A DNA stretch of 64,000 nt from Octopus sinensis. Its lineage: Eukaryota. The DNA lies in NCBI RefSeq assembly GCF_006345805.1, contig NC_043009.1:6820001-6884000 (forward strand), read 5' to 3'. Below are positions 1 to 64,000 of the stretch, one piece after another. Under the pieces are notes generated by a model, which saw only the letters and a list, made by a program, of their open reading frames with translations, ran no database searches and was not told where the DNA came from. Position numbers and translations under genes: made by a program. How positions within the stretch are numbered: the stretch's first letter is position 1; each line of letters opens with the position of its first letter.

Positions 1-316
1 TTCGAACCACATCACTATCGTTTGCCAGGAGATTAGATTACCGATCACAGAACACATAGAGGGATGTGTTAGCTTTGCGTGTTGATTTCAATGACATATG
101 TCATAATAACATTATGTCTGCCGCAGATTGGTGTGATATGGCATTCTCCGGGACGACATTGCAAAAGTAGCGAACCTTTATTCCATACCCAAAATTCAGC
201 ATATATACATATAAACATGCATATGTGTTTATATGTGTATATGCATATATTATATATATGTATATACAGATAAGTGTATAAGCTTACATAATGCACAAAC
301 AAACATATATACTTGC

Positions 317-349
317 ATCTATCTATCTGTCTATCTGTCTATCTATCCG

Positions 350-416
<67 letters not shown>

Positions 417-419
417 GTA

Positions 420-452
<33 letters not shown>
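317..452. repeat. (ATCT)n/(GTCT)n tetranucleotide microsatellite
   Basis: Direct reading of tandem ATCT/GTCT units. Confidence 0.95.
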
Positions 453-453
<1 letters not shown>

Positions 454-1085
454 GCTAGCTAGTTGTATAAATATACATATGTAATTTTATATACATACAT
501 ACATACATGCATGCATACATACATACATACATACATATGGGGATGGAAATATAAAGTAAAATTATGTGAACGTGTTTACCAAAAAGAACATCCGCTCGTT
601 TACATATGTTTACTCTAAAAATCTGCTTATCCCACTGTTGTATAGAATTGTAATATGCAAGTGTTTGTATGTGCGTGTATGTGTGTGTGTGGTGGGGGTG
701 GGGTTACATAATCTTGTGCATTTGTCGTTCACTGCATGTTTGTGTATTCCTGTATGTAATACGAAGAAATATCATTTATGATATTTAGCATATGTGTGTG
801 ATCATTGCATACACGTCGTTAGTTCAAACAAGATTATATGCTCTTTGCGTAGTAACATTTCGTGAGTAAGGGAAGAGGCTAGCTACAATGGAATGGAACT
901 TGTCTCGGAGCAACGATGTTCCGGGAGCTTGTCGCATCCGTAGCGATGCTTGTTATTAGAATCTCTCTATCTCTCTTTCTCTTTCTCTCTCTCTCTCGCC
1001 CCCTCTATCTAACTACCTACCTACCTACAAATCTATTTGTCTAACTATGTATCTAACAACCTATCTATTATCTATCGAGCTATCT

Positions 1086-1152
1086 ATGTATGTACGTACG
1101 TATGTATGTATGTATGTATGTATGTATGTATGTATGTATGTATGTATGTATG

Positions 1153-1185
<33 letters not shown>

Positions 1186-1314
1186 CTCTTTCTCTCTCTC
1201 ATCTCTATATATATATATATATATAAATGTATATATATATATAGATATGTATTTTAGTATGCATTTGCATATGCATGTGTTTGTGTGTATAAAAATGCAT
1301 ATAGACTCGTTACA

Positions 1315-1367
<53 letters not shown>
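1086..1367. repeat. Compound microsatellite (ATGT)n-(ATCT)n-(AT)n ... (GT)n
   Basis: Direct reading. Confidence 0.9.
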
Positions 1368-1370
<3 letters not shown>

Positions 1371-1511
1371 ATATTTACGTATATGTGTATGTGAAGTCTA
1401 GCAAGTCGAAACTTTGTAGTCTCTATCACCCTTCTACTTTGAGAAATATAATGAACATGTAATCTGCGAAAAAATTTCAGAAATTTTTCGGTTTGATATT
1501 GAGTTGTTTTC

Positions 1512-1730
1512 AAGCGGCAAGCTGGCACAATTGTTAACTCGTCGGAAAAAATACTTAGCAGTATTTCATCCGTTGTTACGTTCTGAGTTCAAATTACGCC
1601 GAGGCCGACTTTACCTTTCATCCTCTCGGGGGTCAATAATAAAAGTACCATTCGAGTCCTGAGGTCTATGAAATCGACTTATTCCCCTCTCCCGAAATTT
1701 CTATCCTCGTACCAGAATTCGAAACTAATA
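1512..1730 (+). mobile_element. SINE family A copy, diverged, tail type Y
   Basis: Shares GCTGGCA...TTACGTTCTGAGTTCAAATT...GACTT...TTTCATCCT core with copies at 5514, 10887, 16605, 46525; GAGTTCAAATT resembles a pol III B box. Confidence 0.75.
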
Positions 1731-2065
1731 TTAAATCGCCTTATATTGTAAATCTACATAAAAACAAATATTTAATACTCGCGTGAGTTCTTGCCCGGTT
1801 AATTATTATTTCAGTAAACACAAAGGGAAAATGTACACGAAACACAATAGACAGAATATAGGAGTGTAATATTTAGAAAATTTTCAATAGACGCGGTTAA
1901 GATCTAGTTAACATTGTATAGAATGGGTTACCGTGGATACTGGATTGTTTATTTAGCTTAATTGTTGAGTGTTAAGTTCATGGCCGAAGGAAACAATGGA
2001 ATATCTTTGATATTGAGCGGCAGAGATTATAGATATTATCTCCAATTAGCCATTTTATTTACGAG

Positions 2066-2159
<94 letters not shown>

Positions 2160-2642
2160 CTTACAAATTTTCTTATATAGGAGTGAGATACGAATAATTA
2201 GGCCTGCATTAGTTTGTTGTGCTATTTATTTCCCTGGGGTCAGACATAGGAAGGTTTTTTTCCTTCTGAATCCTGAATCGAAACGCACAGAGAGGATAAG
2301 GTAATCTAATATGGAATCGGTGCCTCATCAACAGAAGATTTCCTGTTGCTGTTGATTAGGCTGCCACTGCTTTCTTTTTCTTCTTCTCTTCTTCTTCTTC
2401 TTCTACTGCTTATTATTATATTATTATATTATTATTATTATAGTATATTTTATATTATTATTATTATTATTATCATTATTATTTTGTTCTTCTCTCTTCT
2501 TTTTCTTTTCTTTTCTTTTTTTTCTTCTTTCTCGATTTTTTCTTCTGATTTCTTCTTCTCCTCCTCCTCCCTCTCCTTCTTCTATCACCAACATCGCCAC
2601 GTCACCCCACCATCGTTGCTGCTGCTGGTGCTGCTACTACTA

Positions 2643-2677
<35 letters not shown>

Positions 2678-2923
2678 ACCATAACCACCACCTCCACTGA
2701 TATTCAACGATAAATGTAGGCACTTTCTAAACTTTAGGGAGAAAAAGGAATTACATACTCAATACTTAACTGTTAGATTCTTCACTTGCTCAATATTGTA
2801 AATATGTTGAAGTTGAAACTTATCATATGAACGTAGAGAACCAGGACGAAATCTCATGTACACTATGCTATCCATGTAATTAACAGAAGGCATAATGTCT
2901 GTACATACATACATTCAAACATA

Positions 2924-2971
<48 letters not shown>

Positions 2972-2993
2972 ACTGTGTCTTTCCCCCCTCTCT

Positions 2994-3075
<82 letters not shown>

Positions 3076-3078
3076 CGT

Positions 3079-3400
3079 GTGAAGGCGCAATGGCCTAGTG
3101 GTTAGGGCAGCGGACTTGCGGTCGTAGGGATCGCGGTTTTCAATTCCCAGACCGGGCGTTGTGAGTGTTTATTGAGCGAAAAACACCTAAAGCTCCACGA
3201 GGCTCCGGCAGGGGGGTGGAGGCGATTCCTGCTGTACTCTTTCGCCGCAACTTTCTCTCACTCTTTCTTCTGTTGGCCTGATCGCTTAGCCAGCGGGGTA
3301 GCGTCATTTGAAGGCTAAAACAATGCGAAGCGCGTTGTGACCAGCGATGTGTAGCAACATCTGATAGCCTGGTCGGTCACGGTGATCACGGTGACGGTAA
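3079..3400 (+). mobile_element. tRNA-derived SINE (head shared with the SINE at 14341)
   Basis: A-box TGGCCTAGTGG, B-box-like GGTTTTCAATTCC, body matching 14341-14515, short repeated 3' tail (TCACGGTGA) before (TA)n. Confidence 0.8.
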
Positions 3401-4154
3401 TATATATATATGCTTATATGGCTACAGGACGTCTATGATTGTAAACAACATGAAATACGCAAACAACGAAAGAAAAATATTGAAAACATGACAAGTAACA
3501 CAAAGAACGAGCCTTCATGAGTTATCGACTGTCTAACTCCTCATTTGAGGAGTTCGACAGTCTAGCAAATCTCGAGAAACGTGCGATTCTCGTGTCTCGA
3601 GATGGGCTAGAGAGTTTCTATTTTGCATATATTTCGGGTACTTAGTTGTGCTCATGACTTAGTGTTCACTTCTTCCATGGGTATATGTAAGTATTTCACT
3701 TACTCCTTTGCCGCATTTATCACTGATAAAGGGAAGGTTCTTATGAACTAACTCTGAAATCGGGTCCGATATGGTAATAACGGGATTTTTAGAAATTTCT
3801 GTCGGCTTTATTCGAAACGCGTGCTTCTAGTGATAAATTACATAGTTATTGACGTTATGTCTATTTTCGTCATATTTTGGCATTAGAATTTTTTTCTTTT
3901 GCCCTTACTTATAAATTGTTTATAAATTACCTTTAAAGGTATATTTTTAATGTGCTTGCCATTGATAGATTTTTTCGAAAAAATTGGTATCCTACATTAG
4001 ATGTATTATACATATACATACATATATATATATATATAATATATTATATATATATTATATAATATATATGTGTGTGTATGTGTGTGTGTGTGTGTGTGTG
4101 TTTTGTGTGAGTGTATGTATATGCATATATATATTTATATATATACACATTATA

Positions 4155-4206
<52 letters not shown>

Positions 4207-4227
4207 TATTATATATACACATTTATA

Positions 4228-4292
<65 letters not shown>

Positions 4293-4295
<3 letters not shown>

Positions 4296-4428
4296 TAATC
4301 CAAACAAGAAACACAAAAGACAACAACGCAAAGGATGTGGAACAAATAAAGTATTATTGAACGCTCAGGAAAGAAGGAAGAAGGAGGGTTTTGACGTTTC
4401 GAGCGGAGCTCTTCGTCGGAAACATAGG
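4293..4428 (-). mobile_element. Short (TA)n-embedded element end, Penelope-like terminal repeat fragment, carrying a minimal hammerhead motif
   Basis: Flanked by (TA)n on both sides; related copy in opposite orientation at 34817-34904; HHR motif at 4389-4424. Confidence 0.6.
4389..4424 (-). ncRNA. Minimal type I hammerhead ribozyme-like motif
   Basis: Minus strand reads GTTT CCGACGA A GAGC-TCC-GCTC GAAA CG TC AAAAC: CYGANGA core, 4-bp stem II, GAAA, palindromic ACGT stem III, GUC site. Confidence 0.55.
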
Positions 4429-4443
4429 ATATATATATATATG

Positions 4444-4502
<59 letters not shown>

Positions 4503-4543
4503 GTATGTATACGTGTGTATAAAACACACACTCGAACACAATC

Positions 4544-4644
<101 letters not shown>

Positions 4645-4849
4645 AGATTGTGTATTTCTTTATACGTGTGTAATAAAGTACAAAATTTTCTTGAAAACCT
4701 GAAGTTAAAAACACTGCGAGAAAATATTAATATATACAGGCGAGATTCTGTCCCCGAATATCAGCCAAATTATGCATTAGATTTTGCCTACTAATTTTGC
4801 AGACATTTGCAGTCTTATTTAGCCTGCTCGTTAAAAATAATATATAAGA

Positions 4850-5400
4850 ATGGTTTTTCTTCCATTTCCACGAATACCTTGGAACTCTTAAAGTTGAATC
4901 GTACCAATACTCTTCGTATTCGATTGCTATTAATAAGACTCTCATTCAGATTGGTCTGTGATAAACACTTTACAAAGCAAGATCTACCGCCAGGAACATA
5001 CACAAGAATGTAGCTTGAAAAGTGATAGTTATTCTAGAACAGAGATTCTCAACAATTTTCTATCAATGGAAATCTTTGATTACTATTTTATTCCTTTGGA
5101 CCCCATTGCTATTAAATGTTTAAAGGCTAGTTTCCAAATTGCTATCTTGCTTTTCACACAATAATTAGTGTATGAAGAACTACGTGAAACGTTAGAGAAA
5201 GAATCCTAGGTCGTTCTTGCAATCCATACCAAAACATCAACAACAGTTTTTTCTTTTATCAGGTGCCCTTACAATTCTATTGTGGATGGTGGATTCCCAA
5301 TTTATTATTCCATTGCGTGGAACCTCAAATTGTTTATGAACCAATAGATGTCATATGGACCCTGCGTGAGAAGCATTGTGCTACAATGGGAATCTATACA
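4850..5400 (+). mobile_element. Possible highly degraded Penelope-like element remnant (RT C-terminus / GIY-YIG)
   Basis: Frameshifted fragments (IYYSIA / CGTSN..TNR / IWTLREKHC) echo the GIY-YIG pattern IY.F.C.CG..YIG.T.R.L..R..EH; many stops. Confidence 0.3.
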
Positions 5401-5513
5401 GAAAAAAAAGGAAAAACGAAAAAGGAAATCACACGAATTCATCAATGAAGAAAGGAAACTTAACTACAAGCTGAAGATCGACTTCAGCTCCATCAATATG
5501 TACCATATGAATA

Positions 5514-5747
5514 CCTATTCTTTACTACCAACAAGGGGCTAAACACAGAGAGGACAAACAAGGATAGACAAACGGATTAAGTCGATTATATCGACCCCAG
5601 TGCGTAACTGGTACTTATTTAATCGACCCCGATAGGATGACAGGCAAAGTCAACCTCGGTGGAATTTGAAATCAGAACGTAACGACAGACGAAATACCGC
5701 CAAGCATTTCGCCCGGCGTGCTAACGTTTCTGCCAGCTCGCCGCCTT
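5514..5747 (-). mobile_element. SINE family A copy, tail type X
   Basis: Reverse complement closely matches 10887-11120. Confidence 0.9.
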
Positions 5748-6550
5748 CAGGTACCATAAGAATACCATTAAGACTATCAACTACACTAACAATAGTACAA
5801 ACAAGCAGCTAACTGCAACGACACATTTAAAGACACTACATGTGATGGTAGAAGAAAGAAATAAGATTCAATACCAAAACAAGTGTAGCAAGGAGAATAA
5901 AGAAACAAGCGTTTTACGTTAATTTGTTTTTACTTTTTATATGGATTCTAAGTTATTCTCTAGTAAACGTTAAACGTCTCAGTTGTTTTTATTCAGTGCC
6001 TTTATCACTACACTCCACACGAATTTACCTCAGGCTAATATTTCAGAGATAAAGTAAAATAAACGGTGAACAAACAATTGTTTATTATCCTGCTAAATTA
6101 CCCTAACAGAATAAGGAAAAAGCGAAGAAAAAAAAAAAAGGAAGTGGAAAGTACAAAACAAAAAGAAAAACAAAAAGTAACAAACAAAAGCCTATCAATT
6201 TTACAAATCATGTGGTCTCACGTATTGGGTGGAAAAAGTAAAATAACAAAGCACAACAACAAAGTTATTCAGGCTGAGCTTTAGAGAGAGAGAGAGACGT
6301 ACTTGGAGTCTTACTGTAGGTTATAATTTGTAATTGAGCGAAGGGGGGACAACTCAAACAATTGAAGACAATATAATGTGATGGGCTGAAGGCAATAAAT
6401 TGATGCCTCGATAAAGGAATAAGAAATATAATAGTCTTTATGATTCTTGTGAAAAATGCCAAAAAATATGGATAAGGTGAGACGGAACTAAACTATGACT
6501 CCAAATTAATTTAGGTTGTGTTCTGAATTCTATTATTATTATTATTATCA

Positions 6551-6603
<53 letters not shown>

Positions 6604-6636
6604 ATTATTATCATTATTATTATTGTGCTGTTGTTG

Positions 6637-6670
<34 letters not shown>

Positions 6671-6849
6671 ATTATTATTATTTTGTTTGCTTTTATTTAA
6701 AAACAAAAATTGACATTCATTTCCAAAGCGCTTGCGCTATGGCCATGAGATGACACGAAACAAATATTTGTTCAGAGTTTTAATTACTCTCATTATAAAT
6801 ATACACACTAATTCTAACAAACGTTCTCACTCTCTATCTATCAACCTAC

Positions 6850-6887
<38 letters not shown>

Positions 6888-7489
6888 GAAGAAAAAAGTG
6901 AGAGTAGAGAGGCAAGTTTTGTCTAGTGAATGTTTTAAAAAAGATGGGGAATGTAGCAAGGATGGCACGTATGAATGACGAAGCCGCCTTGACTATGATT
7001 CTATGAACCGTAAAAATTAATACAGAGAGTTTGCTTATTTGCAAAAAAAAAAAAAAAAAAAGAATATAACATGTGACTTCATTGACCGAGGTTACCGTGG
7101 TCTTTTCCGTAGGCTTTTCTTTCCACGGGTAAACCTCCCTGTCCTCCCCTTTACACTTCATATTGACATTTCTGTGATTAACGATCCCTATTGATCAATT
7201 TTTTTCCTCTCCCCTTTTTTTTTTTTTTTTTAACCCCCTTTTTTTTTGTCCTCTTTCTCTCCTTTTACGATCCCTTTTGATCGACCCCCCCTTTTTTTTT
7301 TTTTTAAATTTTTTTTTATTTTATTTTATTTTTTCTTATTTTTTTTTATTTTTTTTATTTATTTTTTTTTATTTTTTTTTTTTTTTTTTTATTTTTATTT
7401 TTATTTTTTTTTTAAACCTTCAAAAGAAAGCTCTACTTGTAATTTGTTCTATCTGTGTGCAGCCCTGTGTGGCTAATAAGAAAGAATCA

Positions 7490-7504
7490 TATCTATCATC
7501 TATC

Positions 7505-7535
<31 letters not shown>

Positions 7536-7558
7536 CTATATATATCTATCTGTCTATC

Positions 7559-7589
<31 letters not shown>

Positions 7590-7677
7590 CTATTATCATC
7601 TATCTATCTCATCTATCTATCTATTTATCTATCTATCATCTATCTATCTATCTATCTATCTATCTATTATTATCTAT

Positions 7678-7760
<83 letters not shown>

Positions 7761-7770
7761 GCTATCTATT
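7490..7770. repeat. (ATCT)n microsatellite
   Basis: Direct reading. Confidence 0.95.
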
Positions 7771-7850
7771 CATCTATATGTCAATGTACTGATTGTTTAA
7801 AATATACAATATATATAATATGATTATGCAAGCTTACATAAATATATACA

Positions 7851-8310
7851 GGCACAGGAGTGACTGTGTGGTAAGTAGCTTGCTTACCAACCACATGGTT
7901 CCGGATTCAGTCTCCCGGCATGGTACCTTCAGCAAGGGTCTTTTTCTATGGCCTCGGGCTGACCAAAATCTTGTGATTTTGTAGATGGACACTGAAAGAA
8001 GCCCCTAGTATATATATATATTATATATATATATATATTATATATATATATATGTATATATATGTATATATATAGTATGTGTGTGTGTGTGTATACATTT
8101 GTGTGTCTGTGTTTGTCCCTCACCATCGCTTGACAGCTGATGTTGGTGTGTTTACGTCCTCGTAACTTAGCCGTTCGGTAAAAGAGACCGATAGGAAAAA
8201 GTACTACGCTTACAAAGAATAAGACCTGGGGTTGATTTGTTCGACTAAACGCGGTGCAACAGCATTGCCGCAGTAAAATGACTGAAACAAATAAAAAAAT
8301 AAAAGAGTAA
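7851..8310 (+). mobile_element. SINE family B copy (tRNA-like head, internal (TA)n(TG)n, AAAAGAGT tail)
   Basis: Matches copies at 27894, 49447 and 57936 along its length; TGACTGTGTGG A-box-like and GGATTCAGTCT B-box-like motifs. Confidence 0.9.
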
Positions 8311-8796
8311 AAAAATATGTATACATATCCAAATGTATGTACATACCAATATGTCTATCTATATATGTGCACATATATATTTTTTGTAAATACACACACA
8401 CGCACAATATATATATATCGCACAGTCATATCAGAATGCAAAAATATGTGTGCGCACACTTATATATATATTTCAATATATATATATGTATATATATATG
8501 TTAGTGCGTATGAGCGTATTTATGTGTATGTGAGTTTGGGCGTGATATATTCAAATTGTGCGGATATTTGTGACAATGTACGAACATGTATATTTATGCG
8601 CGAATAGTCGTGTCTTATTGAAATTAATTTCATTTCTAAATCGATGTATTCTCAGTTATACTCATAATTTTTTTTCTTTTATTTCAGTTTCCCGAATTTG
8701 ATTGAGATTCAAAATTGTTTTTTTTCCATGTTTAAATTTCAACTACGAAAAAAAAACCAAACTCTATGGTAAAGTAATAACATCAACAACAATTAA

Positions 8797-8835
8797 AAAT
8801 AATAATGATGATGATGATGATAAAATAATAATAAT

Positions 8836-8883
<48 letters not shown>

Positions 8884-9017
8884 CATTGATGGTAATAATA
8901 ATAATAATGATGATGATGATGATGATTATGATGTTAATAATAATTATTATTATTATTATTATTATTATCATTATTGTAACAACAACTACGAGGGAAACGA
9001 CAATAATAATTGTAGTA

Positions 9018-9062
<45 letters not shown>
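8797..9062. repeat. (AAT)n/(GAT)n/(ATT)n compound trinucleotide microsatellite
   Basis: Direct reading. Confidence 0.95.
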
Positions 9063-9064
<2 letters not shown>

Positions 9065-9069
9065 GATGC

Positions 9070-9609
9070 AGTACCAGGCAGTGGCTCTCATGGCTTCTGA
9101 TCTTAACTGATTGGAAGTGTTATCATGTACATTGTTTGTCTTGGTATAAAAGATGGGCTACAGCAAAATTCTGCTCAATACCACAGATTAGGTTGTCAGT
9201 TGTTTGACCTTAACCAGTTAAGCATGTCCCTTAGTGGCTGACGATATGTGCATCTCTGATCACGAGCAGAAGTAGTGGGGGAGCATCATAGCCATGTGTT
9301 GAGAGGGATTCTTTGGGGTTGAATAGTTCACCTCTGGAAACATGGGTGGTTCTTTCAACATCCTTAAACAACCCTTATTCAGGGACCGTTTGAGAGGATG
9401 GGCTACTCAAAATGAAGAAAATTCTAACTGGGCCCCACCTGCAAGGTCATGTGCTGTTTATCTTGATATGAGATCACCATGTCGCGCACATATGGTTGTG
9501 ATGCATGTGCCTGGTGTACCTTTATCAGACGGGTAGTCATGATGGGTATATTGGGCTTCGTATATTTTACCCCAGTGTCACTTTGATGGCATGAACTGCT
9601 CTCTCACTC

Positions 9610-9610
<1 letters not shown>
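9070..9610 (+). mobile_element. Family D non-autonomous retroelement ending in (AAT)n
   Basis: ~540 bp; opposite-orientation copy at 31786-32304; 3' end CTCTCTCACTC runs into (AAT)n; (AAT)n on both sides. Confidence 0.8.
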
Positions 9611-9643
<33 letters not shown>

Positions 9644-9704
9644 GTAATAATAATTAATAACGGAAGAATATTTTAAGAAAGACGGAAAATAACTATTATT
9701 ATTA

Positions 9705-9741
<37 letters not shown>

Positions 9742-10082
9742 TTTATTATTATTATTAATAATAATGATAATAATAATAATAATAATTTGAGAAACTATGC
9801 TGGAAGGAAATTTCGGTAATATTAGGGTCTTCTTTAATGATTTCTTTGGGCTGCAAATCTGCTATGCCTGTAATACCAAAGAAAAATCTATTGACATGGG
9901 GCCAAAATTTCTTCCATGCCATCTTCAAATACCATTTCCTGAGTTAATATTGCTCCTGAGAAAACAAAATTCTTCATTGTCTGCTTTACAAATCAAATAT
10001 TTTCTCATCTAAAATTTACTTTCTGAGATTTGTGATATTTTATTGATATTACTTTTTATTTGCATTTAAAAAAACATTATTA

Positions 10083-10127
<45 letters not shown>

Positions 10128-10886
10128 TATTATATTATTATATTATTATTTATTGTTATTGTGAACGTTGTTATAACTATCATTTATTTTCTTATCGCCA
10201 GTATCATAGTTATCACTCTTATTATTGTTATTATTATTACTATTATTATTGTTGTTGTTGTTGTTGTTATTGTTATTATATATTTTTGTCCTTTAGTTAT
10301 TTATTTTTATTCTTATTGTTCTTTCCAAACGTTTTCTCCGACCACACTTAGTGGTCAGTAAAGACAACATTAATATAACTCTACTGTCCTTATTATGTGG
10401 CTGAGAGAGGCCATCATGTTGCGAGCGAACGGGCCGGACCCGAGCATACATCTCTAAATCGCAGATAAATAACTGAGAAAAGGCTCCTTCCGCAGAAGCC
10501 AGAACAATCTTGGTTTGTGGGGTTTCTCCATGAGCAGACCTCGAACAACTCCCTATTGAGGAAGACTCATTGTTAATATAATACCTTCAAGTTTTCTTCT
10601 TTATTTGTTAAAGATATTTCCACGCAAAACTCTCCAATCATAACACTCGCACTCACACACATACACGCACGCACGTACTCGCGCACACACCAACACGCAC
10701 ACGTACTCACACCAATACACATATATACACACATGCGCACACATACACACACACAGACACTTAATATTTTGTCCTGCATCATCTTAATTTTTTTTAATAT
10801 GAACCCTTTGTGGTTAAGGAATCTTCTTCATCATTATTATTATTTAAGACATCGCACAGTATCCAGTATCGTAATGTTGTTGATTA

Positions 10887-11120
10887 AAGGCGTCGAGCTG
10901 ACAGAATCGTTAGCACGCCGGGCGAAATGCGTAGCCGTATTTCGTCTACCATTACGTTTTAAGTTCAAATTCCGCCGAGGTCGACTTTGCCTTTCATCCT
11001 TTCGAGGTCGATAAATTAAGTACCAGTGACGCACTGTGGGCGATGTAATCGACTTAATCCCTTTGTCTATCCTTGTTTGTCCCCTCTGTGTTTAGCCCCT
11101 TGTGTGTAGTAAAGAAATAG
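10887..11120 (+). mobile_element. SINE family A copy, tail type X
   Basis: Full-length match to other family A copies. Confidence 0.9.
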
Positions 11121-11121
11121 A

Positions 11122-11612
11122 TACCGTGTCTACCAGGGGTTTGCACAGTTTGTCAAGTCACAGCAAGGACCTCAGACAGAGAGTACATTTATGCAATATG
11201 CGTGCGATTCCAAGTAATGCTGATTTTTGCAATACACCTAGATTGCAGGGTTTCCAGGTTTTTGTTCATTAATCCATTTTCAGTAATCTGAAACATACGC
11301 AGCTGGTTTCAAAATTCTAATGATCTTTTACCGACAGAGTAACCTTTGCCATTGCTCTTGTCTAGCAAGACTTGTTCATAGAACTTAATTGCCATTTTGT
11401 TCATATCAACAGACCAGTTGCGCTTGCGAGCACGTTGCATATTTTGGCCAGTAAAAGGATTACAACTGGATGGAGTTTAGTCTTCCACTTCATTGCCCTC
11501 TGAGGGGTCCCTGCCGGGCGCAGGATATCTGGTGTCTTGGACATCCAGGGGTGTCTTCCTGTTCATGCCCTTATTTGGGTTTGAAATTCCTGTCATTGCA
11601 AAGAATGAGAAT
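11122..11612 (-). mobile_element. Internally deleted R4/Dong-clade non-LTR derivative (N-terminal ORF piece fused to C-terminal piece)
   Basis: Minus strand MQRARKRNWSVDMNKMAIKFYEQ...GYSVGKRSLEF*NQLRMFQITENGL joined near 11258 to PGNP / NLGVLQKSALLGIARILHK, which matches the C-termini at 17755 and ~18875; 5' side abuts (AAG)n(AAT)n. Confidence 0.6.
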
Positions 11613-11673
11613 TCTTCTTCTTCTTCTTCTTCTTCTTATTATTATTATTATTATTACTATTATCATTATTATA

Positions 11674-11759
<86 letters not shown>

Positions 11760-11819
11760 CAACAGTAGTAGTAGCAGCAGTGGCTGCAGCAGCAGTAGTA
11801 GTAGTAGTAGTAACAGCAT

Positions 11820-11914
<95 letters not shown>

Positions 11915-11915
11915 G
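11613..11915. repeat. Compound trinucleotide microsatellite (CTT)(ATT)(AGT)(AGC)(AGT)(ACT)
   Basis: Direct reading. Confidence 0.95.
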
Positions 11916-12327
11916 TAATTGTGATCTTACTTTTATTCCTGGGCACGCACTCGTTTTCCTTTCTGGACTTTAATATTCGAAATTCTATAAACATTGGGAG
12001 ACGGCATGTGCTGCGAATGTTTATTGAATCCATTTTGTCTGTTAACTGGTAAAACCACCACAGAAATCATGGGAGCCTGCTACAATGAATCTTGCATTTT
12101 GCCAATTCATTATGCATGCATGTAAAACCAGAGAACCATGGCACGGCTGAGGATATATAGACACTATTAGGAGGTAAATGCGAGAATATAGAATACATGT
12201 GTTCTGTTGATCTGCTAGAAATAGCAATAACAGTTACCTAGAACGACATACAGAATTCTCGAAAAGAAAACGACATTTTGTACAGCTTACTGCAAAATGC
12301 AAGTTTTCGTTTTGTCTCTTAAATGAC

Positions 12328-12503
12328 ATGGTTCCCAAGAACATGGTTCCCAACATGGTTCCCAAGAACATGGTTCTGAGTTCAGTCCCACTGCCTGGCA
12401 CATTCAGCAGGTGTCTTCTACTGTCGCCTCTGGCCGATGACTGTTTTGTGAGTGGATTTGGGAGACACTGAAAGAAGCCCGATATGTTTGTGTGTGAGTG
12501 TGT

Positions 12504-12535
<32 letters not shown>

Positions 12536-12690
12536 TTGTGTGCGTGTGTGTGTGTGTGCGTGCGTGCGAGTGTGCGTTGTCCTCACACCACCACCGTTGA
12601 TAACCGTGGCTGGTTGTTTTCGCCCCTGTAAATTGGCGGTTCCGCAAAAACACCGATAGAATCAGTACTCAGCTTACAAAATAAGTCCTC
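12328..12690 (+). mobile_element. SINE family B copy, 5'-truncated, with stuttered 5' junction
   Basis: CATGGTTC repeated four times, then family B body. Confidence 0.8.
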
Positions 12691-12799
12691 TGGTAATTTT
12701 AAACCTCCAAATGCGTCAAGTTAAATAGTAAAGGAATATATATAAATAAGAATATATATATTATAGAATATATATATATATATTATATATATGTACATA

Positions 12800-13098
12800 T
12801 GGGAGTAGCTGTGTGGTAGGTAGCTTGCTTACCTGCGCGGCACCTTGGGCAAGTGTCTTCTACTATAGCCTCGGGCCGACCGAAGCCTTGTGAGTGGATT
12901 TGATAGACGGAAACTGAGAGAAGCCCGTCGTATATATGTATATATATGTATGATGCGTGTATATGTTTGTTTATCCGTGTTTGTTCCCACCAACATCGCT
13001 TGACAGCCGATGCTGGTGTGTTTACGTCACCGTAACTTAGCGGTTCGACAAAAGAAACCGAAAGAATAAGTACTAGGCTCACAAAGAATAAGCCCCTC
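12800..13098 (+). mobile_element. SINE family B copy
   Basis: Matches family B body including internal TA/TG tract. Confidence 0.85.
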
Positions 13099-13922
13099 CT
13101 CAACAGCTCGACACTCGGCGTGGTGTGTTTCAGAGATCGATAGAACGAATACTAGGCTTAACATGAAATACTGGTGTGGCGGGGTGGGGCGACTGAATTG
13201 ACTGAATGCTCTTCAAAGTGTTGCCTGAGCCTGACCGCAGTTTAATGAGTAAAACAAGAAGAAAATAAAGAACATTTCTCTTTTGAGGCCTGGCAATTAA
13301 TTCGATTTAATTAGAATATATTTAAGAGCCTTGTATTTTCATCTTGTCTGTATCATTTTAGTTGTTTTTAAAGGGTAAGTAGCATTTGCCTTATCCTGTA
13401 CATCTCAGCCTTCATATCTGTTAAAAAGACAAGATAGCTGATCTGAGGCACAACAATTAAAAGAAGCCAACAAGGGTAATCTTAAAGAAAGAGACAGAAA
13501 GTTTGGGAATAAACAGACAGAAACAAACTCTGCGTGAATTATTTCAGTCAGGCGAATGGATTGCAATGAAAATACTTTCATTCAGTCAGCAGGGAATGAG
13601 ACGATTTGGCACGACTTCCTGTATATTGAACCTGTTATGGCGACAGTATTTTTTTGGCACCAGAGGAAAGCGCGCGCGCACACACACATACACATGTTTG
13701 CACGCACGCAGGCGCACCAAACAATATATATATATACGGAGAGATAGATATAGCTAGGTAGATAAATAGGTAGATAGATGGATAAAGAGGGAAAGAGAAG
13801 GAGCGGAAGGAAAAGAGAAGGAGAGAGAGGGAGAGAGACATCGCAAATTATTCGTTGTAACCGATTGAAATAAACACTTCTCTCTCCTAGTAACAAATAA
13901 GGAGAAATATGCTCAAACACAT

Positions 13923-13960
<38 letters not shown>

Positions 13961-14250
13961 GACAATGAGGGAGAGAGAGAGGGGACGTAGAGTGTTAACG
14001 GTAGAAGACTTAAAGTGTATATAAAATAAACGAGTGCCACAAATACATCGTCTTTTCACGTACGCATAAAGAAAATACACACATACGAGAGAGTGAGCGA
14101 GAAAGAGAGAATGAGATGAAGAGAGAGACATAGAAAGAACGAGACAGAGAAAGAGAGAGAGAGAGGGCATACAGACAGAAAGAGAGACAAACAGATAGAC
14201 ACAGAAGCATGTTTATGGCAAGGTGAGGGGTCTTTTAAGAAAAATATATA

Positions 14251-14761
14251 CAGTAATTCCTCGCCATATCGTGGTTCACCTATCGCGGTTTATTATTTAA
14301 GCTCACGTCGATTCCTCCGGGGTGGTGTTTTTGTATTTATAATGGCCTAGTGGTTAGAGCTGCGGACTCGCGGTCAAGGGATCGCGGGTTCGAACCTCAG
14401 ACCGGGCGATGTGTGTGTTTATGAGTGAAACACCTAAGCTCCACGCGGCTCCGGCAGAAAGTAATGGCGAATTTCTGCTGACTCTTTCACCACAACTTTC
14501 TCTCACTCTTTCCTCCTGCATCTTGCAGCTCACCTGCGACCGACCGGCGTCCCGTCCAGGTGGGGAACCTATACGCCAAGGAAACCGGGAAACCGGCCCT
14601 TATGAGCCAGGCATTGCTCCAGTAGGGACAAACAACAAATATATACAAATTATAAACATAATAAAAAATATAGACAGTACAGTACTCTTTCTACTTCACA
14701 GATTTTCACCTATCGCGGTGAGTTTTGGAACGTAACACTCGCGGTAGTCGAGGGATTACTG
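14251..14761. mobile_element. Tc1/mariner-pogo (Tigger-like) MITE with TA target duplication, interrupted by a SINE
   Basis: TA|CAGTAATTCCTCG ... CGAGGGATTACTG|TA terminal inverted repeats; TTCACCTATCGCGG near both ends. Confidence 0.8.
14341..14640 (+). mobile_element. tRNA-derived SINE nested in the MITE
   Basis: A-box TGGCCTAGTGG, B-box GGTTCGAACC; 5' ~175 bp shared with the 3079 SINE; tail ends ACAAACAACAA. Confidence 0.85.
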
Positions 14762-16604
14762 TAAATGCTCCCTGTCTCTCACTCTCATCGATTTTTTCAG
14801 CTCACCAGTCAAAATTTAAATTCACGGTCAGTTCTACTTTGTCCAGAGATGTACAGGAATCAAACGCGAGGAAAATGTTCTTTTCCATATTTCGTCAATA
14901 CTTCACCCAACCACCATAAATGTAAATTGAAGCAGAATGCTAAACGAAATTTAACTGTCGCGTAGTTCCATAGCAGTGATTGCAAGGCAGCTGACAACTA
15001 GAATAAAAACAAAATATTTACGTCATCAAAAGGTCCCAGGAACAGAACACCTGATGTCAAATATCTTCAAGGTCGGATAGGTGACGGCAAGGCCCAACGG
15101 CTGGACCAAAACATTTTATAGTCAGCAAGGACCGGTGAGCAACATAATTTTTCCCGGTGGATAGAAAGCTAGCCAACTTCAGCTAACATTTTCGATTGGT
15201 CTGTTACATGTTAGTGAACAGTTGAATGATCTGAGATGCATAGAAACTCATACACTATAGAAGTTTACTCGTGAGATTTCAACTTTATAACGTTTATCTT
15301 CTACTTCGATACAGGGCCACTTAAATTCTTCGATATTGATTTAGGATAAATGATATTTCAAGGAAATTTTACGTAATATTCTGTAGCACTCATGAATAAA
15401 TTAATTCGATTTAGGAATATAATTTCACTGTTGCTCTGAAGAAAATTTGGGATAATAACCCCTAGAGAAGAATTCACGTCTGAAAATATCGATCATCATA
15501 TAAAACCTTGTTGTCTCATTATGCACCAATACAATAAGAACTGCAAAAGTTCTTTCTTGTGGTTTGCTAGTGCATTAGTTACTATTCAATTTGGACCATT
15601 CCGATATTCCGACGTTCTCTCTGGTGACCATAATCTCAAAAATGTTTTACAATATGGATAGCAATAGAATAATTAATTTTATAAAGTGTAAAGTGTGTTT
15701 CGTAATTTTCTTCGTACACCAACTCTTAGATCTACATCACCAGACACTTATACATAAAAACGACCGGAATAGAAAAGCTTCTATAGAAGCTTCTACCAGG
15801 GTGGTCGTTGTTGAGATGCAGCCGCTTAACTACAATGTGTACAGCTCGTGACAGAGCTTCAATTTGCAGTCCCATATACAGACCCAAAAGTACCACCCAA
15901 AAGCACTGTCCGGATCGAACCACACTCGCATAGGCTACAGGGAAAATGATAGATCAGTTAAAGTCAATCGCAATCCGTCAGATATCTTTCTCGAATATTC
16001 TCTTTTGCATGTTCTCTCTAAGAAATAACTGTACCCATGTAACTCCTTTAAGATAGAAGCTAGAAATGTATTTTATATACAATCAGAACATTTACCTTTC
16101 GTTCGAGAGTCAATTAAATATTTTTGTCTACATGATAGAGTCTAGCACCTTAAATATGTGCGTTGATAGATTCGATTTTTCACTTCATGCTTGGAACCAT
16201 TTCCTAATCATTATGCTTTTAGGAAAGGTATGAATCTCTTCCAGTCTAGCTCCGCCTTTCTATAAATTCCTGGCCTTGTTCCAAAGTAACAAATCAAGTT
16301 ATAATTTTGCCACAGTTTGTTTATATTAAAGCTACTAAAGTTGGCGCTGTTTGAAACATTATCTTGTATAGTGGTAATTTCATGTTATAACGCTGTCTGT
16401 GGCATGTTTATCGTTCTCAAATGATATTTCATTTTACGAATTCCGGCTCAGTTATTGGCATTAGATAGAGTTTGATGTAAAATCTGTTACTTTAAGTATT
16501 GCTATTAATACTGCTACTATCTGTATTGCCGTTAGTGTCTGGCCGGTGGGTTGTCCGCTGTATTAGTGTGTCGAACGAAATACTTTGCAACATTAAACAA
16601 GGTG

Positions 16605-17190
16605 AAGGCGGTGAATTAGCAGACTCGTTAAGACGCCGGGCAAAGAGGCTTAGCGGTATTTCGTCTGCCGTTACGTTCTGAGTTCAAATTCCGCCGAAGT
16701 CGACTTTGCCTTTCATACTTTCGGGGTCGATAAATTTAGTACCAGTTGTGCACTGGGGTCGATGTAATTGACTTAATCCTTTTGTCTGCCCTTTTTTCTC
16801 CCCTCTGTGTTTAGCCCCTTGTGGGTAATAAAGAAATAGGTATTTCGTCTGCCGCTACGTTCTGAGTTCAAATTCCGCCGAGGTCGACTTTGCCTTTCAT
16901 CCTTTCGGGGTCGATAAATTTAGTACCAGTTGTGCACTGGGGTCGATGTAATTGACTTAATCCTTTTGTCTGCCCTTTTTTGTCCCCTCTGTGTTTAGCC
17001 CCTTGTGGGTAATAAAGAAATAGGTATTTCGTCCGTCGTTACGTTTTGAGTTCTAATTCCGCCGAGGTCGACTTTGCCTTTCTTTCCGGGTTCCATAAAA
17101 TAAGCGCCAGCTGAATACCGGAAATGATGCAACCGACTTACCCACTTCCTCCGAAATTGCTGGCTTTGTACCAAGTTTTAAACCGATATA
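16605..17190 (+). repeat. SINE family A head followed by 184-bp tandem units
   Basis: GGTATTTCGTC unit starts at 16655, 16839, 17023 (184-bp spacing). Confidence 0.9.
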
Positions 17191-17224
17191 TAGTTCGGTA
17201 ATTCATGTTCAGCGTTCAAATCCA

Positions 17225-17400
17225 TGCTGCAGTTCCACTTCTTGGGTCAAGTCGATAAAATTGATCCTAGTACTTATTTTAATATTTGGTACTTATGCTA
17301 TTGGTCTCCTTCGCCGAACCGCTAATGGTGACGTGAACAAACCAACACCGGTTACTAAGCGATGTAGGGGATATACACACGCAGATATACACACACATAT
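17225..17400 (-). mobile_element. SINE family B 3' fragment
   Basis: GGTCTCCTTCGCCGAACCGCTAA...ACACCGGTT similar to reverse complement of family B. Confidence 0.6.
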
Positions 17401-17657
17401 AATCCATAAGTTGAGCTATAATAAAAAGAATTAATAATGATTGACTCAGGTTCGCTCTTATCCCTGGTAGAATTTCTGAGGGCAGCAAGTGACTACCTGT
17501 AACCCTAGGTATCAACTAACTTTCAATGATCATTCCAACCTGATCTTTCTTCAAGTACAGCCGGTTGGTATCAACTTTCGGATGGTGAGTTCCAAAAATT
17601 GTCAACAGCTTTCTAATTCATAAAAGAATTATTATCATCATTATTATTATTATTATT

Positions 17658-18103
17658 CAGTAGTTTTATTTTTATAGCGTGCTTTCACTTCACTACCGAG
17701 CGCAGCTCTGTGTGCCTTGGGTATGTGCTGTGATTCGTTGTGATGCTCTGATGGTTATTGTGTGGAAAGTGTTCTGCGTAGGATGTGTGCAGTGCCTAGT
17801 AGTGCAATTTTCTGTATGTTATATGTGTTTGTAAGTCTTGGTGTTTTTGTTATGTATTTGTCTGAATATTTTTTTTATCATGCCTAATGCATCTACTATG
17901 ATAGGAATTGTTTCTGTTTTTAGATTCCACATTCTAGTTACCTCTATTTCCAGGTCTTTGTATTTTGAGAGTTTCTCCATTTCTTTTAGAGACACGTTGT
18001 CATCTGCCGGTATTGATACATCAATTAGAAAGCATTTTTTTTCTTCATGATCTCTGACAACTATATCTGGTCTGTTGGCCTTAATTTCTCTATCTGTGTG
18101 TAT
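17658..18103 (-). mobile_element. R4/Dong-clade non-LTR retrotransposon 3' fragment (RLE domain plus 3'UTR)
   Basis: Minus strand HTDREIKANRPDIVVRDHEEKKCFLIDVSIPADDNVSLKEMEKLSKYKDLEIEVTRMWNLKTETIPIIVDALG...QKIALLGTAHILRRTLSTQ* (stop 17755-17757): PD..D..K..KY endonuclease motif; bounded by (ATT)n. Confidence 0.9.
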
Positions 18104-18109
18104 GTGTGT

Positions 18110-18149
<40 letters not shown>

Positions 18150-18183
18150 TATTATTATTATTATTATCATTATTATTATAATA

Positions 18184-18226
<43 letters not shown>

Positions 18227-18229
<3 letters not shown>

Positions 18230-18508
18230 GTTTGACTTTTGCTTTATATTTGTACAAGTTGGCTCCAAGTCTCACCCAGAGACCTCAAGAGACAACAGGT
18301 TGGAAGTTCATGTTGTTGTTATGCCTAGTGTGCCATATATTTGGGTTTTTTTCTTGGTGTTGTACTAGTGAATGTCTAAAAAAAAAACGAAAATTAGGTT
18401 TGTTTTAAACCTTGAGATTACATAGAAAGTATTTTGCGTAGGATATGAGCAGTTCCCATGAGCACTATCTTTTGAATTTCTGCCATTTTTGGGTTTCCTG
18501 GTATCAGA

Positions 18509-18511
<3 letters not shown>
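18227..18511 (-). mobile_element. Short 3'-end copy of the adjacent Dong-like element
   Basis: Near-identical to 18664-18965; both ends in (ATT)n. Confidence 0.85.
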
Positions 18512-18566
<55 letters not shown>

Positions 18567-18580
18567 TATTATTATTATTT

Positions 18581-18637
<57 letters not shown>

Positions 18638-18663
18638 TATTATTGTTATTATTATTATTATTC

Positions 18664-20572
18664 TATGTTTGACTTTTGCTTTATATGTACAAGTTGGCTC
18701 CAAGTCTCACCCAGAGACCTCAAGAGACAACAGGTTGGAAGTTCCTGTTGTTGTTATGCCTAGTGTGCCATATATTTGGGGGGTGGGGATGTTTACTAAT
18801 GAATGTCTAAAAAAAAAAAAAGGTTTGTTTTTTTTTTAAACCGAAAATTATGTTTGTTTTAAACCTTGAGATTACATAGAGAGTATTTTGCGTAGGATAT
18901 GAGCAGTTCCCATGAGCACTATCTTTTGAACTTCTGCCATTTTTGGGTTTCCTGGTATCTGAGTTAGGTAGCGATCAGCCCCTTTTGCTATCATACCCAG
19001 GGCACCTATGACAACAGGTAGTGTTTTAGTCTTCAGCTTCCACATTTTGCTGATTTCTATTTCAAAATCTTTATATTTGCTCAGTTTTTGGTAGGTCTTG
19101 ACAGATACGTTATATCGATTGGGACAGTCATATCAATGAGGAGGCATGTTCTTTGTTTGAAGTCTTTCAATATGATGTCTGGCCTATTTGCATCTATCTT
19201 CTGTCAGTTTGAATGGTGAAGTTCCAGAGGAGTGAGATGTGGTCATTTTCAAGCACTGGGGGTGGTTTGTGTCCCACCAGTTTTTTCATGGGGCAAATCC
19301 AGGTTTTTACAGATTACCCAGTGAATATATTGTGCAGCTCTATCGTGCCCGTTGAGATACTATGTAGGCGCTAGAAAACTGCACTTGGAGACCACATGGT
19401 CAATGGTTTCATTTTGTTGCTTGCATACACGACACGTTGGACTGCTTCTGATCTTTAATATGTTGGCCTGGTAGTTTCTTGTTGGTAGGCATTGATCTTG
19501 AGCTGCTATGATAAACCCCTCCGTTTCAGATTTTAAGCCAGAGGCCATTAGCCATTGATGGGTCAGGGCTTTGTCGATATCTGCATTATTCGCTCTCTTT
19601 GGGTATTTGCCATAGAGAGGTTTTTCTTGCCATTTATTATTCAGAATATCTAAGGCCGCAGTTTTGGCACGGGTTTTCATGCGCCTAGCTTTTTCTGTGC
19701 TTGTTTCTTGTATATCTATCTCTAATTCCGAAATTGGTGTATTCGGAATTCACTTAGATATTCCTTTGCCTGTTTTGTGACTGAGTATGATGCTTTCTTG
19801 TTTTCATGTTTTGAGACAAGTTTTAGCATCCAGTCCTCAGAGTTTTTCAGGTAGGTGTCTAGGTCAATTGTAGCAATCTTCATGTTATTGCCAGTTGCAA
19901 AAGACCACGGCCTCCCTCTTTTCTTGGCAGATAGAGTCGTTCTGTATCTGCCTTAGGGTGGTGCATTCTATGCATTGTCAACAGTTTCCTTATTTTTCTG
20001 TCGAGCTGACATATTTCAGTAATTGACCAGTAACAATATTGAAACTGTAAGTCACGACTGGTATAGCTAATGCATTGATGCTTCGATCCTGTTTCTTGCA
20101 TTCAGCTCTGTCTTGAGTATTGCTCTCACTCTTCGATAGCATTCTCTCCTGATCCTTTCCTTCATCTCTGAATGCCTTATTCCGTTGCCTTCAATTACCC
20201 CTAGGTACTTGTAGCTCTCCGCTGGGTCTAGTTCTTTTATGACATTCTGTGGTCAAGGTTAACGTTAGATGTTTCTGTCATTTTTCCTTTGATAAAGGTA
20301 GCCTTTGCACATTTATCGAGGCCGAATTGCATTCTGATGTCGTCACTGAATTGTTTGACTATCGCTAGTAAGCCCTTGAGTTGTTGATCATTTTTGCAAA
20401 AAGCTTTAAATCATCCATGTAAACGAGATGATTTTATTTTTATCAAACATTTTATACCCGTACTGCGCGTCATTGAGCAGCTTTGAGAGAGGTATTAAGG
20501 ATAAACGAAAGAGGAGTGGTGACAGTGAGTCACCCTGGAAAATGCCACACGAAATTTTTACATCACCAGCAT
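18664..20572 (-). mobile_element. 5'-truncated R4/Dong-clade non-LTR retrotransposon (RT, CCHC knuckle, RLE), with frameshifts and stops
   Basis: GIFQGDSLSPLLF and YMDD (RT); RLYLPRKEGGRGLL; ETEGFIIAAQDQ; CRVC..ETIDHVVSKC; NRPDIILKD..LIDMTVP..KLSKYKD; both ends in (ATT)n. Confidence 0.93.
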
Positions 20573-20584
20573 TTATTATTATTA

Positions 20585-20635
<51 letters not shown>

Positions 20636-20651
20636 CATCATTATTATTATT

Positions 20652-20916
20652 AAAAGAAAACTCAGGTTTGGATTTATGTAGTAGCGGGTTACTACGTGTA
20701 ACCTTAGGTATCCGCACGTTTTCGGCAGTCTTTCATGTGCTTAGAACCTTCCTGATAACCCTTGCTGTCCTTTAAGAGGCAAACCTTATGTAGGAGCTCT
20801 ACCGGGTATTCTATTTCAATCTCCTTCAGACATTTGTCTATATTTTGGCCTACTGTTCCAAACATACCAATTATTATGGGCACAACCTTTACTGTTCGCA
20901 TTCTCTAAATTGTTCT
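20652..20916 (-). mobile_element. 3' fragment of another R4/Dong-like family
   Basis: VKVVPIIIGMFGTV...LLHKVCLL matches the post-RLE motif PIIVGALG..QK..LLGTA; flanked by (ATT)n. Confidence 0.65.
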
Positions 20917-21934
<1,018 letters not shown>

Positions 21935-22220
21935 GTGAAAGCGCATGGTTCAGTGGGTAGAGCGTTGAGCTTACGATCGTGAGGTTGTGAGCTCGAATCC
22001 CAGACCGGGCTGCGTGTTGTGTTCGTGAGCAAGGTACTATATTTCACGTTGCTCTAGTTCACTCAGCTGTAGAAATGAGTTGCGACGTCACAGGTGCCAA
22101 GATGTATCGGCCTTTGCCTTTCCCTTGGATAACAATGTTGGCATGGAGAGGGGAGGCCGGTATAGATGGGCGACTGCTGGTTTTCCATAAACAGCCTTGC
22201 CCGGACTTGTGCCTGGGACA
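21935..22220 (+). mobile_element. SINE family C copy (tRNA-derived)
   Basis: TGGTTCAGTGG A-box, GAGCTCGAATCC B-box; close match to 34302-34460. Confidence 0.85.
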
Positions 22221-22369
22221 GTGACAGCCCAGTGCTCCTGGGTTCGAATCAGAGTAAAGTTGCTACCATATTTAAACAGTTTTAAAATTACATCAAACTA
22301 ATGAAATACCTTAAGAAACATTCCTTACAATTCCTGACTCTGTTGTATAGCTGGGAGTATATTGTGAGG

Positions 22370-22600
22370 GGAGGCACGTGGCAGAGTGTTTAGGGTGTAA
22401 GACTGTGGTTTCGATCCCTGGACCGGGCGACGCGCTGTGTTCTCGAGCACATCACTTCCACTCACGTTGCTCCTATCAGCTGGCAAAAATGCGTAATTCT
22501 ACGACGGACCGACGTCCTGTCCAGGTGGGGAATATAAAACACCATGGAAACCGGGAAACCGGCCGTATGCGTCTTTATGACTGGGGAAAGAACTTTACTT
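22370..22600 (+). mobile_element. Diverged tRNA-derived SINE with GGAAACCGGGAAACCGG tail
   Basis: GGTTTCGATCCC B-box; tail shared with the 14341 SINE and 56140-56367. Confidence 0.6.
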
Positions 22601-23899
22601 TTAGAAGTATAGTGTGAATTGTACGGAAGAGAATGTACGGCATTAAAGCTACAACGTAGAATGACGCACTAAAACAGTGAATAACTTACTCAAATACCAC
22701 GCATTCGAATGCAAATTTCAAGTACATTTTTTTCCTTCAATATATATAATTTTAATTTTTAATTTTTATTTTTATATGAAAATTCTTTTATTCTCTTCAT
22801 CACCTGGTATAAAGATCAAAAGGAGAACTGTGCTCATTTTAATGTAAAATATGCAAACATAAATATTGAATGAAAATATTTCCTTATACGTTACGTCCCT
22901 TATTAGACAAGAGCAAAAACAGTCTATTGATTTTTGGATTACTGTCAAAATGGATTTTGATAAAACTTCATTATAAATATTATGAAGTTGATAAATTCCT
23001 CTTGTATGGAGATTGGTCAACATTGATTTCTTACATTTGTTATGCTTTATATCCTTTATATCTTAATTTTATTTTCTTTCGAGCCCGTGTTTGAGTCACT
23101 AAGATTTCCTTTGAAATTATGGATTTGTTTATGCCATTATCCAATCCCATTCTTCGACATTTCTAAAAGGAATTAAAGAATCTGCTTTCTAATGGCTTCC
23201 ACTAAACATATACAGATGTTTACATCCATGTTTGTACAATTTTGACTATCAAATTTATCCGCCATCCTCGCATAAACAGTCGCGAATAAATATTGAAAAA
23301 TCGAAAGAAAAGAAGCGTAAATTCATTATTAATTCATCGGCAAAAGAAAAAGAAATGACGAAAGTAATATTTATATGATAAACCTTCTAAAGGGAAACAC
23401 AAGGCAACATGCTATAATAAAACAGTAATCAATATGATGAATGAAATATGCAGTAAAAACTACGACAAAGTATTCCAAGCACATTCGAATATAGAGATGT
23501 GAGAATATATAAAGAGAAATATATAAAAATGAGTTTAAATAAAGAAGAACGGACAGAAGTGAAATATTTAAGTGAGATCAACTAGAAGGAAAAAATGAAG
23601 GTAGGATTAAATGAAGAAATATAATAAAGGAGAAAGCAGAATAATTAAAAATGGACTAAGAGTTAAAGTTAATTACAATGCGTGCGTAAAAGGCTTATAT
23701 GAAATGCTATGAAAGATAAAAACAAAAGATAGAAATATACTGTAGTAAAAAGAAGGAACCAAACCAAAAATGGAATGGGAAGAATATAAAAAGGACTAGG
23801 CATAGAAAGTGAAGTTTTCCGGCAGAAAATATCATCTGAAAGGAATGGCTGTAGAATTCAGCTAATATCTTAAGATGTGAAAGCAATATAACTTTTTAA

Positions 23900-24560
23900 T
23901 TCTAGCACAAGGCCAGTAATTTTGTGGGAAGGGAGTTTAAGTACTGGAATCAATTACATCGACCCCAGTATTTCACTGGTACTTATTTCATCGATCCTGA
24001 AAGAATGAAAAGCAGAGTCGACCTCAGCAGAATCTTAAATCAGACGTAAAGAGCCGGAAGAAATGCTCTTAGGTATTTTATCCAACATGTTAACGACTCT
24101 ATCAGCTCGCCAGCCTTTGAAGATAAAATATTACTGTAAAGGAAGAAATGGAATTAGAATATATATGAAGCATTCAAAAGAAATATTGGTTTCAAATTTT
24201 GGCACAAATCGATTATATCGATCACATTGCTCAACTGTTACTTATTTTACTGACCTCGATGAAATGCAAAGTAGACTTCGGTGTAATTTGGTCTCAGAAC
24301 ATATAAACCGACGAAATTCCTCTAAGCATTTCGTGCTAACGGTTCTTCCACGCCGCCTACTCAGCAACAGTTTGACTAATATCGGTTTCAAATTTTTGCA
24401 CAAGGTCAGCAATTTTTTGGGGAAGAAGTAGTCGATAACCTCGACCCCATTTCTCAACAGGCAACTATTTTATCACCCAAGAAAGGATGAAAGGCAAAGT
24501 CGGCCGCGGTGAAATTTGAACTCAGAACGTAAAGACGGTTGGAATACCGCTAAGCATTGG
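23900..24560 (-). mobile_element. Three consecutive diverged family A SINE copies
   Basis: Repeated TCGACCCC...ACTTATTT...GAAAGG/AAAGTCG...CTCAGAAC blocks. Confidence 0.65.
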
Positions 24561-26342
24561 TTAAGTAATATTGACACTATAAAATTCTATCATAACCTTA
24601 TTATCAATAAATATATCCAGTGCATATTAATAATATAACCAACGATATGAGAGACATATTTATTATTGTCAACATATTGATCTGCTTTGTACTATCATTC
24701 AATATGGATAGATTTATTACTTGGTACATATATACATCTAAAGCAGAATGACTAAACTATTTTTAAATTAAAAAAGCTTATTTACCCAAACAGCATTTCA
24801 AAACACAATTAAAATTAATTACGCGAATCTCGCTCCTCCAGTTTTGAAGTATATTAAACATATATAGATTACTGGAAAAGACAATACTTTTCCAATTCCG
24901 AAATTTTTTTGGGACATAGTACGCATTGACTGAGATTATGGATGCTAAGCAATTAGGATTACGAATGATCTAAACAACGAAAAGTAGGCCAGAAACAACG
25001 TTCACCGGATTACATTTTGAGTATTATTGTTTATGATATCATATAGTACGTAATGGAATTATATACTATAGTCGCAAACCAGGCAATTGAATAACATATT
25101 GCTACATTTTGCAAATACGGTTTAAGAATCAAAATTCTTGGACTGGTTTATCCGATGTAACACATATGCTCAAATATAATTGATTGAGAATATACTATTA
25201 ATAATAATAATAGCTTCCACGCCTTTGAACTTCAGATCTTTCTCATTTAATAGTCTAATAACTGTGATATCCATTCGGAGGTAGTAGTGATGGTGGTGGT
25301 GGTTGTGGTGGTGGTAGTGGTGGTGGTGGAGGGTGGCGTCGGGAAATGGTGGAGGGTTGGGAAGTTATTGTGTATGCAACAGTCTCTTGGCAGCGAAAGC
25401 CAGAACGTGAAGGACAATTATACTCGACTCCGTCAATTCAAGTCAAACCCGACATCTGTTGAAGAAAATTATCTCTTCTATACCAGAACACAATTGAAAA
25501 TAGCAAAATTTTTGCAAAGAAAACCAACGGACAACATAACTTACATTGTTTGATATACACATTTATAAAACAATGGAGGACAAATCGAAAAAGTTATCAG
25601 TTTGGCCCATATGTGAGATGTATAAAGAGGCATTTTTCTCTGTAACGTCTATTTTATTTTTTTCCTTTTTTCTTTTTCAATATAACGAATTCTGGGCAAA
25701 CAATGTATCAATCGATAATAATTATTCTTCTATGTTGTATTTCGCTCGCAGATAAGCAGTTTTAGGAAACCTTTTCTCACCACCCACTCTAAAGACCTTT
25801 GACCTTCTAATTGATTACCATTCCTTAATAGATTAGTGTCAAAAACAACATTATATATCACCTTTGATAGCAACAGTTTATTCCTTAACAACCAACAACA
25901 CATTTTACCGCTTTTCACATGGCGTAGCCATATTCTTTTGCATTCATTTTTCGTTTTTGTTTGCTATTGTTCGTCTTCCTTTCTCTCCATTCACTTTAGT
26001 CATCCTCATCACTATCCTCCTATTCCTCCTCCTCCTCCTTTTCTTCCACATCAGCATCATCGCCACCATCATCATAATCGACCTCGCCGTCGTCGGCGGC
26101 GGTGGCGGCGCCGACATCATCTCTGCACCGTGATATTTATTTTTCTTTTCCATCATAACTTGACTAATTTGATAACTTATACCTTTTCTTTCTGCATTTC
26201 TCTCTCCCTCCCTCTCTCTCACACTCCCTCTCTCTCTCGCTACTTTTCTCATCGTTTTTCTTTGTTTCATACATTCTCTATTTTACCAATTTCATAATTA
26301 TTATTTCACCTTATCACACGCACACACTCAGAAACACACACA

Positions 26343-26380
<38 letters not shown>

Positions 26381-26625
26381 TCTTCCACATCTCCTCTTTC
26401 CATCTCATTGGCTCTCACGCTACCATTCTAACTGACTTTCTATATTTTACCTAATTAATGATTCTAATCATTAACGCCAGGCCCATCACTAACTTTTGAG
26501 AGTCTGAAAAAAGTTTATTCACAAATTACAATACAAAAATTCCGTTACCCAAAATCGATTAAGAATTGGAAAAGGAAACTATAGAACAAAGAACAAAAAG
26601 AAAAAACGAAACCTGAGCAAAGGTA

Positions 26626-26706
<81 letters not shown>

Positions 26707-26834
26707 AACGAAACGAAAACATAAACACAAAACCAAGGAAATGGACATTTTTCTTAAACAACATATATATATATATAGGACACCAAAAGTGTACGTACGC
26801 CGCCGAATGTATATATATATATATAGATATATAT

Positions 26835-27095
26835 GTAGATATAAAACAAAACAGAAAATGGAACAAGAACATTACAGGAGACAACAAAACATCTAGATAG
26901 CTAGACAATACAAAAAAGGACAGGAAAAAACAAGGACGGGTCATTCGGAGATTTCTTTTGTCAGTCGAGTTCCAGGTCGCCGTTGCAGCTTCGCCCAGTT
27001 ACTCTCGAGACTACTCCCATCTGGCCGGCCGCAAGAAGATCTAAGCTAAGAGCACTAGATTCTTCGGAAGAAAGGAAGTGAATGTATACGAAAAC
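26835..27095 (-). mobile_element. (TA)n-anchored element end, same family as 28340-28560
   Basis: Shared GACGGGTCATTCG...CTAAGCT...GAATGTA blocks; begins at a TA tract. Confidence 0.6.
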
Positions 27096-27371
27096 ATACA
27101 TGCATGCATACATACATACATATGTATAAACTGGGATTTTCAGAAACAGAAATCAACTGGCTATTTCATACATTATAAGTGCAATCTGTGAATAGAACAG
27201 TAAAAATTTGCAAGACTTTTCTCGAGTTCCAAATGTGAATTAGTCCGTGTTAACTACATCCCAAAGATGGAGCTGGTATCTTTCTTGGAAACGAGTTCCC
27301 TCCTTAGTGGAAGATTTATAATAATTAAAAAATAGAAGAGACATACATACATACATACATACATACATACA

Positions 27372-27403
<32 letters not shown>

Positions 27404-27893
27404 AAACTACTCACATTTCTTGTCTGACATTGGACCGCGCCGTTCTGGGCAACGCTGTGTAATTTGTAGTCAACAAACTAATACTTTCACTTATTTTTAT
27501 CGGTTTGATTCGTATTTATTCTTTCGATTTCTTTGGGTGGAACTGCTAAAATTAAGGGAGCATAAACAAACCAGTACCGTATGGACGTAACACAAAATTC
27601 AAAGACAGATACGTGCACTCTCTGAATAAAATATGTTGCTCAAGAACACGACAAACCGCCCGGTCTGGGATTCGGACACACAACCACACGATTGCAAGCC
27701 CGACGCTCGAACCTCTGAACCATGCACCCTCATTTCCCACACACACACACAAACTCACACACACAGAAGCATTTTCCCACATCCACACACACATACACAC
27801 ACATGAAACAGCAACACTATAAAACAATTTATTTCCAAACGTTGCTATTATACACGTGCGTGTGTGTGCATGTATATGTATATATATATATAT

Positions 27894-28102
27894 ACTCTTT
27901 TACTCTTGTACTTGTTTCAGTAATTTGACTGCGGCCATGCTGGAGCACCGCCTTTAGTCGAGTAAATCGACCCCGGGACTTATTCTTTGTAAGCCCAGTA
28001 CTTATTCTATCTCTCTCTTTTGCCGAACCGCTAAGTGACGGGGACGTAAACATACCAGCATCGGTTGTCAAGCAATGCTAGGGGGACAAACACAGAGACA
28101 CA

Positions 28103-28156
<54 letters not shown>

Positions 28157-28320
28157 TACGACAGGCTTCTTTCAGTTCCGTCTACCAAATCCACTCACAA
28201 GGCATTGATCGGCCGGGGCTATAGCAGAAGACACTTGCCCAAGATGCCACGCAGTGGGACTGAACCCGCAACCATGTGGCTGGTAGACAAGCTACTTACC
28301 ACACAGCCACTCCTACGCCT
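27894..28320 (-). mobile_element. SINE family B copy, full length
   Basis: Reverse complement of family B with internal (TA)n. Confidence 0.9.
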
Positions 28321-28339
28321 ATATATATATATATGTAGG

Positions 28340-28560
28340 AATAAAAATTTATATATAAAGAAACAAGAACGTGAAATCCACAAAGGGACGAACACAGAAA
28401 ACAGACGGGTCATTCGAAGCCTTTAATCTTCAGACAGAAACCGGATCATCATAGCAAATTTCGGCTGATTAATTCTGATATTTGCTCCAACGCGGCCAGC
28501 CCCAAGGAAAAACTAAGCTGTGAGCATTAAATTTCCTGGAAAAAGGAACGAATGTAAACG
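28340..28560 (-). mobile_element. (TA)n-anchored element end, same family as 26835-27095
   Basis: Sequence similarity to 26835-27095; minus strand CTGAAGA...CGAATGACCCGTC. Confidence 0.6.
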
Positions 28561-29047
28561 CATATATATATATGTATGTATGTGTATGTGTGTATTAAAA
28601 AGCAATATTATAGAATAATTTAGTTCTAAGCATTGTTATTTATTTGAACGAAATGCTATTAGAGTAGGAAATCGCCATATCTAGACAAAACTACCGATCT
28701 AAGCAAGTAATAAGTTTGTGAATTTATTTGTTTAGAAGTAAGTGTTAAACGTATGCTTAGAAAATGTTGAAATTATTAGAACAGCGGAACCGTTTGTTTG
28801 TTAGGTTGAATGAATAGATTGATGACTTTTGGTGTTTTTTACTGACGAGTGATCACGTATTAGTGCATTACTATAACTAATTACTATAGCTTTGCAACGG
28901 CCTCGCTAGCATAGCCAATTAGGTGATAATCTAGATATGGTTATTGATAATTTAAAAAAAAAACTATCTAACGTAATGACTTATACATTCGCTAATGATA
29001 TTGCTTGACTACAACAAAAGAAACACCTGCTTGTAATACTAGGAAGT

Positions 29048-29150
29048 GGTAGTAGTAGTTGTAGTAGTAGTAGTAGTAGTAGTAGTAGTTGTAGTAGTAG
29101 TAGTAGTAGTAGTTGTAGTAGTAGTAGTAGTAGTAGTAGTAGCAGTTGTG
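29048..29150. repeat. (GTA)n microsatellite
   Basis: Direct reading. Confidence 0.95.
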
Positions 29151-29189
29151 GTTGTTCTTGTTTTTGCTGCAGTAGTAAAAATAATAATA

Positions 29190-29415
29190 ATTTTCAAATG
29201 TTGGCACAAAGTCAGTAGTTTCCGAGTGGTGGGAGGTAAGTCGGTTACATCAACCCCAGTATTCAACTGGTACTTATTTTATCGACACCTCGAAAGAATG
29301 AAAGGTGAAGTCAACTTCGTTGGCATTTGATCTCAGAACGCAATGACGGACGATATGCCGCTAAGCAATTTGCCAGCCAAGTGCGCTTAACGTTTCTACC
29401 AGCTCGCTGCCTTAG
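29190..29415 (-). mobile_element. Diverged SINE family A copy
   Basis: CCCCAGT...AACTGGTACTTATTTTATCGAC...CCAGCTCG. Confidence 0.7.
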
Positions 29416-30987
29416 CAACAACATCATCATCATCATCATCATCAACAGCAATTATAATAACCGAAATGGTTTTAAATCTTGTCCCAAGGCTGCCAGGTTT
29501 GAACGGAGGTGTTTCGTTGGTTCCATAGTCAACAGTGTTTAAGTGAAATTTGGAACTTTATTTTGTGGACTTCAAGAAAGTGAATGATAAAGTTAACCAA
29601 GGTGAAATTTGAACTCAGCATTTTCTCGACACCCTAGTGATTCTACCAGTTCTAAATATAGTTACTCCAAATTTCGGCCCCGGGCAGCTCATGTGAGAGG
29701 ATGTGGCAAGTCGATTACAACGACAACAACGCATTTGACTTGTATGTTATTCTATCACAGATGAAAGGAATTTGAAATCAGAATGTAATTACTGGAAAAA
29801 AAACCCACATTACCTTAAGCATTTTGTTTGACGCGCTAAAGATTCTGCCAGCTCCAATGCAAAATTTCTGTCTGAGATAGTTAAAAACCATATTTCCACA
29901 TGATTCGAACCGATAGTTTTGATTATTCATAACAGGGAATGGTGTCAATTTGACACAATGGTTATTCTGTTTACAAGAACAATCTTTGAGATAAGAATTG
30001 TTGTGCAATTCAGTCTGCTGTGTTTATTACGAATACAAAATATGTTTTGTTTTGGTAAGAAATAGATAAATTGATTTAAACATAAATAATTTTGTGTTAC
30101 ACTTAGAAATACTAACAGACAAAAACAATCAAACAGAACCAGACACGATCATATACAGTTTGGCTGTATTTAGGCTGGTAAAGAGATCTCACGCATACAG
30201 AACCGAATGCATGTAAAGACATTCGTATAGACAAACGTAAGGATATTTATTAGAATAATGTTATTAGAATGATAGTCTTATCATTGAGGTTACATAAGTG
30301 ATTTACGTAAATCGAGTTTCAGATATAACCGTCAATTTCGACAGTGCAAACTTCTAATTATACATAAATAAATATATACACACTTAAAAAGAGACACAAA
30401 CACGCAAACAAATATACACCTATAGATCTAAATATATGTACATGTACATACTATATATACAATCATATACGCATGTATATGTGTGCAATTGATATATAAT
30501 ATATATATATATATATGTAGATATATATATTTAAATATATATATATACGTACGTATATACGTACATTTATACACACATATATTTTTATTTATATGTGTGT
30601 GTCTGTATGTATGTGTGTGTATTATACATACATGAATAGAACAAAACGCATTCGTACACACCATCATACATATGCATATATATTTGCATATTTAAATACA
30701 TTCATCAATCTACATATCGAGTTGTGATGAATGTGTACAAACACAAACACACACACGCACACACACACACACGCACACACACACATACACACACGCACAC
30801 AGAGGCATTCATATATACATACGTACTGACAGACAAAAAAGCTTACTCATAAATATATACTCCATTCTATGTATATGTGTGCTTGTGCCATAAACACAGA
30901 CACACACACACACATAAATATATATCTATACATATATTCACAAATTCCACTCCATTGAAAATTTCTGGTCGTGTTTATTATTAATAT

Positions 30988-31268
30988 TCATACACATACA
31001 ACAGATGGAACTGGTAGAAAAGAACAAATCCTAACATCGGGCCACAGCGAGTAACCTTAGGTGCCAAGAACCCGCCTCTCTCTTCACGCTGTCCCTAATA
31101 ACACTGTTTTCTGCAGCTGTACTAAACTGGGTTTTATACCTATTTCCTCTATACATCTGTTCAGATCCGTAGGGATTCTTCCCAATGCACCTACAACAAC
31201 TGGGAGACATTTTACCCGCACTTTCCATAGTCTCTGTAATTCAATAGCTAGGTCTCGGTACTTTGCTA
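30988..31268 (-). mobile_element. 3' fragment of a further R4/Dong-like family
   Basis: IAKYRDLAIELQRLWKVRVKCLPVVVGALGRIP...LQKTVLLGTA; 5' break in (ATT)n. Confidence 0.85.
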
Positions 31269-31292
31269 TTATTATCATTATTATTATTATTA

Positions 31293-31358
<66 letters not shown>

Positions 31359-31360
<2 letters not shown>

Positions 31361-31525
31361 GAGTGAGAGAGCAGTTCATGCCATCAAAGTGACACTGGGG
31401 TAAAATATACGAAGCCCAATATACCCATCATGACTACCCGTCTGATAAGGGTTATTATTATTATTATTGTTGTTGTTGTTGTTATTTTTATTATTATTAA
31501 TATCATTATTATTATTATTATATTA

Positions 31526-31571
<46 letters not shown>

Positions 31572-31707
31572 GAGTGAGAGAGCAATTCATGCCATCAAAG
31601 TGACACTGGAGTAGAATATACGAAGCCCAGTATACTCATCATGACTACCCGTCTGATAAGGGTTATTATTATTATTATTATTATTGTTGTTGTTGTTTTT
31701 GTTGTTA

Positions 31708-31781
<74 letters not shown>

Positions 31782-32304
31782 ATCATTGAGTGAGAGAGCA
31801 GTTCATGCCATCAAAGTGACAATGGAGTAGAATATACGAAGCCCATCATGACTACACGTCTGATAAGGGTACACCAGGCACATGCATCACAACCATATGT
31901 GTGCGACATGGTGATCTCATATCAAGATAAACAGCGCATGACCTTGCAGGTAGAGCCCAGTTAGAATTTTCTTCTGGTCAAGTAGACCATCCCGTTCAAA
32001 AGGTCGCTGAATAAGGATTGTTTAAGGACGTTGAACGAACCACCCATGATTCCAAAGGTGAATTATCCAAACCTCTAAGAATTCCTTTCAAAACACGGCT
32101 ATGATGCTCCTCCACTACTTCTGCTCATGATCAGAGATGCGTCAGTCACTAAGGGACATACTAAACTGGTTAAGGTCAAACAACTGACAAGCAAATCTGT
32201 GGTATTGAGCAGATATCTGCTGTAGCCCATCTTTTATACCAAGACAAAACAACGTACATGATAACACTTCCAATCAGTTAAGATCAGAAGCCATGAGAGC
32301 CACT
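31359..32304 (-). mobile_element. Family D element (31786-32304) with two duplicated 3'-end stubs (31359-31452, 31570-31663) in (ATT)n
   Basis: Reverse complement of 9078-9610; both stubs end at the same base CTGATAAGGGT. Confidence 0.85.
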
Positions 32305-32725
32305 CACCCTCGCTACCCCTGCCTCGTTATAATATTTTTGTTTTGTTTGAATGTGAAAAGAATTCTTTTGTATGAATTTTACAAGTGCTCAGTTTCTACC
32401 CTCAGTTTCCAGTAGAGGGGCTCAGGTTTGTACGGACGTTTTATATTGCACAATTGCGTAGAATTTTATAAGTGTTCGCGCTTCTCGTATTTTAAAACAT
32501 TTCTTCCTAGTGAGATAATTGTGAGATGTGCTTGTATGCCACCATCTTGCGCTCCTCTAAGAAAAATGTCCATGAAAATATTGACACCCAAAATATATAC
32601 ATACACACACGCGCACACATTTGTATGTATGTATGTATGTATGTATGTATGTATGTATGTATGTATGTATGTATGTATATGAATGCATATGTATATACAT
32701 CCATATATATATTTATATATATATT

Positions 32726-32774
<49 letters not shown>

Positions 32775-33299
32775 TTCGTCTTGTTTTTCTGTAAATTTCA
32801 ACTATATATATTATATACGTATATATATATATATATTACAATTAAATTAGAAAACTTTGGCTAACAAAATAATCAAGAATTTTATAAATTTAGTATCAGT
32901 TACCTGAATTTTTATTCATGTGAGGGTCACAAACAGACTCTATCTATATGTTTATTCAGAGAACCAAAAACTAAGAAAAAAGAAATGCAAAGGAGAGCGG
33001 GAGCTGCTTTAAAAGGGACAGTTCGTTCGTTCCAGACTGCACAATATGCAGAGGAATGGCGAAGGAAGAATGTAAGATTAAGCGTTTAGCTCAATGTTTG
33101 CGTTTGTGTGACGGAAGAGAGAGCCAGTGCGTATCAGCATACTGACAAATGTATCTAGTGAAGAAGGAACTCTATGGACATACAAGTCCTATTGGTCCTC
33201 AATACTAATGAAAGGAAAGCAAACAAGAATGCCGAAAGGAAAAATCGGGGTAATTGATGAAACAATGATGAAAGAGAAACCATGTTTCCATCGTGATGA

Positions 33300-34270
33300 C
33301 GTCAGACACCACAAAAATAGCAAGTTATTACATCAGTAAACTAAAGCAAAATGAAGTGGTGACAATAGCTTAAGCCTCTAATTTCGTATTTACTGAAATG
33401 TGGTTAGGATTAAATTTGCCTCCCTCTTTGAAATGAAGACAGTAAGATATCTATAGAGGCTTGAACAGGGGTGGTGATTCTATGTGTATTTTCCGTTACA
33501 TTTACCCAAACGCCGTAATTTGCCTTGAATGTTCTGGTGAGCTTGCTTTTTCGTTCATTATGGAAATTACGCCTGATAACTGGTCAGAAAAAAAAAGCAT
33601 GTCTTATCAGCCACGTTCTTTATTGATGGTTGCATTGCTTTCCACGGCAAGAGCAAATTTCTTTTCGCCTGTCAATGAGGCAATGTCGAAAGAGATTGCA
33701 TAGTAAACATTCCTGAGGGGTTTGAAGGCAGACATATTCGGCTTCAGGAAATTCTGCTTCAAAATCTTCAGATGACACTCGCAGAAGCTGAAGGCGGAAA
33801 ATATTTGTTGTAAAATTGCAAAAAGTTAAGCCGGAGGAATAACGTATATCTCGAATTCTGCGTCTGTAGGTCGGAGAACACTGCTTGGATAAAACAGTTT
33901 TATATTGGTTAATTCCTGATTTGTGAAGTTCCTTACTTAACAGTGGCTGGAAGATCAACTTTTTGAATAAGGTGAAAACTTCAACATGCCTCATGCAGAA
34001 ACAAGACAGCGAAGTAACCACGTGTCGATTTTATCACGCTTCTATTATTAGCCGCTGTCCAAAAATGTCATTAAGATGCTACCTGAAGCTGAAACATGAT
34101 GTTCTTGCTAAAACAATATAGAATGTTATCCGCAGAAAAATCTGTTCTGGGGTAAAAATAAGCAAATACCTCTGCTATAGAATGCATACATATCAACACA
34201 AAGGATATTAGTGAAATATTTTCATTCAAACATCAGCTAAGTAGACAACAGAAATCAGAAGCAAAGTTCA
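33300..34270 (+). mobile_element. Old degraded R4/Dong-like fragment
   Basis: Broken frames give TCRF...IISRCPKMSLRCYL / KHDVLAKTI, resembling the CCHC knuckle plus RHD motif. Confidence 0.4.
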
Positions 34271-34301
34271 TGTATAGTTACAATGTAATATCCCATAATT
34301 G

Positions 34302-34460
34302 TGAAGGCGCATGGCTCAGTGGTAAGAGCGTCGAGCTTACGATCGTGAGGTTATGAGTTCCAATCCTGCACCGAGCTGCGTGATTTATTCTTGAGCAAGA
34401 CACTTTATTTCACGTTGCTCCAGTTCACTCAGCTGTAGAAATGAGTTGCGACATCACAGA
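34302..34460 (+). mobile_element. SINE family C copy, 3'-truncated
   Basis: Close match to 21935-22095. Confidence 0.85.
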
Positions 34461-34816
34461 GTACAAGTTAATATTTTGGGGACGAAAAGTTACCCACCTG
34501 TTATTATGTTTCAAGACGAATTCCACACCTGGTTTTGAGTAAGATCCAAAAAGAAAATGCTATGTCTCTATCAAAACCAGTCATTAATTTCCAAAAACAT
34601 CACTTGTGTGATATTTAACCGGACACTTCGCACTGTTGATCACCAGTAGAATAAAATCACGTAATACGGAAATTCCGGTGCCTACGACAGACAATTCTCG
34701 TCTGCTACGATCTGTGCGTGTGATTTAATGCACTATATGGGAGGAACTATTTATATATCTATTTATTTATCTGTCTGTCTGTCTGTCCCTATCTGTCTCT
34801 CCCCTCTCTCTCTCTC

Positions 34817-34904
34817 TTCCTTCTTTCCTTCTTTCCTGAGCGTCCAATAATACTACATTTGTTCCACGTCCTCGCGTTGTTGTGCTTTCTTGTTTGGATT
34901 AACT
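34817..34904 (+). mobile_element. 3' end of the family at 4293-4428 (no HHR retained)
   Basis: Similar to the reverse complement of 4293-4385; ends in (TA)n. Confidence 0.7.
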
Positions 34905-34967
34905 ATATATATATATGTATATACTCGAAAATTCGTGAAGCGTTCCATATTTTTCTCATTCACTAAT

Positions 34968-35075
34968 CCGAGGCTATAGTAGAAGACACTTGCCCAAGGT
35001 GCCACGCAGTGGGACTGAACCCGGAACCATGTGGTTGATAAGCAAGCTACTTACCACACAGCCCCTCCTACGCCT
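34968..35075 (-). mobile_element. SINE family B 5' fragment
   Basis: GAGGCTATAGTAGAAGACACTTGCCCAAGG...ACTTACCACACAGCC. Confidence 0.85.
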
Positions 35076-35949
35076 GTTTGTATTTGTATCAACTTTTGTG
35101 TGTGTTTGATTTTTATTTGTGAGTGTGTGCATGCGTGTGTGTTTACATGTATGTTTGTATATATGTATACTTATGTATGCTTATGTATACATTATATATG
35201 CACATACACGATCACCATGGTTGATGGTGTGGCATATACTGCAACAACAGGCATTTTGACGCATTATATCTACGAAGAACTTACAATTGTTGTTGGAATC
35301 AATGTTGCTGTTGCTTTTGTTGTTGTCGTTGTTGTTGCCGCCAAGGCAACCGTTGTTGTGGTTGTTGTCTTTGTTACTGCTCTACTTGTTGCTTATCATG
35401 ATATCTCACTCATAACCTAAATCGAAAGTAAATTCTATTCAACGAAGAAACAAAACCGCTCTCTGATCTTATATGAGAACATATTTTATTAGATTCTTAA
35501 GGCTCAGTGTTTCTCTTGTTAAGAAAAATGATCAATTAATATACGTGTCATCCTTGTCAGATAACATTACTCCGAAATCACTTAGACGTATAAACTTTTG
35601 CTAACTTTCTGATTAGTTGCCAGTACGCTGTTGTATCCGAAACGACTAATGGCTCGCTCAAGACATATGTTTACACAGAAGGATGTTGCTATAGATTAGA
35701 TTTGAACAGGACGGTGAAATATGGAGGCTTGAGTTTGGAGGTTAAATATTAAGAGATAAATTGTTCTAACGACGTACAATCGACATAAGAAAGAAAAACA
35801 AAAAAAAAGAGAAAGATACAGAAAGACAAAAGAAAGAATGAAGGAAAAGAAAAGCGGTAAAGACTCCTATGTTGTAATTGACTATTGTGACTTAGAAGTT
35901 TACACTGGATTACTAATATTGTGCGATGTACATGTTCATACGTTTGAGT

Positions 35950-36004
35950 ATATACATACTTATATACACACACACAATCTCATATATACACACACACACA
36001 ATCT

Positions 36005-36068
<64 letters not shown>

Positions 36069-36273
36069 TATATACATATATATATGTACTCATATATAAT
36101 TACATATATATGTATGTATATATATATATATATATATAATGCGACATTCAATCATATAAAGATATATACGCAACATAAACGCGTTACACACAAAAAAACA
36201 TATACATACACACTTTCTTTCTCACACACACACATATATATGTCAATATATATAAGTTATACATATATATGTA

Positions 36274-36353
<80 letters not shown>

Positions 36354-36358
36354 AGTGA

Positions 36359-36395
<37 letters not shown>
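35950..36395. repeat. (CA)n/(TA)n compound microsatellite region
   Basis: Direct reading. Confidence 0.9.
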
Positions 36396-36396
<1 letters not shown>

Positions 36397-37721
36397 GTAA
36401 GTCAAGTCACATATCTCATGTGTTTTTGTGTTCATGTTTCACATCGGGATTAATCTTTTACTTTCAAATAGATTCTTACAAAACAAATCTTAAACATTCT
36501 ACAAAATCTTGGCTATTTAAAGTTTCCATATATTTCTATGTTTTAACCAATGAGTAGTTTGCTGCGGAAAGAAGCTCAAAGTTATACACCATACATTCGT
36601 GACGTTACGCAATGGACATGCATCTCATACTTCTTTGAAACTCCTTTTAAACCAGTTGTTTGGCAGTCATATAATACACAAATACATCATTAAGACTTTA
36701 TTAAAACCTGAATTGTCTTATCCATTCCAGGTACCTGCATACAGTGTCAAACCTAGCTATGGACCAATTCACGTACGCCTCTCTGGGATATATAGAGTAA
36801 AGTAGAAACCATTCAAATAGGCCGGGGAAAAATCCCTTCCACTCAAATTTATGGGCCATGTGCCTAAACAATATGAAAAAAGTGGAAATTTTATCGGTGA
36901 GTGTGTTACATTATAAGGCACAAAAAGTAAATGACTCTCCCCAGATACAACTGAATATGCTTCAACACACGAACTCATATAACGAATCTTGCAAACCAAA
37001 TCCCAAAACGAAACAGTTATATCTTATTTGGTATGAATTGCTAAATGGTTATGGTGTTGCACATATGGATCGTGAGATCGTGGTTTCGATTTCAGGACGT
37101 GTTTTCTTTAAGAAAATCCTTCTTTTTACTTTGTTCCAGTTAGTTAAGTTTCGAATTAGTTCTAACAACACAACATCGGGGAAATTACCCCTTCGGCAAA
37201 CCCGTGTCTTGCTCCATTGTTGGTTTTGCAACCCCAGTCACTTTTACGACTGGAAACCGGGTTACGAGTCCTTGGGCTTAAGACAAAAGTAAGCTCCTCG
37301 ACGTGAATCTACCAACCAGTATGCAAATAAGTTAAATCCGGGCTGGATTGAGAAATGTTTTCTAAACCCAGATACGCATAAGCTATTTCGTCTTGGTATG
37401 GATTGAAAGGAGACTTAAAGAGGTTTTTATATGTACATGAGTTTTGAAACAAACGAGTTAAAAGTATTAGATAAATTCGTGGAAGTAAATTTGTACGTGT
37501 GCATCTTTATTCAGGATTTTTCGGTTTATTTTGTTTGTTTACTATGTAAGATAAGCAGAGAACAAAAAACCTTGAATTTGTATGTAAATGTATTCAAAGG
37601 TATTGACAATCATTATATAATACACACATACATACATACATACATACATACATTTATACATATACATAAACACACACATATACATTATATACATTATATA
37701 TATTATATATAGGTATATATG

Positions 37722-37800
<79 letters not shown>

Positions 37801-38249
37801 TATATAATATATATAGGTATATATAATATATATATATAATATATATATATATATATAATATATATATATATATATTGTACATTATCCACCTCTCTCTGTT
37901 TCTTTTTTTCTTTCTTTCTTTCTTCACACACACACACATATAGTTGTGCGAGTGTGTGTGTATATGAGTGTGTTGATGAATCAGAAACATATGCACGTAC
38001 ACAAACACAATTATTTGATAGCATAAACAATAATGGTTTTTGCTTCAGTGGCTTTATATTAAGTCCTATTCTCGCTTTACTTTTGTAATTATTGATTTTT
38101 TTTCTCTCTCTCTTTTTCTATAGTTTCCAATTTACGAAAGCCACTGAAGGAAGTTTACTGATAATGTGTATCTCACCATTCTTTGGATCAGTAATTGAGA
38201 GAACTACAAGCGGAATCAAAAATCTGGTTGCCGTTTTAGCAAGAAATTT

Positions 38250-38477
38250 TATTATTTATTTATTCATTATTTATTATTATTATTACTTTTCTTCTTCTTC
38301 TTTCTTCTTCTTCTCTCTTCTTCTTCTTCTTCTTTCTTCTTATTCTTCTTCTTCTTCTTCTTCTTCTTATTCGTATTCTTCTTCTTCTTCTTCTTATTAT
38401 TATTTATATCTCGTATTTTATTATTATTATCATTACTATTACTATTATTATTATTATTGATTATTATTATTATTATA

Positions 38478-38516
<39 letters not shown>

Positions 38517-38600
38517 GGTATTATATTATTATTATTATTATTATTATTACTATTATTATTATTATTTTATTATATATTATTATTATTATTATTGTTATTA
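38250..38600. repeat. (CTT)n/(ATT)n microsatellite region
   Basis: Direct reading. Confidence 0.9.
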
Positions 38601-39744
38601 TTATCGCTTGTTTTTGGCCCTTTAGGAACTTGTATCACAAAAATGGTAATCTCTCGCGTTTCACTTGACATAGTTTGCTTCCTTCAAATGTATAACAAAT
38701 GCATCTCTCTTGCGTCATATTGGTCCCAAGTGTGTTTGGCTCTTACTTTAGGAAACAATAGTTAAGTATAAAGATATGGAGTGAGACGATTGGGCGCAGT
38801 TCTCTGGACGCTAAAGATGTGGTAATTGCTGACTGGAAATCCAAACTTCTTTTGGTAGCAGTATTTTTTCTTTGTGTGTTGCAGTTAAAAACACAAGTGT
38901 GGGTGCAGAAATATTTTCATATAAATACAGAGAGGGAGAGGTGAGAGAGAAATACAATCATAACTACGAGGTCACACATATAAGCAGAGCGAGAAAGGGA
39001 AGAAGAGAGAGGTGATGGAGAAAGAATTCAATTTATTAATTCAACACGATTAACATAAACACTTTACAACACAGCATAAACATAAAGGGAAAATATGCCC
39101 ACTAACATAGTAATAGATAGATTGATAGAGAGAGAGACAGACAGACAGACAGATAGACAGAGACGGAAAAAGAAAGAGAAAGAAAAAGAGAAAAAATGAG
39201 AGAAAGAGAAATAGGGAGGAAGAGGGAAAGATAGAAAAAAGAGCGAGTGAAAGAGGGAAAGTGAGCGGGAGAGATGGGCAGACAGACAGAGAGAGAAGGA
39301 GAGATAAAAAGTTACAAAGAGAGAGACAATGAGAGAGAAATAGAGAGTGACAGCGAGGGAGAGACATAGACATAGACAGACAGGAAGAGAAAGAGAGAAT
39401 AAAAGGGAGAAAGAGGGAGAGAGGGAAGGATCGAGAGAGAGAGAGAGAACGAAAGAAATTTTAAAACGTGATGTCAAATTAGGCAGCGTCGAATCAGCAG
39501 CACCAAAAAAAAAATACCACAACGGCTGTGGTAAAATGTATAATGCCCTTAGCGATACACTATACCTAATCTAACGTTAAAAAGTGATTATAATAACGGT
39601 TTCCGAGGGACTGCAGCTGGTTGATGTTCGATAATGGCTGTCGCATTTTTACTGCGACAGTGATTGTTATATCTTGTATTAAAGCAGCTAATTAACTGTC
39701 AATTTGTAAAATAATCTCAGTTGGTATTAAAAATAATATAGTTA

Positions 39745-39960
39745 AGGCTGTGACCTGATGGAATCGTTAGTGCGTCGCATAAAATGCTTAGCGGCATTTC
39801 TTCTGGTTCATATGTTCTAAGTTGAAATTCCGCTGAGAGGGACTTTGCCGTTCATAAAACGGGATCGATAAAATGAAGTACCAACGAAGCACTGAGGTCG
39901 ATGAAATCGATTAACCACCCCACTAAACTAGTTGTCGTGGTGACAACATTTCAAATCTTT
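39745..39960 (+). mobile_element. Diverged SINE family A copy
   Basis: AAAATGCTTAGCGGCATTTC...AATTCCGCTGAG...GATCGATAAAAT. Confidence 0.6.
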
Positions 39961-40786
39961 ATATTTGTTATATTTATATAACGAATTATACTCTTACAGA
40001 AGTGATAACAGATTAGGTAAAATTCTCAAAATGTTTTCGAATCTGCTTTTACGTTCATTTTACGTTCATTTCCAGCTTGGGTCAACTTCACCGTTTCTTA
40101 CTCTAAGGTACGCCATAGATGTAAATTGTTACCTTGAACTAGTGTCCATTTAATTAAATCGTTCTTTTTTTCTCTTGTTATGCCCGGCTTCTTGTCACTG
40201 TAAGAAATCAATATTCACGATTCGACTTTTTGCCAATCAAATTTTAATGTTACTGGAGAAATCCGTATGCCACATAATTTTTCCTATTCTCTGTTTCAAT
40301 CATTATGTAAAGGTGCGTGGTTGGAGGGGTGGTATGGCTTAATATATGAAATGTGAAAGAACTGATTCCGATTCCAAGATACTGTTTCCATAATTCCATC
40401 CTGACACTTCGTTGACTGACTTTATAAATGTGAATGGAATTACCATGGACGAACTGCATTCCATATATTCTCCTTGAACATCGTAAGCTCTTTCCGTCAA
40501 TTTTAAGCCTAGATAATCTTAAAAATCTCTAAATTAAAAGTAATGTGGTCTTGTATAATTTGTCAGTAGGGTAGGTATATTAGTCAAAGCATCCACTATT
40601 ATAGATCCATTTCAGTCGAGCTTACGAATCGGCTTCGCACAAGGAACTAAATAACATATCCATACCTGCCATCTCAGAAGAGCGCGCAATATTAATTAAC
40701 CGTTATGTAATACACGTTTAGTTAATACCCGTTGCGAAACCGATTCTATAACATGCTGAAATGCATACATAAATGTTGACATAATG

Positions 40787-40835
<49 letters not shown>

Positions 40836-40836
<1 letters not shown>

Positions 40837-41030
40837 GGTAGTAAACACATAAATGTGAAACAAGGTGGAACAAGAGTACTCAAATACCAGAGGTAGAGTA
40901 ATATGCTTTATTTAAAAGCAGCAGAAATTTAACAAAAGCTGTTACTCGGAGTTTCACGTTCCCGTTCGTCGGGAACGTGAAACTCCGAGTAAATTTTGTC
41001 AAATTGCAGATGCTTTTAAATAAAGTATAT
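40836..41030 (-). mobile_element. (TA)n-embedded fold-back element with hammerhead core
   Basis: Perfect 23-bp inverted arms 40942-40964/40970-40992, imperfect extension to 40901/41030; minus strand CCGACGA ACG-GGAA-CGT GAAAC TCCGA GTA. Confidence 0.7.
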
Positions 41031-41041
41031 ATATATATATA

Positions 41042-42259
41042 TATCCGTAATAATGAAGGGTGAAATTAATTAATTTGGAAAAATTATCAATTACACCAAG
41101 TAGTCTTCGGCATGTAAAAGCCTCATTCGAGGAAAATTTAAGTAATACTAAGCAATAAGGGTTTAGCAACGAGTTGCCTTACCACATACCGATTTAGAAA
41201 TAGCAGTCAAAGGGTTATAGCTATTTCTTCTACTAAAAAGGGAGATCTCAGTAAAAACAGCATTTGGAAGGCAGACACAAACAGGTAAGAGAGAATGAAT
41301 TGACTGCAATCTATCATACATTTTTTTAGTTATCCACGGACGTACGTTTCGAAATCAAGTTTTTAGGAAAGCATAAGAATTAAATATTAAATATTAAATA
41401 ATTCTATCTATTAATTATTTAATATTTAATATTTATCTTATGCTTTCTAAAAACTTGATTTCGAAACGTGCGTCCGTGGATAACTAAAAAAATGTATGAT
41501 AGATTGCAGTCAATTCATTCTCTCTTACCTGTTTGTGGTCTGCCTTCCAAATGCTGTTTTTACTGAGATCTCCCTTTTTAGTAGAAGAAATAGCTATAAC
41601 CCTTTGACTGCTATTTCTAAATTCGGTATGTGGTAAGGCAACTCGTTGCTAAACCCTTATTGCTTAGTATTACTTAAAGTTTCCTCGAATGAGGCTTTTA
41701 CATGCCGAAGACTACTTGGTGTAATTGATAATTTTTCCAAATTAATTAATTTCACCCTTCATTATTACGGATAACCATATTTTATCTCAGTAGATGACCA
41801 CAGCATCTTGTTTTGGCTACACGCGGGTGGGAAGGGGCTGTTGACACAATCGTTTCATTCACAAATTGAATTCGGTGATACCAGTGCGGATTCTAGCTCG
41901 CTCTGATACTGAGTTGAGTTGGTGCCTTCTGGTATCTCAAAATTCAATATATAATCATTTATGATTATAGTATTCTACGCTGAAGAGAAAAGAAGTTTCG
42001 GTAAGATAGAATTATTTAATATTAATATTTATTCTTATGCTTTCCTAAAAACTTGATTTCGAAACGTACGTCCGTGGATAACTAAAAAAATGTATGATAG
42101 ATTGCAGTCAATTCATTCTCTCTTACCTGTTTGTGTCTGCCTTCCAATGCTGTTTTTACTGAGATCTCCCTTTTTAGTAGAAGAAATAGCTATAACCCTT
42201 GACTGCTATTTCTAAATTCGGTATGTGGTAAGGCAACTCGTTGCTAAACCCTTATTGCT

Positions 42260-42262
<3 letters not shown>
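41042..42262 (+). mobile_element. Non-coding HHR-bearing retroelement (retrozyme/Penelope-like): inverted arm plus ~1.5 direct repeats of a 598-nt unit, flanked by (TA)n
   Basis: ~360-bp inverted arms spanning 41042-41773; 41413-41665 repeated at ~42010-42262; GAAACGT(A/G)CGTC at 41463 and 42061. Confidence 0.75.
41974..42078 (+). ncRNA. Type I hammerhead ribozyme with extended stem II
   Basis: Stem I TCTACG/CGTGGA; core CTGAAGA (41980-41986); stem II GAAAAGAAGTTT...AAACTTGATTTC; GAAA (42061-42064); palindromic stem III ACGTACGT; predicted cleavage after GUC at 42072. Confidence 0.7.
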
Positions 42263-42305
<43 letters not shown>

Positions 42306-43468
42306 TATATATATATATATATATACACAACTGAAAGAGTTTCTAATAGTTTCATGCTTCTATGATATCTGATCAGACATATATAATGCATAAACAGAGC
42401 CTGAAATATAGCTTTACGATATATGGGGTATTTTATAAATATACCCGTTCAAGTATCATAAAGGCATGAAATTATTTGTGGCTGCTTCGGTTGCGTATTT
42501 ACATCGATATATGCGTGTCTGTGTGCCTGTGTGCCTGTGTCCCCGTAATATAGAGGTACGTCCAAATCGATTTATAGAAAGTTATGTAACTTGATTAAGT
42601 AACATAAATATTCATGTCAATTTCATCGACTAAACTAGTGATGGTGCTGCCCCAGCATGGCAACACTCCAGTGACTGATAGAAGTTAAAAAGAAGAAGAA
42701 GAAGAAAAGAAACACTAGTTAGATGAATATCGGGAAAAAATATTTTAGTCTTTATCTAAATAAATAATGTTTTCTGTGTGTCGTTAATTAATTCCAAGCT
42801 TCAGGAAAATTACAAACAAAAATTTGTCCATAATATCTTAGCATTTATGGCTTCTTCGGTTCTTGGGAAATGAAAAGGTCAACTTAACATTACCCACGGA
42901 TTGAATCGATGGATCGATAAGATGTATAGATTTGATTGATGAGATGGATTAGTTAGACACTATAACTGCGCAATAACAATTTATTATTCGAAATTATCGA
43001 ATTATCAAATGAAATCTTAGTGTTGTCGTTGTTGTTGCCGTTGTTGTTGTTGTTGTTGTTATTCTTTCTATTTGTTGTACTCAAGTTAACGTTAGAATTT
43101 ACGCGGAGAGCAATTAAAAAATCTAATTAGAAAAATAATATGGAACGTGCAATAGAAAATGGCTGTCGATGACTAATATTATTTTAATAGCTTCATGTTA
43201 ACATCGATGTAGTGTATTCCAAGCATGACCATCTTATTTTCCAGAAACTACGATATCCATTATGTTACTTCTTGTTTTACAAAATAGTATCTGATAAAAT
43301 ATAGAGCTGGTTGCTAATTTTAGCTGGTTCAACGACTGGAATTTGACCCATCTCATAGTTTCATACATATTATTCATAATGCAGTTCCGGCTCCTCCTTT
43401 GGCCATACCATTCATAATATTGCGAAGATTTTCACCCATTTCATACATTAATATTATCTATAAGTAAA

Positions 43469-43655
43469 AGCGGGGAGCTGGCAGAATCGTGAGGCACGCC
43501 GGGCAAAAAACCTTAACGGCATTTCATCTGTCTTTATATTCTGAATTCAAATTACGCCGAGGTAGATTTGCATTTCATCCTCTCAGTTTGAGCACTTTCA
43601 TCGATTTATCTCCTTCCCCGAAATTGCTGTCCTTGTGCCAAGATTTGAAACCAAT
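43469..43655 (+). mobile_element. SINE family A copy, tail type Y
   Basis: GCGGGGAGCTGGCAGAATCG...GAATTCAAATTACGCCGAGG. Confidence 0.75.
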
Positions 43656-44039
43656 GTTTTTTATTAGTGACGATGAAATTTTTACAAGAATATTATAAAA
43701 CCTGACCACACGTGAAATTATGTTCATTTCGGGAATGTTTTTTGTTGTTGCTGTGCCCAAATACACAAACACTCACAAGTATAACTCCAGCCAGTACTTC
43801 TGGAAATGTGCATTGTATTGGTTACATCTTACGAGGAGTGAATATTCGGGCACATGTGATAAAAGAACTTGATTGTTCAGATATAGGAGTAACAAGACAA
43901 CTAGCAGTAAATTTCTGGACGTATTTCTATTCATGTTGGAAGTTGTTTGATCCTAGCGTCGTTCCTAGAACGCTAACGTGCAGACTTCACTGATCGGATA
44001 CTCGGTCAGACAAACTCATTATTTACTTCTGCCAGTTTA

Positions 44040-44165
44040 GTGGACAGGAAGAACGTGTAGTGAAGTTATCTGCTCTAGGGCACAACTTGTCTCCCAGATC
44101 AGGAATCGACCTCAGGTCCTTATCATGTCCAATTTGTTCTAAAGGCTCGGCTACGCAACCTCTCC
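44040..44165 (-). mobile_element. Diverged family C-like SINE fragment
   Basis: Reverse complement gives GTAGCCGAGCC...GGTCGATTCC tRNA-like head. Confidence 0.45.
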
Positions 44166-44399
44166 AAGAGTAAACGTAATAGGCGAATATATGCACACGA
44201 TCACATATAGTGTAAGGAATTAAACATGTACACACTTAAACTGTAATGAAATACACACTTCACACGGGTGCAAATTCATACACATGCGCATACACGCACA
44301 ATCACATGTATGCACACACACGTATATATACACAAACCATTTCGAAAAGCCACAAATACCAGAACTGTCATAACTAAAAGAATAGAGTTTAGGCAATTT

Positions 44400-44880
44400 G
44401 CTAGAGACTGGCATGAATTTTGCAAAAGAAAGAGAAAACTTAAATGAATCTCAGAGATTTAATATCCTTAGGTATATACAAACGATGCCACAGAAATGTT
44501 TTGTATTAAACGGAAGATCGTAGGAATGGAATAGATGCAGTCAAATGTAAAACATCTTCAACAAACTCGCATATCAGCTGCCTAAAATGCAACACTCTGA
44601 CATGAAAAAGAATACCAGACTGGCACATGGACCTCTTATGAAATATAAGAACCCTAAGGAAAAATTACCCTAAAAGACTGCATATATACACATCTCACCA
44701 TTGTTTTAAATCAAAAAACCGAACAAATTCATAACATGGATAAAGCTATCGCCACGGACAAAAATTATAGATGTGGTAGTAGCATCAAGAGTAAATAAGG
44801 TATTTGGATATACAGCCGTGACCACACAGTGTAGAGTATTCAGATTTTTAAATCGTGTTCCATCGTGTCCTTAGCTATCA
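44400..44880 (+). mobile_element. Possible degraded Penelope-like GIY-YIG remnant
   Basis: KCKTSSTNSHISCLKCN resembles C.S.N..Y.I.C..C of Penelope endonucleases; heavily broken. Confidence 0.3.
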
Positions 44881-45623
44881 TGATGGCTAAAAGGAATTAA
44901 AGTAGTAAAGAGCTAAAAGCTTAAGAGTTATCATTTTACCTTTAATGTAAGTATTGATTTCATTTCATTCAATCACCAAGCGGACAATCGTGTAGGACAT
45001 TTTTTTTTAAACGATATAGCTGAACAATGGCTGATATAAATACGCAGTCGAAATTATATCTATTCTCAATATAAATTCACAGCACATATTTTTGTAAGGT
45101 TAAATGTCTTTTAGGTGTCAACATCCGTCTTTATTTGAAAGTTTTCATTGATGTCTATATTTTTATTTCTTTTTTTTATGGTTGGAATATCATTGGAATT
45201 ACTAAGACTACATCGAAAGATCACACAAGTTGCAAATTGTGGTGAAATTTCTCAAGAAAACGAAATTTCTCCACATACTACAAATAGCTGATGTTGCTTT
45301 CAAATTATATCGGCACAAGTTGTTTATACTCTCTCTCTCTCTGAATGATAAGAATTTTTCCACTATAGTAAATTTCTAAAGTTTATATGGATATGCCGAT
45401 ATTCTTAAATCTAGTATGCTTTTAACAGAAATGGCTATGGTATATTTTCAAGCCGTCTCAATTATCTGACACAACCGTTAGCTCTCATAACTGATGTGTA
45501 ATAACATTTTTACAAAACTTTACTTATATCAGCGAATTTTACTTCCTACTAAGATAAATGTCGATAAATGTTCGCATTCAAAGATGCAGTAAACTGGCAG
45601 AAAGCGTGTACAAGTAGCAGGAT

Positions 45624-46140
<517 letters not shown>

Positions 46141-46524
46141 ATACAAATATACTCTAAATATCATCTATTGTGATTTACACTACAACTCAAGGAATCGCTC
46201 CACATTTTATTCAGTGAGTGACTTTCTTCTAAGTTGTCCATGCCTGGCAACAAGTATTACAATTGTTTCAATAATTCTTGCACTGCTTCAAGAATAAAGA
46301 TATATCACGAATCTCTTGTGATATGAAAGTTATAAACGCGTCCATGAAGATGACATAATACGGCTATTGCGGGCTAGAACGAACCCTACAATGCAAGCAT
46401 GGGGATAACAACACAGTAAAGACTGTTGAAACTGAGATGGAAATTGAATGCTAGCACGAGAAAAATGAATCAAGTGTTCGTGCACAATTAAGGATATAAA
46501 CAATGTAACAGACAGCCAGTGCCG

Positions 46525-47205
46525 TCAAATTCCGCTGAGGTCGACTTTACTTTTCATCCTTTCGGGATCGATTAAATAAGTACCAGTTACGCACTGGGGT
46601 CGATATAATCGACTTAATCCGTTTGTCTGTCCTTGTTTGTCCCCTTGTGGGAAGAAAAGAAATAGGTATTTCGCCTGCCGTTACATTCTGAGTTCAAGTT
46701 CCGCCGAGGTCCACTTTACTTTTCATCCTTTCAGGGTCGATTAAATAAGTACCAGTTACGCACTGGGGTCGATATAATCGACTTAATCTGTTTGTCTCTC
46801 CTTGTTTGTCATCTCTGTGTTTAGCCCCTTGTGGGTAGTAAAGAAATAGGTATTTCTCCTGCCGTTACGTTCTGAGTTCAAATTCCGTCGAGGTCGACTT
46901 TACTTTTCATCCTTTCAGGGTCGATTAAAAAAGTATCAGTTACGTACTGGGGTCGATATAATCGACTTAATCCGTTTGTCTGTCCTTGTTTATCATCTCT
47001 GTGTTTAGCCCCTTGTGGGTAGTAAAGAAATGGGTATTTCGCCTGCCGTTACGTTCTGAGTTCAAATTCCGCCGAGGTCGACTTTGCTTTCATCTTTTCG
47101 GTGTCAATAAATTAAGTACCAGGGAAACACTGGGATCGATGGTATCGACTAGTCCTATACCACCGCCAATTTTGAGGCCTCGTGCCTATAGGAGAAAATA
47201 TTATT
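46525..47205 (+). repeat. Tandem array of 184-bp SINE family A units
   Basis: GGTATTTC unit starts at 46665, 46849, 47033 plus a partial first unit; last unit ends in an alternative tail. Confidence 0.9.
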
Positions 47206-47429
47206 AGTTTAGGATATAAAGAAGCTTTCTGGCAGAAACGTTACAAAATAAGTATAGCGGCTTTTTTTCCCGTCTTTTTTCAAATTTGCTCTTATCCGTT
47301 CGAGGTCGATAAAGTAAGTATTAATTAATCACTAATATGAATGTAATCAATTAGCCGAAATGAAAAAAAAAATATTTGTTTCTATCACAAATCGGGAAAC
47401 TGGTAGAATTGTTTGCACCGAGAAAAAAA

Positions 47430-47682
47430 AAAGGGAATGGTCCACAGCGAGCCATAGGCTCATATATCCAATTTCCCGGATTCTGTGACGTATTTATTCT
47501 CTCCAACTAGACGGAACACCGGGCCGTCGAAGGACCAATCATTTTTTGTCAAATGAATAAGCAGAGCAACCTGAATTGAGGTGTTTTGCTCAAGAACATA
47601 ATACATCGTCTAGTTCAGGTACCGAACTTACAATCTTATGATTATGGGTGCAACAGCCTAAGCATAAAGCCATGCGCCGCCA
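47430..47682 (-). mobile_element. Diverged family C-like SINE
   Basis: TTTTGCTCAAGAACA...AAGCCATGCGCC is the reverse complement of the family C head. Confidence 0.6.
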
Positions 47683-47969
47683 CAATTGCAGACGAAATTT
47701 ACCGTTATACATGTCTGCATAATATGCAGTTGTATAAGTACTAGTCAGCGAGATGTGCTAGATGAACTTATATCTAGAATTGGGCGCTCATTCAGTAAAG
47801 CATCGCTAACTATTTTTAGATTGTGTGTGTGTGTATAAGCTTAACGTTCTTCTCCCCCTGTTTATAAGTTGTTTATAATTTTTACCTTAAAGGTATTTTA
47901 ATATGCTGCGACTTTTTTGATGAAATTGTTTTCTGTACAAAAAACTTCATCCTATATTAGTAGTATATA

Positions 47970-48008
<39 letters not shown>

Positions 48009-48013
<5 letters not shown>

Positions 48014-48189
48014 AAAAAAGCAACAAGAATGGATCAATATTTCGGTACCGAAATACTGATCCATTCTTGTTGCTTTTTTCTTATTTATAATCACCCCGCA
48101 TTATCTTATGGTTAACACCATATAGATTTCTGGTGCATCTAAGTTAAGTACCGCATTCATGTGAATTCAACAGAACTCACTTGCTTTTA

Positions 48190-48192
<3 letters not shown>
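48009..48192 (+). mobile_element. (TA)n-embedded element end beginning with a 76-bp palindrome
   Basis: 48009-48084 is self-complementary (one mismatch) around GGT|ACC; (TA)n on both sides. Confidence 0.7.
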
Positions 48193-48251
<59 letters not shown>

Positions 48252-48984
48252 GAAGAAAGTTTAAAATGCGTATAGTAAATGCACAAACTACAAAGAGACA
48301 CAGAATGGCAAGAGAAAAAAAATATGGCAAACGTACAGACGAACGAAAAACGGACACAGAAGGCCGACAGCTCCTTATCATCTATCGGCAATTTCGTGCC
48401 CTTCACGATAATATTGCTTTGCATAAGTATGAATGTAAGTGTGTATATATATGTGTATGTGTGTGTGTGTGTGTGTGCGTGTGTGTGTTTTTGGTGTGTG
48501 TGTGTGGTAGGTGTCATCGATGACGGACCAGTTAGTCTCTCAAGTATTTGAGAGAAACAATACTCTGCAGAGAGAATGGAAATATAAATAATCATACAGT
48601 GTTCAAATCTGATATTGGCCAATATTTGTAGAAGCATAAATAATGCTAATAAATAACATTTATGATATCTGAGGTGGTTGAAATACCTCAATTAAAGGGA
48701 TAGTTTCGAGAGGCTAGACTAATTAAACTACAGCTTCTAAACAAGCGAAACGGTGAAGAATATTAAAGTCGTTGTTTTCGAGGTTAAAAATTCGGTAGAA
48801 TATTATGTGACGGAACTATTATCTGATACGAAAGATTGATAAATCTCGAAGCAAGATTCACGTTTAATATATCAGCGATTTCGTTCTTAATGACCATAAC
48901 TAGGCGATTCAACTTCCTGCTTCTTATCGGCGTCATAGACTGTTAGCGGAGATATTTATTATGAAGTCTTTAAAAAGAAATGCT

Positions 48985-49082
48985 TCAGAAAACCGGATAA
49001 ATTGATTTGCATAAATTAACGCATTCGAACTTGATGGCAAGGATGCGTTAATTTATGCAAATGGGTTTACCCAATTTTCTTC
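48985..49082. repeat. Inverted repeat with perfect 20-bp core arms containing octamer motifs
   Basis: ATTTGCATAAATTAACGCAT (49005-49024) / ATGCGTTAATTTATGCAAAT (49043-49062). Confidence 0.8.
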
Positions 49083-49446
49083 TTAGTAACTTCTTAAGAG
49101 TGAATTTATAAACAATAACTCTATGGGCGATTAAGGAGACTACTCCGTCCCTTATCACATCACAAATGAATCAATTAAAACTGGGATGAATGCGTCTGTA
49201 TGTGTGTGAATGTATGAGTATGTACGTGCATATGTATATGTGTGTGTACATATAAACATGTATGTATGTATATGCATATGTCTGTCTGTATATATATATA
49301 TATATATACAGAGTCACACAGACAGAGAAGGGATAGGGAAATAAAGGAGAGAGAACTGGAGATTAAGAGACGCATACGTACATACGTACATACGTACATA
49401 CATACATACATACACACACAAATATTTATACATACATATGTAAATA

Positions 49447-49606
49447 CATGGTTGTGTGGTAAGAAGCTTGCTTCTCAACCGTATGATTCCGGGTTCAGTC
49501 CCACTGCGTGGCATCTTGAGCAAGTATTTTTCTACTATAGCTTCGGCTCGACCGAAGCCTTGTGAGTGAATTTGGTACACGGAAACTGGAAAAAGCCCGT
49601 CGTATG

Positions 49607-49651
<45 letters not shown>

Positions 49652-49880
49652 GTGTATATGTTTGTGTGTGTGTTTTATGTCTGTGTTTCTTTCTCCTCCC
49701 CACCAATTGACAACCCATGTTGGTGTGTTTACGTCCCCGTAACTAAGCAGTTCGGCAAAAGAGACCGATAGTGCCAGGGCTTACAAAGAATAAGTCCTTG
49801 GGTTGATTTCCTCGACTAAAAACCAAGCAGTGCTCCAGCATGGCAGCAGACAAATGACTGAAAGCATAAAATAATAAAAG
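49447..49880 (+). mobile_element. SINE family B copy
   Basis: Full body with internal (CA)(TA)(TG) tract. Confidence 0.9.
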
Positions 49881-50876
49881 ATGTATGCATGCATGTATTT
49901 ATGTACGATATGTACGGATCACCGATGAATGAATCAAGACTGTAGCCAACACGTGACTAAACTTCCTTTGTAAGATCACCTTAGCGTATATGAATTCACG
50001 GAAGAAGACGACCGATTGGTGAATTAGTTACAACCAGATGAAGTATTAAATTGGTGATAGATTCTCTTAGCCTAAGTGTATGAGAACGTTTTAAGAGAAT
50101 TTATTATAAATGTAGGACACATCATTGCTAAATTGGTATTTATAGATTAACACGGCAGCCCTTAATCTTCTTACCTCTCTTTTCCCCCTAATTTCCCGCT
50201 TTTTGTCTTCCTCTTTTTTTTTTTCACAGAGAAATTCATTCTTTAGGCATTCTGGCCTTAACAAGAATTCCTGCTTGTCACATCAAACAAGAACAACTCG
50301 CCTGCTTTTAAAGATGTCGAGAATTCTCTTGAGGATACGAGTAAATTGCTACTCTCATCAATAAGTTTCCCTTATTTTATTTGTCTCTCTCTCTCCATCT
50401 CTCTCCCTCTCTCTCTCTCTCTCAGTCTCCCTATCTCAGTGTCTTATTTTATCTGTATCTCACAATACATTCCACACTTTTCCATAACCATTCTTTTCCT
50501 TTACCCTTCTATCCTATATGTGACTCCCGATTTCCCTCTGCACTTTCATATTTCGCTAAATTCTATTCCCTCTCATCTTCCGCACTTCTTTCGCTGTTTG
50601 TTTTGTTCCCTTCTTCCTTTCGTCTTTAATTACTCACAATTTATAATCTCTATAATATACCGTTATAGTCACCCCACCCCCAGTACTCTTCGTCACTATA
50701 GTTAAACAACTTTTATTCAATTCCCCTTTAGACTCTTTTTTCTTCTCTATGTCCTACATTCCGTCTCTTTATTGCTTGTCTCTTCTATAGCTCTACAACA
50801 TCCGTTTCCGGAAACTCGATTCATTTCCCTTCACGCTTCCAACGATTCTCTCATTCTTTTTCTCTCCGTCACTCTC

Positions 50877-50912
<36 letters not shown>

Positions 50913-51387
50913 ACACCAATATCACCCACACAGAAACCCACACAGATACAGATCGTCACAAACACGTACAAACACTCTCTGGAGTAACATTCGCAGTTCC
51001 ATGACTTTTCCCATTTTAATATCATTTCCACGTCCCTGTATGTCCTCCAGTGCTTTCGTCTCCTATTGAAGGCCCATCCAGCATCCAGACATAACATTTC
51101 TCAACAGTCACCTTAGCTGCATATCTTCTTTATCAGAATTTGCGTTCCTCAATTCTGAAAATCTTCTATTTCTCCATCTCTTTAGCTTTTGCAAACACTC
51201 ATCCGAATGCTGTCTCTTACTTTCTACTTGCCTTCATATATATATATATATATAATAGATAGATAGATAGATATAGATATAGTATAGATAGATAGATAGA
51301 TAGATAGATAATATAGATAGATATAGATATCATACTACATCTATATCATATATATATTATATATATATGTATATTTATATATATGTA

Positions 51388-51432
<45 letters not shown>

Positions 51433-51811
51433 CCATATATATTATATAATATATACATATATATATATATAATATATATACACACACGCACATACGTATG
51501 TGTGGGTGTGTGTGTGTTTCTGTGTGTCTGCTATGTCATAACTTCGATTTCTTAACATGTCTGTAACACTCGCTGTTCCGGACACATATTTATAACTCTA
51601 TCCCTTCATTCTCTTTCTATCTCTTCCCTCACCTCTTTGTCTTTTTAACCTCATTCTTTATTCTTCCTGTGTCATTCTGTATATTAGTTCCTTCCTTTAC
51701 CGTGTCCTCTCTTTTATACCACTCACCAGCTAACATGCATTCATACATACACACATACATACATACATACATACATACAATACATAATACATACATACAT
51801 ACATACATATA

Positions 51812-52012
51812 TCTTTACTGCCCAGAAGGAGCTAAACATAGAGGGGACAAAGAAGGACAGACAAAGGGATTAAGTCGATTCCATCGACCCCTGTGCGAAA
51901 CTGCTACTTTATTTATCGACCCCGAAAGGATGAAACGCAAAGTTTGAACTCAGAACGTAACGATAACGAAATACCGTTAAGCATTTCGCCCGGCGCGCTA
52001 ACGTTTCTACCA
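51812..52012 (-). mobile_element. SINE family A copy, tail type X
   Basis: Similar to 5514-5747, with an internal deletion. Confidence 0.8.
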
Positions 52013-52804
52013 CGTAAGTTGGAGTCCGAAACGGCTGTAAACGCACGCTGTGTATAATATCTGTATGCCTACATACCCGTATAAACATATGTGTATGTCT
52101 GTGTGCGTGTATATGCTTGTGCCTAGGTGTATTTGTGTTTGTGTGTGTGTGTGAATGTGTGTTGTCATTACATTTCATTTACAGCTTGACGTGGAGGGTA
52201 CACATCGTTTCTACTCCGAATATCTCGACATTATTTTCCATTCCTTAAGATCACAAAAACACAGCGCATGCGCACCTGCATGTGCCTACTCGGACCCTCA
52301 CAATCACTAATAAACACATTTCTATCTATGACTGTTGCTGTTACATGGAGTCTTTCTTTCTCCTTATCTTCATCTTTCCTTCCTTTCACGTTTCTAAGTC
52401 ATAACATCCATTTCTACTTTCTCTACAATATTTTTCTTTCTTCCCAATTTGATTATCTCCCTTCGCTATGTTACTCTTTTTTTTCTCTCTTATTCAACTC
52501 TGGCTATATTTCATAACCGCTCTATTTCAATCTGTCTGTCTGTCTATTAGTCCTTTCTACGCATGTCTCTGATATTTATATTTAAGTTTCATTTTCTGTG
52601 CCTCTATTCTTTTCTGTCTATATCTCTATTTAAACTAACTTCTTGCACTACTTTATTTTATACACACACACACACACATACATACAAACACACACAACTG
52701 CGCACTCACAACACGCGTATATATACATACACATAGATATTGACATATTTATATGTGTGGGTGTGCGCGCATAAATAGATGCATACGTACACATAGATAT
52801 GCAC

Positions 52805-52839
<35 letters not shown>

Positions 52840-52853
52840 CACACATACTATAG

Positions 52854-52894
<41 letters not shown>

Positions 52895-53329
52895 GTTTAC
52901 GTTCTTTCTTCATTGAATCTCGAAATGTCTACAAAAGATTAAAATAAAATAAAATAAATAAATAAATAATATTCCTATCCTGAAGACATCAACTTCTCAA
53001 ATCAGAACATTTGACAAGGCTCTATGCTTTCTTCCCACCGACCCCCCACTCTCTCTCTCTCTGTCTCTCTCTCCCTCTCTCTTTCTCTTCCCCCCCTCCC
53101 GCTCTCTGTCTTTTCACTCCACACACTTTCATAATAATAAGACAGGAGAAAGACTGGTCGGATCAGTCCTAACATTTTTCAATCCCTTGATTTCCTTAGA
53201 GAAATAATCTCACATACATTGTCTTTAATGCTTATTTTTAGTTTGGAATTCTTCAGATTTGATCCTCACAACATTTTCCCCTCTTCATGCATAAATCCAT
53301 ACATCAACATATCTAACATCCTAATCACG

Positions 53330-53334
53330 ATATA

Positions 53335-53366
<32 letters not shown>

Positions 53367-53396
53367 GATATTATACATATATATATATATATATAT

Positions 53397-53442
<46 letters not shown>

Positions 53443-53940
53443 GTGTATGTATGTATATTATATGTTGTTGTCTTCGTTCTTGGAATATGTTTCCGTTTTC
53501 ACTTTTATCATATTTTATTCATGCTCGTTCTGTTTTTTTACCTCCTTCTCATATTTTCTTCAATTTTTACCTTCACTACTCAATCATCTTTCATTCTTTT
53601 TTTTGTTGTTATTTATTTATGTATTTATTTATTTATTTGTACCCTTTTATAAAGCGTACGCGAAGATTTCAGCCTTATATAAACAGTCTTTCATTTAGAT
53701 ATTTCAGATATATAAAACGAAACGCAAATCATATACATATGCATACGACAAAATCATATAATATACACACACCACACTTAGACACACACTCATACACTCA
53801 TATATTATATATATTATATATATTATATATATATATCTATATATATTATATATATATGCTCGCATACATCGTACATACACACATATTAAAGCATTATCTC
53901 TCTATCTACCTATCTATCTCCCTCTATCTCATTATATATG

Positions 53941-53979
<39 letters not shown>

Positions 53980-54155
53980 TGTGTGTGTCTGTGTATGGTA
54001 TATATGTTCACATTTACTAATATATTAATTAGTAAATATGTACATATGTATGACTGCATATATGTATGTAAATTTCCTTGCATTATATGCCATTAACCAT
54101 TACATACATGCGCACACACATACACACAAACACACAACATACACACACACACCAC

Positions 54156-54203
<48 letters not shown>

Positions 54204-54569
54204 AAGTGTATAGAAATATACAAGTATATATATACATATACATTATATACACGTTATATTATATAACATAATATCTCTCTCTCTCTCTGTATATATATAT
54301 GTGGTATAGGCACATGCGCTTAGTCAGGCATTTGGTATCGGCATATATGTTGTACATTTATAAGCAATGTGTGTCCATATGTATGAATTGTACACAAGTT
54401 TTGCATTAAATATCTTTATAAACACTCATGCACACATGTATAGATATACACATATATTATCTATATCCGTGTATATATATATACATACATAAATATACAT
54501 ACATGCATATATATACATACATATATATATACATATATAAATATATATACATACACTCATATATATATA

Positions 54570-54608
<39 letters not shown>

Positions 54609-54706
54609 TTATATATATTTACATACATATACATACGTATATACATATATATATATATACATACATACATATATACATACATACATATATACATACATAT
54701 ATACAT

Positions 54707-54744
<38 letters not shown>

Positions 54745-54745
54745 C

Positions 54746-54792
<47 letters not shown>

Positions 54793-54800
54793 TTAAGTGT
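53330..54800. repeat. Region dominated by (TA)n/(CA)n/(TG)n microsatellites
   Basis: Direct reading. Confidence 0.85.
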
Positions 54801-55719
54801 ATGCATATATATGCGCGTGTGAAAGGGGTCATTTGCATATATGTGTATAACGTGTATTGGGCTACACACAGTTTGTATGTTAAAAGTAAAGCAGATAAAT
54901 AAGATAGGGAGTGAGTGGGAGGGAGTTAGACAAACAGACAGACAGAGCCAGAGTGAAGAGGATAGAGCACGGAGATTTCTTATACAGCCTCGTTATAGAC
55001 ACAAGAAAGGCTTTTGTTGAAGAAAACAGTAATCACGTGTTGTACGACATAGAAAGGTTGTCTTCATAGACACAGAACAGCCGTGGCTCCCTCCGTGCTA
55101 CATACGTTCATTCTCCTGCTTCTTTTGTATCAATATTTACTAAAGGTATCTGTTGTTGTGGAGGCTTGTGTCCGGGTTTTCTCTTTTCGTAGTCACCCAC
55201 GCACACACATACACACGCACACTTACACAAACACACTTACACAAACACAGACACACACAAATACGTGCGTGCGCAGACACATATTTATACTATTGATTTT
55301 TATTTTATCTTTAGTTGATTCTTTCTCGTGCATGATTTTCTTTATTCAAACCTGCACTTCTTTTTTGTGGCATTTGTGTTTAGGGATGCCTAAAAGAAGG
55401 AGATTGCGTGAAGAGATGGAAATCAACGAATCTTACTTATTCAAACATATACAATAATGTATATTTTTATAAATAATTGTTGTTATTTTCAAACATTAAT
55501 CACCATATTATAATTTTTGCCATCCCGTATTTCTTTTCTTATTCATTTTTGTAAGACGAGACATTAATGCAATGGATTTATGAAAAACAAAATGTCTTTT
55601 AATGGACTTAGACTCCGCTTCCAGCATTACGAGTCCAATGGCACACACGTGACTAAGATTCCTACTATGCCCCTGAACAGGACGCCGTTCTGTCCAGCGT
55701 TCATAACTAAGTGGAATAA

Positions 55720-56117
55720 TCTTTATATATAAAAGTCAAGTTGTGTGTCTGTCTCCTACGATTTAGATTCCTAACTACTCCCACATTTTGCGGTGCAGTT
55801 TAACCAAAACCGGGTATCTTATAGTCGTGATTCATATCGAGCCCTTCTGAGTATTAACGCGCGTCTACGATGAGTATACGATTTAAAAAAAAAATTACCA
55901 TCATTTTTTTCCATTTTAATGCAATTTTTCGCTATTATATAAGGGAAGTAACCCTCTAAAAATGTCTACGATGAGTCAACGATTTAAAAAAAAAATTACC
56001 ATCATTTTTTTCCCATTTTAATGCATTTTTTTGCTATATTTTTGGCTATAACTCTCTAAAAATGCTTATATAGTTATTTCCCTTACAAATCCGAGCAACG
56101 CCGGGCGATACTGCTAG
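55720..56117 (+). mobile_element. Non-autonomous Helitron
   Basis: A|TCTTTATATATAAAA 5' end; subterminal hairpin CCGAGCAACGCCGG; 3' CTAG|T; inserted between A and T with no TSD; internal ~67-bp direct repeat (55863, 55964). Confidence 0.85.
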
Positions 56118-56139
56118 TGCTACATAAATGCAAAGTTAA

Positions 56140-56367
56140 AGTTACTTCTCGAGTCATACCACCTGATAACGGACGGTTTCCCGGTTTCCCGGTTTCCAGG
56201 TTTCCATGGCCTATAAACTACCCCACCAGGACGGGACGCCAGTCCACCACGGAATTACTCACTATTGCCAGCTGCGTGGACTGGAGAGCAACGTGAAATG
56301 AAGGAAATCGAAATCACGATATAATGAATGTGAGTTCAAAACCCTGATCACTAAGCCACAGGCCTTT
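56140..56367 (-). mobile_element. tRNA-derived SINE with GGAAACCG-repeat tail
   Basis: CACTAAGCCACAGGCC head on minus strand; GGTTTCCC repeats. Confidence 0.6.
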
Positions 56368-56725
56368 CAAATTAACTAGTGAACCGAAAGTCAACGAGGG
56401 GTGAGTCAAGGAGATGCAATATGAACAATATAATTTTATTTACATCGAAGTTATGCCTATTGGCATATTACATCGATCTCATTACTTGCTTTGAGTTTCA
56501 GATATAACGTTAGATTATAAATCGAATGACTGAGATTTGGGTTCATTTTATGGGTTGTATAAAAATCATGATTAATATTGCAAGTAGATCTAATTGTATA
56601 GGCATGTTTCTAATTTTGAAACTATAAACATCTTTACAGCTATTTCTTTCTACTATAGGCACAAGGCCTGAAAGCTTAGGCCTGAAAACCATACATACAT
56701 ACATAAACACATACTCATGCGCACA

Positions 56726-56935
56726 CACACACTGTGGCCATGCTGCAGCACCGCCAGTAGTCGAGCAAATCGACCCCAGAGCTTAATCTTTGTAAGCCTA
56801 ATATTTATTCTATCGGTAGGTCTCTTTTGCCGAACTGCAAAGTTACTGGGGCGTAAACACACCTCCATCTGTTGTCAAGCGATGTTGGGGAGGGGGTACA
56901 GACACAGATACATAAACACACACAAACACACATAT
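56726..56935 (-). mobile_element. SINE family B 3' half
   Basis: GGCCATGCTGCAGCACCGCC...GTCGAGCAAATCGACCCCAG. Confidence 0.8.
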
Positions 56936-57008
56936 ATATATATGTGTATATATATGTGTGTATAAATATATATATATATATTATATAATATATTATATAT
57001 ATATATCA

Positions 57009-57180
57009 ATTCGGCTAACTTTTTTTTCTTGTGTTGTTTGGGCAAGTGTCTTCTACTATAGCTCGTGCCGACCAAAGCCTTGTGAGTGAATTTAGTAGAC
57101 GGAAACTAGACGAGTTAGTAGAAGGCTATAGTAGAAGACACTTGCCCAAACAGAACACAAGAAAAAAAAGTTAGCCGAAT
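57009..57180. repeat. Inverted repeat (~54-bp arms) containing family B SINE sequence
   Basis: 57009-57062 is complementary to 57125-57180. Confidence 0.85.
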
Positions 57181-57274
57181 GATATTCAAACGGGAAACTA
57201 GACGAAAACCCAACGGACAAGTAATACAGACAAAAACACGATACACGGAATATTCGCATCTGATATATATTCTG

Positions 57275-57655
57275 TTACTTTCATTAGACTGGAGTCATGC
57301 TGGAGCAGTGCCTTGATGGACATTTAGTTGTATAAATCAACCCCAGTACTTATATCTTCCTATTAAGCTTGGTACATATTCTATCAATCTCTTTTTGCCG
57401 AACCGCTATTTTACAGGGACCTCAACAAACCAACACACGGTTTCAAATGATGGTGGAGGAGAAACGAGAAACACAGGCACAAAGACACACACATATATAC
57501 AACGAGCTTCTTTCAGTTTCCGTTTACCAAATCCATTCACAAGGCTTTGGTCGGCCCGAGGCTATAGCAGGAGACACCTGCGCGAGGTCCGACGCCGTGG
57601 GACTGAACCCGGGACTGTGTGGTTTGGGAGCAAGCTTTCTACTACACGACCACAC
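57275..57655 (-). mobile_element. SINE family B copy, diverged
   Basis: Reverse complement of family B. Confidence 0.8.
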
Positions 57656-57673
57656 GCATATATACACTTATCA

Positions 57674-57711
<38 letters not shown>

Positions 57712-57719
57712 ATATATAT

Positions 57720-57912
57720 TGTGAAATGTAATACAACAAAAGAAAGAAAGAGACCTCGATATTACGTAGAAGAATTTATCTGTAAATGTAATATGTGACA
57801 ATTAACGTAATAATTAATGTTATATAATATGTGACAATGGCGGCATGGACTTCCACCTCAGCATCTGAAACTCGGAGTTTTATCATGGCTACCGAATAAT
57901 TGCCACATATAT
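57720..57912. mobile_element. (TA)n-embedded inverted element end with hammerhead 3' half
   Basis: ATATGTGACAAT ... ATTGCCACATAT inverted pair; GAAACTCGGAGTT at 57867 preceded by hairpin TGGA-CT-TCCA. Confidence 0.5.
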
Positions 57913-57935
57913 TTACATATATATATATATATATA

Positions 57936-58372
57936 GGCGTGGAGTGGCTGTGTAGTAAGTAGCGTGTTTACCAACCACATGGTTCTGGGTTCAGTCCCAT
58001 TGCCTGACAACTTGGGCAAGTGTCTTCTACTATAGCCTCGGATCGACCAAAGCCTTGTGAGTGGATTTGATAGACGGAAACTGAAAGAAGCCCCTCGTAT
58101 ATATGCATATATATATGTATATGTGTGTGTGTGTATGTGTATGTGTGTGTGTGGGTGTGTGTTTGTGTGTCTGTATTTGTTCCCCCAACATCGCTTGACA
58201 ACCGATGCTGGTGTGTTTACGTCCCCGTAACTTAGCGGTTCAGCAAAAGCAACCGATAGAATAAGTACTACGCTTACAAAGAATAAGTCCTGGGGTCGAT
58301 TTGCTCGACTACAGGCAGTGCTCCAGCATGGCCCCAGTCAAATGACTGAAACAAGTAAAAGAGACTAAAGGG
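57936..58372 (+). mobile_element. SINE family B copy, full length
   Basis: Full family B body. Confidence 0.9.
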
Positions 58373-58959
58373 AGTATATATATATATATATATATATAGT
58401 TGAGGATGTATTTTATATAGTAAATTGATGGAATTTAAAGCCAAAGCAAGTTTAGTCGCTAATTCCCGCATTTGGAGGCACCAGATTTAATGGCAACGGT
58501 GTTCCTTTTCACTTCGTAATTTCCGACATGCTCGATCACTTTATAGTCACTTCATCTATAAATACGTTAGCCTAATAAAAGAAAAAAATGCCCTCATATG
58601 TCAGGAGCTTAAAATATGACACTTGCGACGAGATTCGAAACAGAAAACATTTATGTTGTAACTAATTTTTGTTGCCAAAATATTTTATGTAACAGCTTTC
58701 TCTCTGAAAAGCCGGGCCATTAGAATATAGGTAAACATATAAACCGAAACAGTTTTTTTTTTCTTGCACAGATGCAAGTGGTTCCATTAAAGTAAAGTTG
58801 TATGTTTCCAATTTGCATCTATTCATATGAAACGACATAAATACGTTAAATGGACGCCCTCCCTCCGCGTTCTCTATAGTTATGCTCGGATAGAAAAAGA
58901 AAGTATGCAGAATCACGCGCTCACACTCACAACCAGCATGTACACACACAATATATGCG

Positions 58960-59179
58960 CGTGCGTATGTATACCTATGTATGTGTGCGTGTATATATAC
59001 ATAAACACACACACACACATATATATATGTATATATATATATGTATATATAGATGGCATATATATATATTATACGAATCACACACACATATATCTATATA
59101 ATATGTATAGATTTATATATAAATATATGAATACATATATATATATATAATATATATAATATATATATATATATATAGT

Positions 59180-59210
<31 letters not shown>

Positions 59211-59321
59211 GTATTATATATACACACATATATATAATATATATTACATATATTATAATATATATATATATATATACGTATATATATATACATTATATAT
59301 ATACACATATTATTTTATACA

Positions 59322-59363
<42 letters not shown>

Positions 59364-59440
59364 AGATATTCATATATATGTATACATATATATGTATACA
59401 TATATATACATACACACCCACATATATGGATAGACATATA
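58960..59440. repeat. (TA)n-rich microsatellite region
   Basis: Direct reading. Confidence 0.9.
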
Positions 59441-59737
59441 TAAATATAAGCATGGGTGTGTATGCGTTGAAATATATATATATAGTAAAGAATGATATAA
59501 AATCTAATCCAATTTCACTCGCAGGTATACAGAGAAGCAAGCAGTGCACACTTATATACGTTTGCAATTCGCCATTCCATATTAGGTTACTGCTTAAATA
59601 TAGGCAGTAAATACAGAGTTGCCAATGTGTACGTTAATGCATATGTACGTGTGATCGTATCGCTGAATATTGTTGGGACATAAAAGCATTTACTTAAATG
59701 CAGAAAAAATATGTATGGAGAGCAATGTGTATGTGGG

Positions 59738-59770
<33 letters not shown>

Positions 59771-60038
59771 CACACAGAAGACTAAGGGACTATTTGTATC
59801 TCAAATATAGACGCATGCACATATACTTGCATGCATATGTATGCGTCTATATGTACGTATATGTAGATGTACATATATATGTATATATACGTCTGTAAGT
59901 GAGTTTTTATTTATGAATATTGTGATATGTGTGGGTGTTGTCATTCGTATGCTGTGCATTTGTGTTTGCGTATGAAATATACAATGTGTATATATATATA
60001 TATTATATATATATATGTGTGTGTATGTATATATAATA

Positions 60039-60080
<42 letters not shown>

Positions 60081-60952
60081 ATATATATAGATAATATATA
60101 TATATACTTCTGTGTGTGTATGCCTCTATATATAAACCGTGTATATGTGCGTTTATTTGATTCTTCGGAGATTTTAAATACGTTCAATATTTATGATAAA
60201 ATAATGATGTAATATCGAAGTCCTGAATATACTAACTTAATGCTAACAATCTTATTTATCGAACACATTAGGATTACATGCTTCACTTTAAGCGTTTACA
60301 TATATACGTGTGTATGTGTGTGTGTGTGTGTATGTTCATGCGTGCACACACATTATGTATATCTATATATATATATATATATCGATATAAGTTTGTATAC
60401 ATGTATATGTGTGTTTGCGTATGCGTTTCTAAGATATATATATAATACATATATATAATACCATAATACATATTATATTATATAATACATATATTTACAC
60501 CAGTTCACTTTTTACTTCGCAAACCATTTTTCGTTCGTTTTGTATGATTCCATTTTCGGTTTATTTGCAACTTTCTGCAGTAAAAGTTGTATTTGACTCT
60601 CAACGAATACTGTCATTGGGGTTGAAACCGTGTCACGAAGTAAACCGTGTATTTTGTTTGCAGAAACAGGAAATGCCCCACTGCTTGTGCTGTGTTTTTG
60701 CACGTGTTTCTTATGATAGCATTGTGATGTGCTTCGTTCTTTTTTTTTTTTTTTGTATTCTGATCAGATATTTTCAACGCAGTGAAACGTAGCATTTGTG
60801 GTATAATGTCTGAGATGTCTGTCGTTGGTGTTCATTACAACTCGGTGTCGTTTGGTGAGATTTCCCCGGACGCTATGCTATCACGCAGCAAATTTGGCTT
60901 ACAAGCAAAACCAAACACACGCTATATATATATATATATATATATATATACG

Positions 60953-60983
<31 letters not shown>

Positions 60984-61153
60984 AGGGAGAATTGACAAAA
61001 AACACATGTGGTGCAGACAACAAACAGATGTATTAGTATAACGCTCGGGAAGTGAAAAAGTCTGCAATGTTTCGAGCCTACGCTCTTCCACAGAAAGGAA
61101 CACAGAAAGAGACAAGGAGAAAAAACAAAGAATGTGTAGTGGCTAGCGATCAA

Positions 61154-61204
<51 letters not shown>

Positions 61205-61208
<4 letters not shown>

Positions 61209-61480
61209 TGAAGTATATTTGCCATTTAAATATGACTAAGCCCTAAGGGTGGATGCTACTGTACCTTGTAGCCTCAGGAGGACAACTCCTCCAGCTGGCT
61301 ATTGACATACTTTCTGTGCTCTTGGCATACTTTCTGTGTCAATAGCCAGCTGGAGGAGGTTTCCTCCTGAGGCTACAAGCTACAGTAGCATCCACCCCTA
61401 GGGGTTAACCATATTTAAATGGTAAATATACTTCACGATGTGTTGCAGCTACTGTTTATAACTCGCTCAGAGATTTATTA
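61205..61480. mobile_element. (TA)n-embedded fold-back element (~103-bp inverted arms)
   Basis: 61205-61307 is complementary to 61337-61439 with about 8 mismatches; TA tracts on both sides. Confidence 0.75.
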
Positions 61481-61952
61481 TATATATATATATATATTCA
61501 AATATGCACACAGAAGTAGTGCAAGTGTAATAACGTTATCGGTTATATATACTTAACATAGACACCAGAGGCGTGATGCGTTAGTTATTTAAAGGCCTGA
61601 AAGTCACTGGCAGGCAAGATAATTCACCCCTAGTCCAACGGGAGAGCGATGTTCCACCATTTACGTGGTTTATCAACATCACGCACACAGACCTAATCGG
61701 AGAAGAACCATATCGCCGGTCCAGACTCTGTACATAACCATGATGCTGTAACTTTTCCTACTGCTTGAACATCACCCGATGTGTCTGCTCACACATTCAT
61801 ACATAATGTATACATACAGACACACAAACACATACACACAATTTCTTAAACATGCACACACTCACTGTCTACCATTCTCTTTCTGTCTGTTTGTCTATCT
61901 GTCTGTCTCTCTCTCCCTCGCGATCTTTTTCACCTGTGCATATATACATCTA

Positions 61953-62237
61953 TACTCTCTTTACTCTTTTACTTGTTTCAGTCATTTGACTGCGGCCATA
62001 CTGGAGCACCGCCTTTAGTCGAGCAAATCGACCCCAGGACTTATTGTTTGTAAGCCTAGTACTTATTCTCTTGGTCTCTATTTCCGAACCGCTAAGTTAC
62101 GGAGACGTAAACACACCAGCATCGGTTGTAAAGCAATGTTGGGAGGGGGGGACGAACACAGACACACAAATATATACACGCACATACATATATATAAACA
62201 TATATACGACAGGCTTCTTTCAGTTTCCGTCTACCAA
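61953..62237 (-). mobile_element. SINE family B 3' part
   Basis: Near-identical to 27894-28188. Confidence 0.9.
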
Positions 62238-62746
62238 TTGTATTTTATTTAGAACTGGAACTTAGTATCTGTGTATGTTCCAGTTCGTGTGTTCATGAGT
62301 ACGTATGTATGAATTTCTGTCGTGTGTGTGTATGTGAGTATATGTATATGTATATATATACATGTGTATATGTTGTGTGTGCATCTGTATGTGTGTATAC
62401 ATGTGTATGTAGTGTGTGTGCATGTGTGCCAATGGGTGTGTATGTGTGCTTGTATGCGTATGTGTGTCTATGCATGTCTGCATGTGTGTGTATGTGTGTG
62501 GTGTCTGTCCATATGTTTGTGTGTGTGTTCGAAAAAAAATTATTTAGGTTCTTCCATGGATCCTGCATTATCCAACACTGCTTAATGCTATTATAACGTC
62601 ATAAGAGCAAATTGAGCGAAACGTTACAATTCTCTTTATTCAATTGCGACATTTGCTAGTGTTTGGAAGCCAAGTTCTTGAGTTTGCTATTCAATACGTT
62701 GTTTGCGTTCATATAATTATCAACCGTTTTTTTTCTATTTTCCCAT

Positions 62747-62936
62747 ATGTCTGAAATCATCGAGCGGCCGGGTTTCTTCACCCGCCTTCGTACAGGAACC
62801 CAACGCGTTCTCCAGTGTATCATTCCATACCTCAACCGCCCGAAACCGAAAGATGATGCCGCAAAACCTAATTCAACGATCGCAGATTTGTCCTCAGCGG
62901 CCACATCAGAGGAACTGGGAGATCACTTTGACATGA
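62747..62936 (+). CDS. Candidate first coding exon of an unidentified host gene
   Basis: Non-repetitive, GC-elevated ORF MSEIIERPGFFTRLRTGTQRVLQCIIPYLNRPKPKDDAAKPNSTIADLSSAATSEELGDHFDM ending at consensus donor A|GTGAGT (62937-62942), phase 1. Confidence 0.5.
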
Positions 62937-63049
62937 GTGAGTTTTGGTGAATGTTGTAGATACATGCATACACACGCATACATACACACAAACACACACT
63001 CAGGCACACAAACAGACGCATACACACACACACGCTTTTATTTTTTTTC

Positions 63050-63990
63050 CTTGATTTAGTTTTGAGAGTTGTGGCCATGAAACGGCGCCCTACTCTAGTG
63101 TGTGTATAGTCTTTCAGTACCAGGATTTGGAACCAGTTCTTCCGTGTTTTCCACATACATTTTACAGCATATCTTTCCAGCGTCTGTTTAAAGAGTTTTG
63201 TCTCACTAATTTCAGGCCCTCGCAATAGCTAATGCACTGCATTAATACGGTTTTCATGTGGAGCATCGTAGGATTACTTCGATATCTGTGACTATAGTTG
63301 ACACCGACGGTCAGAAGGGTTTCGGACAGAAGTCTTCCAAAGGACAATCATGGTTTCCTACTATCTTGTTCCGAAACTTCTGAGAGTCAATAAGGCAAGT
63401 CGCCTGCATATCATTACCAATGTAGAAATATGCACATGTAGAAATATGCACATGTAGAAATATGCACATGTGGGGAGTCAAATAGCCACCAGACCGTTGC
63501 ATACTTGACTCCCCGTGAAATGAGTTTAATAGCTGGCATATACTCTGCCAGCTCCTTCAAAATTGTGGCCTTCGGGAAGATGGTTATGGTGTCGAGCGAC
63601 TTTGAATAAGTCCTCAGCACCACCATCTTCCTTTCGAGCTCTTTCATCCATTTTTTGGGAGGTGTTAAATCCCACACAAGTAATTCTTTTGCCATTTAAA
63701 AAAAAATTCAAATACAATTCAAAATAGAAAAATAAAGAAAGATACAAAAAAAAAAGGAAAGACACAACAGATGGGAAGAAAAAATTAAAATAGCAGTTCA
63801 ATAAAAGTTCTTCTTTCTTAAATAAATGATAGCTGTGAAAAGAGTTCAGATCCTAGCAAAGAAATTAATTTTCGGCCGAAAAGGTACTCCTGGCCAATCC
63901 TTGTAATTCAAGCCTTGTAATCCACGTGGGCAAAAAAATTTTCAAAAATAATTTCTCACAAATATGTGAGAAAATACTCACGTCTCCACC
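63050..63990 (-). mobile_element. Possible 5' part (5'UTR plus broken ORF1-like frame) of a non-LTR retroelement
   Basis: ORF 63414-63695 MAKELLVWDLTPPKKW...ISRGVKYATV is protein-like, then disrupted by a 16-bp triple repeat; family not recognised. Confidence 0.3.
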
Positions 63991-64000
63991 GCAAGGCAGA

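Follow-up and report, generated by a model that had tools for sequence, protein, structure and literature searches.

Non-LTR retrozymes were defined by Cervera and de la Pena in 2020 (PMC7229834), and circular RNAs have been shown for them in coral, mussel and axolotl. In the same account Penelope-like elements are proposed as the mobilisers of retrozymes, for which they are called a 'strong candidate'. A study of frogs (Li, Clavereau and Pollet 2026, 10.64898/2026.07.22.740005), whose sample as described contains no molluscs, reports retrozymes with pLTR homology; it favours local amplification, leaves the insertion mechanism unresolved, and describes cleavage in only one of nine predicted frog retrozymes.

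The Penelope protein of the anole element Poseidon PAc nicks and extends both strands of its target (PMC11167929). Reverse transcription has two internal starts, both downstream of the hammerhead, and the stretch between them forms a tail, a behaviour called unique to these elements by the authors. In vitro, insertion proved independent of hammerhead cleavage and drew mainly on uncleaved RNA as template. Inverted arms, one-sided tails of 30–40 bp and a bias towards (TA)n have been described for Penelope-like elements (PMC8557442), and circles have been proposed as templates for more-than-unit copying (PMC4209133). The retrozyme class is thus known, and a Penelope link has already been proposed; what is new is the unusually clear record of the insertion mechanism that one family has left. 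The locus described here is read, on balance, as a retrozyme inserted by a Penelope-like reverse transcriptase (RT)–endonuclease copying a predicted, ribozyme-made RNA circle.

The element in the window

The window is a stretch of 64,000 nucleotides of Octopus sinensis DNA (NC_043009.1, positions 6,820,001 to 6,884,000), from a microsatellite-rich genome of 2.7 Gb. In it, an inverted arm (41042–41409, minus strand) stands head to head with a direct arm (41413–42261, plus strand) inside (TA)n. As the first-pass annotation had stated, (TA)n runs are present on both sides, at 41026–41041 in the sequence on the left and at 42260–42325 in the repeat listing on the right. Unit positions are numbered q1–q598, q1 being 41475, the first base after the predicted cleavage site. 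The direct arm begins with a 5'-truncated piece (41413–41474, unit 536–598), continues with a complete monomer of 598 nt from cleavage site to cleavage site (41475–42072), the predicted circular RNA, and closes with a partial unit (42073–42261, q1–192) that stops at a 'short' 3' end. The inverted arm consists of q530–598 followed by q1–299 and holds the third hammerhead 3' half of the locus (GTC at 41339–41341, minus strand); as it ends at a 'long' 3' end, q299, it carries a tail of about 100 nt.

Repeat comparison returned the 598-nt spacing of the direct repeat that had been claimed, and the upstream hammerhead 3' half does end at 41474, with a loop III of GTGC instead of GTAC. That this hammerhead had lost its 5' half to an inversion is a reading that has to be given up: nothing was damaged, the left arm is a separate 5'-truncated copy, and the two-armed arrangement is the usual form of insertion (61 of 112 loci). 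The statement that the element contains no open reading frame of 60 aa or more stands for the tandem unit, which is stop-free over 54 codons at most; the inverted arm has one stop-to-stop frame of 63 codons, whose first Met lies only 53 codons ahead of the stop. An ORF search of the 598-nt element found no RT plus GIY-YIG frame of the kind carried by autonomous Penelope-like elements.

Other repeats lie nearby. A separate short two-armed insertion of another family occupies 40835–41025 in the same (TA)n tract; in this family (40 of 960 candidates scored) the core of the hammerhead-like motif reads CCGACGA or CTGACGA, and five loci for which both arms are listed show one short and one long end with a tail of about 70 nt. 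The window also contains a LINE-type ORF fragment with a zf-RVT domain (19360–19749, minus strand, E 1.7e-06) and a SINE-like repeat of 184-bp tandem units (16655–17082 and 46525–47140, 2.3 and 3.4 copies).

A complete type I hammerhead motif, a predicted ribozyme by sequence, pair check and covariation, spans 41974–42078 on the plus strand, with predicted cleavage after 42072. Stem I is formed by 41974–41979 and 42073–42078, and is followed by the core CTGAAGA (41980–41986), a stem II hairpin with internal loops (41987–42060), GAAA (42061–42064), the palindromic loop III ACGTACGT (42064–42071) and the GTC cleavage triplet (42070–42072). The CUGANGA and GAAA core, the NUH site and the three stems of type I hammerheads are therefore all present. 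Sequence and pair check agree in placing these parts where they had been claimed; stem II, put at about 74 nt, measures 74 nt, and ranges from 60 to 83 nt across subfamilies. Two checks that had been proposed gave no support. Rfam returned no match at gathering score within the window, and the hammerhead is absent from the 28 matches at E<=10, probably owing to its long stem II; the miRNA-type hairpin matches in that list are due to the inversion. Folded alone, the 116-nt region is no more stable than its shuffles (z 0.18). The hammerhead-constrained fold lies only 1.1 kcal/mol above the minimum free energy.

An unconstrained co-fold of two hammerhead copies gives a double hammerhead whose intermolecular stem III has 8 bp, at a predicted −41.6 kcal/mol against 2 x −14.6 kcal/mol for separate copies. 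The 598-nt unit folded as a circle reaches −155.6, against −122.7 +/- 6.5 for 30 shuffles (z about −5). Conservation of core and stems across genomic copies had been named as a further test, and stems I and II do covary. Among 26 distinct hammerheads picked from the subfamilies, pairing is found in 95.8% of cells, against 25–44% in slid controls, and two-sided changes occur at five pairs (17 cells) of stems I and II (shuffles: 0/500 for cells, 17/500 for pairs); stem II pairs of ambiguous register were omitted, and as the sequences are related and stem III is fixed by the search pattern, these counts are taken as support and not as a probability. A conserved GTAAG in stem II prompted the idea of an intron, which was rejected: there is no acceptor before GAAAC, and GTAAG pairs inside the stem. 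Judged from its sequence, the predicted hammerhead of the 598-nt unit is probably an active ribozyme.

The family and its relatives in the host genome

The unit has at least 251 matches genome-wide (39 of 576 candidates scored), the listed full-length ones being 95–99% identical, and arrays reach 19.3 units. The exact long-stem-II hammerhead pattern matches 1,514 times and the reversed pattern not once, so the hammerhead is not a product of chance; a pattern for older subfamilies matches 481 times against once for its control, a few of the matches belonging to other families. Matches, arrays, covariation and ORF limits bear out the multicopy, tandem, non-coding element that had been described, with its monomer of about 598 nt and conserved type I hammerhead. 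Tandem hammerhead units, absence of coding capacity and dispersal in many copies are the marks of non-LTR retrozymes, and the 598-nt unit is a young family of that class. Sequence contigs of seven runs, of guessed or unknown kind and none recorded as RNA, contain the unit; as the control flank is uncovered even in the deepest run, they do not bear on expression.

Several relatives share the genome. Family B, a homologous sister, has a unit of 531–561 nt, a 25-nt stem II and mostly a GUU triplet, and is 63–69% identical to the 598-nt unit over about q90–292. Family D came to light through a downstream motif, without use of the hammerhead pattern; its stem II is 53 nt long, its stem I is different yet fully paired, and its loop is a palindromic GCGC. 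The region common to the sister families (41564–41780, plus strand, unit about 90–306) contains the GAAATAGC/GCTATTTC hairpin, CCCTT motifs and both zones in which 3' ends fall; it is presumably the region of RT binding and initiation. The common hairpin–CCCTT motif occurs 6,966 times in the genome, in some cases antisense.

Other hammerhead families of this genome have a stem II of 51–61 nt, and a long stem II is not unique to the 598-nt family. The 25-nt stem II of family B and the conservation among subfamilies indicate that the long stem II is real and conserved, yet dispensable across the superfamily. Locus L104 (6897–7990) contains a third retrozyme-like family; its units measure about 535 nt and have a stem II of 51 nt and an AATT loop, and its ends are two-armed. 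Further hammerheads, with a stem II of 54–61 nt, were seen at loci L103, L108, L139 and L143. At locus L036 (1110–1700), nine family A units directly follow an inverted arm and a direct piece of family B, which reflects either a nested insertion or a switch of template from one family to the other. At locus L043 an expanded A run stands right after the cleavage site in all units, together with an array-wide variant.

Insertion anatomy and the copied template

Insertions were mapped at 112 loci, a non-random sample made up of best matches or first-listed places. Their 173 sense 3' ends fall mainly into two internal zones about 196 and 290–306 nt past the cleavage site, which together take 162: 101 lie at q185–205, 61 at q280–312 and 11 elsewhere. 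In the window copy, the short zone corresponds to 41666–41676 (plus strand, unit 192–202, mostly 196) and the long zone to 41765–41780 (plus strand, unit 291–306); they are the putative first and second RT starts. (TA)n adjoins 166 of the 173 ends. The two zones are combined in a regular manner, since 51 of the 61 two-armed loci have one short and one long end (two have two short ends, none has two long ends, and eight have one off-zone end), while the 51 one-armed loci have a short end in 43 cases, a long end in five and another in three. In family B the ends lie at homologous positions and are short plus long at 18 of 21 two-armed loci, seven of 34 loci cut by a locus edge having been excluded. 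The 173 5' and inner ends are scattered. Five apparent 'q1' ends suggested a pile-up at the cleavage site, but these extend 3 to about 20 nt further; on inspection none lies exactly at the site, and five fall within unit positions 2–9.

Short and long ends with a one-sided tail are the Penelope 'tail' signature. Together with an inverted 5'-truncated arm and an AT-rich target, the two fixed internal 3' ends make up the features of Penelope mobilisation, and it is very likely that the 598-nt family is mobilised in this manner. The lengths of the two arms are independent of one another (rho 0.19, 38 loci; the short-end arm is the longer in 20 of the 38). On this ground L1-style twin priming, in which the first cDNA would be blocked, was rejected, and so was fold-back copying of either arm from its partner. 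A target-site duplication of the kind present in some retrozymes would be hidden within (TA)n flanks. In the one-armed arrays at loci L032 and L046, the host flanks form an inverted duplication of 20–35 nt beyond the (TA)n.

Penelope-like elements reside in the same genome. There are at least 147 GIY-YIG matches, from 150 of 5,029 candidates scored, and near-intact elements have RT–GIY-YIG frames of 775–781 codons. Their CxxxxCxxC linker resembles that of Neptune or Nematis, and they end 3' at (TA)n with tails of 28–40 nt. Comparison of the unit with 38 GIY-YIG loci, with 100 loci including those 38, and with one element's 3' end found no DNA homology to an autonomous pLTR, giving only neighbouring retrozyme copies and weak AT-rich matches. 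The Penelope-like link suggested earlier is thus upheld by insertion anatomy at 112 loci, but not by sequence homology in up to 100. A CCCTT motif that precedes the short end in one RT–GIY-YIG element is shared with the unit, which is suggestive only. In an abundant young Penelope-like family (L101 1674–5377; L105, L110, L115), the 781-codon RT–GIY-YIG frame is preceded and partly overlapped by a frame of 479 codons; CCAAT and TGACGTC boxes recur in the pLTR of this family, which also has a hammerhead-like core in which U3 and A8 are swapped. At locus L033 (948–2287 and 8440–10000) an array lies in (TA)n between the 3' ends of two facing Penelope-like elements.

A record of the template is kept in the variants within arrays, which were compared in 313 segments from 45 young loci, with columns near gaps and q535–565 masked. 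Divergence by substitution is 0.33% inside one arm, 0.40% across the two arms and 1.11% from locus to locus; the older subfamilies show 2.1% between arms and 9.8% between loci. The low divergence between arms relative to that between loci indicates that both arms derive from one type of template. Of the 39 loci covered by at least three units, 13 have private variants that run through the array (22 counted); the largest array has one in 15 of 16 units, in both arms, and another array in 10 of 10. 'Private' here is relative to the 45 loci compared, and sibling arrays may exist outside the sample. The array-wide variants comprise 12 A>G/T>C and four C>T/G>A changes, against 19 and 41 among single-unit variants (Fisher p 0.003). 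This difference suggests that array-wide variants arose before insertion, singletons including assembly errors. A>G editing found no support as their source (seven A>G against five T>C, p 0.77).

A circular monomer, copied by rolling circle, is the simplest account of these observations and is modestly favoured as the usual template. Private variants shared by units and arms, and a cleavage site free of 5' ends, favour a circle over an uncleaved multimer, although the second observation fits uncleaved RNA equally well. Variants seen once per arm count against the circle, since a single monomeric circle does not predict them: at four loci a unit-level variant occurs once in each arm, at equal rank at L182 and L184 and one rank apart at L039 and L042, and at L042 a further variant is fixed in one arm only.

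The strongest competing explanation keeps Penelope-type priming and takes the uncleaved multimeric transcript of an array as the usual template, with a hammerhead that cuts rarely or just releases transcripts and with circles formed seldom if at all. The equal-rank variants of L182 and L184, the exact junctions and the lack of 5' ends at the cleavage site all agree with it, as does the finding that hammerhead mutants of the anole element left in vitro insertion unaffected (PMC11167929). It is nevertheless unlikely, if still to be taken seriously: private variants in nearly every unit of an array require a recent one-unit template, repeated 5'-truncated copying should shorten arrays whereas near-invariant arrays of 9–12 units exist, and 80 testable singletons are not shared at equal rank in the other arm.

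A second explanation, that short Penelope-type insertions later lengthened locally, as minisatellites do, through unequal crossing-over or gene conversion, is improbable. The partial tandem at the start of every array could seed such growth and the arm-specific variant of L042 would suit it, but partial variants within arms are mostly non-adjacent (six cases listed), array-wide and single-unit spectra differ, array-wide variants are common to both inverted arms, and long arrays with almost no divergence lie at many dispersed loci. Jumping of the RT between ends of linear, hammerhead-cleaved monomers, giving concatemers without a circle, would account for single-template variants no less well than a circle, and for the 9-nt insert at the cleavage site in one junction of L039, but can largely be set aside, with no 5' end in 173 exactly at that site, five near it, and 196 of 200 unit junctions exact.

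With the circular template preferred, insertion may be pictured as follows. Transcription of an array of 598-nt units would probably fall to Pol II, since the sense strand has three T5 runs, which argue against Pol III. Neighbouring hammerheads are predicted to pair through the palindromic loop III and to cleave after GUC, and the monomer released would be ligated into a circle, as in other retrozymes. A Penelope-like protein, its activities taken from the anole enzyme (PMC11167929), may then bind the conserved hairpin region and nick both strands of (TA)n. Synthesis of cDNA would begin at the two places inside the unit where ends are observed, some 196 and 300 nt beyond the cleavage site, and each cDNA would circle the same RNA for a fraction of a turn to about 12 turns before stopping at scattered points, as the observed arm lengths and 5' ends suggest. 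Head-to-head joining of the two cDNAs would yield an inverted array with a tail of about 100 nt on one arm; alternatively, a single arm would be kept. The fullest form of this account is offered tentatively: the arrays may be footprints of a Penelope RT dimer, two rolling-circle cDNAs taken off one ribozyme-made circle with a separate fixed priming site for either target strand, in a host with a community of 530–600-nt retrozymes, several with a long stem II hidden from standard models.

Comparison with known systems

The literature covered, which includes few subscription papers and repeat databases, yielded no account of the 598-nt family, of elements of this type whose hammerheads have a long stem II, or of retrozyme tails with two ends. 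For the insertion of animal retrozymes, the family brings the Penelope-specific two-start tail signature onto a retrozyme, and the shared variants of each array record its template. A young, abundant family and near-intact RT–GIY-YIG elements in one genome make the choice between circle and multimer, and the role of the Penelope hammerhead, directly testable. Hammerhead surveys that allow just a short stem II can overlook motifs by the thousand in a single genome.

Like the metazoan non-LTR retrozymes (PMC7229834; 10.64898/2026.07.22.740005), as described there, the family forms non-coding tandems of low GC with one type I hammerhead per unit, no LTR, PBS or PPT seen, a highly self-paired predicted circle and co-resident Penelope-like elements. 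It differs in a unit of about 600 nt, against 170–400 nt for invertebrate circles and 51–972 bp for vertebrate families, in a stem II of 60–83 nt and in its (TA)n targets; its circle is only predicted. Two-armed inverted insertions with two fixed ends, present here, do not figure in those descriptions, and in contrast to the findings for frog retrozymes with pLTR homology, comparison with up to 100 loci showed no homology to an autonomous pLTR.

With the minimal, dimer-cleaving hammerheads described from the pLTRs of Penelope-like elements (PMC4209133) it shares a short stem III, a palindromic loop, a G10.1–C11.1 pair and a predicted dimer, whereas its stem II of about 74 nt with internal loops replaces helices of 7–8 bp, and its 6-bp stem I has a distal extension. 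Compared with EN+ Penelope-like elements, as reported for Poseidon PAc (PMC11167929) and for Neptune, Nematis and Naiad (PMC8557442), the family is without an RT or endonuclease ORF, has tails of about 100–110 nt instead of 30–40, and runs to about 19 tandem units. With these same elements it has in common partial tandems, an inverted 5'-truncated arm and a tail on one side, the two internal ends that lie downstream of the hammerhead, a palindromic loop III and targets that are AT-rich or (TA)n.
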